From a virus (lineage: Duplodnaviria; Caudoviricetes): 64,000 nt of DNA. The notes below the pieces were generated by a model that was not told the origin of the DNA, did no database searches, and was given only the letters and a program-made list of their open reading frames with translations. Location of the stretch: positions 1 through 64,000 of the IMG/VR virus record IMGVR_UViG_3300005758_000087. One strand, written 5' to 3'. Position numbers and translations under genes: made by a program. Shown piece after piece: positions 1 to 64,000 of this stretch (the first letter of the stretch is position 1; each line of letters begins with the position of its first letter).

Positions 1-401
1 CCTTGCTTTCTTGTTCCGGCTTGCACTGCATGTCCAATTCTATGAGCCATCATCCACGGTGTCAACATAACTTTACTATCGCCCGTGTTGCCAACGAACA
101 CGATAGTAATTGCATCTTCACTGGCTTGAATAATTTGATTTGCATACTGACCAAATATTTCTTGTATATATTTTGGATCCATTGGACCATACTCACTGTA
201 CTTACCCGTACCAGATATATTACTAAAGAACAATCTAAAGTCATATGGAGTTTTTTCAAAGAACCTAGCAGTTTTTAATTGGTTAGTAGGATGCGGTACT
301 AATTTTTTGTCCGCTCCTCTAAAAGGTCCTGGCTTTTCAAAATCACCGATTGGTTGATAATCAGCTAGGGGTGCTTCGGTAATAAACTCAATAGCTCTCA
401 T
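1..401 (-). CDS. Hypothetical protein, 3'-truncated by the window edge; putative capsid-internal protein
   Basis: Not in the ORF track. Manual translation from the ATG at 401 (TAATG overlap with the dps stop) gives MRAIEFITEAPLADYQPIGDFEKPGPF...WMMAHRIGHAVQAG, open to position 1. Confidence 0.75.
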   Translation of the reverse strand, partial: MRAIEFITEAPLADYQPIGDFEKPGPFRGADKKLVPHPTNQLKTARFFEKTPYDFRLFFSNISGTGKYSEYGPMDPKYIQEIFGQYANQIIQASEDAITIVFVGNTGDSKVMLTPWMMAHRIGHAVQAGTRKQ

Positions 402-844
402 TATGCTCTTTCGCGTTTTAAAATGCTTCTAAGCATCCAGCCGTGTTTTCCGTGTGCATCAATTCTACTAGCAATGAAATCTGCAATACCTTGCTCATTT
501 TCTTCTTCTGCAATAACAAACATTTCTTTCCACATGGATAATATTTTAGCATTATCAGACAACAATTCAGCTATCATTAATTCAGCGCGAGGTATTTTAA
601 TTTGATCAGACACGATACTTAACTCTGCAAATCTAGTGATACTCCCAGGAGTGTAATGATCCAATACTCTTATATATTCTGCTGTTCTGTCGATGGCGTT
701 TTCGTTTATTTCCGAATACAAATCATCTAAAAATTTATGGTATTGTGGGAAATCAGGACCCTCAACGTTCCAGTGAAAGTTTTGAACTTTTATTTGAAAC
801 ACATAACTACTTGCTAATGCGATTTTTAAGCTGTCTACTAACAT
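401..844 (-). CDS. dps: Dps / ferritin-like DNA-protection protein
   Basis: NFHWNVEGPDFPQYHKFLDDLY..D..AE signature and C-terminal H.K..WML of Dps; 147 aa. Confidence 0.9.
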   Translation of the reverse strand: MLVDSLKIALASSYVFQIKVQNFHWNVEGPDFPQYHKFLDDLYSEINENAIDRTAEYIRVLDHYTPGSITRFAELSIVSDQIKIPRAELMIAELLSDNAKILSMWKEMFVIAEEENEQGIADFIASRIDAHGKHGWMLRSILKRERA

Positions 845-855
845 AATTTATCCTA

Positions 856-2049
856 TTAATGGAACAATAAATAAGTTCCCAAAACATCTGCGCGGTTTGC
901 ACTATCGTCACCGTCACCCGGTTTTACAATGACGTTATATATTGCTTTGTCACCTTCCGGAATACGCATCATTTCATCATATGTGATGATTGACTTAGGA
1001 TTAACATTGTATTTTTGTCCTAAGTCTAATTTTAATTGATTCAGGTCTTGCTGGCTTTTGTATTGCCATTTACCGCTTGTATCTTTTTGTAATATGTTTG
1101 CAAACATATCTTTTGGCACTACCCTGCTGTGTTTAACTTTTTGAAAGTCAATTTTCTTTTCTTGTTTTGGTTGGGCGCCGCCGCTGAAATTAATTCTGAA
1201 GTTTTTAGGTTTCGCACCACTAGCGACATCAGCTATTTTGGTGTATGCGTAAAATTTAACATCGGGATGCATGTTTGCAACATCGTATGCCAAATTTAGA
1301 TATTCTGGGCTAAAGAAGTCACCAGCGTCATGCCATCTGATTATTACTTGTGTATTCTTTTTAGCGTATTTTTTTTCTTCTTTTGAAATCTCTTCGTTCA
1401 ACTTATTTTTGAACCCTTCCGGATCGTTCAATAAAAAGTTTAATATTCTTGACTGACTCATTGAAGTAGCTTTCCACTGAACATATCCGCCCTTCATTGC
1501 ATAACAATAAATTTGACAGGCTCCTGCCCCCGGGCATGTATCCACCACCACAAAATCATTTGTATCTTCATCTACTGCTAATCCTTTAAGTGCCGGCAGA
1601 CCTATATTAAAAAATATACTAGAGCTACCATCACTGTGCACCATTTTTTCATTTTGCTTTAAAAGTTTTTCAGGGCGTTTTTTAATTTCTGCTTTTAATT
1701 TTTCTAAATCAAACTTTTTACCCGTTTCGCTATCTATAATTGGTATGTTGCTACCATGAATATATGGATTTTTGTATTTGTCTGTTTTTTTCTTTTCTTT
1801 GCCTAAAATTCTTTCTAGATAACTAGTCATTTCAGGTTCATCCATCTTACGTGTTCTGGCACCGAGCATTTTTTCTGCTTCGTACATCTCTTCGGCTACG
1901 CGACTTTCAGGGTCATCACTGCCTACAAACTGCTGCAAACTCACCACCTTAATTCCAGGTAATGCATCTCCAAAATCACTAGTTAAATTTTTGGCTTTTT
2001 TGGCCTTTAATTTTTTAGCTTCAACTAATAACAAATCTTTTATTTTCAT
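856..2049 (-). CDS. Gp88-like protein with CX5CX3C cysteine cluster
   Basis: TCPGAGACQIYCYAMKG and IRWHDAGDFF...YAYTK motifs recalled from the phage Gp88 family; N-terminus MKIKDLLLVEA. Confidence 0.55.
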   Translation of the reverse strand: MKIKDLLLVEAKKLKAKKAKNLTSDFGDALPGIKVVSLQQFVGSDDPESRVAEEMYEAEKMLGARTRKMDEPEMTSYLERILGKEKKKTDKYKNPYIHGSNIPIIDSETGKKFDLEKLKAEIKKRPEKLLKQNEKMVHSDGSSSIFFNIGLPALKGLAVDEDTNDFVVVDTCPGAGACQIYCYAMKGGYVQWKATSMSQSRILNFLLNDPEGFKNKLNEEISKEEKKYAKKNTQVIIRWHDAGDFFSPEYLNLAYDVANMHPDVKFYAYTKIADVASGAKPKNFRINFSGGAQPKQEKKIDFQKVKHSRVVPKDMFANILQKDTSGKWQYKSQQDLNQLKLDLGQKYNVNPKSIITYDEMMRIPEGDKAIYNVIVKPGDGDDSANRADVLGTYLLFH

Positions 2050-2067
2050 TTTAAAAATTACCTATAA

Positions 2068-4698
2068 TTATTTTGATTTACTTCCCCAGTTTTTGGCGCC
2101 TTTTTTCCTACATTGCACTAAAGCACCACTAGCATATGCGCTAGGCCAAACTTTATAACGGCTTTTTACTTTGTAGTAGCAAGCATCTTTCTTTTCATTA
2201 ATCATTTCTTCAGAGTACATTGCACCGCCGCATTCAGGGCACATTTCATGACCTTCCGCTACACCTTGCTTTCTAAACACTCCACCACTCTTAAAAATGG
2301 CCACAATGTCTTTAGCAGAATCATTGCCACTGCTGCTGTAATTTAGCTTACCACTTCTAGTAACTTGTCCTTCGGCCCATCCATACCAACCTGGATCTTC
2401 TGTGTTGTGTTCAACTTCTACAAATTGTCTTGTGGGACTAGTCCAACGATATACATTGCCTTCTTGAGTTGGTGTGTATCCCAATTGCTGTAGCTTTGCA
2501 TCTAGTTTTTGTATGAAACTTGTTTTCTTCTTCAGAGTATCAGAATGAGCAAAACCTTTAGAAACTTTTTCGGCTTGACTCATTTTATCCACTTGTTTGC
2601 CAAGCTTCGGATCAACATCGTGCCAAGTTTTGGGATGCTCGCCTTCCGCCACACCTTCATTACTCTTTTTCTTTGTAGCTACATTGATAGCTGGTCCACT
2701 ACGTTCTGGATTTGGATCTTCTCTACGCTTACGTGCTGCCGCACTTGCACGACCCTTCTTACCTAAACTATGTGCTTTACTTTGTGGTAAACATTTTGGT
2801 TTGCCTTCACTGTCATCACCCCTAGCGCAAGGGCCCATTATTTTTCCCTGAGGATTAAATCTTACCCATTTTTCACGAAACCATTTTTTAAGGTCTTCAG
2901 TTACATCAATATCATTATTTTCGGTTTCTTTTACGTTGTATTTCTTTTTTAATTCTGCCGCTTTTTTATATCTCTCTTCGTCAGGAAGATCGAATGTAGC
3001 CTTTAACTCTTTATAATAATTGGGGTCAGGTAGTCCCGACTTTTTACGTAGTTCTTGATGACGCTTGTGCAGTTTGTCTTGTGCCGAACCTTCTACTATA
3101 TCTTTACCAGTTAGCTCAGTATATTCATTCCAGTAGAAATCCAAATCATCTTGCAAAACTGATTGTGCAAATTTGGACCCATATTTTTGGTCTAATAGAC
3201 TCCATAATTCTTCACCAAACTCATCACGGTCATAATCACTTACTTCGCTGGCAATGCGTTTGACCATGGGCATTACACAATTGAAAGTTCTATCTCCTAA
3301 AAAACCTTCCGCCACACCTTGCTCTTTCAATGGATAAGGCAAAGTTTTAATGCCTTTATACATTGACTGAACTTTGTTATAACGCTTAGTTTCTTTTTCT
3401 GCGTCTGGCAACGAACCTTGATTATAATGCCCCAAGACACGACCAAAATGTTTTGAAGCAACTACCTCAGGATGTTCTTTGCCTTTAACTGCTCTTTTGA
3501 CGCCTTTAACAATGTCAGAGAAGCCTTCCGCTACACCTTGCTTCATATCAACTACTGCGGCTCTTGTTCCGTGGTCGTTGTGTTCTCGGGCCACATATTG
3601 TTGTGCCCTGATTATAGCGACCTCTTCATTTTTAGCCTCAACCCAGACAGAATATGACCGCTTTTGTCCTTTGACTACTACCTTATATTTGTTTGTTTCA
3701 GAGCCTTCCGCCACACCTTTCTTTTTCAATGTGTCAGGATGTGCTAGGCCTTTCTTGACCTTTTCAGCCTGCGACATTTTATCTACAGCTTTACCAAGTT
3801 TTGGATCAACATCATGCCAGGTCTTGGGATGAGGCTTCTTCTCACCTTCCGCCACACCTTGCTCGTCTAATGGGTCATCTCTGACTGTAGGGCGATATTC
3901 TTGGGGTTCTAGACCTCTTATAGCTCTGTACGCTGCATCTAAAATTTCCATTCGAGTAGGATGATCTAGCCTTGCATACCATGGTTGTTCTTGCAACTGA
4001 TCAAACACATCTCTGCGTTCTGCATTCGCAAAGTTTTCGTCGTAGTCCCAATATGTAAACGATACCTTCTTACCTTCGATGTCCAAAGTCAAAATCATTT
4101 GATCTAGATCGTAATCTTGATCAACGACTCTGATGCCTTCTGCTACACTTTTTGTGGAAAATTTTTGTAACTTATCTATCTCTTTGTTCTCTAAATATTC
4201 TCTTACAGAATTTAAATAATCATTGGCTTTTATTATTTTTTCTTGAACCCAACCTTCAATTCCATCAGATTCAGTTAAATCCTTTATTAGCTCATATATT
4301 TTTTTGGAATTTTTATTTGCACTTACTAAATCACTTCTAGCCATTTCTACTTCATGATCTTGCCTTAATAAATCTTTTTTATGAAAGCCGGGTTTGGGTC
4401 CCTTTTTAGATATTGGATTAATAATTAAATCCTGTTCATTAATTTCTTCTTCTTTGACTGCTATAGAATTAGGGAATTTTTTACTGGTTTTAATTCCGGA
4501 AAATATATTTCCTCCGCGCTTTTGCAATGAACCTACGGGTTGACTGACGGTAGCAACGGCCCCCGATGTAGTTGTCTCTTCAATTTTATCATCTTCTAGT
4601 ACTTCAGGATTTCTTCCAAATTTTGGTGCGGATGAAGGATTATTGCCAATTGGGGTGCTAGAAGGAGTAGTAGTTTCTAAAAGAGTTTTTATTTTCAT
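2068..4698 (-). CDS. Modular putative capsid-internal polyprotein with repeated GVAEG linkers
   Basis: 876 aa; seven VAEG motifs separate unrelated 40-100 aa modules; one module occurs twice. Confidence 0.7.
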   Translation of the reverse strand: MKIKTLLETTTPSSTPIGNNPSSAPKFGRNPEVLEDDKIEETTTSGAVATVSQPVGSLQKRGGNIFSGIKTSKKFPNSIAVKEEEINEQDLIINPISKKGPKPGFHKKDLLRQDHEVEMARSDLVSANKNSKKIYELIKDLTESDGIEGWVQEKIIKANDYLNSVREYLENKEIDKLQKFSTKSVAEGIRVVDQDYDLDQMILTLDIEGKKVSFTYWDYDENFANAERRDVFDQLQEQPWYARLDHPTRMEILDAAYRAIRGLEPQEYRPTVRDDPLDEQGVAEGEKKPHPKTWHDVDPKLGKAVDKMSQAEKVKKGLAHPDTLKKKGVAEGSETNKYKVVVKGQKRSYSVWVEAKNEEVAIIRAQQYVAREHNDHGTRAAVVDMKQGVAEGFSDIVKGVKRAVKGKEHPEVVASKHFGRVLGHYNQGSLPDAEKETKRYNKVQSMYKGIKTLPYPLKEQGVAEGFLGDRTFNCVMPMVKRIASEVSDYDRDEFGEELWSLLDQKYGSKFAQSVLQDDLDFYWNEYTELTGKDIVEGSAQDKLHKRHQELRKKSGLPDPNYYKELKATFDLPDEERYKKAAELKKKYNVKETENNDIDVTEDLKKWFREKWVRFNPQGKIMGPCARGDDSEGKPKCLPQSKAHSLGKKGRASAAARKRREDPNPERSGPAINVATKKKSNEGVAEGEHPKTWHDVDPKLGKQVDKMSQAEKVSKGFAHSDTLKKKTSFIQKLDAKLQQLGYTPTQEGNVYRWTSPTRQFVEVEHNTEDPGWYGWAEGQVTRSGKLNYSSSGNDSAKDIVAIFKSGGVFRKQGVAEGHEMCPECGGAMYSEEMINEKKDACYYKVKSRYKVWPSAYASGALVQCRKKGAKNWGSKSK
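2252..4148 (-). repeat. Dispersed 16-bp repeat AAGGTGTRGCGGAAGG (GVAEG linker)
   Basis: On the + strand CCTTCCGCYACACCTT at 2252, 2642, 3305, 3524, 3704 and 3845; degenerate copy at 4136-4148. Confidence 0.9.
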
Positions 4699-4719
4699 GA
4701 TATAATTCCGTATATCATG

Positions 4720-4727
4720 TATTTATC
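4720..4727 (-). promoter_or_regulatory. Putative late promoter GATAAATA
   Basis: Lies about 20 nt upstream of the polyprotein ATG; resembles the T4 late promoter TATAAATA; the same motif recurs before many genes. Confidence 0.65.
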
Positions 4728-4755
4728 TCTTTATTTAGAAAAGAGATTTATAAAA

Positions 4756-5637
4756 TCACTTCCTTAATAGGGGAGGAATTCCAGCACGTGATACTTTGAA
4801 GCCAAATGCTTTTGCATTTTTTGCAATAGCGTTGGGTTTTACATCGACAGTTAATGCAGTTTTAAATCTGGGATCGTTTTTTTCTTTTTCACTGGGAATA
4901 TATCCACTGGCACCCTCACCAATGGCTTCCGGTAGGCTAAGCTCTTTACTATGCAAATCATGCATTCTGTCGTATAATCTTTTTATTGTGCCTTTGCTAC
5001 GTAATGCTTTAAACGCTAGATTTTCAGGTCCAAACTCCCCATTTAAATCTAACCCGGCCTGTCGATATTTTTTAATATTTTTTAATACTTTTAGTATTTT
5101 TTCTAAGTTATTTGATTTGATCGCATATTCTGAAAGTTTAGCTAACTTTTCATATTTTAATTTAGCCGCCAACTGATCTAGTGCAGCTTTGCGTTTTCTG
5201 GGTAATCTTAACCATTTATCATCTAGTACAGAATATTCTCCTAAACTTATAACTGGTTCATTAATATCTTGAACGTATAACTCTACATCATACCCTTTTA
5301 TTTTGATATTATGCTCGTCGTTGTAAATTGTTTTTTTAGCGTGAAAAAACTCACGGTAAACATCATCATCTTTGAATTGATCCATGTCTACTAGAATATG
5401 TAAGTCTATGTCACTGTGTTTTGTGTATGTATATGCTGCATTACTTCCGGATAAAGTAATATCTTTCACATCTAAATTACTGATGCCCAAATGCTCCATA
5501 AAATCTTCTGCTATTAACAATAACTGCTTCCTTATAACAGGATTCATATTATCACCATCAAAAATAGCAGGATTTAAATGCTCATGAAAATGAATGGCAT
5601 CACTTAATTTAAAATCGAATAATTCTTTTGAGTTCAT
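4756..5637 (-). CDS. Pol-beta-superfamily nucleotidyltransferase with a C-terminal appended module
   Basis: hG-S and DxD motif LSGSNAAYTYTKHSDIDLHI plus third acid VELYVQD; start more likely at 5637 (MNSKELF) than 5664. Confidence 0.7.
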   Translation of the reverse strand: MNSKELFDFKLSDAIHFHEHLNPAIFDGDNMNPVIRKQLLLIAEDFMEHLGISNLDVKDITLSGSNAAYTYTKHSDIDLHILVDMDQFKDDDVYREFFHAKKTIYNDEHNIKIKGYDVELYVQDINEPVISLGEYSVLDDKWLRLPRKRKAALDQLAAKLKYEKLAKLSEYAIKSNNLEKILKVLKNIKKYRQAGLDLNGEFGPENLAFKALRSKGTIKRLYDRMHDLHSKELSLPEAIGEGASGYIPSEKEKNDPRFKTALTVDVKPNAIAKNAKAFGFKVSRAGIPPLLRK

Positions 5638-5649
5638 ACTGTATTTATG

Positions 5650-5676
5650 AAAAAAGGCTGTCAATGACAGCCTTTA
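5650..5676 (-). terminator. Intrinsic terminator
   Basis: AAAAAAGGCTGTCA-A-TGACAGCCTTTT hairpin downstream of the glycosyltransferase-like gene. Confidence 0.75.
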
Positions 5677-5693
5677 TATAAGCTAATTTATAA

Positions 5694-6617
5694 TTACTTT
5701 TTGCGTACTGCTTTTTTAGTTGTTTCCGGTGTAGCGTCAACCGGTGCTGCTACAGAAGGAACTGCTTGTTCATTTTGACGCTTTTTTACTTCTTCTACGT
5801 ACATTGGGCCTATCGTATTCAATAAATGATCTTGGTTTTCCATACAGAAAACGTAGGACCCACTATGACGCAATAGCACTCTCTTATCTACCCAAACTTT
5901 TCCGCCTAAATCACGCCAGTTTTCACAAAAGGTCCAATCTTCTGAATAATAACGACCCTGACGTACTGCGGTATCAAAATAAGTTTTTAAGTGCTTGTCG
6001 TATTTTGGATCTAGACCAATGTCATTTTTGTATGGCTTTACCGCAGGGTGGCTATTCATTTTATGAAAAACTTCTTTTTTCATCAATAAGAAGCCTGTAC
6101 CTGCTTTACTTACTTCTTGTAATCCATCAGGACCTTCTTCAGCACCCTCAAAGCCGTTAACTACCCATTTAATAGGCATAGTTTTCATAGGGTATAATCC
6201 ACCGATTACATCAACATTACGATTGAGTAACACTAATAGATGCCATGGCTCCCAACCAATGTCTGCATCTACAAAAAACAAATGCGTTGATTCTTCTTGT
6301 TCTAAGAATTTAGCTGTTAGTGTGTTTCGTGCTCGGCTAATCAAACTTTCATTAACCATAGTTTCTAAAGTCCAGTCGATTCCCAACTGTCTAGCAGTAT
6401 TTGCCCACTTTATAAAGCTCATGAATGTAGATTCAGTCAACATGCCACCGTAGCATGGCATGGCAATATGAACACGGGTAGTACGCAAATAATCTACATC
6501 AACTTGAACTTGACCAGGACCTGGTTTTTGTTGCTCTTGTTGCTTAGCTTGATTTTCTGCGATTTCTTGTACCTTTTCTACTGGTACTGTTTTCTTTGTT
6601 GGTTTTTTAGTAGCCAT
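5694..6617 (-). CDS. GT-A fold glycosyltransferase-like protein
   Basis: AMPCYGG, SLISRARN, FFVDADIGW (DxD), GTGFLL and YYSEDWTFC motifs. Confidence 0.6.
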   Translation of the reverse strand: MATKKPTKKTVPVEKVQEIAENQAKQQEQQKPGPGQVQVDVDYLRTTRVHIAMPCYGGMLTESTFMSFIKWANTARQLGIDWTLETMVNESLISRARNTLTAKFLEQEESTHLFFVDADIGWEPWHLLVLLNRNVDVIGGLYPMKTMPIKWVVNGFEGAEEGPDGLQEVSKAGTGFLLMKKEVFHKMNSHPAVKPYKNDIGLDPKYDKHLKTYFDTAVRQGRYYSEDWTFCENWRDLGGKVWVDKRVLLRHSGSYVFCMENQDHLLNTIGPMYVEEVKKRQNEQAVPSVAAPVDATPETTKKAVRKK

Positions 6618-6666
6618 CTAATCCTCATAAAAATGTATAATTATTTACATCAGGATTAGATGGTGA

Positions 6667-7584
6667 TTATTTTTCTTCTAGGTAATCTTGGCTTTCATTA
6701 ATAGATGGGGTAGCCGAAACTTTGCTGGGTCCATATACTATGGCTTCTCTGTTGAATCCGTGCAAATGCAAGTAGTCAAGTAGTTTAGGTACGTTTTTAT
6801 TAGGTATACCGGACTTGATTAAGTATTGGATCTTATTTCCTTTTCTATCGTTCCCTAACAGATATACATCAACCAAATCATTTGGACTAAGAACTATATT
6901 CTCATCTAATATTTCATGTTGAATGGATTTAGCTTCTTGTAATTTCTTCTTAAAGGCCAATAACTTATTATAGAAATTTTCAGTAAGTTGTAGATTTTTA
7001 TCAAATATAGGTTTTAATATTTTGGCCGCCTTAAGCCCATATAAATCAGTCAAAATTTTAGACCTAATATTATTATTTCCCTTAAAATAGGCTGCTCTGA
7101 TTGCGCTTGCATCGCGCATCGATTGCCCCAAAATAGGAAAATCGGCAACATCTGTGCTTATCACATATGCATGTTGCGTCATTGGTTTTTGTGGTCCTTT
7201 CACATATGGCTGTAAATAACTAGGATTTCCGTCTTTTTTAGATTGAAAACTAAATCGAGGGTCTTCTTGCATGTCTTTCTTGCTTACCCCAAATACCAAA
7301 ATAGTTTGCTCTGGATCTATTCCTGCGTTTTTAAATTTTTCTATATATTCTTGTGCTTGATACGGTTGCTTAACACTTATTATATTTTCTTTAGGAATTC
7401 CCAAAGCTATAGCCATTTTGGCTCGGTCACCTGCACTAAATGGACTTTTAGGCATTTCTTGTTTTTGACTTAACGCAAGATATGTATTGTTAATACCGAA
7501 TTCATTGGCTAGTTGATTAAAACTAGATGCGTGTCCTTTATGAAAGGGGTGAAATCTTCCGGGATATATAGCTATTACTTCCAT
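6667..7584 (-). CDS. HIGH-superfamily nucleotidyltransferase (cytidylyltransferase/NMNAT-like)
   Basis: N-terminal YPGRFHPFHKGH (HxGH) motif; SPFS..DR and MRDASAIR (KMSKS-like position). Confidence 0.7.
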   Translation of the reverse strand: MEVIAIYPGRFHPFHKGHASSFNQLANEFGINNTYLALSQKQEMPKSPFSAGDRAKMAIALGIPKENIISVKQPYQAQEYIEKFKNAGIDPEQTILVFGVSKKDMQEDPRFSFQSKKDGNPSYLQPYVKGPQKPMTQHAYVISTDVADFPILGQSMRDASAIRAAYFKGNNNIRSKILTDLYGLKAAKILKPIFDKNLQLTENFYNKLLAFKKKLQEAKSIQHEILDENIVLSPNDLVDVYLLGNDRKGNKIQYLIKSGIPNKNVPKLLDYLHLHGFNREAIVYGPSKVSATPSINESQDYLEEK

Positions 7585-7931
7585 TAATAAGTTACCTTAA
7601 TGTTATTGATCACACCTTGAGTCCATCCTTGTATCTTTGCTCTAATCCACACAAAATTACCAGTTATGTTAGTATAACTGATTTGAGATAAATTGTTACA
7701 TATTAGAGTGTGTACAGTAAACCAGTCATTATCAGTGGTTTCCGCTGGATCAGACGCTAGTGTGGCTTGAATTACTATGGTTCCCGTCAATGCGGTTATA
7801 TTCCAAGTAATTGTTTGTAGATCCGCATTTCCTAAATAATAGGCAGCGGCTGGCTTTTTAGAACCCCTTACTAAGGATTGCGTAGTATATGCTGTTTGAG
7901 GGAACAGTATTTCTGTGGTAGCCTGTGCCAT
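7584..7931 (-). CDS. Hypothetical beta-rich protein, probably virion-associated
   Basis: 115-aa ORF translationally coupled to both neighbours. Confidence 0.6.
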   Translation of the reverse strand: MAQATTEILFPQTAYTTQSLVRGSKKPAAAYYLGNADLQTITWNITALTGTIVIQATLASDPAETTDNDWFTVHTLICNNLSQISYTNITGNFVWIRAKIQGWTQGVINNIKVTY

Positions 7932-8098
7932 TATGCTTTTACCACTTCTACTACAACTGAATCGCCCACTAATTCTTGTGCAACTTGCTCTAAAGCTTGC
8001 TGAACATCTTGTGCAGCAATGCTTACAGAATCAGATTCTGAATCTTTTACAATCTTGCTGAATTTAACTACTAATACGTCTTCTATTATTTTTGCCAT
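7931..8098 (-). CDS. Small hypothetical protein (55 aa)
   Basis: Not in the track. Manual translation MAKIIEDVLVVKFSKIVKD...VVVEVVKA*; GGAG RBS; GATAAATA at 8124-8131. Confidence 0.7.
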   Translation of the reverse strand: MAKIIEDVLVVKFSKIVKDSESDSVSIAAQDVQQALEQVAQELVGDSVVVEVVKA

Positions 8099-8133
8099 GG
8101 TAAATACTCTCCATTATAGAGAGTATTTATCAC

Positions 8134-8850
8134 TTATTCAGGGCGTTTGAGTAGTTTGTATTTTTTATGAACCATACCGTCAAACATTAGCATAAAGAGT
8201 GTCAATGTACTTTCATCATCATAGTCTATGTAATAATGACTGCTGGTATAGAGTAATCGCCAATGATATGCCATATTTTTATTTGTATAGTGTTTTGCAT
8301 CGTCAAGCCAATTAGACAACGCATTACTAGGAACCATAACAGTTCCTGTTACGGAATACTTTTCTAGCCATTGTGATAATTTTAATGCAAATCCATCTTT
8401 TACTCTTTTACTTTTTAAATGAAATCTATATTTGTGTTTAGGTTCTTTAGTAAAATACTTGATTCCATCGGGAACCGTTTGATCCACTAATGTATAATCT
8501 ACTGTGCAGAACTTATTTTCCAATGTTTTTAGGAAATTTAAATCATTTGAAAAAACCGCCGCTACTCCACCCTCCATTCGAATAGTATAGGTTTTTTTAC
8601 TTTCTTTAGGAATAGATTTTTTCCAGTTAAAGAAATTAATTATACCGGACACATTTGCATTTTTAAAACGTCTATATTGATTTTTTAGCCGATTTACAAC
8701 ATCGGCTTCTGATTCTGCCCAGTAAACAACATCTAATCCTGCACAATAATATCTGGCTCTATATTGATATTTGTTATAAAATAGTGTGCCGCGCCTATCT
8801 ATATAACCCAAGGTATCGTTAGATATCTGTGTTAACTTGGATAATCCCAT
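8134..8850 (-). CDS. Hypothetical protein
   Basis: 238-aa ORF downstream of clpA; no motif recognised. Confidence 0.55.
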   Translation of the reverse strand: MGLSKLTQISNDTLGYIDRRGTLFYNKYQYRARYYCAGLDVVYWAESEADVVNRLKNQYRRFKNANVSGIINFFNWKKSIPKESKKTYTIRMEGGVAAVFSNDLNFLKTLENKFCTVDYTLVDQTVPDGIKYFTKEPKHKYRFHLKSKRVKDGFALKLSQWLEKYSVTGTVMVPSNALSNWLDDAKHYTNKNMAYHWRLLYTSSHYYIDYDDESTLTLFMLMFDGMVHKKYKLLKRPE

Positions 8851-11098
8851 TTTCGTCTACCTTTGCGGTTAATTTTTGTTGCACATCAAACACAATTTGA
8901 TCATTTTCAATTCGCGTTCCTATTGTTGCGTTTTTAATTTTTTCAAACAAGATTTTTTTACTCAAAGGAACTCTTATCAATTCATCAATCTTTCTAGCCA
9001 ATGGCCTAGCTCCCATTTTCTTATCATACCCGTGCTCTGCTAGATATTCAATTACTGGTTCGGTAAGATTTAGCGTGATATCGTGGGTATTCTTTAATGA
9101 GTCCTTCAAGTCTTCGGTAAACTTGATAACAATCTTTTTGATAGCCAAAAGGTCTAATTTATTAAATTTGCAGATTAAATCAATGCGATTTCTGAATTCT
9201 GGTTTAAAGAATTCTTTAAGAGCTTTATCATCTTCACCCGTACGCTCCTGCACTCCGAAACCAATATTATTTCTTTCATTGTCGGCACTGCCTAAATTAC
9301 TAGTCATGATAATGATGCAATTTTTCGCATTTACTTCCTTACCGTTGGTTCCAGTAACTTTACCGTCGTCCAACAGTTGTAGAAAAATATTAAAAATATC
9401 CGGATGTGCCTTTTCTACTTCATCGAATAACAAAATACTGTGTGGATTTTTGCTAAGATCATTGATTAATTTACCACCACCTAAACTACCCTCACCGTAA
9501 CCCACATATCCGGGCGGAGCACCCAATAGTGAACTCACGTTAAACTTTTCTGAATATTCACTCATGTCATATTTCAACAAGGGCATGTCTAGATTTTTGC
9601 TGAGCAAACGTGCTAATTCGGTTTTTCCTGTACCGGTTGGACCTAAAAACAAGAAACTCGCCATTGGTTTCGTTTGTGTTCCGATACCGGCGAAACTTAC
9701 GTAAACTCTTTCTAGAACTTTATTAACCGTATCTTCTTGACCATATAATTTATTCTTAATGTTAAGATCCAGCTTTTCAATACGCTCGTAATTGTCGTTG
9801 CTGAGTTTATCCGCACTTACCCCTGCCATACGTTCTACTTGCTCATAGATTAAGTCTTTAGTAATCAACGCTCCCTTATTTTCAAGAACACGTTGCTTCG
9901 CACATGCAGCATCCAGCAAATCGATTGATTTATCTGGGTTTTTTCTATCATGAATGTATCTAGTGGCGCTATCTACTGCCGCAACAATCGATTCATCCGT
10001 AATTTCTACTTCGTGGAAATCATTTAGACGCTGGCTCAACCCTTTAAGAATTTTAATTGTACTATCGTGACTGGGCTCATCGATACCCACACGATAGAAT
10101 CGACGCATTAATGCACGATCCTTTTCAAACGATTCATAAAATTCTTCCCAAGTGGTACTTGCGATAACCTTTAGTGTACCTTTGGTTATAGCAGGCTTAA
10201 TCATGTTAGCAAAATCTACTGAACCATTATTAGACGAACCCGCACCCTTCATAGTGTGTGCTTCATCAATAAAAAGAATAGCTTTCTTTTTAGAATTCAA
10301 AGCTTCAATAATAGCTTTGATTTTTTCTTCAAAATCACCGCGATATTTGCTACCTGCCAATAAACTGCCTATTTCTACACTGTATACTTCATGATCCAAT
10401 AGAAATTCCGGCACGTGACCGTCTACAATAAGTTGTGCTAAGCCCTCTGCAATCGCAGTTTTACCAACACCCGGATCACCTACCATTAATACGTTAGACT
10501 TAAATCGTTTTGCCAATACATTAATAATGTCGTTTAATTCAGTGCTTCTACCGATTAGTGGTTCTATCTTATTATTTCGAGCCAATTCAGTGAGATTAAC
10601 AGTATACTCTTCTAAAATTTCATTTGCCTGACTGTCAGTCAGTTTATTAGGCATATCACTGTTTTTATAATGCTTCTGCCAATAGGGCACAAATTCATTT
10701 TTGGTTAGACCATATTTCATTAAGAAATAATGTGCGTGACTATTGGTTTCACTAACAATACTTAAGTAAAGGTCTATTGTAGTGACTGACTTACGCCCAG
10801 TAAAAAGAACTTGAGTAACACTTCTATTCATTACTCTTTCTAATGAATTAGTCTTTTTGGGGTTAATATCTTGTCCCAAATTTTCTTTAACAACGATGGC
10901 ATGTAAATTGTCAACATAATGCGTTAACTCTTTAACCATAGTTTCAGTATCTGCACCAAAATTTTCAGCACACCGTTTAAAAGGAGTGTGTGACATTAAA
11001 GCCAACAATAGATGCTCAATAGTGCAGTATTCGTGACTACGATTTTTAGCAAATACTACGGCTTGTTCGATAATGGCTTCAATTTCTGGACTATTCAT
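8819..11098 (-). CDS. clpA: ClpA-type AAA+ unfoldase
   Basis: Clp N-domain (EHLLLAL); Walker A GDPGVGKT and GPTGTGKT; FIDEAH and LFDEVEKAH; no ClpB middle domain; IGF ClpP-docking loop (NNIGFG). Confidence 0.9.
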
Positions 11099-11912
11099 TG
11101 GATTCCTTTGTTTTTAAAATTGCGTTAATGATACTATCATCAATTGTATCAGATATGTATGGCTTAAGTAAAATGTATTGGTCGCCAAAGTCATTTTGTA
11201 TGGGCAACCCTTCTTTAGGTACACGAAGTTTGGCGCCCGGTTGAGTTTTGGGAGGCACTTTCACTTCTAATATTTTTCCAGAAATAGAATTAAATTTAAA
11301 GGTTGATCCCACAACTAAATCGAAAATATCTATCTCATGAATAGAATATAAATGCGGGCCTTCTCTTTCAAATCTTTGATGAGGATGAATTCTAAATTCT
11401 ATTAATAGTATTGCATCTTTAATCAAATTATCATAGCGCAAAGTAGCACCATTTTCTACACCTTTGGGTATTGAAATTCTTACCGTTTTGGGACCATGTT
11501 GATCATTAAATTGTAAAGTTTTCTCCGCGCCTTGATATGCTTCTTCTAATGTCACAAAAACGGTAGTTCTATAGCTGGGAGTATGGGGTCGCTGTGGTCC
11601 CCTAGCAGTGTGTCCGAACATTTGTCCAAAAATATCGTCAATGTTCATTCCTCCCATACTAAAGCTAAATCCCCCAGGAAAACCGTGCATATTAAAACCA
11701 CTATGCATTCCTTGTGCGAAGGGATTTGGGTTGTCGTACTGTTGTTTTTTTTCTGGGTCGCTTAGAATTTCGTAAGCTTGTTGAATTTTTTGAAATTCCG
11801 CAGTGTCACCACCCTTATCCGGGTGGTGAATTGCTGCTAATTTTCTGTATGCTTTTTTTATTTCGTCCGTAGTAGCATTTTTAGCTACTCCTAAAGTTTG
11901 ATAATGATCCAT
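11091..11912 (-). CDS. dnaJ: DnaJ/CbpA-like co-chaperone
   Basis: J-domain with HPD motif ([17 protein letters not shown]), G/F-rich linker, C-terminal domain; no Zn finger. Confidence 0.9.
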
Positions 11913-11917
11913 AATTG

Positions 11918-11946
11918 ATTATAACAAAAAAGATTGTAGTAATCAA
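11918..11946 (-). promoter_or_regulatory. Sigma70-type promoter for dnaJ-clpA
   Basis: TTGATT-17-TATAAT with extended -10 TG. Confidence 0.7.
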
Positions 11947-11957
11947 TATTTATGGTA

Positions 11958-12464
11958 TTATGCCGAACCGTTCACCTTTTCTTTTGTTCGACCATATGCT
12001 GCGATACCTAATACTGCACCCATAGCAATATGATACAGGCCGGCGCCTTGAAGCGTTAGTGGTTGCCATTGACTGGTAACTTGACCTCCTTGTAGAGTTT
12101 GTAATATACTCCATAGAATAGGAGCCACTATAAAGTCAAAAGTACAAGTAACCATGTATATCCAACCCATAGCAGGACGCCATTTTTTATTAATCCAATC
12201 TGTGTTATCATTCTTAACAAAATCTGCACCTTGTGCAGCGTTATCCCCTGCCTGTGTTAATACAGGTTGTGTCATAGTACTTCCCCCATTGTTAGACAGT
12301 GCATATGTATTTACGTTGTTAGACGCTGCTAAATTTGACCCAAAAGTACTTCCCACAGGGAATTCATTTACAGATGGATCATTCGCTAGTTTTTCATGAT
12401 TTTCGTCTGTTGTAGCGAATGGATTAGCTCCGTTTGCCTTTTTAGCTAAAAGTGTAGTTCCCAT
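11958..12464 (-). CDS. Membrane protein, 3TM-holin-like
   Basis: NKKWRPAMGWIY followed by hydrophobic helices and GIAAYGRTKEK; resembles the 3TM holin family from memory. Confidence 0.45.
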   Translation of the reverse strand: MGTTLLAKKANGANPFATTDENHEKLANDPSVNEFPVGSTFGSNLAASNNVNTYALSNNGGSTMTQPVLTQAGDNAAQGADFVKNDNTDWINKKWRPAMGWIYMVTCTFDFIVAPILWSILQTLQGGQVTSQWQPLTLQGAGLYHIAMGAVLGIAAYGRTKEKVNGSA

Positions 12465-13004
12465 TTATAACCCCGCTTTACTTAAATATTCTTTTAATTT
12501 GCTGTCTGAATTTTTAAAAATCTTTTTTGGTTCTATGCCAGACAACTCTCTTATACTGTTCAATCCCGATTCTTTTTGCTTTTTATATTCTGAAGGACTT
12601 AGTATAATCACTCGTTTTAATTGTTCAACTTCACAATCATAGCTTTCATCATTGACTTCTACGGTCCATTCTTTTAAGGGCAAATCAGTCAACGTTTCTA
12701 AATCTTTTATTAACTCACAGATTCTTGATGGTACTGTACTTCTTCTGTTCATTTCTACAAAAACTAAGAACTTACCTGGACTTATTTCACCGTCGCTAAC
12801 TTGTGCATCCAACACAAAATCGTAACCTCTTTCAAACCAATCAGTTAAATCTTCTCCGGCTTGCTTTCCTTTAACTACAAATGCAACAGTAACTACGTCT
12901 TCATCGCTGCCCATTTTAGCGGAGTATTCATCTACGGTAATTAAGGGTAAGATTTGTCCAACCAAATCGTGATAGTCTAGCCCTTCATTTAGAATTTTTT
13001 TCAT
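12465..13004 (-). CDS. Conserved hypothetical phage protein
   Basis: 179-aa ORF starting MKKILNEG. Confidence 0.6.
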   Translation of the reverse strand: MKKILNEGLDYHDLVGQILPLITVDEYSAKMGSDEDVVTVAFVVKGKQAGEDLTDWFERGYDFVLDAQVSDGEISPGKFLVFVEMNRRSTVPSRICELIKDLETLTDLPLKEWTVEVNDESYDCEVEQLKRVIILSPSEYKKQKESGLNSIRELSGIEPKKIFKNSDSKLKEYLSKAGL

Positions 13005-13585
13005 TATATGTTACCTAAAGCGTTGGGAGCGTTCATATCTTCTTTTTGCTCATCTGAAGTTTGATTTTCTTGCTTATCTAAATCATCGTCATATGCAGAG
13101 TCTAACTCTGCTAAATCAATCGTTTGTCCTGCAAGATCAATACTTCCCTCACGTATATCATTCATCAATTCTTTTGGCATTTGAATTTTAACTAACCAAA
13201 CTTCTCGTTCCGTCATTTTAGGATAATGTGTACCTAATTTATAATCACCGGGATCTTTTATTTCTACCGGAACTTTAATTTTAGTTTTCTTAAATTTTAC
13301 ATTACACCCGACGGTTAATAATCGTTTAGCTCCCCTGGGGTCCGGCATTAACTTAGCTGGATACATAAACATACAAGCAACAGTATACCTTTTAACTTCA
13401 GGACCATCTACTAATTCACCTAATTCCCAGTTTTTATACGCATATAAGTCTGATTCATCCAAAACTCTTTCAAAGTCTAATATGGTATTCATCGATCCGT
13501 CACTGGTATATATTCCCTTTATCGTATCTATGATACTAAAAAAGTCAATATTTTTAAAAAAATCGTCTGCTCTAAATTTACTCAT
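13004..13585 (-). CDS. Conserved hypothetical phage protein
   Basis: 193-aa ORF; GATAAATA at 13593-13600 upstream. Confidence 0.6.
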   Translation of the reverse strand: MSKFRADDFFKNIDFFSIIDTIKGIYTSDGSMNTILDFERVLDESDLYAYKNWELGELVDGPEVKRYTVACMFMYPAKLMPDPRGAKRLLTVGCNVKFKKTKIKVPVEIKDPGDYKLGTHYPKMTEREVWLVKIQMPKELMNDIREGSIDLAGQTIDLAELDSAYDDDLDKQENQTSDEQKEDMNAPNALGNI

Positions 13586-13592
13586 AGTCTAG

Positions 13593-13656
13593 TATTTATC
13601 TTTTTATTGTTTTTGCAGAAACGTTTAGAAAAGCTACTCGGAGCCTAATATTTATC
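13593..13656 (-). promoter_or_regulatory. Two putative late promoters GATAAATA
   Basis: TATTTATC on the + strand at 13593-13600 and 13649-13656, in the divergent intergenic region. Confidence 0.55.
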
Positions 13657-13759
13657 AAAATACTTCCTGCAAAAAGTGCTCTATTATACTGAATAAGTCA
13701 CGCTTTAAATATCTTTGAATTAGTAATTTAATTCGGCTCTACACAAAGGAGAATTTAAC

Positions 13760-14542
13760 TTGAGCAAACGAAAAACTGGCGCATTGCGCAAAACAGAACA
13801 AGACACACGTTATGCACACTTATCAAAACATGATACACAGACCTTTTATATAAAAGAAAATAAAACAATAAATTTTGATAATCCCAAATCAAAAGTTAAC
13901 AATAAACCCATTCAATTGATTCCAAAATCAGTCAACCAAGAAAAATATATCTTAGCCTTATTAAATGAAGAAATAGACATAGTAGTTAGTTCAGGTCCTG
14001 CTGGTACCGGAAAAACATATTTGGCTATGCAAGCTGCTATAAAGGCAATGAAATCCGGTGAGGTAGACCGTATTATTTTAACGAGGCCAGCGGTAGGAGT
14101 CGAAGATGAAAAACATGGTTTTTTACCGGGTGACATAAATCAAAAAATGGAACCATGGACTAGACCATTACTTGATGTGTTGAGAGAATATTATTCAGCC
14201 CGTGATATTGCCCACATGCTAGAAGAACAAATAGTCGAAATTGCACCCCTAGCATTCTGTCGAGGTCGAAATTTTAAAAATAGCTATATAATATTAGACG
14301 AAGCACAAAATGCCACTCCCAGCCAATTAAAAATGATAATGACTAGGATAGGTAAAGGTAGTAAAATTGTTATCACAGGAGATGTAGAGCAAGCCGATAG
14401 AAAAACCAACGATAATGGTTTATTAGACCTACAACAAAAATTATTGAAAAATTCAGTACCGGGTTTAGAGATATGTAATTTTGAACTTAGGGACGTTCAA
14501 CGTCATCAAATAATAGAACATATCATTAAATTATACTCATGA
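13760..14542 (+). CDS. phoH: PhoH-family ATPase
   Basis: GPAGTGKT, LTRPAV, GFLPGD, RGRNF, IILDEAQN and TGDVEQAD motifs; TTG start after a GGAG RBS. Confidence 0.93.
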   Translation: MSKRKTGALRKTEQDTRYAHLSKHDTQTFYIKENKTINFDNPKSKVNNKPIQLIPKSVNQEKYILALLNEEIDIVVSSGPAGTGKTYLAMQAAIKAMKSGEVDRIILTRPAVGVEDEKHGFLPGDINQKMEPWTRPLLDVLREYYSARDIAHMLEEQIVEIAPLAFCRGRNFKNSYIILDEAQNATPSQLKMIMTRIGKGSKIVITGDVEQADRKTNDNGLLDLQQKLLKNSVPGLEICNFELRDVQRHQIIEHIIKLYS

Positions 14543-14568
14543 AAAAAGGGTGCTTAAGCACCCTTTTT
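14542..14568. terminator. Bidirectional intrinsic terminator
   Basis: AAAAAAGGGTGC-TTAA-GCACCCTTTTT between convergent genes. Confidence 0.85.
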
Positions 14569-14571
14569 CAT

Positions 14572-14826
14572 TTATTCGATTGATGTTTGCTTTTCCAACC
14601 TATCAATTACATCCGGATAAACTTTATAATAATAGTCTCGCAACTGTTCCCAGTTTTGACTAACAATTTTTCCTTCAATAAAACATCTTTCTACTTTTTT
14701 GTCTTTAAAATCCATAACAACGTTGCACATTTGCATGTCTTTGGGTTTGATGTTTTTAGTAATTTCTACCTGTTCATCTATTTGCCCGTTTGGTTTTCTT
14801 ACATATGTAATAAGCATATATCTCAT
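14572..14826 (-). CDS. Hypothetical protein
   Basis: 84-aa ORF at the end of the operon. Confidence 0.6.
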   Translation of the reverse strand: MRYMLITYVRKPNGQIDEQVEITKNIKPKDMQMCNVVMDFKDKKVERCFIEGKIVSQNWEQLRDYYYKVYPDVIDRLEKQTSIE

Positions 14827-14834
14827 TTTATTTC

Positions 14835-15758
14835 CTAACTAGTTAATTCTATAAGCGTAGCCGCTAGATTTATTTCCGGAATCCCAACAAAACTTAAATT
14901 AGCTAAACCATTTCGTATAATGATAATACTGGCGTCACGTTTTTCAATGGTATCGCCCCATAACTCTAAGTTATTATACATCCATCTGTACACATCTTCT
15001 ATTCTACTGGGATAGAAACTTAAGTATTGCATTAATGTTTGTCTACCTTCATAGACCTTACCCTGTTTGAATAGTTTAGTGGCCTGTAGTAAAAGTTCGT
15101 CTTCAGTGCTGGTTTGATTATTCGGAGCAATCAACTCACCTGAACTACTATTTACTTGAAGCTGATTTAGACATTTTCTTAAATCTGGGTACGTAGCGTT
15201 AACATACAAATCTAAAGTTTCTAAATCAAAATTTATACCCTCGGTAAGTAATACTTTAGCGGCCCGGGCAGTAAATTCTGTTTTATCTGTTTTAGTTATA
15301 TGAAATTCATGACACCTGCTTTTCAAAGCAGGAATTATCCTATGTTGGTAATTACAAGTAAGAATAAATCGAGCCGTAGCATGATAGGCTTCCATATCAT
15401 TACGTAGCGCGGCTTGCCCCGCAGGAGTAAGATAATCTGCTTCGTCTAATAATACAACTTTGAATTTTCCAAAAGGCATCGTTTGCACGAAACCAACAAT
15501 TCGCTGTCTTACTACATCTACACTATTTTCACGACTAGCATTGATTTCTAGGACATCATATTCATTGATTCCTAATTCATTAATCAATATTTTGGCTAGC
15601 GTTGTCTTACCTGTCCCCGGATCCCCACTTAGTAACAAATGCGGGATACTTTCATTTTTAATCCAACCCTCAACTTGATCACGCTGATTGGAATCTACAA
15701 AAACATAGTCATTTACTGTTGAGGGCCTGTATTTTTCTACCCATAACTGATTTTTCAT
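14835..15758 (-). CDS. gp44: Sliding-clamp loader subunit (RFC / T4 gp44-like)
   Basis: LWVEKYRP, GDPGTGKT, LEINAS, LLDEAD, FILTCNY, ALKSRC. Confidence 0.9.
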   Translation of the reverse strand: MKNQLWVEKYRPSTVNDYVFVDSNQRDQVEGWIKNESIPHLLLSGDPGTGKTTLAKILINELGINEYDVLEINASRENSVDVVRQRIVGFVQTMPFGKFKVVLLDEADYLTPAGQAALRNDMEAYHATARFILTCNYQHRIIPALKSRCHEFHITKTDKTEFTARAAKVLLTEGINFDLETLDLYVNATYPDLRKCLNQLQVNSSSGELIAPNNQTSTEDELLLQATKLFKQGKVYEGRQTLMQYLSFYPSRIEDVYRWMYNNLELWGDTIEKRDASIIIIRNGLANLSFVGIPEINLAATLIELTS

Positions 15759-16435
15759 TCTTTACGATCACCAAAAAGTTGAAGGATACTTAGGAAAATA
15801 TTAATAAAATCAAGATACAAGGTCAATGCTCCGATTATTTCTGCATTTCCACTATTCTCTACACTTATCATTTCTCGTATTTTTTGCGTATCATACGCAG
15901 TAAGACCCAAAAATACTATGATTGCTAGCGCAGAAATAACCATTGCAGCTACACTATTTCCTACAAATATATTGATTATACTAGCAATTACTATAGCAAT
16001 CAACCCCACAAACATAAATTTGCCTAAACTATCCAAACTGGTTTTTGTGAAATATCCATAAAAACTCATAGTTGCAAATAATACTGCTGCACCCATAAAA
16101 GCACTTACAATACTACCGATCGTATAAACAATAAAAATTGTAGCAAAGCTTAGTCCCATTAGTGCAGCGAATCCATGTAACATAAGTATTGCTATTTCTT
16201 TGGGTGGATTGCTGTTCATAGCGATAGTGATAGCAAAAATTGCCACCAGTGGTGCAAAAATAACGATATATTTTACTATCCCAGTAAACAAAAATGTCAT
16301 TAACGCAGGAGATGAACTAACTAGAAAACTAGTAACCATAGAAGTTAGTACGGCTAAAAACATCTGTGTGTATACTCTAGCCATGGCTGAGTTAATTTCT
16401 GTTGCCGATTTATAAACAGTTTCAGTATAAAACAT
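15755..16435 (-). CDS. Bax inhibitor-1 / YccA family membrane protein
   Basis: Seven hydrophobic helices; YDTQ and LYLDFINIFL signature. Confidence 0.85.
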   Translation of the reverse strand: MFYTETVYKSATEINSAMARVYTQMFLAVLTSMVTSFLVSSSPALMTFLFTGIVKYIVIFAPLVAIFAITIAMNSNPPKEIAILMLHGFAALMGLSFATIFIVYTIGSIVSAFMGAAVLFATMSFYGYFTKTSLDSLGKFMFVGLIAIVIASIINIFVGNSVAAMVISALAIIVFLGLTAYDTQKIREMISVENSGNAEIIGALTLYLDFINIFLSILQLFGDRKE

Positions 16436-16446
16436 AGTATTTCTCC

Positions 16447-16725
16447 TTATTGTTTTAGTAACTCATAAGTAATGATTTGAGTAAGACTTTCTCCCAAATC
16501 TTTATCGCTAGGTACAATGTGTAATATTACCTCGTGCATGTCGATTTTCGCATTAAAATTTCGTATTTCAACGGCGTATCCTCCCACACCATTGTATATT
16601 GTAAAATTCATTCCCCTACTGCATAGTTCATTAGACCTTACCAGTTGAGATGTGTGCGAGTCTCTTAAGTTTACTCCGTACACTTTCTCGATTTTTTTTC
16701 TAAACCAATTGTCAAACCATTTCAT
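16447..16725 (-). CDS. Hypothetical protein
   Basis: 92-aa ORF in the operon. Confidence 0.55.
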   Translation of the reverse strand: MKWFDNWFRKKIEKVYGVNLRDSHTSQLVRSNELCSRGMNFTIYNGVGGYAVEIRNFNAKIDMHEVILHIVPSDKDLGESLTQIITYELLKQ

Positions 16726-17094
16726 TTAAAGTCCCTTATCACTAATAGTTTCGTCATCCATTGGATGATCACTTACTAATAGTATATCATTAGGATCAAC
16801 TCTACGCAAAGTTTGTTTTCCCTCTTCATCTTCTATAGTTATCCCGCGAGTCCAACGACCGTGTGCTATTAAAATGTATTGACCTTCTTTTAATTCACCG
16901 GTATAATTATGACCTAATTTGTATATTTTTGCCCATCGAGGTCTAATTCCATTACTTTTCATATCATCATTAAGTAACACAATACCTCCCCTAGTGATTC
17001 GTTCATCGAATCTCATTCCGGTTACTAATATATGATCATTAATGGGAATTAATTGATTTTTGTTAACTTTGTGTGGTTCGTATGCAAATTTCAC
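16726..17094 (-). CDS. groES: Co-chaperonin GroES-like protein
   Basis: PINDHILV, mobile loop ERITRGGIVL, C-terminal DILLV. Confidence 0.75.
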   Translation of the reverse strand: MKFAYEPHKVNKNQLIPINDHILVTGMRFDERITRGGIVLLNDDMKSNGIRPRWAKIYKLGHNYTGELKEGQYILIAHGRWTRGITIEDEEGKQTLRRVDPNDILLVSDHPMDDETISDKGL

Positions 17095-17402
17095 TTTATA
17101 ATATCCTCATCGTCATCAAAAAACTCTTTTTCTTCTTGAGAGAGTTCTGGTTCTTTAAGTTTATTATCCGGAACAATGGGGCTGGGACTGGTTTGAGCCT
17201 TTGCCGGTTTTTGCTCTGAAACTATTTTTTGATAACTGCTTTTTACTCGTTTGGTGTTGTCTTGAATCACTCTATTATGACTGTCAACAATGTCACCTCT
17301 GGCGTTAACATTCATGTTACCCACTGCTCTTACTTTTTCATTCTTTGCGGCTAATTGAGCCATGTCTACTATTTTGCCCTGCGCTGTTCTATACCCTGGC
17401 AT
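17091..17402 (-). CDS. Hypothetical protein
   Basis: 103-aa ORF (MARGDIVD-like segment), coupled to groES. Confidence 0.55.
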   Translation of the reverse strand: MPGYRTAQGKIVDMAQLAAKNEKVRAVGNMNVNARGDIVDSHNRVIQDNTKRVKSSYQKIVSEQKPAKAQTSPSPIVPDNKLKEPELSQEEKEFFDDDEDIIK

Positions 17403-17411
17403 ATTATTCTC

Positions 17412-17918
17412 CTATTTCAAAAATTCGTCTATTGAAAGACCGTAATGCAGACTATTTATTCTGTGAATCCCTAACAAATACAGAACATAGCTACTAACAC
17501 TGCTTCCCCTTCCTACTCCCCAAACAATATTATTCTTACGCATTTCATCTACCAAATATTTACAAAAACATAAAAGAGGAAAAAGACCTCTTTCTTGAAA
17601 AAGTAATAATTCTTCTCCCACTCTTTGTAACTCGTAATCTTCTGTACATAAATCTAGTACATATTTGGCTATGTCTAAATTTTTATATTCGTCGGGCATA
17701 AACCATTTACTTTGATTGGATAAATCAAACTCTTCTTTGGATATGTCTAATGGAACATATTTTGTAAATTCGGGAACATTTGCTATTTCTAAATCCGCTG
17801 GAATAGAAATATCAGTTTCTGTTATTGCTTTTTTTATTATTTGATCAGGGTTACTAAGATACAACTCGCACAAATCATCTTCGGTTAAGAGTTGTTGTCC
17901 AAAAAAATCAGATTTCAT
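17412..17918 (-). CDS. dnaE: DNA polymerase III alpha-like fragment 1 (pre-catalytic part of the palm)
   Basis: EELLLF...WGVGRGSSVSSYVLYLLGIHRINS..L..DEFLK matches DnaE [30 protein letters not shown]. Confidence 0.75.
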   Translation of the reverse strand: MKSDFFGQQLLTEDDLCELYLSNPDQIIKKAITETDISIPADLEIANVPEFTKYVPLDISKEEFDLSNQSKWFMPDEYKNLDIAKYVLDLCTEDYELQRVGEELLLFQERGLFPLLCFCKYLVDEMRKNNIVWGVGRGSSVSSYVLYLLGIHRINSLHYGLSIDEFLK

Positions 17919-17956
17919 CTGTCAATGATGACATATTTTTTTGTTAAAGTCAAATG

Positions 17957-18556
17957 TTATTTTTCCGTTTTGTTTTCAAAACTAACAAACACTATTTCAC
18001 TGGGAGCCAAAGATTCTTTTTTGTCTACCCATCCCAATAACAAATCGTCCCATGTGATTGGTGTTTTTTTGAGAGTTACTACTTTTTTTGATTTATCTAA
18101 ATGATTTGATATTTTGGGCGAAGGATCGTTCCACCAACCTTTAAATTTAAAGGGCCCCACGTTTTCTTCATTGCTGTGTAAGCAGCTTACTCCGTCACTC
18201 ATTTTGGATGTTATTGCAATGTCATCCGGAATTAGTCTACCCTCAGTAATAGAATCTATTTTAACTAATAGCATGATTCCTATGATTTGATCGTAGGGTT
18301 CTTCAGGAATTAAACAAAGCTTTAAATTAGCCTGAGTTAATTTTTCTATTGCTTCTTTATTTTTTTCATTAATGAAAATGTGATGTTCTAGAGTATGAAT
18401 AAAATATTTTACTCTATCCATAGCAATATTTTGTTCTGTTATATCTTCGCTTTCAACTGAAAATTGAACATTTACATCATAAATGTTCATATATAATTCA
18501 TTTTCAAAATGAACACCTGCTACAAATTGAAAGTCACGAGTAATTCTTGCCGTCAT
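17957..18556 (-). CDS. Hypothetical protein, possibly a degenerate T-fold (QueD-like)
   Basis: ITRDFQFVAG...LEHHIFIN loosely parallels QueD KDFTFEAAH...LDHHYLN. Confidence 0.35.
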   Translation of the reverse strand: MTARITRDFQFVAGVHFENELYMNIYDVNVQFSVESEDITEQNIAMDRVKYFIHTLEHHIFINEKNKEAIEKLTQANLKLCLIPEEPYDQIIGIMLLVKIDSITEGRLIPDDIAITSKMSDGVSCLHSNEENVGPFKFKGWWNDPSPKISNHLDKSKKVVTLKKTPITWDDLLLGWVDKKESLAPSEIVFVSFENKTEK

Positions 18557-18789
18557 TTAGTATCTTTAGAAATGTTTATTTTGGTTTGTAAATTTTGTTT
18601 TTTGTACATTTCGTCGATTCGTTTATTATATTCAGACTTATAGCTTTCTAACGCCATACGTATCTGATTCGTCATGGTACTATTTTGTGCCCTATGTACA
18701 AAATTTAATTTTTTAGTAAGATCGTTTATGGTATTTTGCAACTCGTCAATATTTTTATTAGACAAGTCTGTAATAAAGGGATGCTGCAT
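18553..18789 (-). CDS. Hypothetical coiled-coil protein
   Basis: 78-aa ORF with heptad pattern. Confidence 0.55.
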   Translation of the reverse strand: MQHPFITDLSNKNIDELQNTINDLTKKLNFVHRAQNSTMTNQIRMALESYKSEYNKRIDEMYKKQNLQTKINISKDTK

Positions 18790-18790
18790 A

Positions 18791-19600
18791 TTATACCGCC
18801 GTCAACGCTATCTTACCCCAAATATTTGTAGTTCCATTATATGTACCCACGCATACATATAGGTAACTTCCATCTGTACATATAAGTCCTGGTGCATCGC
18901 CCTGAAGTCCTACTGCTGAAGGTTGTCTAATTGGTATTTGCGAGGCTTTTTGATTTCTATTTGTGGGCATTACATCCACTATAGTGCCGCAATCCAAAGT
19001 AGTAAAAGTCAAATCAATGTACTTAACTCTATTGGGGAAACTTATTTGATTCGTGTATGTAACATTGGCTATTACATTAGCATCACTTACGTTAGAATAA
19101 TAATTTTCCAATAATCGCATACTAGCGCCCATTCCAGTAATTAAATTTCCACTAGAATTGATAGTTGTGTTGGGGAAGGTAAGGTATGCATTAGCATTTG
19201 CTACATACAATCGTAATTCTAAGTTACTCTGTGTTCCTGAGGGAGCCCAGCCACCAAAAGTTATTGAAGTATTTTGTGTTATAGTGCCATATTGTACATC
19301 TGCTTTTGTAACATCAATCAAGACAGAACTTGATAAATTATCACCTAAATTATATGTTTTTGCTCTAAATCCTTGCACACTAGCATTACTAATTAAAGTA
19401 TTAGCCATGTCATTGTTTAATACACTACCGTCTATTGCTGTTTTTACTAAAGCTTTATTTTGCAAATCAGAAATTTCCGCTGCTGCGGTATTTAAATTGT
19501 TTTTTATACTTGCAAAGTTATCTCTAAATCCCTGAGTGGTATTATTAACACCCGGTATAGGGTAGTTGGTATCGATTGAATTTGTGTTTATTGCGCTCAT
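18791..19600 (-). CDS. Putative tail/baseplate-associated structural protein
   Basis: N/T-rich; N-terminal YP..G.NN.TQGFRDNF..IK..L anchor-like segment; lies in the tail module. Confidence 0.5.
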   Translation of the reverse strand: MSAINTNSIDTNYPIPGVNNTTQGFRDNFASIKNNLNTAAAEISDLQNKALVKTAIDGSVLNNDMANTLISNASVQGFRAKTYNLGDNLSSSVLIDVTKADVQYGTITQNTSITFGGWAPSGTQSNLELRLYVANANAYLTFPNTTINSSGNLITGMGASMRLLENYYSNVSDANVIANVTYTNQISFPNRVKYIDLTFTTLDCGTIVDVMPTNRNQKASQIPIRQPSAVGLQGDAPGLICTDGSYLYVCVGTYNGTTNIWGKIALTAV

Positions 19601-19622
19601 AATATAGTATCCGTACTGTTAT

Positions 19623-21797
19623 TTAGTAGTCTATGTTCTTAGGTAAAATTGTTTCTCTAGGAAATAATATAGGCAAGTCATACCTATCGATAGGATCAGG
19701 AGTGGGTACTGCTGCTGGAAGTTGCTCCCAAGAAGGTTGTAATAAATTAGTATTATAATTATAAGTGGCGCTTTTATCCACAATTAACCTATCGATTGAG
19801 AAATCTATTATGTTTAATTTATAATTCCAATTATTGTTTATATTATTTCTTATTACTTCGCTATAGCCAGGAAGAGTGTAACAAATTACCCAAACCTGTA
19901 TGAAACCCAATGTTTCCCCATTCGATTGCTGACTAGTCATCCATTTGGGCAATAGACTTTGATTGGTATTGTGCGGTAGTGTTTCTAGCACTTCGGCTCT
20001 CATATTACTTAGGCTAGCTGGGTATAATGTGCGTACTGAACCCGGAGTATAACTAGTATATACATTTTCAAAACTAGTAAAATAATCTTCGTTAGCAACA
20101 AAATAAGGACCTTCATCCAATGTTATTTTTTTAGGCCAAACTATTTCTTTGGGAATGCTAACACCGTTTTTATTTACAAGGTCATCTATTATTTCAGAAT
20201 ATACCACTTCATACACAATATTATTGTTTTCATCTTTAGCAACTGCTGTTTTGATTTCCCCTAATACTAATTTTCTGTTGTAATGATTTCTGCTAATTAC
20301 ATCAATATACTTTTCTATGTTCACTGGTTCTACACCGTATATATGAACATACTTAACATCTTTGGCTTTCCCATAATACGGATCATTAGGTCTATACAAA
20401 TATTCTTCGGGTATTAGTTCATTATTGTCTAATAAACTTTGAATTATTTTTTTACCGGCTATGTTTGGGCAAGCCTTCAAATATATATTGTCAACTGGGG
20501 TCTCGAATTGCTGTAAAATAGTTAAAGTAAAAGTCCTTTCACTATTAATCATAGGATATTGTGGATTAAAGGCTTCAACAGTAAATGAGTAAGTGCTAAT
20601 ATCGTTTAAATTTTTCAATGAGCTAGATGGTTGAAATGGGAATCTACCTACTAACTGCCCATTGTCTAGCAAACTAATATTAGGTGGCAATTGCCCAGCA
20701 ACAAGTCTGTATTCTAGTGCATTTTCTGAATTAGCTTTTACGTATAAGTTAGAAGTAGATCCATTATTGACAATGCCCAAATCGCTATTCGTTTCCCAAA
20801 TAACATCTTTGTTAATGTTATTAGTTATAATTAGTCTATATGTTTCTATATCACTAACTATAGTAGGATCATTAGATTTACTAACCTGAACGCTAAAGAT
20901 AAATTCAGTTATGCTATTTTCAGAAAGAACCGGAACACCGGCGATCCACCCAGTACTAGCATCGCCTATTAGACCCGGAGGCAATACTCCAAAATTATAA
21001 TTTATTGGTTGCTGATCAAAATCATATCCTATGATTTTAAAAGAGAAATATTCACCTGCATTAATCACTGATAAAAAATTATCTTCGGGTAAATAATACC
21101 TATAATATGGATCTAATTCTGATACTGGCTGAACCAATGGTGTATTATTTAATATCGCTGGTTTTCTAGTGTTGGGGGGATTAGACAATTGTTGATTTCT
21201 AATTATTATGCTATATGTTTTAGAATCTAATCCCAACTCACTAGTAAGTTGTACCGTAAATGTGTAAGTTTTAGTTTCAGGAGATCCGTTGATATTAGTT
21301 GGTGGTAAGGGAAAACCTGTAATTTTGCCTACACTACTCATTTGCAAACCGGGGGGCAGAGATCCCGAAGATATGGTTAAAGTATATGTATTATTTGGTG
21401 CTGGGTTATTTACATTAATTTGATAGTCTATATATGTACTGTCTTCTACAATGAGTAAATTGCCGGGAGGTGTAGAAATTTTTATACCATCGAATCCAAA
21501 AATATTTAAAGAAAATGTCCTATCTCTAAAATTTCCAAAGTCATCAGTTACACGTATAGTAAAAGAATATGTAGTTTCAACTAGTATATTTTTAGGTATA
21601 CCCGACAAAAAGCCAGTTTCAGATAACACTATATTGCTGCCAGGAATGCCTTCAGGCAAGGATCCATTTAATAACTTATAAGTTAATAAATTAGCTCCGG
21701 GAACAGATGAATTAGCGATGAATTGCAAGTTAAGTGGAGTTCCTGAAGGAAATGTTCCTAAATTTTGTGCAGGTGTTACCCAAACTGGTTGAGACAT
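19623..21797 (-). CDS. Ig-like repeat virion protein (baseplate/tail)
   Basis: Repeated GSLPPGL...G.ITG.P...YTFTV putative Ig (He_PIG-like) units. Confidence 0.65.
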   Translation of the reverse strand: MSQPVWVTPAQNLGTFPSGTPLNLQFIANSSVPGANLLTYKLLNGSLPEGIPGSNIVLSETGFLSGIPKNILVETTYSFTIRVTDDFGNFRDRTFSLNIFGFDGIKISTPPGNLLIVEDSTYIDYQINVNNPAPNNTYTLTISSGSLPPGLQMSSVGKITGFPLPPTNINGSPETKTYTFTVQLTSELGLDSKTYSIIIRNQQLSNPPNTRKPAILNNTPLVQPVSELDPYYRYYLPEDNFLSVINAGEYFSFKIIGYDFDQQPINYNFGVLPPGLIGDASTGWIAGVPVLSENSITEFIFSVQVSKSNDPTIVSDIETYRLIITNNINKDVIWETNSDLGIVNNGSTSNLYVKANSENALEYRLVAGQLPPNISLLDNGQLVGRFPFQPSSSLKNLNDISTYSFTVEAFNPQYPMINSERTFTLTILQQFETPVDNIYLKACPNIAGKKIIQSLLDNNELIPEEYLYRPNDPYYGKAKDVKYVHIYGVEPVNIEKYIDVISRNHYNRKLVLGEIKTAVAKDENNNIVYEVVYSEIIDDLVNKNGVSIPKEIVWPKKITLDEGPYFVANEDYFTSFENVYTSYTPGSVRTLYPASLSNMRAEVLETLPHNTNQSLLPKWMTSQQSNGETLGFIQVWVICYTLPGYSEVIRNNINNNWNYKLNIIDFSIDRLIVDKSATYNYNTNLLQPSWEQLPAAVPTPDPIDRYDLPILFPRETILPKNIDY

Positions 21798-21800
21798 ATT

Positions 21801-22421
21801 TTACTTACCTAATAATTTAAGTGCCAATTCATAATGGTGTTTTCTATCTTCTAATCCAATAGTGCCACCATTAATGCGTCTAGTTAAGCCAACGAAGTCA
21901 TCTTTATCGCAGAAAGAATTTAAATTATTTTGATCCCAAAACCATCCGGCGCTACTTACGGCACCTTCTGGTGTTTCTAAATAAGCCACTGTTTCTTCTA
22001 AACTAATCCCTAAATCTTGAGAAAATCTAGTATAATTGTTCCTTCCAGTTAACTGTATAAGTCCACGGCCGCAAAATTTCCAACCATCGCCGCTGGCTTC
22101 ATTACCATTGCCCATTCTATTAGCGTATACCCTATTTGCTATTCTTTCCGGATTACGGGCGTATTGATTAGCTAAATCTTGAGTCGGAAAATACTTTTTG
22201 AAAGTAGTCATCAATCCTTTAGCACTATAATTTAAATTTTCTTTTACAAAGTTAAAGCTACCGCTTTCGTGAGCTATTTGAGCTATAAATGCGGCTGCTC
22301 TTTTTTTATTCACATACATATCATAATATTCTGCTGTTTCATGTATCGAAAGAGCATATTTTTTTAATGTGCTTTCTTTAGTTTTTGGGCACAATTGTTT
22401 TAATATTTCTAAAGTAATCAT
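21801..22421 (-). CDS. GH19 chitinase-like lysozyme (endolysin or virion lysin)
   Basis: AAFIAQIAHESG, ENLNYS, GRGLIQLTGRNNY, TRRINGG; start likely 22421 (MITLEIL). Confidence 0.9.
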   Translation of the reverse strand: MITLEILKQLCPKTKESTLKKYALSIHETAEYYDMYVNKKRAAAFIAQIAHESGSFNFVKENLNYSAKGLMTTFKKYFPTQDLANQYARNPERIANRVYANRMGNGNEASGDGWKFCGRGLIQLTGRNNYTRFSQDLGISLEETVAYLETPEGAVSSAGWFWDQNNLNSFCDKDDFVGLTRRINGGTIGLEDRKHHYELALKLLGK

Positions 22422-22432
22422 AAATTTTCCTA

Positions 22433-25400
22433 TTATCCGTAAACACCTACCATTGTATACCACTGAGTAGTACTAGTTGCTATAATCAATAATCTTGCTC
22501 CCACACCTAATGAAAATGATCCGTTAACGCCTATCGAGTCAATAGTTCCTCCATTTGCCGGATAAATTTTGACTGGGTTCGATGCAGTATTAATTATGAC
22601 AATTTGCATACCCACAGTTGCAGCTGGCAATCTTACTCCGTCGTTGGTTCCTGTAGCAGATGAACTGACAACATTTACTTGTTTAGTTAATGGGGTAGCG
22701 GTAGATAAAGTAGTACCAGAAGCCGAAATACCAGAACCCACACTTACTAGCATATATCCGTTTGAACTAATGTCCCCGCCTGTTAATGAACCATTTAATG
22801 TTAGGCCAGTTAACGTACCTACACTAGTAATATTAGGTTGATTGCCATTTACTATATTTTCTGCTAGAGTTGATGCTACTGCTTTGGCGCCACCTAATAT
22901 AGTTCCGCTTTGTATCATAGATCCAGTTGCCGAACCTGCCATAGTTACAGCAGTGGTAGTGCAAGAAAGCACAGTATATGTACCATTATATCCAGACGGT
23001 GATATGCCGCTTACTGTTACACTTTGGCCAGCAGTAAAAGGTGCGTAGCTTTGTGCAGAAAAACTTAATGTTTGAATACTACCGGTGCCGGCTGTGGCAG
23101 TAACTACAACACGCATTCCGGTATTAAACATATTAATATTAGTGATACTTGCTCCATTTCCACTGAATAATGTCGCAGTAAATGTACTACCATTAATATT
23201 AGATCCAGAAATGTCCCCAGCAGAAACTAAACTTCCTACATTAGCTGATCCTTGAATTATCATTCCTACACCGGAGCTTCTTACAAAACCAGCCTGTGTT
23301 ACTGGGCCATTAGTTGGGTTGGCATAAGTAACGTGAGTGGTATTTGATGATATTACTGAATATGTTCCGTTATATCCGGATGGTAGAAGTCCTGAAACTA
23401 TTATAGTTGCACCTGAAGGAAAGGGTGCAGATAACTGTGGTGAAGCAAAAGACATGCTAGCCACTGAGCCGTTTCCGCTAGATCCAGATATTTGAATTTG
23501 TAGATTAGAGCCGATGGTAATCTGTCCGCCTACAGCGTAGGTATTATTAACTATGCCCGTAGCAACAGTTATTCTATTCGCAGATGCATCTCCTGCTACG
23601 GCTAAATAACCATTTGCTATTAAATTAGACCCACTGACATTTCCAGTAGCCTGTAATATTCCCGCTGCAATATTTGCAATATTGGCTGCACCAGTGGGCA
23701 TACTTAAAATGCCTGAAATATTAACATTATTTGCATTTGCAGATGCTACTGCAAAACTAGCCACTGCAAGGTTAACAATATTAGCATTACTTCCTGTAAT
23801 ATTTCCAGTTACATTAAGTGCGCTGCTAACTGTAGTGGAAGTTCCAGCAACAGTAAAATTGCCACTTACTGTTAAGCCACCTGTTTGTAGATTGCCGGTA
23901 GTTGCATTTCCGGTAACACTAAGTGTTCCGCCAGTAGCCAAATTGCCTGCTGATGCAGTACCCACTACGCTTAGAATAGAACTGTTTAAAGTACCTACAT
24001 TAGCAGTTGCACCTGATGCATTTATAACGGACGTAATCACTAACGCATTCATACTACCATTTGCCGCAGCAATATTACCCGGAGTGTTTATCGATGCAGC
24101 AGTAACAACACCAGAAGCATTAATACTACTAGAAACAATATTACCCACACTAGCATTTCCAGCTACACTTAAAAATCCGTTTGTTACTACGTTGCCACTA
24201 GTTAAGTTTCCGATAACATTAAGAAGCCCTGATTCCATAACAGAGGCTCCGGTTAAGCTACCGTTTACTGTTATGCTTTGGGTAGACATATTACCTAAAG
24301 TAGCGTTACCAGATACACTTAAACCACCGTTAGTAGATATGCTGCCGGCGGTAATATTGCCCGTAACACCCAACGAACCGCTAGTAGCTAAATTTCCAGC
24401 AGTTATGTTAGCAGTAGCAGCAATGGTCGCAGCAGACACAAATCCACTAGTAGTGAGATTTCCTATATTAGCATTTCCATCTACTCGTAATATTCCTGAA
24501 GCTACTAAATTTGCACCCGAAATATTTCCAGAAACACTTACTATCTGACCGGTTAAGGTAGTAGTTGTTATGTTGCCGGCGCTGGCATTACCCGCTACAT
24601 TTAAGAATCCATTAGTAGTGACATTACCTGAAAATTCAGCAGTAGAAGCTAAAACACCTACTGTTATCAAGTTGCCAGCAGATACATTTCCGCCGGCTGA
24701 CAATGAACCGCTAGCTGAAAGATTCCCCACAACACCATTTCCAGAAACCGTAAGTCCACCACTGGTTACTAAGTTTCCACCTGCTACATTGCCTGCAATG
24801 CTTAATAAATTAGTAGCTTTATTAAATGTCATTCCTGAAACAGCAGAGGTATTGCCGCCGTCATTGAATAAAATTTGTGTATTGTTGCCTGGAGCTTGCA
24901 GTACAGTTCCCGGTGGTAATATAATATTTGCTGCAACATTGGTTGCCGTTATAGTGCCTGTAGTATTAATATTTGCAGCTTCAAGATTTCCTACAACACT
25001 TAATTCTCCACTACTTATGTTACCTGAAACAGAAAGATTGTTTAAAATACCTACATTAGTTATATTTGGTTGATTGCTGCTAGTAATAGTACCGTCGATA
25101 AATACCGCTGTTATGTTCCCCACAGCCAAATTACCACTGACAGTTGCACTAGGAATAGATATACCTCCTGTACCATTGTCACTTACCGTTGCAGTGCCTA
25201 ATCGTAACGAATTTCCACTAAGCCACAAGTCCCTGAATCTATGTGTATTATTACCTAAATCATAAAATTCATTTATTGAAGGTATGAAGTTAGATGTTAT
25301 GTACCCGCTTACATTAATGTTAGCGATGTTAGCAGACGCTATATTAGCAGAAGTTATTGCAGCGGTTGAGAAGGTACCGAAGCTAGTAAAAATGTTATCA

Positions 25401-25927
25401 ATTAATATTCCATTAGCATTAGAGCTAATAGCTCTAGTGCCAATACTTATTCCATTAGATCCTAAAAATATTGTACGCCATCTATTGGTGCTATTTCCGA
25501 TATCGAGTGTTACATTGGTATTGGGATTTAATGCAGTGCTAATTGTACCGGTTACTGCTAAATTGGCAGTACGGGTGCTTACTGTGAAATTTGCATTTCC
25601 AGTAGTAATACTATTAGCTAAATTGAAAACTATAGGTGTGCTATAGCTAGATATAGTAGCACTATTACTTGTGGCTGCACCTACCCCCACCAATAAATTA
25701 TTACTTACTTGAACGGTTAGATTAGGAAAATTGGTAGTAATAAGTATATTACCTACGTTACTGTTTTGCGAAAGTCCGGGTCCTACATCTAACGAAATAA
25801 CACCAGCGGATAACTGTGTGTTATATAAATCTGTAAAGTTATTTTGTATCTTTTGAAATGCTGCACGTAACGGATCCGCAGAAGGATCATTAGGAAACGT
25901 ACCAAAATCTATAAACTGTTGAGCCAT
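22433..25927 (-). CDS. Long tail-fibre-like protein
   Basis: 1164 aa; N-terminal GT.PND.SADPLR.AF.KI.NNF anchor; about 17-aa G/N/A/S/T beta-repeat periodicity; two YNGTY domains. Confidence 0.75.
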   Translation of the reverse strand: MAQQFIDFGTFPNDPSADPLRAAFQKIQNNFTDLYNTQLSAGVISLDVGPGLSQNSNVGNILITTNFPNLTVQVSNNLLVGVGAATSNSATISSYSTPIVFNLANSITTGNANFTVSTRTANLAVTGTISTALNPNTNVTLDIGNSTNRWRTIFLGSNGISIGTRAISSNANGILIDNIFTSFGTFSTAAITSANIASANIANINVSGYITSNFIPSINEFYDLGNNTHRFRDLWLSGNSLRLGTATVSDNGTGGISIPSATVSGNLAVGNITAVFIDGTITSSNQPNITNVGILNNLSVSGNISSGELSVVGNLEAANINTTGTITATNVAANIILPPGTVLQAPGNNTQILFNDGGNTSAVSGMTFNKATNLLSIAGNVAGGNLVTSGGLTVSGNGVVGNLSASGSLSAGGNVSAGNLITVGVLASTAEFSGNVTTNGFLNVAGNASAGNITTTTLTGQIVSVSGNISGANLVASGILRVDGNANIGNLTTSGFVSAATIAATANITAGNLATSGSLGVTGNITAGSISTNGGLSVSGNATLGNMSTQSITVNGSLTGASVMESGLLNVIGNLTSGNVVTNGFLSVAGNASVGNIVSSSINASGVVTAASINTPGNIAAANGSMNALVITSVINASGATANVGTLNSSILSVVGTASAGNLATGGTLSVTGNATTGNLQTGGLTVSGNFTVAGTSTTVSSALNVTGNITGSNANIVNLAVASFAVASANANNVNISGILSMPTGAANIANIAAGILQATGNVSGSNLIANGYLAVAGDASANRITVATGIVNNTYAVGGQITIGSNLQIQISGSSGNGSVASMSFASPQLSAPFPSGATIIVSGLLPSGYNGTYSVISSNTTHVTYANPTNGPVTQAGFVRSSGVGMIIQGSANVGSLVSAGDISGSNINGSTFTATLFSGNGASITNINMFNTGMRVVVTATAGTGSIQTLSFSAQSYAPFTAGQSVTVSGISPSGYNGTYTVLSCTTTAVTMAGSATGSMIQSGTILGGAKAVASTLAENIVNGNQPNITSVGTLTGLTLNGSLTGGDISSNGYMLVSVGSGISASGTTLSTATPLTKQVNVVSSSATGTNDGVRLPAATVGMQIVIINTASNPVKIYPANGGTIDSIGVNGSFSLGVGARLLIIATSTTQWYTMVGVYG

Positions 25928-25948
25928 ATTTATGTCTACCTTATTACG

Positions 25949-25956
25949 TATTTATC
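25949..25956 (-). promoter_or_regulatory. Putative late promoter GATAAATA
   Basis: Upstream of the tail-fibre gene, just after a terminator. Confidence 0.65.
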
Positions 25957-25981
25957 GTTTCTTTACCAGTAATTGCTAACC

Positions 25982-26011
25982 AAAAAAAAGCCCGGCTTAG
26001 CCGGGCTTTTT
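25982..26011. terminator. Intrinsic terminator
   Basis: AAAAAAAAGCCCGGC-TTA-GCCGGGCTTTTT. Confidence 0.85.
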
Positions 26012-26023
26012 GAATATAACATA

Positions 26024-28492
26024 TTATTTTATACCGCTTAACTTCATCCAGTCAGCTATTGATTCTTTAACTGAAACTTGCGTTGGATTCATTACGGTTT
26101 GGTCTTTTTTCATTTTATGAAGGTCATTTCCCAAAGACAACAACGCCTTTAGCTTAGCTAGTTCAGTCGCTGCCATGGCATCGCCGCCAGCATCATTTGC
26201 AAAATTTTCGTCTACTTTAGAACAACCACATTCTGATTCATTCATGTCGTGAACTTCGCACATTTTTTCTTCCATTGTCGCCGGTTGATCCAATGCTTCT
26301 TCTTCTAAATTGCTAGTGTCTTTGTATTTTTTACCGTCTAGTTCAAATTCTTCACCTTTCTTAGTTGCTGCCAACTTTCCTGTGAATGCATTGCCTTCTT
26401 CCATATCGTTATGATATGATTCTTCTACTTCCTCATCATCCTGATATGATTCTTCCACTTCTTCATCTTCAGCTTCACTTACCGAAGATTGAGTTGAACT
26501 ACCTGACATCTTTTTAATTAGAGCCAACATGTCATCGCCGTCACCCACTACTTTAGGACTAGCTTCCGGTTCTGTACCTGATCCATCGGCGTGATCGGAT
26601 TGAACGCTCATCAATGAGCTATCGCCGGTCTGTTCTTCCGGTGTTTCTGAACCAAAAACGCCAAGCCCTGCTTTGCGAACTATACTTAATAATTCTGTTG
26701 CATCAGAGTCGGTAGCACTGATAGTAACGCTATCAGGAGATCCTTGCTGACCGGTACTAGAGGAAACAGTTAATCCTTCTACTAGTAGTGTGTTTAGCTG
26801 CTTTTCCCAGCTTTCAAATTGAATATCTTTCATGGTATCTTCCAAACTTAATTCAGGTGCACCTGATCTAAAAGGCGAAATTTCTGCTTTATCAGTTTTC
26901 GCTAAACGTACTGCATTCATTGACTGTTGTGGCTCAGGTTTAGTATCACATTCTTCTAAACTTTCGTCATAATTTGTGAATCCAAATTCTTCCAAAGCAT
27001 AATCGCGCAGTTGACCCTTTAAAGTTCCTGCCAAACGCTTATAGCGGTCACCGTGTTCTAAAGTGTTATTGATTACTCGTTTGGCAGCGGCTAAATCTTG
27101 CAACTCTACTGCATTGTTGATGTTGAATCCTCTAACCTTAGAAGTAGTTAAATCTTCAATGAATCTAGTAACTAAATCGCTCATCGCCCCTTCGTTCAAC
27201 AATGACTGGTCTTTAACTTCGACCCCCTCCATTGTAGGAATCTCAGGTTTTCCTTTTAAGAATCTACCGATATTTTTGACAACGGTTCCGGCTTGTCCCA
27301 ATTTTTGCTGAATTTTTCCCTTACCCATCCCAGCATGCGGGGCCAAACGTTCTTTAGGAGAAATCACATCTTTTCCGATGGCTGGGTTAGTGCCCTCTTC
27401 AGTTTTTTCTGATTTAACTTTTTCAGGTAACCCTTTATGTTTAGTTGCTGCAAAATCTTTAGCTGCTTTTTTACTCATAGTTTTTGCAACATCGGCTACC
27501 GCCTTACTTGCAGGCTTCTCGCCCTTCTGTGCAGCATGAACCATGCCCATAAACTTTTGCTGTGCTTTGCTTAATGCCTTTTCATTCATCGGGTGATTCA
27601 TATTTTGACCCTGTAATCTTAATGCACCGTCTCCGTTAGTGGACTCTTCTATGCTCTCATAATGAGTGCCTTTTTTTGCAATTGCGGTTTGTCCAATTTT
27701 TTGCATTGTTTTAGACAAGCCGCTTTTGTCATATGCAAAGGGATCAGATTTAGATGACTTTACTAAATTCCAAGCAGCATTTAACATTTGATCGTCAGGA
27801 TTTGTTGGTCTTTGTATTCCCTGTTTGTTAGCTATAGCCCCCACAGCATTCCAAAGAAATTTGGCACTCATAGGAACATTAGGATTTGAGGAGTATGCAC
27901 CACCTGCATTGTCTACCGTTGAGTACATTTTTCTTAGTCTATCAGGAGTTATTGTTTTGTTAACTCTGAAAAAATCTGCCATACTATCTAATACGCCTTC
28001 TTCTAGCTCGTCACCGGACAACGTCATTTCACCTTTACCGATACTCTGCTTTATTTGTGCAGCCAATTGAGGATTAGTAACAGTACCTAATGTTTTGTCT
28101 CCTTGCTTGATAACCTGTGTGTTTTGCTGCGCGGGCTGTATAGTAACTTGCTCTGCTTCATTTAAATGCACATTTTCTTCCACATACTCAATCCAGTCTT
28201 TTAATGTATGTTTTTTAGAAGGTGCACCAATTGGTTTTTTTGGTGGTTTTCCTATGCCAAAAGCTTTTCCTAAAGCATCAGTATCATATGATTTTTCATC
28301 AGATTGTTTTTTCGGCCGGCCGCGGCCTCTTTTTTCTTCAGGCTTTTTCTCGGCTTTTTCGTCACCTTCTTCATCGGTATCAAACTTTCTACCGTAGCCG
28401 CCTGGGCCAGCTTTGTGAACTCGACCTTTGCTTGTTTCTTGTGTTGCTTCACTTAGTTGGGTAAGTGAATTTAAAATATCTTTCAAATCCAT
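26024..28492 (-). CDS. Putative prohead-core / capsid-internal multi-module protein
   Basis: 822 aa; AT-hook (KRGRGRPKK); SKAQQKFMGMVHAAQKG module; many [ILVM]xE sites; acidic C-terminus with an EEVEESY tandem duplication. Confidence 0.55.
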   Translation of the reverse strand: MDLKDILNSLTQLSEATQETSKGRVHKAGPGGYGRKFDTDEEGDEKAEKKPEEKRGRGRPKKQSDEKSYDTDALGKAFGIGKPPKKPIGAPSKKHTLKDWIEYVEENVHLNEAEQVTIQPAQQNTQVIKQGDKTLGTVTNPQLAAQIKQSIGKGEMTLSGDELEEGVLDSMADFFRVNKTITPDRLRKMYSTVDNAGGAYSSNPNVPMSAKFLWNAVGAIANKQGIQRPTNPDDQMLNAAWNLVKSSKSDPFAYDKSGLSKTMQKIGQTAIAKKGTHYESIEESTNGDGALRLQGQNMNHPMNEKALSKAQQKFMGMVHAAQKGEKPASKAVADVAKTMSKKAAKDFAATKHKGLPEKVKSEKTEEGTNPAIGKDVISPKERLAPHAGMGKGKIQQKLGQAGTVVKNIGRFLKGKPEIPTMEGVEVKDQSLLNEGAMSDLVTRFIEDLTTSKVRGFNINNAVELQDLAAAKRVINNTLEHGDRYKRLAGTLKGQLRDYALEEFGFTNYDESLEECDTKPEPQQSMNAVRLAKTDKAEISPFRSGAPELSLEDTMKDIQFESWEKQLNTLLVEGLTVSSSTGQQGSPDSVTISATDSDATELLSIVRKAGLGVFGSETPEEQTGDSSLMSVQSDHADGSGTEPEASPKVVGDGDDMLALIKKMSGSSTQSSVSEAEDEEVEESYQDDEEVEESYHNDMEEGNAFTGKLAATKKGEEFELDGKKYKDTSNLEEEALDQPATMEEKMCEVHDMNESECGCSKVDENFANDAGGDAMAATELAKLKALLSLGNDLHKMKKDQTVMNPTQVSVKESIADWMKLSGIK

Positions 28493-28502
28493 TTTATAAT
28501 CC

Positions 28503-28715
28503 TTACTTTTTTTGATCTAATTTATCTTCAATTCTAGAAAGTTGCTTTTGCAATCCTTCTAATTTTTGATTAGTTTGTTCGGCCTTAACAGTCATAACTT
28601 CTATCTTAGTTTTCATTTCTTTGAAGTTGCTATCCAGTGTCAAATAACCGGTGCCGCCGACACTGCAAGCTCCTATGACTATCCAAGTTAACTGACTTGT
28701 ATTAAAATCGATCAT
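28503..28715 (-). CDS. Small membrane-anchored coiled-coil protein
   Basis: N-terminal TM helix plus coiled coil; 70 aa. Confidence 0.5.
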   Translation of the reverse strand: MIDFNTSQLTWIVIGACSVGGTGYLTLDSNFKEMKTKIEVMTVKAEQTNQKLEGLQKQLSRIEDKLDQKK

Positions 28716-29311
28716 TTTTCCGCCTTCCTAGAACCAGTGGCGGGTCGGTTTGGTCTATTAACATGAGACATCGGGCTACTAGTGTATATACCCTCTTTTG
28801 TTTTGTTAGGTTGAGTGGGTGTTTTTTGACCAGCGTAAGGTATGTCTATACTAGGTTTTTTGGGGAGCACTCTATCTAGATATTGATTTGCATACTCCTT
28901 GCTAGCTTCTTTACCGTTATCTTCTAGATTTGAATCTAATAACAAAGGATTACCTTGATTAGCATATGCTTCTGTTTCTTTGTTTATGCTATCATTGTAA
29001 TCCGTTGTTATCATCCTAATTCTGTTGATTTGGCAACCGGATGCTTGAGCACATTGCTGAACCATTGGTTCGGTGGCCGGGTATCTGAATTCCACTTTCA
29101 TGATAGTCACTGATTCATTTTCTGCCTCAGGAAAACCATAAGGATTTTTTTGAACCGGAGTAGTTTTAGGATCCTCTATTTTTACTGGATCAAACTTACT
29201 TAAATTATGCTTAAACATATCTAAAAACTTAGAATCAACATCACCTAAGATTTTGATTGTATAATGGTATGTTCTAGCACTTTCTGTTAGATAATGACGA
29301 AGGCTTCTCAT
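28712..29311 (-). CDS. Conserved hypothetical protein, putative head-associated
   Basis: 199 aa starting MRSLRHYLTES; GATAAATA at 29331-29338. Confidence 0.55.
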   Translation of the reverse strand: MRSLRHYLTESARTYHYTIKILGDVDSKFLDMFKHNLSKFDPVKIEDPKTTPVQKNPYGFPEAENESVTIMKVEFRYPATEPMVQQCAQASGCQINRIRMITTDYNDSINKETEAYANQGNPLLLDSNLEDNGKEASKEYANQYLDRVLPKKPSIDIPYAGQKTPTQPNKTKEGIYTSSPMSHVNRPNRPATGSRKAEK

Positions 29312-29336
29312 TGTATTATTCCTGTTTTAGTATTTA

Positions 29337-29825
29337 TCAATCTGATGTTTTTTTACTAGCCAATATTGTCTTAAGTAATTCGTTTCGATCTAGAAGACTA
29401 CCTTCACCAACCGGAACATTTTCAATTTCTTTAGTTTTAGATTCTATTTTTTGATCAAGTGCAGCCTTTTTTAGCTGTAATTCTATCATTTTAAGTTTCT
29501 TGTTAATTTTTGCTGTTTTTGCATTTATTGCATGACCCAACATTGTTCCCGCACTGTTAAAAATCTCACTAGCGAACCTACTATCTACTTGCATACCCAA
29601 GTTCATTAAATCTTTATAGCTGTCAGTTGCTAACGTAGCCAAATTGTCTATTTCCATATCACTTGCTTCTAACCCCCTTACCTGAGGTAGTGCATTTTCT
29701 ATTTTTTCTAGATTAGAATAAGCCTCTTTTATTATTTCTTGATTTTCTATAGTTAGTTCAGGTTCAGGAATAGTTTGAGGAATATCCTCAGGTAGTTCAA
29801 AAAGTTCTGATAATTTTTTTGTCAT
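29337..29825 (-). CDS. Hypothetical helical protein, possibly terminase small subunit
   Basis: Size (162 aa), helical character and position next to the gp4-like gene; weak resemblance only. Confidence 0.3.
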   Translation of the reverse strand: MTKKLSELFELPEDIPQTIPEPELTIENQEIIKEAYSNLEKIENALPQVRGLEASDMEIDNLATLATDSYKDLMNLGMQVDSRFASEIFNSAGTMLGHAINAKTAKINKKLKMIELQLKKAALDQKIESKTKEIENVPVGEGSLLDRNELLKTILASKKTSD

Positions 29826-29922
29826 GATATTTTATTTAGTGCGTCTTTAATACATTGGATGTATTTCGGAAGACCCCTATTAAAAATATTTTTATGCAGG
29901 GCAATTAAGAATAAGAATGATT

Positions 29923-30357
29923 TTATTTTTTCCCGTTGCGGAAAAGATCATCCTCAGTTATTACTCTAAACGTGAATCCATTTTGTTTACAATAAGCCAT
30001 CGCACTTCCCCATTTTGCATGATTTACTGCTACCACTGCTCTATCTTTGGCGCTAGCTATCTTACTTTCAATAATACTTTGTTTTTTTGGTTTTATTTCT
30101 ACTACTTCAGCTATCTGATTGCCGTATTTGTTTTGATATACAACGAAAAAATCGGGTATGTAATTAGCCATTTTTCCGGTTAGAGGATGTCTATAGGGAA
30201 TAACCAATGCTTCACTAGCCCACTTGAGTACGGACTTGTTATTATCACAAAATTGCATAAAAGTAAATTCCCATCCTGACCGATATTTTGGTCGATGTTT
30301 ACCTATATACTTTTCAGGATTTTTTGGAGTAAATATACCCTGTGCGAAGTTAGCCAT
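29923..30357 (-). CDS. gp4: Head-completion nuclease (T4 gp4 / TnsA-like)
   Basis: YRSGWE..FM..CD.N..VLKWASE...IPY, Y.PDF, EIKP, N.AKW. Confidence 0.85.
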   Translation of the reverse strand: MANFAQGIFTPKNPEKYIGKHRPKYRSGWEFTFMQFCDNNKSVLKWASEALVIPYRHPLTGKMANYIPDFFVVYQNKYGNQIAEVVEIKPKKQSIIESKIASAKDRAVVAVNHAKWGSAMAYCKQNGFTFRVITEDDLFRNGKK

Positions 30358-30722
30358 TATGATATAATGTTTCGTTGAATTAGTTGATTTGGTTGGGGCA
30401 CCAAACTTATTCCATATAACGTAGTTTTACTTTTAAAACTATTTAGGTAGAGTGTTAGCAATGCAGTTGATTTAAAATTAGTAGTGGTCTTTAATTGATC
30501 TAATAAATCTAAAGCGTTGGTTTGAGTAAAGTTAGCTATCCTAAATACAATAGAGGAAAAATTACTAGCAATGTTATCGCTCTTCGTAACTTCATAAAAA
30601 TATGAATAAACCAACTCGTATTGATTTGAGTCTACTAGCAGGTCAAAGTTGTAAAACGCATCAAATACTCTAACCGTATTGTCTATCTGAGACTGAGGTC
30701 CTTCTAAAATTCTTGCTACCAT
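30357..30722 (-). CDS. Hypothetical virion protein
   Basis: 121-aa ORF coupled in the tail operon. Confidence 0.55.
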   Translation of the reverse strand: MVARILEGPQSQIDNTVRVFDAFYNFDLLVDSNQYELVYSYFYEVTKSDNIASNFSSIVFRIANFTQTNALDLLDQLKTTTNFKSTALLTLYLNSFKSKTTLYGISLVPQPNQLIQRNIIS

Positions 30723-30737
30723 TATTTTTTACTCCTA

Positions 30738-31919
30738 TTAACGAACTACCGGTGGTTTTGTTAGTATGTTTTTTATAGATTGATTTACTGAAGTAGTAGC
30801 AGACTTTACATCACTTGAGTTTAATGTAGGAAAACCAAACGTATTCGTTCTATTTGGTTGACCCGACAACGAACCTGATACTGAATTTAGGATATCCTGT
30901 CTTCCTGCTTGAAGGATAGATTGTGGATTTTTGAATGTATTATAAGCAGTACCGGCTTTTTGTATAGCACCTACAAAATTACCATTTTGTAAATCTTGTA
31001 TTACGCCGCCGGCGGCATCTCTTAATCCGCCTTGACCCAAAATAGTCGCATTGGCTCCGGGTCTTGCAATTGGACTAATTGTCCTGTCGTAGTTTTCTTC
31101 ATTACCAAAACCAGGTACAAATCTAGAAGGGTCTCTACCGTCTACTGCCCCTTCATAGTATTTTACAAATTCATACTGCAACGTCATTTGGTGTTCCATA
31201 GTACCATTCGCCTGAGAATAGTCATATGTGTCATGAGAAAAAGATTCAATAATAGGATTCATCAATCTATACAAAACAAAATTGTGTTGATTAAATCCAT
31301 ACACATCAATAGACTTAAAGAACGGCGCTTTAGATACTCCTAAATCTGATGCATAAGATGTTTCTGGCATCCTACTAGATTCGCCTATATATCCCCATTC
31401 GTTAGTATCATTGGGGTCAGATTTTGGATCGTAGATATCTCTGCGATTCAATCCTTTATTAAGATAGATCCCTTCACTATTAGTAGCATCTTTATAATAA
31501 TAGGTATAATAGGTATACCACAATCTTCTTATTAAATTTGCATTATCATCATGAAAGGTAAGTTGTACCGGATCATACTTAATTTTGGTCTGAATAACTC
31601 GTTTTCTATTATATTGATTTAATGTTTCTAATTCAAAGGTATATTTAGGAAGCTGTATGTTTTTTACTGCTAGTCCAAAATTTTGATCTTCTGGCCATTG
31701 ACTTGCAGTAGGTATAAAATCTTTGTTTATGTCAAAAAATACATGAAATAAAAATTTATATTTAGGAGCGTAGGAATAACTATCCGTCCTAAAGGTTTTA
31801 CTTGCGTGAGTGTAGTCACGCAAGTAATCCGCAGTAAATATACCTCTTACTGCGTTACCTACTTCGTTCTTTACAGTACTAGTAGCATCACGCAGTAAAT
31901 TTTGTATAAATCCAGACAT
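30738..31919 (-). CDS. Tail-tube-fold baseplate/tube-initiator protein
   Basis: VKNIQLPKYTF...NQYNRKR...YDPVQLTFHDD, gp19-like fold; directly follows the tube gene. Confidence 0.55.
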   Translation of the reverse strand: MSGFIQNLLRDATSTVKNEVGNAVRGIFTADYLRDYTHASKTFRTDSYSYAPKYKFLFHVFFDINKDFIPTASQWPEDQNFGLAVKNIQLPKYTFELETLNQYNRKRVIQTKIKYDPVQLTFHDDNANLIRRLWYTYYTYYYKDATNSEGIYLNKGLNRRDIYDPKSDPNDTNEWGYIGESSRMPETSYASDLGVSKAPFFKSIDVYGFNQHNFVLYRLMNPIIESFSHDTYDYSQANGTMEHQMTLQYEFVKYYEGAVDGRDPSRFVPGFGNEENYDRTISPIARPGANATILGQGGLRDAAGGVIQDLQNGNFVGAIQKAGTAYNTFKNPQSILQAGRQDILNSVSGSLSGQPNRTNTFGFPTLNSSDVKSATTSVNQSIKNILTKPPVVR

Positions 31920-32548
31920 TAACTTCCAATACCGGTTACTGATCCGCCGCCAAATGCTCTTCCAACGTTTGTTCCTACACCAGACTGCAATGGTGACTGA
32001 ATTGCATTATCATAACGCACAGTTAGTGAAACAGTTACTGGTTCGTTTGAGCTATAGTTCATGTTATTATAGTTTGCTTGTTGAATAAAGCATCCGTATA
32101 ATTCCCATGTTTCCAATACATTAGGTGCTAGTGTTCCATTACCACCGTCTAACACTTCATAATTTATTTGGAACTTATAGTCTTGACCAGTTGCTGCACT
32201 TGCTTGCTCTACGAAATCCATTTGCTTCTGTAGTTGCTGCCCTACTAGTTTAGAAATGTTTCCTTGAGCATCATCACGTAAGTTAATTGTAGTAGTCGCC
32301 CATTCATGCTTACCTGCCAAATATATTTTACTGTTATAAATGTCAATTGGTATTTCGTTAAATGTTAAACTAGGACGACTGATATCAATTACTTGTTTGG
32401 TTAATTCTGTTGTTGAACCACCTACGCCAAAGTTAAGAAACAATGCTCTAAAACGATATTGTAGTTTTGGCATCAATAGACCTTGACTATTAGTAGCATT
32501 ATCTGCTGCTACGGTCATATTGAACAGTGATTGTGAGGCTGTTGCCAT
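31919..32548 (-). CDS. gp19: Tail tube protein
   Basis: Follows the sheath gene; YRFR, GK..W..TTINLRDD, W.L.G and V.L..D pattern of gp19. Confidence 0.8.
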   Translation of the reverse strand: MATASQSLFNMTVAADNATNSQGLLMPKLQYRFRALFLNFGVGGSTTELTKQVIDISRPSLTFNEIPIDIYNSKIYLAGKHEWATTTINLRDDAQGNISKLVGQQLQKQMDFVEQASAATGQDYKFQINYEVLDGGNGTLAPNVLETWELYGCFIQQANYNNMNYSSNEPVTVSLTVRYDNAIQSPLQSGVGTNVGRAFGGGSVTGIGS

Positions 32549-32569
32549 TTTATATTTCTCCTATATTTT

Positions 32570-32602
32570 TATTTATCAGGGGCGATTTTTAAAAATCGCC
32601 CC
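32570..32602 (-). terminator. Sheath terminator hairpin abutting the tube-gene late promoter
   Basis: GGGGCGATTTT-TA-AAAATCGCCCC at 32579-32602; GATAAATA at 32570-32577. Confidence 0.65.
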
Positions 32603-32611
32603 CTTAGCTAA

Positions 32612-35600
32612 TTAAAACGAAAAATTAGCCAATTCTCCGGTATTCAAGACACGAACAGGGATGTAAATAAATTCTGCTGCTTTCACTGGTTCAATCGCAA
32701 CATCTATCCAAAGTTCATTTCTATCTATACGTGCCGGTGTGTTGTTGCTTTCGTCACATACCACTAAGTAGTCGAAAAGACCTCTCTTTGCAACTAAGTC
32801 AATGAACAATGACTGAACTACACCTGTTATTTCATTACGTGTTACAGAATCGTTAGGTTCAAACACAAATGGTCTTGCAGCTACCTGCAAACGTTCACGA
32901 ATGTATGCAACTAAACGAGCTACGTTGATTCGATCTAGTGCAGATTGACTATTAAAGCTATTTTTGTTTCCATAGTTTAATAAACCAACACCTGTAAAGA
33001 ATGCCAATGGATTTATCTGATTAGTGTATAATACATCCCTTATGGACATACGATTCTTAATTGTGACAAATTCACCGGTAGCCGCATCTAAGTATCCAAT
33101 ATTAGTTGCGTTATCTATTGTACCCCTTCTTGTACCAGCTGGTGCAAACCAAGGATACGCAACGGTATCATTTCTTAATATAGTACGCAACATCATGTGA
33201 CTTGCAGGAACAACAACTTCAGACCCAGATAGATCCGTTGTTATACCACTTGGATAGAATAGTCCCAAATAAGTATCACGTGTTACTAAACCATCTTCAC
33301 CGGTTGAGGATGCACCTGCTTCATTATTTGCCCAATTGGTAATTGCTGTAGCTTGATCGGGCAATCTTAACGGTGTGTCACCGATAATATAAGCAGTGTT
33401 GTTTCTATCATTATTAAGAACTACCATATCTGGCTGTAATTCCGGATAGTTAGGACATGCAATCAAGTTAAAGAAGGTATCTTCTTCTCTTATACTTTGA
33501 TTAGTGCCAATCGCTGCTTTTAGTGCCTGAACTACTACATTACGTTGAGCCTTACGTCCCATATATGGAGATCCGTTAGTCTTTAATCCGCTAGCACTTA
33601 CCCATGTATACGAATATGAGGGTAAAGGACCTTCAGGGTAATTAGCAGCAGTAAAATAGTTTGTTCTAAATTGTTTTACATTATATCCTGAACGGCGTGT
33701 GTTAAACAACAACATTCCCTGTGGGTACAAAGCTGGATCAGGCGCATCTAAATCTAAATAATTGCTGGTCAACAATGAAACAATACTTGGTATAGGATCG
33801 CTTACTGGATCAGTTGTGCCGTTATTGGCCCAACGTGCATCTGCAAATAGTATACCATTTTGACTAGTTTGATCAGTGACATCAATTCTTACCCATTGGT
33901 CTACTCCTTCTACTGCTTCCCAACGGCTGATCACTGGATAATTCTCTAAGTCGCTAGTGTCTAACCATAGATCACCATAGACCAATGAAGTTCCGTCAGT
34001 TTGTGCTGTGGGTGCAGTAGTACTAATAATAGGACCTAGAGGATCTGTAGCATTTACTCCGGTTGTTATCGGATGTCCGGTATTGTCATAGTTAGTATTT
34101 TTGTAGCCTATCCATGCTCCGTTTTTCTGCACCATTATATCTACTTGAGTTGCAGTACTATAGAACCAATTAGTGCCGTTCGCTGGGTTAGTCGCTGGCG
34201 CACCCTCATTAGCAATATAACTTATTTCTCTCCAATTAGATAACATTGTAGTTGGATTCAATCTAGGAGTTCCAGAATAGTAAGATACATCTACGACACC
34301 GCCTGCACTAACGTCTTGCACATATAACACTAAGTTATGTGCAGGAGTAACTCCGCCTATGTCCGCGCCTGCAATTGTTATCAAATCGCCAGCTGCGTAA
34401 CCTGTACCAGGAGCTGTTAATGTGAACTCATAATAGTCACCCCAATTTCTAATAGTGAACTCTGCTCCGGTTCCTGAACCAGTTGTTGAAGATTGTGTTA
34501 CGCCAACTAGTATAGGTGAAACGACAGGACCATAAGTAACACCTGGTGTTTGGAACGTGAAACCTATTTCGTCCAATAAACCATTGCTTTGTTCACTCCC
34601 ATCTACATCTAGTAAAATAATGTCGCCGCCTAATACGTGTTCTAATACAATGTATCCTTCATTAGACACACTTGCAGTAGTATTAGGAATACCAGCTGCT
34701 AACCAAGAAGCAACAAATTCTTCAGCAGTTGGTCCAGTGGTAGTAACAGTGTAGACTGTAGGACCTGCATTAGGAACTAATGGAGTTTGACCTGGGGCCG
34801 AAACGATAACAAACAATTGTTGACCGCCAGTAATGCTAGGATTAGCAACTGTTCCCTGTACTATAGTAGGACCAACTGAAAATCTACTTAATAATTTCAT
34901 ACCTACATTAGGTACAAATCTCGAAGGACCCATTGTAGCTATTACAGTGCCACTAGGTATAGATTTTCCACCTGAAGCATCAATGTTAGCAGTAGCAACA
35001 GTAGGGTCACTGTAAATAGAAACGCTCTTATTCGCAAAAGAAGCAGTAGTATCGTCATACTGAGACACTAATAAGTTTGCACCTTGTCCGGAAACGCTTG
35101 TTTTAATCCAAACTGAACCAGTAGGATGAGGCTGTGCTTGCCCTCTAGTCCAAAGTGGCATTTGAGCAGAATTACCAAACTCTACTTTAGGTGAATAATA
35201 TGTTCCTACCTCAATACCCATATCAGTCAATGGAGTATTTGTAGTATTAGACAATGTAATGTAAGAATTGACGTTTCCTACGTCAGGATATCCTGATGAT
35301 ATCACTAGCAAACCGTTAAACACTACTGCACGTAGCCAACTATCATTGATATTATTAATTGCGTCTGCTACGTCTACTACGTTCCAACCACCATTAATAG
35401 TTATTGTTCTAGAATAAACGCCATTTACATTTATAGTAAACTCGTCTCCGCTTGTTAACACGGGGTTGGATACTGTACCTAATACTGTAGGCTGAGACAA
35501 TTTCCATTGGGTACTTCCTAATTCTACCCAATTATTAGCTATATTTTTATAGAAATATGTCGCACGTGAGTAAGAAAAACCTTCAATTTCAGTAGGAATT

Positions 35601-36160
35601 ACTGCATAAGACCCTATTGTTCCCAAAAAGTCTGCAGGGAAGCCATCTACAATATTTACGGGATCAGTAATAACTATAGGATTTTGTAAATTAAATTTTC
35701 CGGTATTTGCATTAAACTCGTAAATTCCCCATGTGCTATTAGTAGTGTCTAACCAATAGGTTCCGTTTTCAGGTGAGCCTACCGGACGGCTTAGTGTGCC
35801 TACTAAACTTGCCATATCTACATCTGCACGAAGAACGAAGCAGCGGTTAGTGGCTCCTAAAACGGAATATGCCGCCAAAAGACCATATTCATTAAGTTCA
35901 TAACCTTGTATGCTAGTTCCGTTTGTTGTTTTGTAAAAAAATGGGTTGCCAAAAAGATTAACTAAGTCTCTTTGACTTGTAACTTGATATAATTTGTTTG
36001 CATTTGCACTCGTTGTTGCAGGAGCAACTCCGGTTCCGGCTGCATTGGCCTTATTCTGTGCTGTAGCTAATAATATTAGCGGTACTGAGTTAGAAGATGC
36101 TGGAAGATATTGACTTTGATCAATAATTGAAACTTCTACTCCTGGAGATACTAGTGCCAT
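32612..36160 (-). CDS. gp18: Tail sheath protein
   Basis: MALVSPGVEV N-terminus; C-terminal YPWFAPAG..RG, LDRINV.RL, FEPND and IEPVKAAEFIYIP; 1182 aa with insertions. Confidence 0.95.
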   Translation of the reverse strand: MALVSPGVEVSIIDQSQYLPASSNSVPLILLATAQNKANAAGTGVAPATTSANANKLYQVTSQRDLVNLFGNPFFYKTTNGTSIQGYELNEYGLLAAYSVLGATNRCFVLRADVDMASLVGTLSRPVGSPENGTYWLDTTNSTWGIYEFNANTGKFNLQNPIVITDPVNIVDGFPADFLGTIGSYAVIPTEIEGFSYSRATYFYKNIANNWVELGSTQWKLSQPTVLGTVSNPVLTSGDEFTINVNGVYSRTITINGGWNVVDVADAINNINDSWLRAVVFNGLLVISSGYPDVGNVNSYITLSNTTNTPLTDMGIEVGTYYSPKVEFGNSAQMPLWTRGQAQPHPTGSVWIKTSVSGQGANLLVSQYDDTTASFANKSVSIYSDPTVATANIDASGGKSIPSGTVIATMGPSRFVPNVGMKLLSRFSVGPTIVQGTVANPSITGGQQLFVIVSAPGQTPLVPNAGPTVYTVTTTGPTAEEFVASWLAAGIPNTTASVSNEGYIVLEHVLGGDIILLDVDGSEQSNGLLDEIGFTFQTPGVTYGPVVSPILVGVTQSSTTGSGTGAEFTIRNWGDYYEFTLTAPGTGYAAGDLITIAGADIGGVTPAHNLVLYVQDVSAGGVVDVSYYSGTPRLNPTTMLSNWREISYIANEGAPATNPANGTNWFYSTATQVDIMVQKNGAWIGYKNTNYDNTGHPITTGVNATDPLGPIISTTAPTAQTDGTSLVYGDLWLDTSDLENYPVISRWEAVEGVDQWVRIDVTDQTSQNGILFADARWANNGTTDPVSDPIPSIVSLLTSNYLDLDAPDPALYPQGMLLFNTRRSGYNVKQFRTNYFTAANYPEGPLPSYSYTWVSASGLKTNGSPYMGRKAQRNVVVQALKAAIGTNQSIREEDTFFNLIACPNYPELQPDMVVLNNDRNNTAYIIGDTPLRLPDQATAITNWANNEAGASSTGEDGLVTRDTYLGLFYPSGITTDLSGSEVVVPASHMMLRTILRNDTVAYPWFAPAGTRRGTIDNATNIGYLDAATGEFVTIKNRMSIRDVLYTNQINPLAFFTGVGLLNYGNKNSFNSQSALDRINVARLVAYIRERLQVAARPFVFEPNDSVTRNEITGVVQSLFIDLVAKRGLFDYLVVCDESNNTPARIDRNELWIDVAIEPVKAAEFIYIPVRVLNTGELANFSF

Positions 36161-36266
36161 TTTTATTTTCCTTTATGTTATGATTATGAGGTTTAACTCC
36201 CTATATCGTTATTATATTTAGCGATTTATTTAAAAAATGACCAATAAGCGTGCCTTTAAAGGCTGT

Positions 36267-36274
36267 GATAAATA
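36267..36274 (+). promoter_or_regulatory. Putative late promoter GATAAATA
   Basis: Immediately upstream of the ATG at 36280. Confidence 0.5.
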
Positions 36275-36279
36275 TCTGC

Positions 36280-36624
36280 ATGAAACGCCCTGTGTGTAAT
36301 TTATGTAATAAAAACCTATGCGCAATAAATTATATTCGCAAAGGTAAAACATACTATAGAAGCAAGTGCGATGAATGCGGAAGAACTAAAGAAAAGAAAA
36401 AACCCAGAGTACCTAAATGGCAGATGTCTGGGTATAAGAAAAAAGTAACATGTGATTCCTGCGGATTTAAAGCATCATATGCTACACAAATGACAGTTTA
36501 TCATATAGACGGTAATTTAGAAAACACTGAGTTTATAAATCTTAGAACCATATGCTTAAACTGTGTTGAAGTAATAAAAAGAAAAGAAGTTAAATGGAAA
36601 AGGGGAGATTTAGAAGTTGATTAA
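36280..36624 (+). CDS. Zn-finger / degenerate HNH-like protein
   Basis: CxxC pairs and YHIDGN..N....NL.TICLNC; start likely MKRPVC at 36280. Confidence 0.6.
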   Translation: MKRPVCNLCNKNLCAINYIRKGKTYYRSKCDECGRTKEKKKPRVPKWQMSGYKKKVTCDSCGFKASYATQMTVYHIDGNLENTEFINLRTICLNCVEVIKRKEVKWKRGDLEVD

Positions 36625-37242
36625 TTTATCAACTTCTCTGTATAAATCTTCCATAGAACCATCGTTGGTGATGTAATAATCATAAATTAATCCAACACTA
36701 CTGTATTCGCTTGCATGAATCCCTAATGATTCTAATTTATTTTTACAAGCCTCCCAATTTTCTGTTTTAGGAACCTTATTACACTCTACTGCATCGTTGT
36801 ACCAAACTGGGTTCGGTCCTCTAGAAACTCTAATTACTATTCCGCCGGCACGCCGTATGCTTTCTATTTCATTTTTAAATCTACAGTCAGTGATTACAAT
36901 ATTATCTTTAGTTTTTCTTAATTTGTTTTCTACACTGGCTATCCAAATTTCTGAATGAAATTTGTCTCGAAATAGATCAGTTCCCCAATTTTGCAACACC
37001 CACCTTGGACTAAGATCAGGAATAGATAGTCTGTTACTCCACCAAACATCTACCTGCTCTCTCCAAATTCTACTTTCTTTTGTAGATCCCTCAAGTAACT
37101 GTCTATCCCAACCAAATATGTTTGAAACGGCATCTTTTAATGATGCTGCAAAACTTATTCGCTGAAACCCATGTGCAGACGTTAGATAGTCTGCTATTGT
37201 ATCTTTGCCGCTAGCAATAAATCCAGTAATTCCGATAATCAT
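36610..37242 (-). CDS. gp1: Deoxynucleoside monophosphate kinase (T4 gp1-like)
   Basis: IIGITGFIASGKDT, SFAASLK, PRWVLQNWGTD, VITDCRFKNE. Confidence 0.88.
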   Translation of the reverse strand: MIIGITGFIASGKDTIADYLTSAHGFQRISFAASLKDAVSNIFGWDRQLLEGSTKESRIWREQVDVWWSNRLSIPDLSPRWVLQNWGTDLFRDKFHSEIWIASVENKLRKTKDNIVITDCRFKNEIESIRRAGGIVIRVSRGPNPVWYNDAVECNKVPKTENWEACKNKLESLGIHASEYSSVGLIYDYYITNDGSMEDLYREVDKLINF

Positions 37243-37297
37243 AAAAAAGCCCTGTAATACTTAGCATATCACAGGGCTTAGGAAAAATTATTTAAAA

Positions 37298-38059
37298 TTA
37301 ACCTATTATGAACGTGTAGGGCTGGCTGTAATCTACGAAGTTTTTGAGATCGATTAATAATTGTTCTTGCATAGCCTTACCCTCAGCTTTCAGTGCGGTT
37401 CCATTCAACGTAGTCCCCCCGCTGGGTCCCGCAATACTAGCAAATTTTTCTCTGGCTTCACCTAGAGTCATTTTAAGCTGACTTAGTGTCCAATCGCCTA
37501 TCCAAACACTTGCTCCGGGGTCCTGCAATAATTGTTGCTCAGGTCTAATGATATCAGCCCAAATTAATATTTGTTCGCCAGAACCTTTGGGATCTCTAAC
37601 TAGTTTTATTTGTTTAGTCACCGGATTAAATGTATAGATTACATATCCACCGAACATTCTAGCTGCCAATTCAATGTATTGTGCATAAAAGTCGTATGTG
37701 GCTAGCCCTCCGGCATAATTGTAATTTAGAAGATAGGTATTTAAAATAGCACTACTAAATGGGTCAAAACTGCTTGCTGCAGGACCAGTTTCCAATCCAA
37801 CTGTTCGTCTAAATATTGCCCTGACGTTTATGAACTCTTCTGGTAAGGTATATACATTTACATTTTTTTCTATTTTCATTAATGTATATGATTCCTGAGT
37901 GGAATTTTGTGCTCTCTGTCGATAGATTTTTATAGCATAGCGGTACGCTGCTTCATAATGCTCAGGATCTAACTCTACGTCTACCATTCCGTCGCCTAAT
38001 CGTAAACGTAAATTTTTAAATAATTCGTCTTTAAGTTCTTGTAAGTTATTGCCCGACAT
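37298..38059 (-). CDS. gp13: Neck protein (gp13-like)
   Basis: LRLGDGMVDVELD, KF..IAGPSGGTTLNG motifs; GATAAATA at 38079-38086. Confidence 0.8.
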   Translation of the reverse strand: MSGNNLQELKDELFKNLRLRLGDGMVDVELDPEHYEAAYRYAIKIYRQRAQNSTQESYTLMKIEKNVNVYTLPEEFINVRAIFRRTVGLETGPAASSFDPFSSAILNTYLLNYNYAGGLATYDFYAQYIELAARMFGGYVIYTFNPVTKQIKLVRDPKGSGEQILIWADIIRPEQQLLQDPGASVWIGDWTLSQLKMTLGEAREKFASIAGPSGGTTLNGTALKAEGKAMQEQLLIDLKNFVDYSQPYTFIIG

Positions 38060-38094
38060 AGTATATTCCTTTATATACTATTTATCGGGCGTAT

Positions 38095-38727
38095 TTAAAC
38101 AAACCTAACTAGATTATTTCTAGAAATTGCAGAATTGGACATTTTGATCAACTTTTTCATAGAAGCCGATGGTATTCTTAATTTAACTTGATTTTCATTG
38201 TACTCTAGAACCATAAATTTGTTCGCGGCTCTGAAAGTTTGAAAAGGCGAGAATGTAACCTCACCGGTAATTTTTCTATGAATCTTCACATAGTCAACTA
38301 GTTGCTTGTTAATATCCTCATACGCTTCTTCCATAATATACTGAATGTCAGGATAATTCAAATAGCATAAATCATACCTGACTATTTTATTGATTTTTGC
38401 GTCATAAGCAACTAATAACAGTGCCTGAAGTTTTTGAAAAAACTTACTAGATTTATATGATTTTAACAAAAATTCAGATAAAGTTACTGTACCTATTGTC
38501 CAATTAGAATCAGATTCTATATTTTTTGATTTAATTTCTATTCCGTATTCTGATATATCTACTACGCCTTCAATATCAATTCTCAACTGTCGGCCGATAT
38601 AATTGTGTATATATGTTCCCAAATGACTGGGATCTACCATGTCCTCAGGTAAGTTCAAGTCGTATAAAAATGCAAAGGTTTTTTCACTTAATCGAGTATT
38701 CATTGAATTACTTTTGGTAGAGGTCAT
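38095..38727 (-). CDS. MutH/Sau3AI-like PD-(D/E)xK endonuclease
   Basis: VDISEYGIEIKSK followed by SKFFQKL..LLLV resembles MutH D..LG.ELK...SHV..KL..VLW; start likely 38727, after the mazG stop. Confidence 0.5.
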   Translation of the reverse strand: MTSTKSNSMNTRLSEKTFAFLYDLNLPEDMVDPSHLGTYIHNYIGRQLRIDIEGVVDISEYGIEIKSKNIESDSNWTIGTVTLSEFLLKSYKSSKFFQKLQALLLVAYDAKINKIVRYDLCYLNYPDIQYIMEEAYEDINKQLVDYVKIHRKITGEVTFSPFQTFRAANKFMVLEYNENQVKLRIPSASMKKLIKMSNSAISRNNLVRFV

Positions 38728-38728
38728 G

Positions 38729-39160
38729 TTAAATATCCCCATCTTTACGGTTTTCACTATAGTGAGGATCAAAGTTTCCACCTGGGTATCGTGCTTCAAG
38801 CTTCTTGACATTCTCCGCAATTACTTCATTGGGATCTAAATCAAGTGCCCTACATGCGTTAATCCAATACCAAATAACATCTCCCAATTCTCTTTTCATG
38901 TGGTATACATTTTCTTCATTAAGTGGTTTGCCCTGAAAGAACATTTTTTTGGGAATTTCACAAAACTCACCTGTCTCTGCTGCAAGTCCTAATGCTGCTG
39001 TTAAAAGTAAAGGCACATTAATATCAGGTCCATGCGAGCCATCTTCACTACTATAATTTGCATCTAGTTCATCACAGCGGTTCATGAAAGTAGTTAAATC
39101 ATTGCTTGATTTACTTGTTACCGCTTTTACAAAATCTTTATACTTGTTTAAGTCAATCAT
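38729..39160 (-). CDS. MazG-like nucleotide pyrophosphohydrolase
   Basis: GLAAETGEFCEIPKK...ELGDVIWY...N..KL..RYP. Confidence 0.85.
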   Translation of the reverse strand: MIDLNKYKDFVKAVTSKSSNDLTTFMNRCDELDANYSSEDGSHGPDINVPLLLTAALGLAAETGEFCEIPKKMFFQGKPLNEENVYHMKRELGDVIWYWINACRALDLDPNEVIAENVKKLEARYPGGNFDPHYSENRKDGDI

Positions 39161-39339
39161 TCGTCATCATCTCCAAATAAATATGCTGCCATTTTTCGTT
39201 GTGTCGTGTCTGGATCCTTTTTTGCGCACTCAAAACAAATTTCTTCGTCATTAGGACCATATGGTCTACATTCATCAATTACACCACATATTTGACATGC
39301 TTGCGGTGGTTCTTCTGCTATAAATCCTCGCCCGCTCAT
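39157..39339 (-). CDS. Small Zn-finger protein
   Basis: CQIC...CFEC; 60 aa. Confidence 0.55.
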   Translation of the reverse strand: MSGRGFIAEEPPQACQICGVIDECRPYGPNDEEICFECAKKDPDTTQRKMAAYLFGDDDE

Positions 39340-39342
39340 TTT

Positions 39343-39453
39343 CTACCCTTTAATCTGATTGGTAATTTTATTACATTTCTCATACAAAACACCCATGCAA
39401 AAACCGAATCCTGTCCATCCTATAATCATTAGCGCGTACCAAATGTGTTTCAT
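39343..39453 (-). CDS. Small membrane peptide (36 aa)
   Basis: Not in the track. MKHIWYALMIIGWTGFGFCMGVLYEK...; ATG lies within the junction repeat with a GGAG RBS. Confidence 0.5.
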   Translation of the reverse strand: MKHIWYALMIIGWTGFGFCMGVLYEKCNKITNQIKG

Positions 39454-39456
39454 TTT

Positions 39457-39654
39457 TCAACTCCGAAAAAGTGGAACACCGTCGGTTAACATCCTAACAT
39501 AGATCAAGTTGGGAAAAGTGTCAAGTGTGCCACGATGCCGCTCAATTTTGATCGACCATTGTTCTGGGACTTCTGGGTCAGTTTCTAGACCATAGAAAAA
39601 CTGATCCCGAGCACCCGATTCAATTTGCTGTTTGAAATACACTTCAATGTTCAT
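39457..39654 (-). CDS. Hypothetical protein
   Basis: 65-aa ORF bounded by junction repeats. Confidence 0.6.
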   Translation of the reverse strand: MNIEVYFKQQIESGARDQFFYGLETDPEVPEQWSIKIERHRGTLDTFPNLIYVRMLTDGVPLFRS

Positions 39655-39824
39655 TTTAACAACTCCATAATGATAATAAAGACACTGGGCATGGCAAAAA
39701 CTAGTGCCAATGCCAAAAAAATGCTGTCACGATACCACGGAACATATGGAATATTCAATGTTTTACACAGTTCTTTATCGGACATTTTGCTGACATCAAT
39801 GTAGTGTACTTTTCGTTCGTTCAT
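39651..39824 (-). CDS. Small membrane protein (57 aa)
   Basis: Not in the track. MNERKVHYIDVSK...FLALALVFAMPSVFIIIMELLK*. Confidence 0.6.
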   Translation of the reverse strand: MNERKVHYIDVSKMSDKELCKTLNIPYVPWYRDSIFLALALVFAMPSVFIIIMELLK

Positions 39825-39964
39825 TCTTTAACTCCATTAACAATTTGCCATTTTCTAAAAGCACCCCAAGCAGTTGGAAAGTATGTTGTTTGTGTTCCAA
39901 TCAGATTACAACTCCATAAAGGTTCACCAAAATCTAATACTGTTTTATGCAAATGTGGTTTCAT
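39821..39964 (-). CDS. Small hypothetical protein (47 aa)
   Basis: Not in the track. MKPHLHKTVLDFGEP...VNGVKE*; bounded by junction repeats. Confidence 0.55.
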   Translation of the reverse strand: MKPHLHKTVLDFGEPLWSCNLIGTQTTYFPTAWGAFRKWQIVNGVKE

Positions 39965-40188
39965 TCTTCAACTCCAAAATGTTCTGCTACATTACAAACA
40001 CGATTGATAACTTCTAGCATCTTGCCATCACCTGGTTCGGGCAAGTCTTTACTGAATACTTCCATACATTCAGCCACAATCAACTCAGCGAACTTTTCCA
40101 ATTCGTCTGCATAGAATTGATACACACCTAGATTTTGTTTATGTGTTGATCCAGCCTGTTCAGCAAGTTCTCGAATTCGTTCGTTCAT
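39961..40188 (-). CDS. MNERI-family small protein
   Basis: MNERIRELAEQAG...EKFAELIV.EC...HFGVEE; paralogs nearby. Confidence 0.75.
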   Translation of the reverse strand: MNERIRELAEQAGSTHKQNLGVYQFYADELEKFAELIVAECMEVFSKDLPEPGDGKMLEVINRVCNVAEHFGVEE

Positions 40189-40352
40189 CAGTTAATCCCA
40201 TCAAGATAAAATTTGTATTCCAGACGCATTGCTGCTTCAATTTCCGCATCAGCATCGATGTTATGAAGTTCTTGCAGTTGCGACTTTATATCATCACCAA
40301 ATGATACTGTGTATCGTTTACGCCATTCTTCGTATGTTAGTTTTTCGTTCAT
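40188..40352 (-). CDS. Small hypothetical protein (54 aa)
   Basis: Not in the track. MNEKLTYEEWRKRY...YLDGIN*; TGATG coupling to the next gene. Confidence 0.6.
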   Translation of the reverse strand: MNEKLTYEEWRKRYTVSFGDDIKSQLQELHNIDADAEIEAAMRLEYKFYLDGIN

Positions 40353-40579
40353 TCTTCAACTCCAAAATGTTCTTTAATAGTGTCGGCACAGTCCAGTACC
40401 CCACGACGATAATCGTAGCGATATCGGGTATCGGTTTCGTCCATGGATTTACATAATGCCATACATTCTCTCACAATCAACTCGGCGAATTTTTGCATTT
40501 CTTCATCAATGCCCATCGATTCAATAACAAAATCGTATAGTCCGGCCTGTTCCATCAGTTCTTTAATTCGTTCGTTCAT
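40349..40579 (-). CDS. MNERI-family small protein
   Basis: MNERIKELMEQAG...KFAELIVREC...HFGVEE; start set at MNERI. Confidence 0.75.
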   Translation of the reverse strand: MNERIKELMEQAGLYDFVIESMGIDEEMQKFAELIVRECMALCKSMDETDTRYRYDYRRGVLDCADTIKEHFGVEE

Positions 40580-40625
40580 CGCAATATCCATACAATAAGT
40601 ACCACCCCAATCATAAACCAGAACA

Positions 40626-41042
40626 TTATACGCTCACTTCAAATCTAAAGTTGTCAGGATCATCTACTAGCTGAGATTCTTGTACCTCAGTCCATTTACC
40701 ATCTATTCTAATTTCGATCTTAATTTTTGTCAACTCTTCGGCAACCTTGCGATCAATTTGGTCCAGCATACCAGTGCGCCTTAACGTTTCGAGCCGGTGC
40801 CATTCTTTGAATTCTTTCGTTTCGCACATTTTGACGAAGGCGTCTCTTCGGTTTTCAAGTTGACTACGGCTAGATTCACTGTAACCTTTGGCGCCTGATT
40901 CTCTATGGCGACAATGAACTGCACTTGAAGTTTTATTCTTTTTTTGTCCGCCACTTCCAGTTCCTCGTGTATAGCTCCAGTCACAATCATCCTTGGTTAC
41001 GCTAAACAACAGTTCACGTTTCTTTTCCATAATATTATCCAT
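40626..41042 (-). CDS. RF-1 domain (GGQ) peptidyl-tRNA hydrolase-like protein
   Basis: YTRGTGSGGQKKNKTSSAV.CRH..SG......SRSQLENR. Confidence 0.85.
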   Translation of the reverse strand: MDNIMEKKRELLFSVTKDDCDWSYTRGTGSGGQKKNKTSSAVHCRHRESGAKGYSESSRSQLENRRDAFVKMCETKEFKEWHRLETLRRTGMLDQIDRKVAEELTKIKIEIRIDGKWTEVQESQLVDDPDNFRFEVSV

Positions 41043-41045
41043 TAG

Positions 41046-41435
41046 TTAAACTAAATCCACTTCTTTAGTCAATTCTTTTACATACAGGTATGGCAATAGT
41101 AATAGTACAGCAGGATGTGGGTCTAGTTCAGACCACATCAATAGTTGGTCATAGGACATGTTTAGGTATTTCTCGCAGTTATCGTAGGCAATAAAAGCTA
41201 GTATCGCGTCCCTTGCCGCATAACTTGCCGTATTCCATACCGCATCCATTGCCGCATTCAATGCCGCATCTTTTGCTGGATCCCCTGCCGCATAACTTGC
41301 CGTATTCCATACCGCATCCCATTTCGCACTTTTTGCTGAATCCCATGCCGTAATCCATGTGTCGGCGTTATCTTTCAATGTTTGGAGTACCCAATCAATA
41401 TGCTTCGCATTTGGCAGTTTTGACCACTCAGACAT
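41046..41435 (-). CDS. Tetrapeptide-repeat paralog 1
   Basis: MSEWSKLPNAKHIDWVLQ + (xAWD)n core + IAYDNCEKYL..SY..LLMW..LDPHPA. Confidence 0.75.
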   Translation of the reverse strand: MSEWSKLPNAKHIDWVLQTLKDNADTWITAWDSAKSAKWDAVWNTASYAAGDPAKDAALNAAMDAVWNTASYAARDAILAFIAYDNCEKYLNMSYDQLLMWSELDPHPAVLLLLPYLYVKELTKEVDLV

Positions 41436-41895
41436 TTTCAATCTCTTTATCTTCGATCTTTTCTTTTACGAACAAGTACGGGAGCAACAGCACACAAGCA
41501 GGGTGTGGGTCTAGTTCAGACCACATCAATAGCTGGTCATAGGACATTTTTAGGTACTTCTCGCAGTTATCATACGCAATTAAGGCACGAAGCACACACC
41601 TTGCCGCCTCCATTTCTGTAACCCTTGCCGGATCCCATACTGCCGGATCACTTGACGCATCCGATATCTCATCCCATATCGCGAGCAATGCCGGATTCCA
41701 TGCCTGCAACACATCCTCGTATGCCGTAACTCTTGCCGCCTGCAATATATCATCGTATGCCGTAACTCTTGCCGCCTTCAACTCCCCATTCCTTGATGTG
41801 GTTAGTGACCCGGCCCATTCTTTGGGGTTATCTTTCAATGTTTGGAGTACCCAATCGATGTGCTTTGCGTTTTGTAGGTGTGCCCACTCAGACAT
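41428..41895 (-). CDS. Tetrapeptide-repeat paralog 2
   Basis: Same N- and C-terminal blocks, different core. Confidence 0.75.
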   Translation of the reverse strand: MSEWAHLQNAKHIDWVLQTLKDNPKEWAGSLTTSRNGELKAARVTAYDDILQAARVTAYEDVLQAWNPALLAIWDEISDASSDPAVWDPARVTEMEAARCVLRALIAYDNCEKYLKMSYDQLLMWSELDPHPACVLLLPYLFVKEKIEDKEIENV

Positions 41896-42319
41896 TCGCA
41901 GTCTCCTTGCTTCTGGTTTCTTCTTTTACGAACAAGTACGGAAGTAACAAAACACAAGCAGGGTGTGGATCTAACTTATTCCACATCAGTAATTCCTCAT
42001 ATGACATGTTTAGGTACTTCTCACAATCATCATACGCAATTAAGGCGCGAAGCGAACCCCTTGCCGCCTTCCATGTCGCCTCCCATACCGTACTCCTTAC
42101 CGCACCTCTTGTTCCGATCCATGCCGCATCCCAGGCCTCTTCTCGTCCCGCATCCCATATCGCGAGCAATACCGCAGCCCTTGCCGAATGCCATGCCGCA
42201 ATACCTACTACGGGTTTCGCTGCGGTCCATGCATTAACCCACGTGTCGAGATTAGCGTTTACTGACTGAAGTACCCAGTCAATATGCTTCGCATTTGGCA
42301 GATGTGACCATTCGCTCAT
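41888..42319 (-). CDS. Tetrapeptide-repeat paralog 3
   Basis: Same N- and C-terminal blocks, different core. Confidence 0.75.
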   Translation of the reverse strand: MSEWSHLPNAKHIDWVLQSVNANLDTWVNAWTAAKPVVGIAAWHSARAAVLLAIWDAGREEAWDAAWIGTRGAVRSTVWEATWKAARGSLRALIAYDDCEKYLNMSYEELLMWNKLDPHPACVLLLPYLFVKEETRSKETANV

Positions 42320-42561
42320 TTTTCAACTCCGAAAGTTGGTTGCGGATATCCAAAACGATCCTCAATTAGTGATACATAGTATCCTGCTTTTCTTGTTTCA
42401 CTTTCCATTATTGAGTTGGCGCATTCAGCAACAATCAACTCGGCGAACTTTTCCAATCCGTCGTAGGTATAAACCATACAACCTTTTTCGCCGCCAACAT
42501 GTTGATTGAGATCAACAAAACCTTTAGCCTGTTCAGCAAGTTCTCGAATTCGTTCGTTCAT
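42316..42561 (-). CDS. MNERI-family small protein
   Basis: MNERIRELAEQA...EKFAELIVAEC...FGVEK. Confidence 0.75.
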   Translation of the reverse strand: MNERIRELAEQAKGFVDLNQHVGGEKGCMVYTYDGLEKFAELIVAECANSIMESETRKAGYYVSLIEDRFGYPQPTFGVEK

Positions 42562-42740
42562 GCATTCCTCAATCCTATTCTACTATATCCAAGTTTTGAT
42601 TTAGTTTCTCGACGGCTTTCTCTTTGATTACCAAATCGTTTTAAACAAGCAAGGTAACCTGCTAGGTAGCTATCCCAGTCTAATTTGGAATCTTCTGCAA
42701 CATAATCTCGCTTGACTCGTTCGACGAATTCTGGTGTCAT
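42558..42740 (-). CDS. Hypothetical protein
   Basis: 60 aa; starts within a junction repeat. Confidence 0.6.
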   Translation of the reverse strand: MTPEFVERVKRDYVAEDSKLDWDSYLAGYLACLKRFGNQRESRRETKSKLGYSRIGLRNA

Positions 42741-42743
42741 TCT

Positions 42744-43064
42744 TCAACTCCACCTCAATAACCAAATAGTTTTTTCATGAGGATCATTGAACCTTAGTCT
42801 CAGATCCCATTTCATTTTGTCGGTATTGTAGTACTGTTCTACAGTATAGTTACCGGGATACTTCTTCTGCATCCACTTATATGCATTGGCTTCGATGTCT
42901 GCTTCGGTAACAGTGGTGGTGCCGCCTGCTCCCACTACACCATTGATACCGTTGCCCAATCTACTCAAATAACTCTGCCAAGTATCCTTAACAGGTTGTG
43001 GAATGTTTGAAGCATAAAAGGCTCCTGCATCTGATGTAGAAGTTCCCTTGTATCTCACGGTCAT
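42744..43064 (-). CDS. Hypothetical protein ending in an LRW motif
   Basis: 106 aa; C-terminus LRFNDPHEKTIWLLRWS resembles the 62-63.7 kb family. Confidence 0.6.
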   Translation of the reverse strand: MTVRYKGTSTSDAGAFYASNIPQPVKDTWQSYLSRLGNGINGVVGAGGTTTVTEADIEANAYKWMQKKYPGNYTVEQYYNTDKMKWDLRLRFNDPHEKTIWLLRWS

Positions 43065-43306
43065 TCTTCAACTCCGAAATGTTGTTTAATCTTCTGACTG
43101 GCATTTTGTATAGTCCAAAAATAGGGGTCGCTATCTTCAGGATCGGCCATGTCATCTACAACTGCTACACATTCTCTCACAATCAATTCGGCGAACTTTT
43201 CTAATTCAGATTCAGCAACTTCATATTTGGTCGGGGTTCCAGAAAACTGAAATGAAGATAGATTTACTCCAGCCTGTTCAGCAAGTTCTCGGATTCGTTC
43301 GTTCAT
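43061..43306 (-). CDS. MNERI-family small protein
   Basis: MNERIRELAEQAG...EKFAELIVREC...HFGVEE. Confidence 0.75.
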   Translation of the reverse strand: MNERIRELAEQAGVNLSSFQFSGTPTKYEVAESELEKFAELIVRECVAVVDDMADPEDSDPYFWTIQNASQKIKQHFGVEE

Positions 43307-44497
43307 TTAGAAGCACCTCAAGATGATCATATTTTCATTAAAGCGACCGTTTGGTTGAGTCACTACTGCTTTGATGCTATCAAAGAATTTACGTGCTGCA
43401 GGTTTACTACCCATCACCTCTTTAATTTGCTCACCTGGCTTACGAAGTGTTTTAACTTCACTTTTAGCGGTATCGAAGCCAAGAATTGTATTACCCTTTA
43501 CAGTGAAAGTCTGACTGTACTGGTCAGCAATGTAGTGATGTAGTTTGCGTTTTGCAGTGTCATATACCCACGCTTCACTAGCACCATGCAGTTTAGTAGG
43601 ATGCACACTTACCAGATCAAGCTTGAGTGCAGGATCCTTATACTCTTTGAGGTACTTGAGTTTAGCTACAATTTTCTCTACCGGTACAGGCTTCCGCTTA
43701 CGTGGAGTCTTTGCTGCCTTCTTCACACTGATATAACTATTGAGGTCGCTCATTACCGTTTCAATAGCTTTAATCATGTTTTTGATTTGCACCTTGCCGA
43801 ATTGACTGTAACCTTCAACTAGTTGCGGGTCTTTACCTTCTTGCACTTCTTCAAACTCTGTTAGAGTTTTCTTCCAAGTATCTAGGATAATAGGAATATG
43901 TTGCGGAAGAATATTATACTTTGCAAGAATGTCAATAGGCTTGCCCGGCAAGCTTCCTTTTGCACCTGCAATAACAAACTCGTCAAACAAGCCAGCAATC
44001 TCGCCTGCTGCTTCACGTGTTTTTTCTTTCATAATTTCTTGAACGTTAGGGCGATTTACCGGTTCTTTTTCTTCTACTTCAATTTCTTGAGGCGTCAGTT
44101 GCGACTTAAACACAGTTTCAGGCTTGTGTACACAAGTCATGAGCCGGGTCAATTCATTTTGCAGCGACATTTCCTCATGTTCGGTAAGTTGCAAGCCGCG
44201 CAACGTCATACGTGCTAGCCAACCATATGTACTAAGAATTTCGCTTTCGGGTACTTTAGCTAGTACTTTTGCATCGGCTTTTCGGTCATTGTATTCCATA
44301 TATTGGATCATCAATTCTTTGGCTTCTTTTCTACCATAAAAACGATTGTACCAACCAAATGCTCGGGCTAGTGCGCTTGTACGGAATTCTGGATCTGGCT
44401 GGACTGCAAAGAATGGCTCGTCACCAGTGTATTTTGTGTCGGGGTCTTTTGGATTTAGGGCTTTAATGTATTGATCTTCTGATTTCTTTTTAGCCAT
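43307..44497 (-). CDS. Conserved hypothetical early protein
   Basis: 396 aa; first gene behind a perfect sigma70 promoter; GGAG RBS. Confidence 0.7.
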   Translation of the reverse strand: MAKKKSEDQYIKALNPKDPDTKYTGDEPFFAVQPDPEFRTSALARAFGWYNRFYGRKEAKELMIQYMEYNDRKADAKVLAKVPESEILSTYGWLARMTLRGLQLTEHEEMSLQNELTRLMTCVHKPETVFKSQLTPQEIEVEEKEPVNRPNVQEIMKEKTREAAGEIAGLFDEFVIAGAKGSLPGKPIDILAKYNILPQHIPIILDTWKKTLTEFEEVQEGKDPQLVEGYSQFGKVQIKNMIKAIETVMSDLNSYISVKKAAKTPRKRKPVPVEKIVAKLKYLKEYKDPALKLDLVSVHPTKLHGASEAWVYDTAKRKLHHYIADQYSQTFTVKGNTILGFDTAKSEVKTLRKPGEQIKEVMGSKPAARKFFDSIKAVVTQPNGRFNENMIILRCF

Positions 44498-44527
44498 AAT
44501 TTGCTCCTATACTTAATGATGTTGATG

Positions 44528-44556
44528 ATTATACATGAATCTCATTTTATTGTCAA
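44528..44556 (-). promoter_or_regulatory. Perfect-consensus sigma70 early promoter
   Basis: TTGACA-ATAAAATGAGATTCATG(17)-TATAAT. Confidence 0.85.
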
Positions 44557-44563
44557 GTGTTGT

Positions 44564-44571
44564 CATAAATA
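44564..44571 (+). promoter_or_regulatory. Putative late promoter CATAAATA
   Basis: 20 nt upstream of the gp14-like gene, back-to-back with the sigma70 promoter. Confidence 0.6.
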
Positions 44572-44590
44572 TAATTAACAGGATTATAAC

Positions 44591-46510
44591 ATGCCACGAA
44601 TATCATTATATCGCCCCGAAAAAGCAAACGATTACAAATTTCTTGATAAAACTATAAAAGAAATGTTGGTTGTGGGCGGAACGGACTTATATGTACATAA
44701 ATATTTAGGAGTAGCCAACACCGGACCAAGTAGAGATTTCACACAACCGCAATATGATCAATTAGACCCTACCAATATTCAAGACTTGCTATTTTTAGAA
44801 AACCGAGATAGAAAATACGATAGCACTATTTACAGAATTCGCGGGCATTATAATGTACAAAATTTAGATTTTGATTTAAGTCAATTTGGGCTATTTTTAA
44901 ATAACGATATTGTTTTCATTACCGTGCATTATAACGAAATGATTGAATTATTGGGTAGAAAACTAATGGTAGGTGACGTTTTAGAATTACCTCATCTAAC
45001 AGATTATCATCCATTAAATGACCAAATACCAATTGGTCTGCGCAGATACTATCAAATAACTGATGCCAACTTTGCCAGTGAAGGATTCAGCCAAACTTGG
45101 TATCCGCATCTGTGGAGAATCAAATGTGAGCCATTGATTGACAGCCAAGAATTTTCTAACATTCTCAGTCAGCCACTAGAAAAAGATAATTATTTAGGAG
45201 ACTGGGATTCTACTAAAGAGTACATAGCAGGATATACGGTAACATATGGCGATAACACATACACTCCCAAATTACCCGGCCCGGTGCCGGCAGGAATCGC
45301 ACCCACTGACAATACATATTGGGAGCTTAGCACTGCTGATAATTTAAGAGATATAATAGCCAGATATAATAAAAACATAGAAGTTAATAACGCAGTTATA
45401 GCAGAGGCTGCTAGACTAGTTCCTAAAAATGGCTATGACAGAAGCCAATTATATGTAGTACCCACGCAAAATGGTGAGCCAGCACCCCCAGTAAATATAG
45501 TAGTTTCACCCGGAAGTCCTACTCCAACCCGAGCTACGGTATTCATGATGCGAAGTAGTGCCTATAGCAATCCTAGTCCGGTATTACGAATCGGTGCAGA
45601 AGCTAGAAAAAAACTCTTTGAACTTAGCACAGATGACCAAAATGCCTTGCGCGAATTTATTGCATTAAGTTTAAAAACCGCAAAATTAAATCCCGAAAGG
45701 ACTGATACTGGAAGCGGGCAGGTCGACGGTACTCTAGTGCTGACTGCCAAAGCAAATGGACCAATAACCGGTCCATATGGGACTGCGGATAATACATATA
45801 GCACCGCTGATCAGTTTCCTCCGTTTACTGTAACTAGTTCTATAAATATTCCCATAAGAAGTCAAACTATTTCGATTTTAGGGTTAGAACCTAACCAAGA
45901 CATAGCACCACAAAATTTAATTAGTGCCGCGGTTACTAGCTTAGCCGGAATAACAAATAACATATTTGCAGAAAACACAAGAGTAGTAAGTGTTAATAAG
46001 TTAAACAACACCTTTACTATTGATAAACCCACAATTTATGCTATGCCTGCTGGTACTGCTATTAATGTCGAACCAAATTTTGATCTTACTAAAAATCCAA
46101 TAAGTTTGCAAATGAATTATAGGGCGGACTGTGATCCTAGATTTGCATATATAGCGCGTAGTACACCAAACGGATTTGGTTATAGTGATGGATACATGAT
46201 CGGCGACGGTACTGCTCCAAACGGGTTACCAGTTGGCTCAGGTATTGTGTTTCCGGCTAATCCCAATTTAGGAGATTACTTCTTAAGAACTGATTACTTA
46301 CCTAATTTATTGTATAGATATGACGGAAATTTATGGGTAAGAATAGGTGTTAATACACGTTCTAGTGTAGGATTCGAGAGTACTGATCCTAGCAATCAAT
46401 CACAAATGGCTAGCTTTATCAATAACGAACAAACACTTACATTGACTGACGGAACTGTTATACCACAGCAACAACCCCTAAGCTCAATTTTAACTATACA
46501 ACCGGATTAA
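44591..46510 (+). CDS. gp14: Neck / head-closure protein (gp14-like), extended
   Basis: MPRISLY, QDLLFLENRDRKY, FGLFL.ND, GDVLELP, YPHLWRIKC; large C-terminal extension; precedes the gp15-like gene. Confidence 0.65.
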   Translation: MPRISLYRPEKANDYKFLDKTIKEMLVVGGTDLYVHKYLGVANTGPSRDFTQPQYDQLDPTNIQDLLFLENRDRKYDSTIYRIRGHYNVQNLDFDLSQFGLFLNNDIVFITVHYNEMIELLGRKLMVGDVLELPHLTDYHPLNDQIPIGLRRYYQITDANFASEGFSQTWYPHLWRIKCEPLIDSQEFSNILSQPLEKDNYLGDWDSTKEYIAGYTVTYGDNTYTPKLPGPVPAGIAPTDNTYWELSTADNLRDIIARYNKNIEVNNAVIAEAARLVPKNGYDRSQLYVVPTQNGEPAPPVNIVVSPGSPTPTRATVFMMRSSAYSNPSPVLRIGAEARKKLFELSTDDQNALREFIALSLKTAKLNPERTDTGSGQVDGTLVLTAKANGPITGPYGTADNTYSTADQFPPFTVTSSINIPIRSQTISILGLEPNQDIAPQNLISAAVTSLAGITNNIFAENTRVVSVNKLNNTFTIDKPTIYAMPAGTAINVEPNFDLTKNPISLQMNYRADCDPRFAYIARSTPNGFGYSDGYMIGDGTAPNGLPVGSGIVFPANPNLGDYFLRTDYLPNLLYRYDGNLWVRIGVNTRSSVGFESTDPSNQSQMASFINNEQTLTLTDGTVIPQQQPLSSILTIQPD

Positions 46511-46518
46511 TATAAAAT

Positions 46519-47889
46519 ATGGCAAATTACTTCTATGATTCTCAAATACGCAGATTTTTAATTCAATTTGCTCGAATATTTTCTAACTGGCAAGTTACTA
46601 AGGGAAAAGATCCTGCAGGAAATAATATTTTAGTGAGAGTTCCTATACAGTACGGCGACTCAAGCAGGTTAGCCTCTGCAATTCAAGCTAATAACAGTGC
46701 AAGTAGTTTACCGTCAGCTCCATTAATAACATATTACATTACTGGATTAGAGTATGATCAAAAAAGAACACAAGATCCTTATTTCATAGACAAAACTAGT
46801 GTTCGGCAACGGCAGTACAATCCAGAAACACAAAGCTATACTACCACACAAGGTCAAGCATTTACTGTTGAAAGAATAATGCCGGTACCTTATACATTAA
46901 GAATTACCGTAGACTTTTGGACTACTAATTATCAGCAAAAATTAGAGTTAATAGAACAATTAGGAGTGCTGTTTAATCCTAGTATGGAATTACAAAGTAC
47001 GGATAACTTTATCGACTGGACTTCACTTAGCGTAGTATATCAGGATGGATTAACATTTAGCAGTAGGACTATACCGCAAGGAACAGGTAACCCAATAGAT
47101 ATTTTAAGTTGGAAATTTTACATGCCCATATGGATAAGTTCCAGTTCTAAAATCAAAAAACTGGGAGTTATTCATAAAATCATTGCAAGTATTTTTAAAG
47201 GAAATGCTTTAACAGATATGCAAGACGATGATTTATTATTGGGGACCAGACAAAAAATAACACCATATGGATATAAACTATTACTGATAGGCAATAGCTT
47301 ACAGATACTTCCAGCAGATCAAGATTTTTATCCTAGAAATAATTCGTTAGACTTGCCGAATAATCCCAATACTGACGTATATTGGCAAAGTGTCTTAAAT
47401 GTATACGGAACTGTAAGACCCGGTATTAGTCAAATTTGGCTTCAAAATCCATATATGGAGACAGAAATTGTCGGAACTATAGCATTTAATCCCACAGATG
47501 ACCGTTTACTAATCTATAATATAGATCCTGATACCTTACCAGAAAACACATTAGATCCGGTGAATAGTATTATAAATCCATTAGTAAAGGGTCCCGGACA
47601 TGGATTACCAGAAGCCGAACTAGGCCAGCGATACTTAATAGTAGAGGATATAGGCAATGACGTTAACGATGCACCTTCATTAGCCTGGGGCGGATTGGTA
47701 GCCAAAGCCAATAGTATTATAGAATATGACGGATCGAATTGGTTTGTAAGTTTCGATAGCCAAAGTTTTACTGATGTTCAATATGTTACCAACTTAACAA
47801 CCGGAGTTCAATATAGGTATGCTGAAAATATTTGGATGAAATCATATGAAGGTTGGTACGGTCAAGGAGATTATTCTATTGTAATCTAA
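46519..47889 (+). CDS. gp15: Tail completion / sheath stabiliser (gp15-like), extended
   Basis: YFYDSQIRRFLIQF, VPIQYG, MPVPY.L, QKLELIEQ..VLFNP. Confidence 0.75.
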   Translation: MANYFYDSQIRRFLIQFARIFSNWQVTKGKDPAGNNILVRVPIQYGDSSRLASAIQANNSASSLPSAPLITYYITGLEYDQKRTQDPYFIDKTSVRQRQYNPETQSYTTTQGQAFTVERIMPVPYTLRITVDFWTTNYQQKLELIEQLGVLFNPSMELQSTDNFIDWTSLSVVYQDGLTFSSRTIPQGTGNPIDILSWKFYMPIWISSSSKIKKLGVIHKIIASIFKGNALTDMQDDDLLLGTRQKITPYGYKLLLIGNSLQILPADQDFYPRNNSLDLPNNPNTDVYWQSVLNVYGTVRPGISQIWLQNPYMETEIVGTIAFNPTDDRLLIYNIDPDTLPENTLDPVNSIINPLVKGPGHGLPEAELGQRYLIVEDIGNDVNDAPSLAWGGLVAKANSIIEYDGSNWFVSFDSQSFTDVQYVTNLTTGVQYRYAENIWMKSYEGWYGQGDYSIVI

Positions 47890-47906
47890 CCTAGATAAAT
47901 CATAGT

Positions 47907-48335
47907 ATGAACGTTCAAACTATAGCCGCCGGAATTTTTTTTTATAGCACTACTACAAAAAGATTTTTATATTTGCTACGAGCCATTGATAAAAATGCCA
48001 ATTCCAATAATTGGGGGCTGCCCGGCGGAAAAATAGAAAAAAATGAAACGTTGTACGCCGGGTTAGAAAGAGAATGCATGGAAGAATTAGATTACTTCCC
48101 ACATGAGGCTAAACTAATTCCTATACAAAAATTTGTGAATAATTCTTTCGTTTATCACACCTTTTTCTGCAAACTAGAAAAAGAATTTATTCCAAAATTA
48201 AACGAAGAGCACATAGGATACTGCTGGATAGATCGTCACAACTTTCCTAAACCATTGCATCCCGGTTTGTTTAATACTGTAAATTTTGAAATAGTAAAAG
48301 AAAAATTAGAAAAATTATTATCTAAGATTGAATAA
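47907..48335 (+). CDS. NUDIX hydrolase
   Basis: WGLPGGKIEKNETLYAGLERECMEELD Nudix box. Confidence 0.9.
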   Translation: MNVQTIAAGIFFYSTTTKRFLYLLRAIDKNANSNNWGLPGGKIEKNETLYAGLERECMEELDYFPHEAKLIPIQKFVNNSFVYHTFFCKLEKEFIPKLNEEHIGYCWIDRHNFPKPLHPGLFNTVNFEIVKEKLEKLLSKIE

Positions 48336-49001
48336 TAAAATTTCAGGCTCTTCTTCAGGATCAGTGATGTTTAATTCAGATTCATTTTCAAAACTAAAAC
48401 CAGAACCCACATATCCTTCAATACCATTAATCGTAGCAGACCCGTTAATTATGTACAGATAATATCTTCTATTACTGTCCAAATTACACTTATAATTTTT
48501 TGTAAAAATTCCTGCACTTAATTTTGCGTAACTTTGTATAACAATAGGACCCTCACTGCTTGCTATGGGACAAAAGGTATCAAGTTTTTCTTCTCTATCG
48601 AATACCCAAACATCGTATTTAGGTGCAAAATTATGTCTTGCTGCACGTAACCATATTTGCAAATAATGTATTGGTTCATCGCTTAAATTACCCTCGCAAT
48701 GCCATATTCCTGTGCCGCAACTCATTCTTTGTACAGCCCCGCTCGGTACTTCATGCGTGTTCATTAAATTATCGTTATGAAAACAGGGTCCTTTTACTAC
48801 GTATCCTAAAATTTCAATATCGTTATGTTGATGCACTGGGGTAAAATTTTTAGGCTGTACTATGTCATCATTAATTACTTCAATATCGCTATAGTTTGTG
48901 TAATTTGGATCATTGTATGTATTATTACTAAATGAACGTTTGGATTGAATCCATCCAAAATCGAAATGTCCTCTGGTTTCTGGTAATCTATGCTTGATCA
49001 T
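48318..49001 (-). CDS. Pirin-family cupin (YhhW-like)
   Basis: RGHFDFGWIQS..SFS; H.H.DIEILGYV..G..H.D; QRMSCGTGIWHCE; LQIW. Confidence 0.9.
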   Translation of the reverse strand: MIKHRLPETRGHFDFGWIQSKRSFSNNTYNDPNYTNYSDIEVINDDIVQPKNFTPVHQHNDIEILGYVVKGPCFHNDNLMNTHEVPSGAVQRMSCGTGIWHCEGNLSDEPIHYLQIWLRAARHNFAPKYDVWVFDREEKLDTFCPIASSEGPIVIQSYAKLSAGIFTKNYKCNLDSNRRYYLYIINGSATINGIEGYVGSGFSFENESELNITDPEEEPEILLFNLR

Positions 49002-49014
49002 GCATATATTTAAT

Positions 49015-49039
49015 AAAAAAGCGGCAGCTGCCGCTTTTT
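49015..49039 (-). terminator. Intrinsic terminator
   Basis: AAAAAAGCGGC-AGCT-GCCGCTTTTT. Confidence 0.85.
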
Positions 49040-49063
49040 GTTTTTGAAACTAATTATTGTCGA

Positions 49064-50164
49064 TTAGCAAGAATAATCTATATCCACAGTAATTAGTCCG
49101 GTTGCTGCATCAGGTGTATTTGTTTTAGCATCGAATGAAACTAAAACCTTTGAGCCTGGATTTTCATCTGTGCCGTTATCTGTAAAGTCTAATGCAAACT
49201 TGTTAGATATTGTAGATGCTTTAACATCAGAACTAGGATCTTCCTTATCTAATACAATACTCATTTGTCCAATAGTTAAATTGGCCTCGTCTGCATCAAC
49301 TAAAGTACATATGCCTGCAGCATATACTGTTCCGGTAGTGGATAATCCTAAACCATCCCTAGTAGCAACGAAAATTTTGCCTTCGCCAGCATCAGGTCCT
49401 GCACCCAAAGCTTGCCAATCAGTATTACCTACGGATCTAATGTAGTATGTACCTCCGGCAGCAATATGCTCGTCATTGACAGTATCTTCTTTTACTACTA
49501 AAAACTTCTTCTTACCTTTCTGACGTATTATGTATCCGTCATCAGGAGCAGCAACTGTTATTCTTTCACCATTAAGTGCTATTGCTGCGTCGTCTGTTAA
49601 TGTAATTGTTTCTTCTTGAATTGCAGTTGTTGTAACTGTATCGTCTGTTAGTGGTAGTACTGCGCCACCAATAGTTGCACTGACAGTAAAAGTTGTTCCA
49701 CTGGCAACTGTCTTTACGAAGTAAACAGTGCCGGCTACCAATCCACCTATGTTTGCACCAAACACTACAGAACCGTCGGCTACCAATCCGGTTGTATCAT
49801 CTACGGTTACTGTGTCAGTAGAAGCAGTTGTTGCTGAAGTTGTCATACTTACGGTTGTGCTTTCAGATAAAACAGCTCCCACCAACGTACCGTTAAAGTA
49901 TATTAATGCGTCACCGTCTAGTTCGCCGGAGTTTAGTGTTCCTGCATTTCTTGAACTAATTACTGGAGAACTGGTGCTTGCATAGTAGCTTCCATACCAA
50001 GCTTCTGCTACACAAACCTTAGGATAAGCAGCAACATCTTCTACTCCGCCTACTACACCCACTGCAGAGGTAGTAAAGCCATTGTCGGTAGTGCCATCGT
50101 TAGGATAACCAAGATCCACATCTACTGATCCATTTGTTTTATAAATTTTTAAAGGGCGTCCCAT
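49064..50164 (-). CDS. Putative virion structural protein
   Basis: 366 aa, T/G/D-rich; MGRPLK N-terminus; strong AAGGAG RBS; own promoter and terminator. Confidence 0.6.
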   Translation of the reverse strand: MGRPLKIYKTNGSVDVDLGYPNDGTTDNGFTTSAVGVVGGVEDVAAYPKVCVAEAWYGSYYASTSSPVISSRNAGTLNSGELDGDALIYFNGTLVGAVLSESTTVSMTTSATTASTDTVTVDDTTGLVADGSVVFGANIGGLVAGTVYFVKTVASGTTFTVSATIGGAVLPLTDDTVTTTAIQEETITLTDDAAIALNGERITVAAPDDGYIIRQKGKKKFLVVKEDTVNDEHIAAGGTYYIRSVGNTDWQALGAGPDAGEGKIFVATRDGLGLSTTGTVYAAGICTLVDADEANLTIGQMSIVLDKEDPSSDVKASTISNKFALDFTDNGTDENPGSKVLVSFDAKTNTPDAATGLITVDIDYSC

Positions 50165-50179
50165 TTTGTTTTGTCTCCT

Positions 50180-50250
50180 TTATGTTAGACGTTCTAGGTC
50201 CTACGCGGTTGGGGAACCGCATAAGTCTCCCATATAGAGAGAGAACATAA
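50180..50250 (-). ncRNA. Structured 5' leader RNA (candidate cis-regulatory element)
   Basis: Hairpins UCUCUC/GGGAGA and CUUAUGCGGUU/AACCGCGUAGG with G-U pairs only on the mRNA strand; alternative closing stems next to the RBS. Confidence 0.5.
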
Positions 50251-50257
50251 GTATTTA

Positions 50258-51451
50258 TTAAATTTGGGTGAGATTTATTTGATACGTGTTTCCACTGCCG
50301 CTATCAGTTAAAAATATTCCATCAGCATTTGCAAACATAGACCAACTGTTGGCTCCGGAATCATAAAACAAATTAGCGGTGTTTACTGAAACAACATTAC
50401 TTATAATATTATCAGCAACCTCGACGTTGCCGGCATTTATGTTTCCGGAAACATTAGCATTGTTGACAACAGTAATACTTGTAAAACTAGCCAAATTTGG
50501 AGCTGAACACCCAATAGCACCGTTAAAGGAACCTAAAACGTTTCCTAATATGTTAGTAGCATCGACGTTGCCGGTTACAGTTAGAACATTGGTTACTTTA
50601 TTAAAAGTTAAATTCGAGCTGGCCCCGAAACTTCCACCGTCATTAAACTGAACTTGTGTGTTACTGCCATTAACTACTGCGTTTCCTACCGGGGCGATTT
50701 GACCTAAAATGTTTGCACTATTGGCGGTGTATCCGGCCCATATAGGATTATAAGTAACTAAACTAGATGTAGCAGCAACATTAGATTCATCATGAATACT
50801 AAAGGTGGTGTTGCTTAATCTTCTAGTAAAAAACTGATTGGTCCCAGCAACACCAGCAGTCTCTATACTAGACTGAACTGCACCGGAGGGCAAGACTCCG
50901 TTTATTGTTACTGAAGTACCTGTACCGAAAAAATGATCAGTGCTGGTAGTTACGATTGTTCCATCCGCAAAATTTGCACCATTTGCCGGACTAAATCCTA
51001 AAATTTTATATACTAATGATCCGTTAGTGGTCCAAGTTAAATTGCCGGTACCGTCAGTCTGCAATACATACCCGTTGATTCCTCCGGATATTTTTACATC
51101 ATTGATCTGTCCTAAATCGATTTCGCCACCAGCATTACCGCCTACGTTTACTATAGTAGCAATATTAGATGCTACGTTAATTCCTAATAATTGACCATTT
51201 TCAATATTGTTTAAATCTAAAGTAGTGTTACTAGACCCGTTTAATCTAGAAAAATCTAACGGGCTAGCTGTAGTTAAAATTTCAGTTTGTGTAGTTGCAC
51301 CTACAGTAACCGGAGGAACAATATTAGGATCATTACCTATATACACTCGTTGCTCATCTACTGCGAACCCAATTTCACCGATGTCTAGTTGTGGTAAATC
51401 AACGTTTGCCCCGGTTCTATGAATTATTTTTGAAATTTGATAAATGGCCAT
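50258..51451 (-). CDS. Tail-associated protein with an Mtd-N/hyaluronidase-N-like anchor
   Basis: LPQLDIGEIGFAVDEQRVYIGN N-terminal motif; GGINGYVLQTDGTGNLTW fibre repeat; GATAAATA at 51476-51483. Confidence 0.55.
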   Translation of the reverse strand: MAIYQISKIIHRTGANVDLPQLDIGEIGFAVDEQRVYIGNDPNIVPPVTVGATTQTEILTTASPLDFSRLNGSSNTTLDLNNIENGQLLGINVASNIATIVNVGGNAGGEIDLGQINDVKISGGINGYVLQTDGTGNLTWTTNGSLVYKILGFSPANGANFADGTIVTTSTDHFFGTGTSVTINGVLPSGAVQSSIETAGVAGTNQFFTRRLSNTTFSIHDESNVAATSSLVTYNPIWAGYTANSANILGQIAPVGNAVVNGSNTQVQFNDGGSFGASSNLTFNKVTNVLTVTGNVDATNILGNVLGSFNGAIGCSAPNLASFTSITVVNNANVSGNINAGNVEVADNIISNVVSVNTANLFYDSGANSWSMFANADGIFLTDSGSGNTYQINLTQI

Positions 51452-51488
51452 AATATAATCTTTGTTTGATTATATTATTTATCAACCA

Positions 51489-52175
51489 TTATAAGAACTT
51501 GGAATAGTATTGTTCGCAGCGGTCAAACCACTTCCCCACATAGTGTTGAAACTCATTTCCCTCAAGAATAAATTCCTGATAATTGAAATCTGCACTACAC
51601 ATAAAAATTACCCCCTTTTTTATGTTCGTGCCGTAGATTTCATTATGCGCTGTTGCATATGCTGCCAACTGTAGGAAATAATCGTCAATCCATTCTCTTT
51701 TTTTTGGTTTATTGGTTTGTTTGTGATCCATTATGGCTTCTTCACCATTATGTACACCGCACAAATCAGTTGTACCAGCATATATCTTTGGGAAGTATAA
51801 AGGCACTTCTATACCCCAATACTCGTTACAATTAATCAAACCTTTAGCAATAATTTCTTGTGCCATTTTGTGCGCTTGTATGCTGTACATATTACTACCT
51901 GCATCTTTGAGAATTCCGGTTCGAATGTAATCCTCAATAAATTTATGCATTCTTGTACCGCGGCCAGCAGCCTCAGTCGTTATCTCAGTAGCTTTTTTAT
52001 GTCCTACTCTATTTCGCCATTCATTTAGTGCTTTTTTGGCTTCCTCTGGTTTGGTTGCATCTAGAATTGTGGTAACACTGGGTAATTTTTCTCCGTCGGG
52101 AGTAGCGTATCTTCTAGCACCATCTTCGGTTACTCGGTTAATATTGATGTAATTAAATTTGTTTGGATTATACAT
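51489..52175 (-). CDS. PD-(D/E)xK exonuclease
   Basis: LPSVTTIL, RGTRMH, YAGTTDL, IMDHKQT, YFLQLAAYA.A. Confidence 0.85.
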   Translation of the reverse strand: MYNPNKFNYININRVTEDGARRYATPDGEKLPSVTTILDATKPEEAKKALNEWRNRVGHKKATEITTEAAGRGTRMHKFIEDYIRTGILKDAGSNMYSIQAHKMAQEIIAKGLINCNEYWGIEVPLYFPKIYAGTTDLCGVHNGEEAIMDHKQTNKPKKREWIDDYFLQLAAYATAHNEIYGTNIKKGVIFMCSADFNYQEFILEGNEFQHYVGKWFDRCEQYYSKFL

Positions 52176-52181
52176 AAAAAA

Positions 52182-52211
52182 ATTGTACTATATTTTTCAA
52201 CATAGTACAAT
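52182..52211. promoter_or_regulatory. Palindromic sigma70-like promoter / hairpin
   Basis: TTGTAC-17-TACAAT reads on both strands inside the inverted repeat AATTGTACTA..TAGTACAATT. Confidence 0.5.
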
Positions 52212-52219
52212 TTATATGG

Positions 52220-52561
52220 TTATAATTTTTTGATTTGTTTAGACGCCATTTGTTTTAACGTCTTTTCGTGATCGGGGGTTTTTCCCTGCTCAGGTTTGGA
52301 TTTGGGGACTTTATGTTCCTGACCCTTAAATACAACCTGATCATTATTTACATTAGAAATTATATTAACTAAGGGTTCTTTTTGCACTATATCAAATAAA
52401 TCTTCTTTATCTAGTATAATGTCTCTTGTTTTTAAAAAGTTTAAAAATTCGTCGGTAGACCAAGTTCTAGCTGAACCTTTTAGCTTTTCTTTAAGTTGAT
52501 TCGAGACCGCCATCAATTTAACACGTAGCGGATCTCGGTCATCAAATTCAAATAAACGCAT
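52220..52561 (-). CDS. Hypothetical protein, putative head-associated
   Basis: 113 aa starting MRLFEFD. Confidence 0.55.
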   Translation of the reverse strand: MRLFEFDDRDPLRVKLMAVSNQLKEKLKGSARTWSTDEFLNFLKTRDIILDKEDLFDIVQKEPLVNIISNVNNDQVVFKGQEHKVPKSKPEQGKTPDHEKTLKQMASKQIKKL

Positions 52562-52562
52562 T

Positions 52563-53285
52563 TTATTTACGTTCGGAACGTCCTACTCCGGCAACTGGTT
52601 CAGTTTCATCTGGTTCCTCTGGTAAATCAGGTAAATCAGAATCAGGTTCTTCTCCGCCCAAATCTTCCATATCTTCAGAATCGGATGCTTCTAGATCATC
52701 GTCTGAACCCATATCCATTTCAGGTTCAAACATACTGTCGCCCTGTCCAGTAATACTATTTAAAGAAGCCTGCAATGTTCCTTTACTTTGCGTAATAGCC
52801 GCCTGAAGTGAAGATAATGCTTCAGAAACCGAAGAGTTAAATTGCTCACCCTCTGTGGTTCCTACCTCACTGTTCACCCCGTCTACTACTGCAGGTAGCT
52901 CCTTGACTAGCATATCACTAACTTGTTCAACCATTTTTTGTAGGCTATCGACCATTTCTTGTGCAGCCAATATAACCTGAGATTTTTCAACTTCTTCGTT
53001 TTCTAATACAATACGTGTATTATATAAAGGAAGAGATTTTAATTCTCCGTAGTGATGTTGTAATGCTTGTTCCATAAATACCAACTTCAAATATGCAGGA
53101 TTTTGTTCGGTATTGATTCCATTACTGCTTTTGCGCATTTCGTTCATTAAGCCATTGACTTTTCTCATCATACGCTCGGTGTCATACAATGACATATTGT
53201 CTAAATTTATGCTAGTATCAAAGTGCTCTTTTAAAGCTTTTTTTGCTACTAAGCTTGGCTTAGCGTTAAATTCTGTAAGTTTCAT
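52563..53285 (-). CDS. Putative scaffold/core-like acidic helical protein
   Basis: MKLTEFN start; coiled coil; acidic tail; GATAAATA at 53312-53319. Confidence 0.5.
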   Translation of the reverse strand: MKLTEFNAKPSLVAKKALKEHFDTSINLDNMSLYDTERMMRKVNGLMNEMRKSSNGINTEQNPAYLKLVFMEQALQHHYGELKSLPLYNTRIVLENEEVEKSQVILAAQEMVDSLQKMVEQVSDMLVKELPAVVDGVNSEVGTTEGEQFNSSVSEALSSLQAAITQSKGTLQASLNSITGQGDSMFEPEMDMGSDDDLEASDSEDMEDLGGEEPDSDLPDLPEEPDETEPVAGVGRSERK

Positions 53286-53329
53286 AATTTTTCCCAAAGT
53301 TACATATTATATATTTATCTTCATTCAAC

Positions 53330-53806
53330 TTATTTTGAGGCATTCGCAAAATGCTTATATTGCCATTTTTTCACTTCTTTTGCATAATTATTAAGTTGAC
53401 CAATTATTTGTTTTTTTCTATTTTTGTCTTCTATTAATTTAACTTGATACAATCCCAAAGAGTCTATATTTTTTGTTTTCTTGATCAACGTAGAATGTAG
53501 ATGAATACTTGCCTCTGTTCCCTCTAATAACTTGTCTAGAACTAATATTTGATTGCATTCTATAATCTTATTACGTTTATCCAATGTAGCGTACATTACT
53601 GCGTTTCGCAATGAATAAAACTCTTTATTCAAATGTGTGTCAAAGCATGTTAATGTATACTTTGACGAGCGGTTTGGTTGAATCCTATATTTATTAAATA
53701 ACACGTACCCGTTACCATCTTGAATTATTGATATTCCGGAAAGTCCACTAAGTTCTTCTTCAGTTAGTAAACTTTTCAAAACAGTATACACATTTAAATC
53801 ATCCAT
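53330..53806 (-). CDS. Hypothetical protein
   Basis: 158-aa ORF. Confidence 0.55.
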   Translation of the reverse strand: MDDLNVYTVLKSLLTEEELSGLSGISIIQDGNGYVLFNKYRIQPNRSSKYTLTCFDTHLNKEFYSLRNAVMYATLDKRNKIIECNQILVLDKLLEGTEASIHLHSTLIKKTKNIDSLGLYQVKLIEDKNRKKQIIGQLNNYAKEVKKWQYKHFANASK

Positions 53807-54254
53807 TTTCTAATACCTCAAAATAGATATTTCTAAGTTCCGGAGTAGTATCTAAAAAATTAGGCAATTTTTCCCACTCAAAACCCGTTATTAGCATAGG
53901 AACCTCATTGCAATCATCATACAGATGTCCTAACGGTTGAATGCCATCATCAAACACATTTTTATGACTTACTGTAAAGTCAAAAACCGCACATTTTTGA
54001 TGATCTTCATTTTCGTATAAAAATCCAAATTTTTTAAATGTTTTAAAATCTATTGTGTCGGTGTTTACTGAAGATACATTTTCTGGTTGACTTCTTAATG
54101 AAATTATTTGTAAAATGGTATCTAAATTAATTTGGCGTTTTCTATTGTTGTTCCACTCGGTCAATCTTTCGGGATCTAAATCCGCAGGTGGCTTTCTGTT
54201 AGTAATTCCTGTATCTTTTACATCGAATAATGTATAGCAGCGAAATTGCGTCAT
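53799..54254 (-). CDS. Hypothetical protein
   Basis: 151-aa ORF; TATAAATA at 54260-54267. Confidence 0.6.
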   Translation of the reverse strand: MTQFRCYTLFDVKDTGITNRKPPADLDPERLTEWNNNRKRQINLDTILQIISLRSQPENVSSVNTDTIDFKTFKKFGFLYENEDHQKCAVFDFTVSHKNVFDDGIQPLGHLYDDCNEVPMLITGFEWEKLPNFLDTTPELRNIYFEVLENG

Positions 54255-54272
54255 ACAGTTATTTATAATGGT

Positions 54273-54302
54273 AAAAAAGCCCGAAAAATTCTCGGGCTTT
54301 TT
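54273..54302 (-). terminator. Intrinsic terminator
   Basis: AAAAAAGCCCGA...TCGGGCTTTTT. Confidence 0.85.
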
Positions 54303-54320
54303 GTTTATACGAAACTAATA

Positions 54321-54710
54321 TTAGTTAGTAAATGTTGCGCTAGCTACGATAGATACTGCTTCGCCTACTGCTGTAGTTAATGCAGCGTCTAGTGATCCGG
54401 CGCCAGTTGCAGTTACGTCACCCCATGCACCTGTTGGGTAGAATGCAACTGCTAGTGTATCGTCGGTAGCAGTTGTGAATTCGTACATGTAAACGGTTGC
54501 TAATTGTTGAATTGTGTCAATAGCAGCTTTGACTTGCGCACCAGTTGTGCTTGAACCAGTGAAAGTGATGGTTGCAAAGTCTAATTTTGGACCCATTGCG
54601 TTAACTACAACACCGCTTGTAACTGCATTAACTGCACCGGTGGTGTATGAGCTAGCGTCTACGTTCATTACTGGCTGAAAATCGCCATGTACTCTTGTTA
54701 CTTGTGCCAT
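54321..54710 (-). CDS. Small putative virion structural protein
   Basis: 129 aa, A/T/G/V-rich; strong GAGGA RBS; own terminator. Confidence 0.55.
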   Translation of the reverse strand: MAQVTRVHGDFQPVMNVDASSYTTGAVNAVTSGVVVNAMGPKLDFATITFTGSSTTGAQVKAAIDTIQQLATVYMYEFTTATDDTLAVAFYPTGAWGDVTATGAGSLDAALTTAVGEAVSIVASATFTN

Positions 54711-54790
54711 TTTATTTTCCTCTTAAAGTTTATTGAACCCTATAGGTTCTATTTTTATTTAGTCCAAAACTAAAAAAGTTTGGGTTTTGG

Positions 54791-55936
54791 TTAGGTTCTA
54801 GAAGCTAAATTTTGTCTACTGAACCCCAGTCTATCCACAAACTTGAATCCATAACTTACGAATCCTTCCTGAGTTTGCTGACCTGTTTGTAGATAACCTT
54901 TTACTGGACTACTCGCTGCCGCTTTATCTAATTGCGTTACAATATTCATTTTTAGTTTATACATTTCAGACCAAATTAAAAATGCACCAGCTAAACCTTC
55001 TTTATTCTCTGATAAATGGTACATTATTTTTTCTCTTACTGCATCAGACATAGGTCTAGATTGTATAAATTCAAGAAAATCTTTTACTAAATTAGATAAG
55101 TTGCCTGAAACCACTTTTCTGTTTATATAAACTGTAAATAAGTTGCTGTTAAACACACTTTTGGTTCCTGCAGGACCGATCAATAATTGATCTACGGCAG
55201 ATCCATATGCAGAAATTGCGTTCTCGCAATTTCTTAACATTTTTTCGTTTAACTTTAATTTTGGTGGGTTGGGCATAGCACTGGGAACTATAGCAACATT
55301 GCTATTATTTTTTAAATTTCCTATGCTGCCGTTCAAACTTGAAGCGTCATCTGTGCTTTGCGCGGTGACTGGTAAATACTGATGTACTGCTATTCCAGCT
55401 ACCTTATTAGTTAATAATTTACCTATTTCGCTATTTGTATCTACCGTATATGTAATTCCATTGGGATTAGCTCTGAATGTATAAAGACCATTATTTTCTT
55501 TTAATGGCTCACTGAACAGTAAATCACCCCAATAATATCCTAAACCCTGATCTTGCTTACTTAAGCCCGGCCAAATTTTTTCTAAAATTTGGTGCAATTG
55601 ACTCCTGTCTACACCACGCTGAATATCATACTGTTTAAACATTGCTGGACTATAGATATTTCTGGCTGCACCGTCTTTTTTATTGAACATGTGTTTATCC
55701 ATAATAGCAAATTTACCATTGCTTCCCCTACCAAAAATCAAAGCAGGGTAACCGTCCCATTTAATGGTTACTAAATTTGGATTTTTAACAGTGCTTGATA
55801 TTGCATTTAAGGCGGTTTTTGCATAGGAACTTCCACCAATAAAAATAGCGTCTTCTGGATGGTCTAAGTGCCCTTTAGCTTCAGTGATAATATTGGTTAT
55901 TTTATCCTGAAGTTCACGATATTCGAAAGAACTCAT
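54791..55936 (-). CDS. DUF6267-like protein with covalent-nucleotidyltransferase (ligase-like) motifs
   Basis: GHLDHPED, TIKWDG (KxDG motif I), QEGFV (motif IV) and FKFVDR (motif V-like). Confidence 0.5.
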   Translation of the reverse strand: MSSFEYRELQDKITNIITEAKGHLDHPEDAIFIGGSSYAKTALNAISSTVKNPNLVTIKWDGYPALIFGRGSNGKFAIMDKHMFNKKDGAARNIYSPAMFKQYDIQRGVDRSQLHQILEKIWPGLSKQDQGLGYYWGDLLFSEPLKENNGLYTFRANPNGITYTVDTNSEIGKLLTNKVAGIAVHQYLPVTAQSTDDASSLNGSIGNLKNNSNVAIVPSAMPNPPKLKLNEKMLRNCENAISAYGSAVDQLLIGPAGTKSVFNSNLFTVYINRKVVSGNLSNLVKDFLEFIQSRPMSDAVREKIMYHLSENKEGLAGAFLIWSEMYKLKMNIVTQLDKAAASSPVKGYLQTGQQTQEGFVSYGFKFVDRLGFSRQNLASRT

Positions 55937-56574
55937 TTTTTGTATTTTTTGGATTCAGTATAACCACGTACTATGTTTGAATTGTCATCTTGATCTACTC
56001 CAGTGGTTATTTCTTTATATAACTTTGTATAGGCTGCGGGGTTTTGTTTGTACAGCATAGCCATAGCTACTTTAGCTATCGTTTCTAAATCATCTAAATT
56101 GGCGGCACCTGACATTTGCTGTATAGAAGTCACTAATTGATTAGTTTTAGTAGAGAGAGCGGGTGCTGAATTACTCGCCGGCTGATTATTTAATGTAGGT
56201 TCTATTCTCTGCTGTTTTCTGGTCGCTTCCTTTTTTTCGCCCATTGTTAGTAAAAATTCGGCTAAAGAAACTACCTTTTCATTTGACGGGGTCGATCCAA
56301 ATGCATTTAATAACGTACCTAATTGTTGCAATTCTTCTCTGTCAGGCTGCCATCTGTAATCTCTTAAAAACTGTGCTACTGTGGATTTCGCTGCATCTAG
56401 TTGATTATCATAGTTTGATTTTTCTGATTTAAATTTTTCTTTAAACTTTTTGATAAATTTTTCTCGGAAAAGAATATTCAATGCTTCTTTTTCACCCGTG
56501 CCGGTCATCTTATACTGAAGCTTTTTAGCCCAATTTTTTATTGCAGATTCATTTACGATTTCGTCAAGCTTCAT
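55933..56574 (-). CDS. Hypothetical protein, putative capsid-internal
   Basis: 213 aa starting MKLDEIVNES. Confidence 0.55.
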   Translation of the reverse strand: MKLDEIVNESAIKNWAKKLQYKMTGTGEKEALNILFREKFIKKFKEKFKSEKSNYDNQLDAAKSTVAQFLRDYRWQPDREELQQLGTLLNAFGSTPSNEKVVSLAEFLLTMGEKKEATRKQQRIEPTLNNQPASNSAPALSTKTNQLVTSIQQMSGAANLDDLETIAKVAMAMLYKQNPAAYTKLYKEITTGVDQDDNSNIVRGYTESKKYKK

Positions 56575-56809
56575 CGTTTTTCCTTAAACTCTTGCTAAAT
56601 CTACCCTGATCTTTGGCTTTTATGGCATTAAGTAATTTTTTTTCTAAAATAGCCGCTTTTTCAGCATCATAATGCTTATTGATCATTTCTATTAAATTTA
56701 TGGCGCTTGTTATAATATTATGAGCCCTACTTTCAATGAGGTGTTTGGCGTCACGGTTCTGCCCAAGAGCTTCTAATTCTTCTAATAAACTACGGGTTTT
56801 TCGTTGCAT
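56564..56809 (-). CDS. Conserved hypothetical protein
   Basis: 81 aa, MQRKTRSLLEEL; GATAAATA at 56828-56835. Confidence 0.6.
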   Translation of the reverse strand: MQRKTRSLLEELEALGQNRDAKHLIESRAHNIITSAINLIEMINKHYDAEKAAILEKKLLNAIKAKDQGRFSKSLRKNDEA

Positions 56810-56833
56810 GATGATAGATCCTATTAGTATTTA

Positions 56834-58243
56834 TCACTTAGATAGATTATTAAGCAACGCTTTGAGCTTTGCAGACCCCACATCCGCTACTACTCGTGTA
56901 GTAGGAACATTTATCTCATCTTGTACCTTTTCGTTTGTAGTAACCTTAGCTACAGGTTTTAACTTACTTAGTATGTCATTTCCGCTAGGTTGTGGCTTTT
57001 GATAATTGGTACTTTCTTCGGGGTTAGGGTCAGTTATTCGAAGCGTTTCTACATCGAAAGCTAATTCAATTTTCTGACCAACTCCTGAACTGCTTCGAGT
57101 TTTCATTAACTGCAATTGATATTGTCCCCGTTCTCTCATACTGCGACTTGTGAAAATACCGAACACATTATCGGCAGTATTAATTTTAGAAATACCCCCC
57201 GAAATATGACTATGATCAAATTCAATTTCTTCTACTGCACTTCGATTAAGTTGAGAAGCGGTCACAAATAATACATTAAGTTCTTTAGCCAAATTACGCA
57301 ATTCTTCGGACACATACTTGTCTTTCACGAACAAATCACTAGGACTAACTTTTGCGGATACGGGCATCAGCAAATCCAAATAGTCTACACACAGGAAATC
57401 AACCTTCATACCAGTTTGAATTTCCAGTTCTTTGCAATATGCTCGTAGGTCGTTGACTGTGCTCTGAGCCGGCATATATTTAATCCGCAACTTTCCGGAT
57501 TTTTTAGACATCATTTTGACCTTCATTTCAACATCGTCAATTGATTTAAATATGTCTCTGCTACTTGTGTCAGTCATCATACTGTCTATACGCATAGAGC
57601 ATAGTCCTTCACTAAGTTCCAGTGTTACGTAAACACCGTTTAATCCTGCCTGTACCCAATTAACTGCAAGATTTTGCATAAACAAGCTTTTACCTGATCC
57701 TGACCCGCCTGCAAAAATTTGTAGTTCACCGCGATTAAACCCACCATATAACTTACTATCCATGCATGGCCAACCCGTACTATTTTGACCATTGTTTGAC
57801 TTTAAGTTCATTAGACGGGCTTTTGGGTCTAAGAAGTAATCGGTTCCCATATCTTTTTGCAAACTGATTTGAACCGCATCTTTGATTAATTTTTCAACCG
57901 GGTCGTAATTGCCTTTTTCTAGATAATCAGCAGCCTTTAATATAGCCCGTTCCAGTTCTTGCCGCCTTGTGAATTTCTCAAATTCATCCAAAAACCATTC
58001 ATAGTGCCCGTCGGTCAATTCTTCAATCGGTTCAATTTCTACACCAGTGACTGCTTTGATTTGATTGGTATCGGGCAAAACATTATATTTTTCTGTATGT
58101 TCTTTGAACAAATCCGCAACTTCTCTTAATGACTTATCAAAATTCAACGGATTAATTATGTTGGTTACTCTTGTGTATAGCTCAGAATTTGTGAGCATCA
58201 TACGCAAAAATAATTTTTGTATGTCTAGATTATACTCTACCAA
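56834..58243 (-). CDS. gp41: Replicative DnaB-like helicase (gp41-like)
   Basis: GGFNRGEL.IFAGGSGSGKS, CVDYLDL, TASQLNRS, HISGGISKINTAD, QLMKTR. Confidence 0.92.
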   Translation of the reverse strand: MVEYNLDIQKLFLRMMLTNSELYTRVTNIINPLNFDKSLREVADLFKEHTEKYNVLPDTNQIKAVTGVEIEPIEELTDGHYEWFLDEFEKFTRRQELERAILKAADYLEKGNYDPVEKLIKDAVQISLQKDMGTDYFLDPKARLMNLKSNNGQNSTGWPCMDSKLYGGFNRGELQIFAGGSGSGKSLFMQNLAVNWVQAGLNGVYVTLELSEGLCSMRIDSMMTDTSSRDIFKSIDDVEMKVKMMSKKSGKLRIKYMPAQSTVNDLRAYCKELEIQTGMKVDFLCVDYLDLLMPVSAKVSPSDLFVKDKYVSEELRNLAKELNVLFVTASQLNRSAVEEIEFDHSHISGGISKINTADNVFGIFTSRSMRERGQYQLQLMKTRSSSGVGQKIELAFDVETLRITDPNPEESTNYQKPQPSGNDILSKLKPVAKVTTNEKVQDEINVPTTRVVADVGSAKLKALLNNLSK

Positions 58244-59198
58244 TCTTTTTCTTCCTCATTTCTAATTTTATTTTACTTGTAGTGGCGTTTTCTAATATAC
58301 TTAACAATGTAGCCAATTTACCGTATTTTATTACAGCGTCGTTCACATCTTTAACATCTTCGTCCCAGTTGGGTAAACTAACATGATAGCCTAATTGCAA
58401 TGCTTTGTCGATTACCTTTAATCCAGTTTTATCTCTGTCTGGAACCAAAATGATTTTTTTATTTAATTGAGATAACAATACCGCTTGGTCATTGCTTATA
58501 TCGTCGTGCATCAAAGCTACACCATCTATACTTAATGCATCAAAAATTCCCTCAGTTACAATACATACTTGCCAATTTTCTTGTTGCCTGTCGATGTTGA
58601 ATACATATCCGGGCTGTTGATCATTAATAAATTTAGGTAATTTTCCGTCTATAAATCTAGTGGTATGACCTACTATATTATTATTATAAGTGTACGGAAT
58701 AATTATGCCATGTTTGGTTCTACTATCTGCGTTAGGATTCACATAAAATGTATATTTTTCTATATCAATTTTTCTTCTACGTAGATAATCTACATACACT
58801 GAGTGATCCTCATTAGTAGAGTCCAACACCTCACAGTCAGGTAATTTTTTATTCTTAAATTTTACGGTGTGTGTTTTTTTCTTTTCTAAGAGAACGTCTA
58901 ATAGGTCCCGATGTTTTAAACTTTCTAGGCTCCACCGTTGCACTTGGTCTGAATCTACCCCTAACCATTGCAAAAATTGTTTAGTTTTGTTTGAAATGGT
59001 TTTACCTAAGGTAAAACTACATGAGTACCCGCAATTAAAACAGTGCATTACCCAGTCATTTCCCGAAATTTTTAAGCCGCCTCGAAAACGTGTGTCCGGT
59101 CGATGCCCTCGATGGCTGCAACAAATAGCGTTAAAGCTGATCCAACCGCTATTTGTTGCCCTTTTTTTACCGGAGATTAGTGATAGGATATCAAACAT
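58230..59198 (-). CDS. gp61: DNA primase (Zn-binding domain plus TOPRIM)
   Basis: CC..H...HCFNC Zn domain; VTEGIFDA; VPDRDKTG; KDVND. Confidence 0.88.
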   Translation of the reverse strand: MFDILSLISGKKRATNSGWISFNAICCSHRGHRPDTRFRGGLKISGNDWVMHCFNCGYSCSFTLGKTISNKTKQFLQWLGVDSDQVQRWSLESLKHRDLLDVLLEKKKTHTVKFKNKKLPDCEVLDSTNEDHSVYVDYLRRRKIDIEKYTFYVNPNADSRTKHGIIIPYTYNNNIVGHTTRFIDGKLPKFINDQQPGYVFNIDRQQENWQVCIVTEGIFDALSIDGVALMHDDISNDQAVLLSQLNKKIILVPDRDKTGLKVIDKALQLGYHVSLPNWDEDVKDVNDAVIKYGKLATLLSILENATTSKIKLEMRKKKIGRV

Positions 59199-59205
59199 AC
59201 TTAGT

Positions 59206-59234
59206 ATTTTAACATACTATGTATCTGATAACAA
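59206..59234 (-). promoter_or_regulatory. Sigma70-type promoter for primase-helicase
   Basis: TTGTTA-17-TAAAAT with extended -10 TG. Confidence 0.55.
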
Positions 59235-59236
59235 TA

Positions 59237-59983
59237 TTATCTGGCTAAAATTTTAGTAATATTGCCCTGAGTACTTACAAACTTTAATCTAATATAGGGG
59301 TGGTATCCATTTATCACGTATCCGTCTGTATCCGTACTATTCAAGTAAGAGTGCGGGGACTCAATGTCATACCAATCACTGTCTGGAACAGTCGATCCCT
59401 GAATTTGTATGTTTCCGGAGTAATTATCCATATATGGTTGAATAGTTATTATCGGATTATCATTGGTGTATACTACACTACTGTAGTATGTTTCAGTACT
59501 GGCATTAGGAGTAGGATGACTGGGTATAGTAACCTCGGTCGCCGGAACAAAACTAGGAAGTATGCTGTCTACAACTTCAATAACTCCTCGGGAACTAGCA
59601 TCGCTACCAACAAAAACCGGAAGGTCAAGCCCCGAACTAGATATTTCTAAACTATAATAACAAAGTTGGGTATCTATGTTTTCTATCTCACTGCTGGTCA
59701 CTAGTAGTTCAGCCAGTCCATTTAATGCTAATGTAGGGGTAAGTGACTTTCTTAAAAGAATTTCAGTTCCGTTGTTATTGAGCAACCTAAAACCTATTTC
59801 AATTTGACTTATATTTACTGGTTTTTGTTCTTGATTTAGGAACTGAAACTGTAATTTATTGTCAACGCCCTTGTTCAATTTTAAATTTTTTGCATACACT
59901 AGTTGGTACCTCCGTGGTGAGTTTCCGTCGAAAAAGACAACAATTTGTCTAGGTGTAAATATATAAACACTGGTCGAATACAC
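59237..59983 (-). CDS. Hypothetical beta-rich protein, probably virion
   Basis: 248 aa; TATAAATA at 60001-60008. Confidence 0.55.
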   Translation of the reverse strand: MYSTSVYIFTPRQIVVFFDGNSPRRYQLVYAKNLKLNKGVDNKLQFQFLNQEQKPVNISQIEIGFRLLNNNGTEILLRKSLTPTLALNGLAELLVTSSEIENIDTQLCYYSLEISSSGLDLPVFVGSDASSRGVIEVVDSILPSFVPATEVTIPSHPTPNASTETYYSSVVYTNDNPIITIQPYMDNYSGNIQIQGSTVPDSDWYDIESPHSYLNSTDTDGYVINGYHPYIRLKFVSTQGNITKILAR

Positions 59984-60056
59984 AGTAAACTCCTTTATAC
60001 TATTTATAAAAATGTATTGGGTAACCTAGTTTGATAAATACCCTAAATAAATCGCA

Positions 60057-60437
60057 ATGATACATAACGAATTTTTTAAAAAACTAAGCGAAAATCATCC
60101 GTTCATAACTGTGTGCTCCTACGCCGGGCAAGATTACGTAGGCATAGTACAAAATCGTGATGATGTGGTAACCACAATATACGATTACGGGGCTATAATT
60201 CACCAAGAATTAAGAGAAAAATTTTTAGAATTAGGCGACGTATGGTGGTGGGAAAGTAATAGACTAGTACCTATAAATATGTTTTTAAAAGACGAGTGGG
60301 ACATATTTAAACCCTATATAAGAACATTCAATAACAAAAGCTTAACTATTCTTCATGGCCCAATTTGCAGTATGCTAGAATTAAGTAAAAGAAAATCAAA
60401 AAGAAAATCAATTACCCTCGTTAAAAGAATGATCTAG
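60057..60437 (+). CDS. Conserved hypothetical protein
   Basis: 126 aa; GATAAATA at 60033-60040 upstream. Confidence 0.65.
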   Translation: MIHNEFFKKLSENHPFITVCSYAGQDYVGIVQNRDDVVTTIYDYGAIIHQELREKFLELGDVWWWESNRLVPINMFLKDEWDIFKPYIRTFNNKSLTILHGPICSMLELSKRKSKRKSITLVKRMI

Positions 60438-61001
60438 TTCCTCCAACAAATTCATGTGTACTACTACCAAATGAGCATAACTGATGGAATGTGACTTTTT
60501 AAAAGTATATCCATCTTCTGATTTATTCCATACTGTTTCGGCAACTTCTTTCCAAGTCTTTCCTATTAAATGCTTTTTTCCGGGTCTTATGCAAGCCAAA
60601 AACATTGCTAATCTGGGTATGCTATCGATAGGTTCCGGCATTTTTAAAATGTTATGATATTGATTTCCCAAATGTATTAGTTTTTCTACGAAACTTCTTT
60701 CTTTCAACCTAGCCCAGTTAGGATCCTTCATTAAAGAAATTAAATGCTCCTCGTTTTTAATTTTATCGTAGACATGAACATTTAAAAAATCTAATTTTAT
60801 ATACCCGCGTTGCTCCGCTTCTGTATAGTCGATATTAGCCATGTCATTTATGGCATCGTATGGGATTTCAGTGACATGTATTCCGGTTGCATGTTTTCTA
60901 ATCGGAGTTACATTTCGCATAGCTGCAGGAATATATTTTATATGCTCTAAAATTTTACTCCTATCAGAAAAATCGATATCTATGTCACTGTTAAATTTCA
61001 T
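60408..61001 (-). CDS. dnaE: DNA polymerase III alpha-like fragment 2 (catalytic palm, minimised)
   Basis: SDIDIDF (=PDFDVDF), RKHATG (=KHAGG), IKLDFLNV (=VKFDFLGL), IRPG (=YRPG), YTFKKSHSISYA (=YGFNKSHSAAYA). Confidence 0.8.
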   Translation of the reverse strand: MKFNSDIDIDFSDRSKILEHIKYIPAAMRNVTPIRKHATGIHVTEIPYDAINDMANIDYTEAEQRGYIKLDFLNVHVYDKIKNEEHLISLMKDPNWARLKERSFVEKLIHLGNQYHNILKMPEPIDSIPRLAMFLACIRPGKKHLIGKTWKEVAETVWNKSEDGYTFKKSHSISYAHLVVVHMNLLEELDHSFNEGN

Positions 61002-61015
61002 GATTATATATTTGG

Positions 61016-61573
61016 TTAAGGTAATAGTCGAGCAGCAACTAGTTTTTTATATGCTGCCTGTACCACAATAGCTTGTCTTTCTGCATCTTCTACTGCTTTA
61101 TGTGTAGTCACGTGTCCGCCGTCTTTAAGTTTAACCTTAGTCATTTCAAATAACGTTCTTGTATCTCGAACAGTGTAGAATGGCCATGGGATAGGATTGG
61201 GTTTATCAGTCAATGTTTGTCTCATGGCAGTCTCCATAACTACTACATCAAATGGTGCTCCGTGGCTCCAAACTGCTCGTCTGTTCCAGCAAAATTTATA
61301 GAGTGTTTCCATACAGTCTTTTAGTGACTGTCTGTTCTCTTCTGAGAAAGCTTCTTCTAACGCAGCCGGATTTTGTGTTGACCACCATCTGATAGTATCC
61401 TCATTAATCACTCTATTATAGATTTCAGTTTGATCCTCAATTGTGGGTCGTAATTCTAATTTTTCAACTATACCGTCGCCGTATGGATCAAACCTCACTG
61501 CACCTATTGTAAGAATTACACAATATGGACTAGTGTCCAATGTTTCTAAATCTATCATTATGTCGTTAGCCAT
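61016..61573 (-). CDS. DEDDh 3'-5' exonuclease (Rv2179c/DexA-like)
   Basis: MIDLETL, WSHGAPFD, RDTRT, H.A..DA. Confidence 0.85.
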   Translation of the reverse strand: MANDIMIDLETLDTSPYCVILTIGAVRFDPYGDGIVEKLELRPTIEDQTEIYNRVINEDTIRWWSTQNPAALEEAFSEENRQSLKDCMETLYKFCWNRRAVWSHGAPFDVVVMETAMRQTLTDKPNPIPWPFYTVRDTRTLFEMTKVKLKDGGHVTTHKAVEDAERQAIVVQAAYKKLVAARLLP

Positions 61574-61574
61574 A

Positions 61575-61850
61575 TTATTGTGTTAAAATATCAATCAATT
61601 CTTTCTTTCGTTCTTCTTGCCATATATGGAATGTCTGATCGTTGTCGCATTCTCTGATATAGCGCATTACATTTTTATACCCAGCTGCATTTATGGCTTC
61701 CCCCAAATACCAAACTAGTACGGGTACACCATAATTATAAACAACGAATGACATAGGATCGGTCGGGTGCTGATTCCAGCAAAATTCAAGAAATTTTGCC
61801 TCTTCTAATATAGGAATTTTTTCTAAATATGTTTTGCTCATATCATCCAC
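61575..61850 (-). CDS. Hypothetical protein
   Basis: 91-aa ORF. Confidence 0.55.
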   Translation of the reverse strand: MDDMSKTYLEKIPILEEAKFLEFCWNQHPTDPMSFVVYNYGVPVLVWYLGEAINAAGYKNVMRYIRECDNDQTFHIWQEERKKELIDILTQ

Positions 61851-62122
61851 ATTTCATACATTGTTTTCAATCGATCTTCCCATACCTCTATTATAACACA
61901 GCCGCCGGCAAAATAGAAGTCCCAACCCACTGATCTTTCGCCGAAGTTTTTTCTTAACCATTTTACAATTTTTGTGGGGTCTTCTTTTCTATGTTTACAA
62001 TCGTAAGTGTATACAGTTTTATTACCAGAATGCCATTTGTTGTCTCTAGATTCAGGTGAATGTTTTACATTAGATATTGGAACTAGTAGCCCTGCGTTTA
62101 GTCCGGTGTTTAGTTTAGCCAT
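61838..62122 (-). CDS. Small protein, divergent member of the FxL[KR]W family
   Basis: KWLRKNFG...YEMW. Confidence 0.55.
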   Translation of the reverse strand: MAKLNTGLNAGLLVPISNVKHSPESRDNKWHSGNKTVYTYDCKHRKEDPTKIVKWLRKNFGERSVGWDFYFAGGCVIIEVWEDRLKTMYEMWMI

Positions 62123-62129
62123 AATTATT

Positions 62130-62354
62130 TTATTTAAATTTTATTGCAAACCATGTAGCTATTTCTTCTTTGTAGAAGGAAAAGACCACATAACGATCTT
62201 GTTTTGGTTCTTGGTCATATGAATAACTATCAAATATGGGAGGGTGGTATTCAAACGCAAAGTCAATTCCTTGAGCATATCCCAAATCTCTGATAATTCT
62301 TACTACATCCATGGCCTTCGCCGGCGACCACCCATCGCATATTACTTTCGTCAT
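62130..62354 (-). CDS. Small FxL[KR]W-family protein
   Basis: Ends FSFYKEEIATWFAIKFK. Confidence 0.65.
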   Translation of the reverse strand: MTKVICDGWSPAKAMDVVRIIRDLGYAQGIDFAFEYHPPIFDSYSYDQEPKQDRYVVFSFYKEEIATWFAIKFK

Positions 62355-62566
62355 AAATGTTTAAGCATAAAAAAAGTTGCCAGTTCCTCATCTTGAATAA
62401 AAAGTTGCCAAGTAACTCCTTTTAATTCAGTATCATATATCTTTTTTACTACCCAGCCCTCGCCACCTATAGCATTGTGAAAATAAAACATTCTAGGACC
62501 AATATGTTTTAACAACCAATCTTCTTGCTCAGGAGTTAAAGTTTTCTTAAGATTAATTACAGCCAT
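62351..62566 (-). CDS. Small FxL[KR]W-family protein
   Basis: WLLKHIG...IQDEELATFFMLKHL. Confidence 0.65.
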   Translation of the reverse strand: MAVINLKKTLTPEQEDWLLKHIGPRMFYFHNAIGGEGWVVKKIYDTELKGVTWQLFIQDEELATFFMLKHL

Positions 62567-62841
62567 TTTAAAGAAAATAATGTTGCATCTTTACTGTCTT
62601 CAAACGCAATCTGTGACCCCCCACATATTTTATATTTTCCTATACAGTTCTGCTTCAACCAATTATTATAATTTGATACTATCATATTTGATGGGTTTGT
62701 AATATGCGACAATTTTATTCCAGTCCAATTGCTGCAATTAACTAACAACCAATATTCTACATCGTCATCTATGGCTCTAATCATTTCATTAGCCATATCT
62801 TCTATTACTATATTAGCTAACGGTTCATGTTTATTATTCAT
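62557..62841 (-). CDS. Small FxL[KR]W-family protein
   Basis: WLKQNC...FEDSKDATLFSLKWL. Confidence 0.65.
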   Translation of the reverse strand: MNNKHEPLANIVIEDMANEMIRAIDDDVEYWLLVNCSNWTGIKLSHITNPSNMIVSNYNNWLKQNCIGKYKICGGSQIAFEDSKDATLFSLKWL

Positions 62842-63070
62842 ATCTTAGAACAAACCAATTTCTATCTTGTGCTTTTTTAAAATAAAACCCTGAATTATTC
62901 AAAAACCAATTATTTTTTTCAAAATTTGCAAGACACCAATTATACATGTTAACTTCATGAAAGATCGTATCGAGCCCGAATGGACGCCATTCAATTTGTG
63001 CCAAGTAGTATACTAATCCATTGATCTTAGTTTCTTCAGTTAGTATAACATATTCGAATCTATCACTCAT
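62834..63070 (-). CDS. Small FxL[KR]W-family protein
   Basis: WCLANF...FYFKKAQDRNWFVLRYE. Confidence 0.65.
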   Translation of the reverse strand: MSDRFEYVILTEETKINGLVYYLAQIEWRPFGLDTIFHEVNMYNWCLANFEKNNWFLNNSGFYFKKAQDRNWFVLRYE

Positions 63071-63513
63071 GAAAATTTCAGATTAAACCACATATAATCT
63101 TTATCGCTAACAAATGCAAAAACAACAATATCTTCTGCCCCAAAATCATTAATCAGCCATTGCTTACTAACCAACATGTCTTTATAATCTACTCTCTCGA
63201 CTTCCATAACTCTATGAATGTCTGTCCTCCAAAAGTGCTTACAGTTTAAAATACACCAATTTTTTAAATTATCAAGCGCAATATCACAATTATCACAATT
63301 ATCAAATTTATTGATTATAGTTCGAGCAGTGAAAATAACAGTATACGGATAAAGTTTATAAAATTCATGTATAGTATCAGCATATCGATTAACTAAAATG
63401 TCGTTTTTTCTGTGATATTGGTACCAACTATTTACCCGTGCTTCTTTAAATAGAATTTTTCTAAAACTTAGTTTAAAATAAGCTTTGACTTTTCTGACAA
63501 GATTCATAGCCAC
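63067..63513 (-). CDS. FxL[KR]W-family protein with N-terminal extension
   Basis: WCILNC...FAFVSDKDYMWFNLKFS. Confidence 0.65.
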   Translation of the reverse strand: MAMNLVRKVKAYFKLSFRKILFKEARVNSWYQYHRKNDILVNRYADTIHEFYKLYPYTVIFTARTIINKFDNCDNCDIALDNLKNWCILNCKHFWRTDIHRVMEVERVDYKDMLVSKQWLINDFGAEDIVVFAFVSDKDYMWFNLKFS

Positions 63514-63722
63514 CTAAGCGCAAATCTTATTGCATCTTCTTCATTTGAAAAGTAAAAATTCATAGCTTCCTCATGAAACTCACAATAATATGTTCCATAA
63601 CCAGGAAAACCAAATGTTTCTAAAGCCCAAATAGAAGCATTAGTCCATTGTGACGTATCATATGGTAACCGTACTTTAGTACCCTGCTTGCTTGAGCGTG
63701 TCTTTAACTTCTCTTGTAACAT
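63504..63722 (-). CDS. Small FxL[KR]W-family protein
   Basis: WALETFG...FYFSNEEDAIRFALRWL. Confidence 0.65.
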   Translation of the reverse strand: MLQEKLKTRSSKQGTKVRLPYDTSQWTNASIWALETFGFPGYGTYYCEFHEEAMNFYFSNEEDAIRFALRWL

Positions 63723-63999
63723 CTGGTTCTCTTTTAAATTTTAAAGCCCACAGTTCCGGATTAATATATTCAATAATCATCCTAACATGGTCTTGATTTA
63801 ACTTATCTAAAAATTGAGTTCCACTGACACTTTGATATAGAATCCATGGGCTTATTTTTCCATTGGTAATAGCATAACATATTTTATTGACATTCCCATA
63901 TCTTAACATGTCTGAAAATTGTATATTTTCTGCTTCTGCCAGTTCTATGCAAGTTTGGACACTCCTAGAAATGGCATCAAACGGATTCTCGTACCGTAA
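63676..63999 (-). CDS. C-terminal part of a hypothetical protein, 5'-truncated by the window edge
   Basis: Frame is open to the window end (LRYENPFDAISRS...MLRYGN...); the track ORF starts at an internal Met. Confidence 0.65.
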   Translation of the reverse strand, partial: LRYENPFDAISRSVQTCIELAEAENIQFSDMLRYGNVNKICYAITNGKISPWILYQSVSGTQFLDKLNQDHVRMIIEYINPELWALKFKREPDVTREVKDTLKQAGY

Positions 64000-64000
64000 A

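Follow-up and report, generated by a model that had tools for sequence, protein, structure and literature searches.

A phage polyprotein gene whose unrelated modules are exchanged at a codon-locked GVAEG linker, and its possible processing by a prohead protease

In phage T4, the prohead protease gp21 cleaves behind the Glu of L/I-X-E, and the T4 targeting peptide is not processed when P1 is Asp; in phiKZ, 201phi2-1 and SPN3US, many head-loaded inner-body or ejection proteins are likewise cut after Glu by gp21-like proteases (PMC9026906). The cargo of the T4 internal proteins (IPs) is highly variable between related phages, with the targeting part kept (PMC3012670). The polyvalent proteins described by Iyer, Burroughs, Anand, de Souza and Aravind in 2017 consist of 2-15 domains and are delivered whole (PMC5512222). 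Among 16 cyanophages, the length of T4-GC119 is hypervariable (276-2985 nt), and purified S-SM1 virions yielded 13 peptide counts for one member, SSM1_115 (Suppl. Table 8), a result that speaks to presence and not to processing (PMC3037559).

The gene described here is a modular mosaic whose DNA exchanges are bounded by a codon-locked linker with a gp21-compatible motif profile. It lies in a window of 64,000 nt (the whole stretch of DNA that was analysed) on a contig of 81,682 bp that is 24% complete. The initial annotation had proposed that its ORF breaks into about ten unrelated modules separated by VAEG. The ORF is present, and approximately 10 mutually unrelated modules in the 876-aa chain are joined by a six-residue linker, with VAEG occurring seven times (starting at aa 185, 282, 329, 389, 462, 683 and 813) and an IVEG variant at aa 533-536. 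Comparison of modules with one another revealed similarity solely between one pair, C and C2, and in the common linker tails. The gene and its parts are as follows.

2068..4698, minus strand: polyprotein ORF, 876 aa, 99 kDa (ORF call and translation)
4675..4698, minus strand: N-terminal 8-residue leader MKIKTLLE, candidate capsid-targeting peptide, ending L-x-E (from sequence)
4138..4674, minus strand: module A, aa 9-187, constant N-terminal module (82% identity in relatives P0004 and P0005, N-terminal there too)
3847..4137, minus strand: module B, acidic (aa 188-284, pI 4.3), cargo module with the widest distribution (cluster n=152)
3706..3846, minus strand: module C, aa 285-331, basic, 47 aa, duplicate copy 1 (cluster n=50; neighbour types 29 left, 33 right)
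3526..3705, minus strand: module D, aa 332-391 (also the sole module between leader and trailer in the 102-aa P0184)
3307..3525, minus strand: module E, aa 392-464 (recurs in relatives and in contigs from public runs)
3091..3306, minus strand: module F, aa 465-536, acidic, with the IVEG variant linker at its end (present in P0124)
2644..3090, minus strand: module G, aa 537-596, and module H, aa 597-685, the latter basic, constant and DUF5872-like with a Cys pair
2254..2643, minus strand: modules C2 (aa 686-728, duplicate copy 2) and I (aa 729-815) (duplicate alignment, relatives)
2071..2253, minus strand: module J, aa 816-876, basic, four-Cys, constant C-terminal module (in 111 of 120 relatives)

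No full-length relative of the 876-aa polyprotein was found among 1.84 billion representatives, and 20 kb of the window had no megablast match in phage records. The lone Pfam match of the ORF was DUF5872 (PF19197) at aa 576-623, with a score of 20.7 bits that lies below the gathering cut-off of 27.5 bits; PHROG 23735 and PHROG 727 match module H, which occurs in 95 of 120 relatives. When the modules were scanned singly against Pfam and PHROG, none received a function. Module D weakly matched an 'RNA polymerase inhibitor' PHROG (E 0.003), a match that was not relied on. Module A contains more I/L-x-E sites and a short segment similar to the N-end of mature gp23. An AF2 model of module B had a pLDDT of 79.5 with its final 18 residues disordered, suggesting that this module folds by itself with a disordered linker tail; a Foldseek search of the model against the PDB gave nothing below E 0.04 and no TM above 0.44. 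The whole-chain Atlas model had a pTM of 0.19. In the literature, no paper was found that mentions GVAEG in a phage context or describes a shuffled linker polyprotein of this kind; DUF5872 appeared in one paper only, which was unrelated, and a 2026 jumbo-phage review does not mention polyproteins.

At the DNA level, the linker corresponds to the 16-mer AAGGTGTRGCGGAAGG, present as six exact copies and one with two mismatches, all within the ORF, where shuffled sequences predict 0.06. Six-frame translation of the entire 81,682-bp contig gave no VAEG outside the polyprotein ORF. A 16-mer search placed the copies as follows.

4136..4151, minus strand: linker DNA copy 1, 2 mismatches, encoding S-V-A-E-G
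3845..3860, minus strand: linker DNA copy 2, exact; joint site in run contigs
3704..3719, minus strand: linker DNA copy 3, exact; joint site in run contigs
3524..3539, minus strand: linker DNA copy 4, exact; joint site in run contigs and crossover in locus L004
3305..3320, minus strand: linker DNA copy 5, exact; joint site in run contigs
2642..2657, minus strand: linker DNA copy 6, exact; joint site in run contigs
2252..2267, minus strand: linker DNA copy 7, exact; run contigs and loose ends terminate here

The linker DNA was kept much better than duplicated cargo, as the initial annotation had noticed, because the C/C2 duplicate (2524-2637 versus 3718-3831) is only 75% identical in DNA, compared with six exact 16-mers. 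At the protein level, 34 of the first 38 residues of the duplicate are identical and 18 of those codons differ synonymously, in agreement with the many synonymous differences that had been reported for it; judged from this alignment, C and C2 are one old duplicate. Retention of GCG in the linkers was also borne out: Ala is encoded by GCG in 6 of 7 linkers, whereas the share of GCG among Ala codons is 4 of 51 elsewhere in the gene and 11% contig-wide. The same preference was observed for 39 linkers in 35 ORFs of the family, in which Ala was GCG in 33 (background 8%), Val was GTG in 30 (background 18%) and the Gly at +1 was GGC in 32 (background 27%). Thus, the linker is codon-locked across the family. 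A mini-gene junction elsewhere in the window, GGAGTTGAAGAATGA, was considered as the same element and rejected; because its DNA differs from the polyprotein linker, we treated it as a separate cassette system.

One explanation for the codon lock is that the linker is primarily a DNA signal, such as a nuclease or recombinase target or a recombination hot spot, and that the peptide is incidental. Its silent positions are fixed to rare codons in hundreds of contigs with ~100 unrelated flanks, and selection at the protein level cannot account for fixed silent positions. However, of 102 copies of the exact linker 17-mer, which occurs in at least 119 IMG/VR stretches, 97 lie in frame within long ORFs, in one reading frame, next to 96 different downstream and 97 different upstream flanks. 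Diverged linkers with altered DNA also keep hydrophobic-x-Glu-small, even where the P2 residue requires two base substitutions, and no associated enzyme was identified. We consider it very unlikely that the peptide is incidental; a role for the linker as a DNA signal is nevertheless compatible with its also serving in head cargo.

The initial annotation had further suggested that modules may be gained, lost and shuffled at the linker DNA, and had proposed to check this in related phages; comparisons of relatives at the level of protein, DNA and public-run contigs revealed that the content and order of modules do change precisely there. Modules of the window recurred in relatives at 80-100% identity in different orders, with boundaries that were residue-exact at linkers; for example, the order was C2-I-D-x-B..G..J in P0002, C-B-C2-I-G-J in P0003 and J-B-F in P0011. 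When 240 relatives were cut at their linkers, module B had 77 types of left neighbour and 51 types of right neighbour, and leader segments were found solely in first place. For DNA comparisons we used IMG/VR loci and public-run contigs (Logan); the phage is present in lagoon or wastewater samples. Blocks of DNA homology with relatives end at the linker. At the D>B joint of L004, the left side matches D>E of the window and the right side matches A>B, placing the crossover within the 16-mer. An 85.8-kb public-run contig has the order A-B-[F-G-H]-E-D-C2, with no differences from the window gene in E and D, and a contig from another public run has C-B-C2-I. Run-contig joints with long flanks on both sides and letters common to both sides were at linker copies. 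Misassembly was considered as a source of the permuted contigs and rejected: Logan contigs are built from 31-mers, which span the 16-20-nt linker repeat, and thus the joints should be real. A fixed order of modules free of linker-bounded indels, which the initial annotation had named as evidence against its reading, was not what the alignment of orthologs showed, because order and content change at the linker. The data therefore directly support that relatives reorder, gain and lose modules exactly at the linker.

The variable polyprotein is flanked by ClpA, glycosyltransferase and cytidylyltransferase on one side and by Dps on the other, a synteny seen at more than 10 loci, and the family comprises 4,777 representative clusters at 50% identity. 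Mini-arrays elsewhere consist of a leader, 1-3 cargo modules and a trailer, with GVAE at each junction. Modules of relatives include the Pfam domains Sigma70_r4, HicA, GNAT, deaminase and LysM. Effector functions of the kind envisaged in the initial annotation are seen as these domains in relatives only.

The pattern of substitutions within the linker was also informative. Among 120 relatives, VAEG occurred 192 times where 2.7 were expected, and variants had V, M or L at P3, tolerated A, E, D, T, S, N or K at P2, contained only Glu at P1 (VADG was at chance level) and had G, A, E, D or S at P1'. The internal sites of the window gene (7 VAEG and 1 IVEG) fit hydrophobic-x-Glu with an obligatory Glu. 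This profile of a hydrophobic P3, a free P2 and an invariant P1 Glu fits the T4 gp21 rule. The linker P3 is Val, and the published T4 rule names Leu/Ile.

Such a profile bears on whether the chain is cut at all. It could be an uncut multidomain 'polyvalent' virion or late protein, in which GVAEG is a flexible spacer kept as an in-frame recombination site and the modules act tethered. A spacer, however, would not hold Glu invariant with P2 free and P3 hydrophobic, and free permutation with the leader alone fixed would be easier to tolerate if the parts separate. Single-module mini-genes also keep a cleavable-looking leader and trailer. For an uncut chain speak the facts that shuffling and the codon lock require no cleavage, that the linker is disordered, as any spacer would be, and that polyvalent proteins of 2-15 domains travel whole (PMC5512222). 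Taken together, we regard an uncut chain as unlikely.

Neither gp21 nor gp23 is on the contig of the polyprotein, which as a 24% fragment is uninformative on this point; because this contig is incomplete and has no protease or capsid gene, we infer the prohead protease for the polyprotein from relatives. One relative of 335 kb (G001; 95% complete, sheath 59% identical) contains a gp21-type Peptidase_S77 (L053:8840-9472, minus strand; E 6.7e-29) adjoining scaffold and gp23 capsid genes. In this relative, the 369-aa scaffold contains 28 [VILM]xE sites, and another 4 are found within the first 43 residues of the capsid protein. Among five other large contigs bearing the linker, three have both gp21 and gp23 and two, which carry the 17-mer, have neither. 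Because gp23 is absent too, the head region is probably absent from these two contigs, or they may represent another lineage. The capsid protein of the phage lineage has its closest counterparts in the group of PA5oct, PBECO4 and Vibrio 2.275.O.

The region upstream of the gene and its neighbours contain additional features.

4720..4727, minus strand: box GATAAATA resembling a late promoter, 21 nt upstream of the ATG (box search in contig)
856..2049, minus strand: GP88-family gene, 18 nt downstream of the polyprotein; leader MKIKDLLLVE, VAE site near aa 51-53
401..844, minus strand: Dps/ferritin-like gene, conserved downstream border of the variable locus (synteny)

The T4 late promoter is TATAAATA, to which the GATAAATA box is similar. 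The same box occurs at a spacing of 16-26 nt before the head-tail adaptor gene (38059), virion structural genes (44591, 53285) and other genes of the contig. No RNA runs containing the polyprotein gene were listed among public runs. The polyprotein start MKIKTLLE (L-L-E) is similar in form, and not identical, to MKTYQEFIAE, with which T4 IPII and IPIII start. Neighbouring genes start MRAIEFITE and MKIKDLLLVE; MRAxEFIxE leaders of neighbours are nearer to the T4 targeting peptide than the leader of the polyprotein is. The GP88-family gene is probably cargo of the polyprotein kind, because its leader is alike and it has a VAE site; GP88 is fused behind a QGVAE linker in both G001 and P0104.

A homologue is found in a phage for which virion proteins were determined. 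SSM1_115 (T4-GC119) of cyanophage S-SM1 matches module J with 77% identity (E 2e-19) and module H with 33% identity (E 5e-9), with the remainder unrelated. Presence of a protein with modules H and J in purified virions, a CTS-like leader and a late box are arguments against the idea that the linkers are cut outside the head, late in infection and in the cytoplasm, by a different protease of phage or host, yielding products that act in the producing cell. Proponents of cytoplasmic cutting could point out that the motif profile implies merely some Glu-specific recognition and that the polyprotein's own contig is without a protease, as two linker-bearing contigs are without gp21. Yet the motif is the gp21 rule, the same as that of the sites crowded in the scaffold and capsid propeptide of the relative, and the two contigs without gp21, being also without gp23, probably do not include the head region. 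Cytoplasmic cutting thus appears highly improbable.

The reading that we favour, and hold to be fairly probable, is that of a head-targeted cargo polyprotein cut by the prohead protease, whose linker is also a frame-preserving crossover site. The phage, which is uncultured, would be a giant T4-type myovirus of ~340 kb that transcribes the gene late. Its gp21-type protease would cut after Glu in (Q/E/K)-G-V-A-E|G linkers and related I/L/V-x-E sites, freeing ~10 small proteins of 5-20 kDa, mostly basic and DNA-associated, that would likely enter the host with the phage DNA. The linker is a 16-18-nt DNA repeat, identical and always in frame, and homologous recombination between linkers would reorder, delete, duplicate and import whole modules; with a repeat of this kind, recombination would leave the reading frame intact. 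With modules cut apart, their order would be irrelevant, so that rearrangements would be tolerated and the array could evolve as a cassette store. Of the overall interpretation given in the initial annotation, shuffling was directly supported in protein, DNA and run contigs. We infer targeting, cleavage, packaging, injection and the roles of the modules; proteolysis and packaging would fit the motif, the gp21 and gp23 genes of relatives, the late box, the CTS-like start, the disordered linker and the S-SM1 virion homologue.

The linker bears at least one further constraint, because conservation from P5 to P1' and at synonymous sites exceeds the need of a gp21 site. Being G-rich, it might conceivably act as a Chi-like hot spot or in ribosome pausing. 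A tentative idea, which we think doubtful, is that of a dual-code element, in which the peptide is cut by the head protease and the rare-codon DNA is recognised or favoured by a phage recombination function. If true, this would amount to an integron-like system at the protein level, in which cassettes inside a gene are exchanged in frame and with which giant aquatic phages could quickly re-assort an injected anti-host toolkit.

If the head-cargo reading is true, a large and abundant group of giant aquatic phages uses a single gene to send along with its DNA an assortment of small proteins that can change, and one short sequence handles head loading, release of the parts and frame-safe exchange between phages. 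The arrays would then amount to a natural library holding hundreds of uncharacterised mini-proteins that are candidates for anti-defence or host-takeover roles and, because the linker delimits each mini-protein precisely, what these phages inject would be directly testable. They would also offer a natural design for multi-cargo loading of T4-type capsids, and the codon-locked linker would be a rare, clear case of silent-site selection tied to recombination.

Comparison with the systems introduced above places the gene between several of them. Like T4 IPI, IPII, IPIII and Alt, which carry a capsid targeting sequence, are processed by gp21 and enter the host together with the DNA, the polyprotein has a short leader ending in hydrophobic-x-Glu, small and often basic cargo, a gp21-type protease in its lineage and, as the box suggests, late expression; no homology to T4 IPs was seen. 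In contrast to T4, in which cargos are separate genes each with its own leader, ~10 cargos here share one frame and one leader, and the internal repeated site is also fixed in DNA. Junctions at short conserved sequences beside variable units are known from T4-type phages as well: in PeSL mobile regulatory cassettes and polymorphic T-even IP loci (work of Arbiol in 2010 and Repoila in 1994), short conserved flanks are reportedly the crossover points. Those junctions are intergenic (promoter, stem-loop, gene start), whereas the GVAEG junction is inside an ORF, keeps the frame and doubles as a peptide signal. The inner-body proteins of phiKZ-type phages share a three-residue Glu motif, often with several sites per protein, but the motif is S/A-x-E there compared with P3 Val/Leu/Met in the GVAEG family, and they are separate paralogous genes rather than cassette chains; tblastn against phage records gave no phiKZ-group matches.

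The T4-GC119 'structural protein' (S-SM1 SSM1_115, Syn9 gp114) has modules J and H in common with the polyprotein. The cyanophage proteins differ in consisting largely of basic Cys modules strung together, VAE sites are few in them, their genes lie between g16 and g17 and not in a ClpA-Dps locus, and a codon-locked linker was not noted in cyanophages. Like polyvalent proteins, which are also thought to travel with DNA, the chain combines many unrelated conflict-type domains, approximately 10 modules in one phage polypeptide, but the modules are much smaller, and the Pfam scan of the ORF gave none of the polyvalent marker domains (zincin-like MPTase, ArdC-N, methylase, ART). The description of polyvalent proteins makes no mention of a uniform linker, cyanophages or prohead-protease processing (PMC5512222).

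The minus-strand ORF at 2068-4698 encodes 876 residues and contains seven copies of VAEG, which is absent from every other frame of the 81,682-bp contig; an IVEG variant lies at residues 533-536. The linker DNA is a 16-mer (AAGGTGTRGCGGAAGG) present in six exact copies and one with two mismatches, all within the polyprotein ORF, with 0.06 copies expected from shuffles. GCG encodes alanine in 6 of 7 linkers compared with 4 of the 51 remaining alanine codons of the gene, and makes up 11% of alanine codons contig-wide. A module-versus-module comparison revealed no similarity between the modules (order A-B-C-D-E-F-G-H-C2-I-J) apart from the duplicate pair C and C2. The duplicated segments (2524-2637 and 3718-3831) share 75% DNA identity and 34 of 38 residues, with synonymous differences in 18 of those codons; the duplication is real and old. 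These sequence counts confirmed in every detail the initial annotation, which described a polyprotein of unrelated modules joined by VAEG linkers, with conserved linker DNA and one module present twice. Seven of ten predicted products have a pI >9, B and F are strongly acidic, and no window module matched a known family. In a model of module B built from a 21-sequence alignment, residues 1-79 form a compact domain (pLDDT 85-93) and the final 18 residues, linker included, are disordered; the whole-chain Atlas model had a pTM of 0.19, as expected of beads on a string.

A word-indexed search returned >2,000 relatives (481-1533 aa), in each of which high identity was confined to 7-35% of the query. 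When 1.84 billion representatives were searched exhaustively with phmmer, none of the 4,777 matches (E <= 1e-3; 708 at E <= 1e-30) was a full-length relative. Mapping of modules A-J showed that they recur in relatives at 80-100% identity but in changed order, with boundaries residue-exact at linkers.

Module order in four relative proteins
P0002: C2-I-D-x-B..G..J
P0003: C-B-C2-I-G-J
P0011: J-B-F
P0008: H-B..J

When 240 relatives were split at the linker (968 segments, 416 clusters), the 152 copies of module B had 77 kinds of left and 51 kinds of right neighbours, module C had 29 and 33, and leader-type segments occurred in the first position and nowhere else. Module B follows at least four different leaders, always starting with the Gly after x-A/S-E. 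The smallest form of the system is a set of mini-array proteins in which a 22-residue leader and a 20-residue trailer enclose one to three cargo modules: P0184 (102 aa) consists of the conserved leader, module D and the conserved trailer, with (G)VAE at both junctions, and P0183, P0124 and P0192 hold two or three cargos between the same ends. Among proteins of other phages (P0049-P0120), the start M-S-x-I-L/I-K-G-L is common, and other chains have the heptad internally or near the C-terminus (..ESAIMKGL..), perhaps as a second kind of linker or leader that another lineage uses.

The polyprotein locus is orthologous across IMG/VR loci, more than 10 of which share the order ClpA, glycosyltransferase, cytidylyltransferase, variable polyprotein region and Dps. 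Two window genes belong to this neighbourhood:
401-844, minus strand: Dps/ferritin, which in almost all related loci (L003-L046) immediately follows the variable polyprotein region on the downstream side
6667-7584, minus strand: cytidylyltransferase-like gene, three genes upstream of the polyprotein

Where these loci are homologous to the window in DNA, the matching blocks end at linkers. At the D>B joint of locus L004, the left side aligns with window D>E and the right side with window A>B, and the switch point falls within the 16-mer. An 85.8-kb public-run contig from a 98%-identical phage has the order A-B-[F-G-H]-E-D-C2 (joints 3845>3304, 3522>2641, 3703>3305 and 3533>2650), with 0 differences from the window in modules E and D, and a contig from another study has C-B-C2-I, as in P0003. 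All joints in public-run contigs with long sides and 5-20 letters fitting either side were at linker copies. Alignment of orthologous loci and run contigs thus bore out the proposal that modules are shuffled at the linker: their order is not fixed, and linker-bounded changes are present. Runs containing pieces of the gene came from wastewater, lagoon, freshwater and aquaculture samples.

The linker is also constrained at silent sites. In 39 VAEG linkers from 35 distinct family ORFs, with the same ORFs as background, alanine was GCG in 33 (background 8%), valine GTG in 30 (18%) and the Gly after the linker Glu GGC in 32 (27%), mostly preceded by CAA GGT. At least 119 IMG/VR stretches contain the exact 17-mer CAAGGTGTGGCGGAAGG, and 97 of 102 copies examined are in frame to encode QGVAEG within ORFs of at least 150 aa. 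These copies sit beside 96 distinct downstream and 97 distinct upstream flanks, so shared ancestry of the flanks cannot account for the identical 17-mers, and because silent sites are fixed, protein-level selection is insufficient; the linker DNA itself must be either constrained or constantly homogenised. This excess is most simply explained by survivorship of recombining linkers; the linker may also have a dedicated enzyme or act as a hot spot.

That the linker is purely a DNA-level signal, as silent-site conservation might suggest, seems very unlikely. VAEG occurs 192 times in 120 relatives versus 2.7 expected, and its variants follow a pattern.

Residues at linker positions (single-position variants, 120 relatives; P1 is the Glu before the presumed cut)
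P4: mostly Gly
P3: Val, then Met and Leu
P2: Ala; Glu, Asp, Thr, Ser, Asn and Lys each 5-10x above expectation
P1: Glu only; VADG occurs twice, the chance level
P1': Gly, then Ala, Glu, Asp and Ser

T4 gp21 cleaves after L/I-X-E, and the T4 targeting peptide is not processed when its final residue is Asp (PMC9026906). The phage itself carries a contractile tail (sheath and tube), DnaB, primase and clamp loader, and around the polyprotein ClpA, DnaJ, Dps/ferritin, a GP88-family protein and nucleotidyltransferases. Its contig is a 24%-complete fragment, on which the head genes gp21 and gp23 were not found. Its relative G001, a 335-kb IMG/VR contig (95% complete; full-length sheath identity 59%), has a classical block of portal, core, protease, scaffold and capsid genes, in which the prohead protease is a gp21-type Peptidase_S77 and the capsid protein is of the T4 gp23 type. 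Among cultured phages, the closest capsid proteins belong to Vibrio phage 2.275.O (67%), Pseudomonas phage PA5oct (66%) and the PBECO4/121Q group (62%). From the sheath match to G001 and the head genes of that relative, the window is part of a giant T4-superfamily myovirus. The G001 scaffold has 28 [VILM]xE sites per 369 residues, one of them L-V-A-E-G, and the first 43 residues of its capsid protein contain four, the last of which (L-A-E↓S) is at the position of the T4 gp23 cut. By its sequence, therefore, the linker peptide looks like a prohead-protease site; that it is cut by cytoplasmic processing instead has a very low probability in our judgement. The large contigs G004 (342,865 bp, via L115) and G008 (262,308 bp, via L152) contain the exact 17-mer and gave no gp23 or gp21 match; either they lack the head block or another lineage has the linker too. 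One further window ORF is rich in such sites:
26024-28492, minus strand: 822 aa, the contig's densest [VILM]xE[GAS] sites (12), leader ending L-S-E↓A, homologue in G001; a further candidate core or cargo protein for gp21 processing

Modules J and H are also present in the T4-GC119 protein of T4-like cyanophages (S-SM1 SSM1_115: J 77%, E 2e-19; H 33%). T4-GC119 is a structural protein with 13 peptide counts in purified S-SM1 virions, and its gene ranges from 276 to 2985 nt across 16 cyanophages (Sullivan et al. 2010, PMC3037559, Suppl. Table 8 for counts). This shows that a protein built of constant modules travels in virions, as regards presence and not processing. The cyanophage core cytidylyltransferase T4-GC190 gave 25 counts in the same virions (PMC3037559, Suppl. 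Table 8), and in relatives P0082 and P0109 a cytidylyltransferase domain is fused to linker-joined modules. That the chain is an uncut polyvalent protein we consider unlikely; parts separated after loading would be expected to permute freely behind a fixed leader.

The polyprotein begins MKIKTLLE, and T4 IPII and IPIII begin MKTYQEFIAE. Related starts and sites occur nearby:
3-401, minus strand: ORF beginning MRAIEFITE
856-2049, minus strand: GP88-family gene, 18 nt downstream of the polyprotein, beginning MKIKDLLLVE, with an R-V-A-E↓E site near residue 50
~4516-4575, minus strand: module A residues 42-61, TSGAV..P.G..KR directly after an I-E-E site
79764-80159, minus strand (contig, outside the window): gene beginning MRAYEFISE

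MRAIEFITE and MRAYEFISE closely resemble the targeting peptide of the T4 internal proteins. G001 has six genes with leaders like those listed above, four near its polyprotein locus; the MRAxEFxxE form occurs in four, two beside that locus, and genes with this leader probably encode more of the head cargo. In G001 (226349-227950) and P0104, GP88 occurs as a fusion behind a QGVAE linker. The TSGAV stretch resembles the mature N-end of T4 gp23 (residues 84-101) and the G001 capsid protein start after L-A-E↓S, and in other leaders it immediately follows the 8-residue tag; its role may be to imitate the capsid or scaffold during loading. A GATAAATA box lies 21 nt upstream of the polyprotein ATG and, at the same spacing, precedes the head-tail adaptor and virion structural genes; it is probably the late promoter of the phage, T4-like NATAAATA.

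Repeated elements, minus strand
GATAAATA boxes, 19-26 nt before start codons: 4720-4727, 8124-8131, 25949-25956, 29331-29338, 32570-32577, 38079-38086, 51476-51483, 53312-53319
..GGAGTTGAAGAATGA.. junctions, encoding ..GVEE, stop and next ATG, linking small genes: 39450, 39651, 39821, 39961, 40349, 42316, 42737, 43061

Because the junction DNA is unrelated to the linker DNA, the phage seems to have two separate junction-based cassette systems.

The best-supported reading, which we consider fairly probable, is that the polyprotein would be expressed late and targeted to the head as cargo, that a gp21-type protease would cut it at the linkers, and that the linker DNA would double as a crossover site that preserves the reading frame. 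Chains of relatives carry Sigma70 region 4, HicA-toxin, GNAT, cytidine/dCMP deaminase, LysM, carbonic anhydrase, DUF6321 and DUF5872 modules, a set that would be in keeping with a delivered toolkit for taking over the host or countering its defences. We found no paper in the literature describing the linker or linker-joined chains. Capsid targeting and gp21 processing in T4, polyvalent proteins, and the exchange of cassettes across short conserved junctions of T4-type phages are already known; what is new is that a single reading frame unites them, with a codon-locked linker of dual use.
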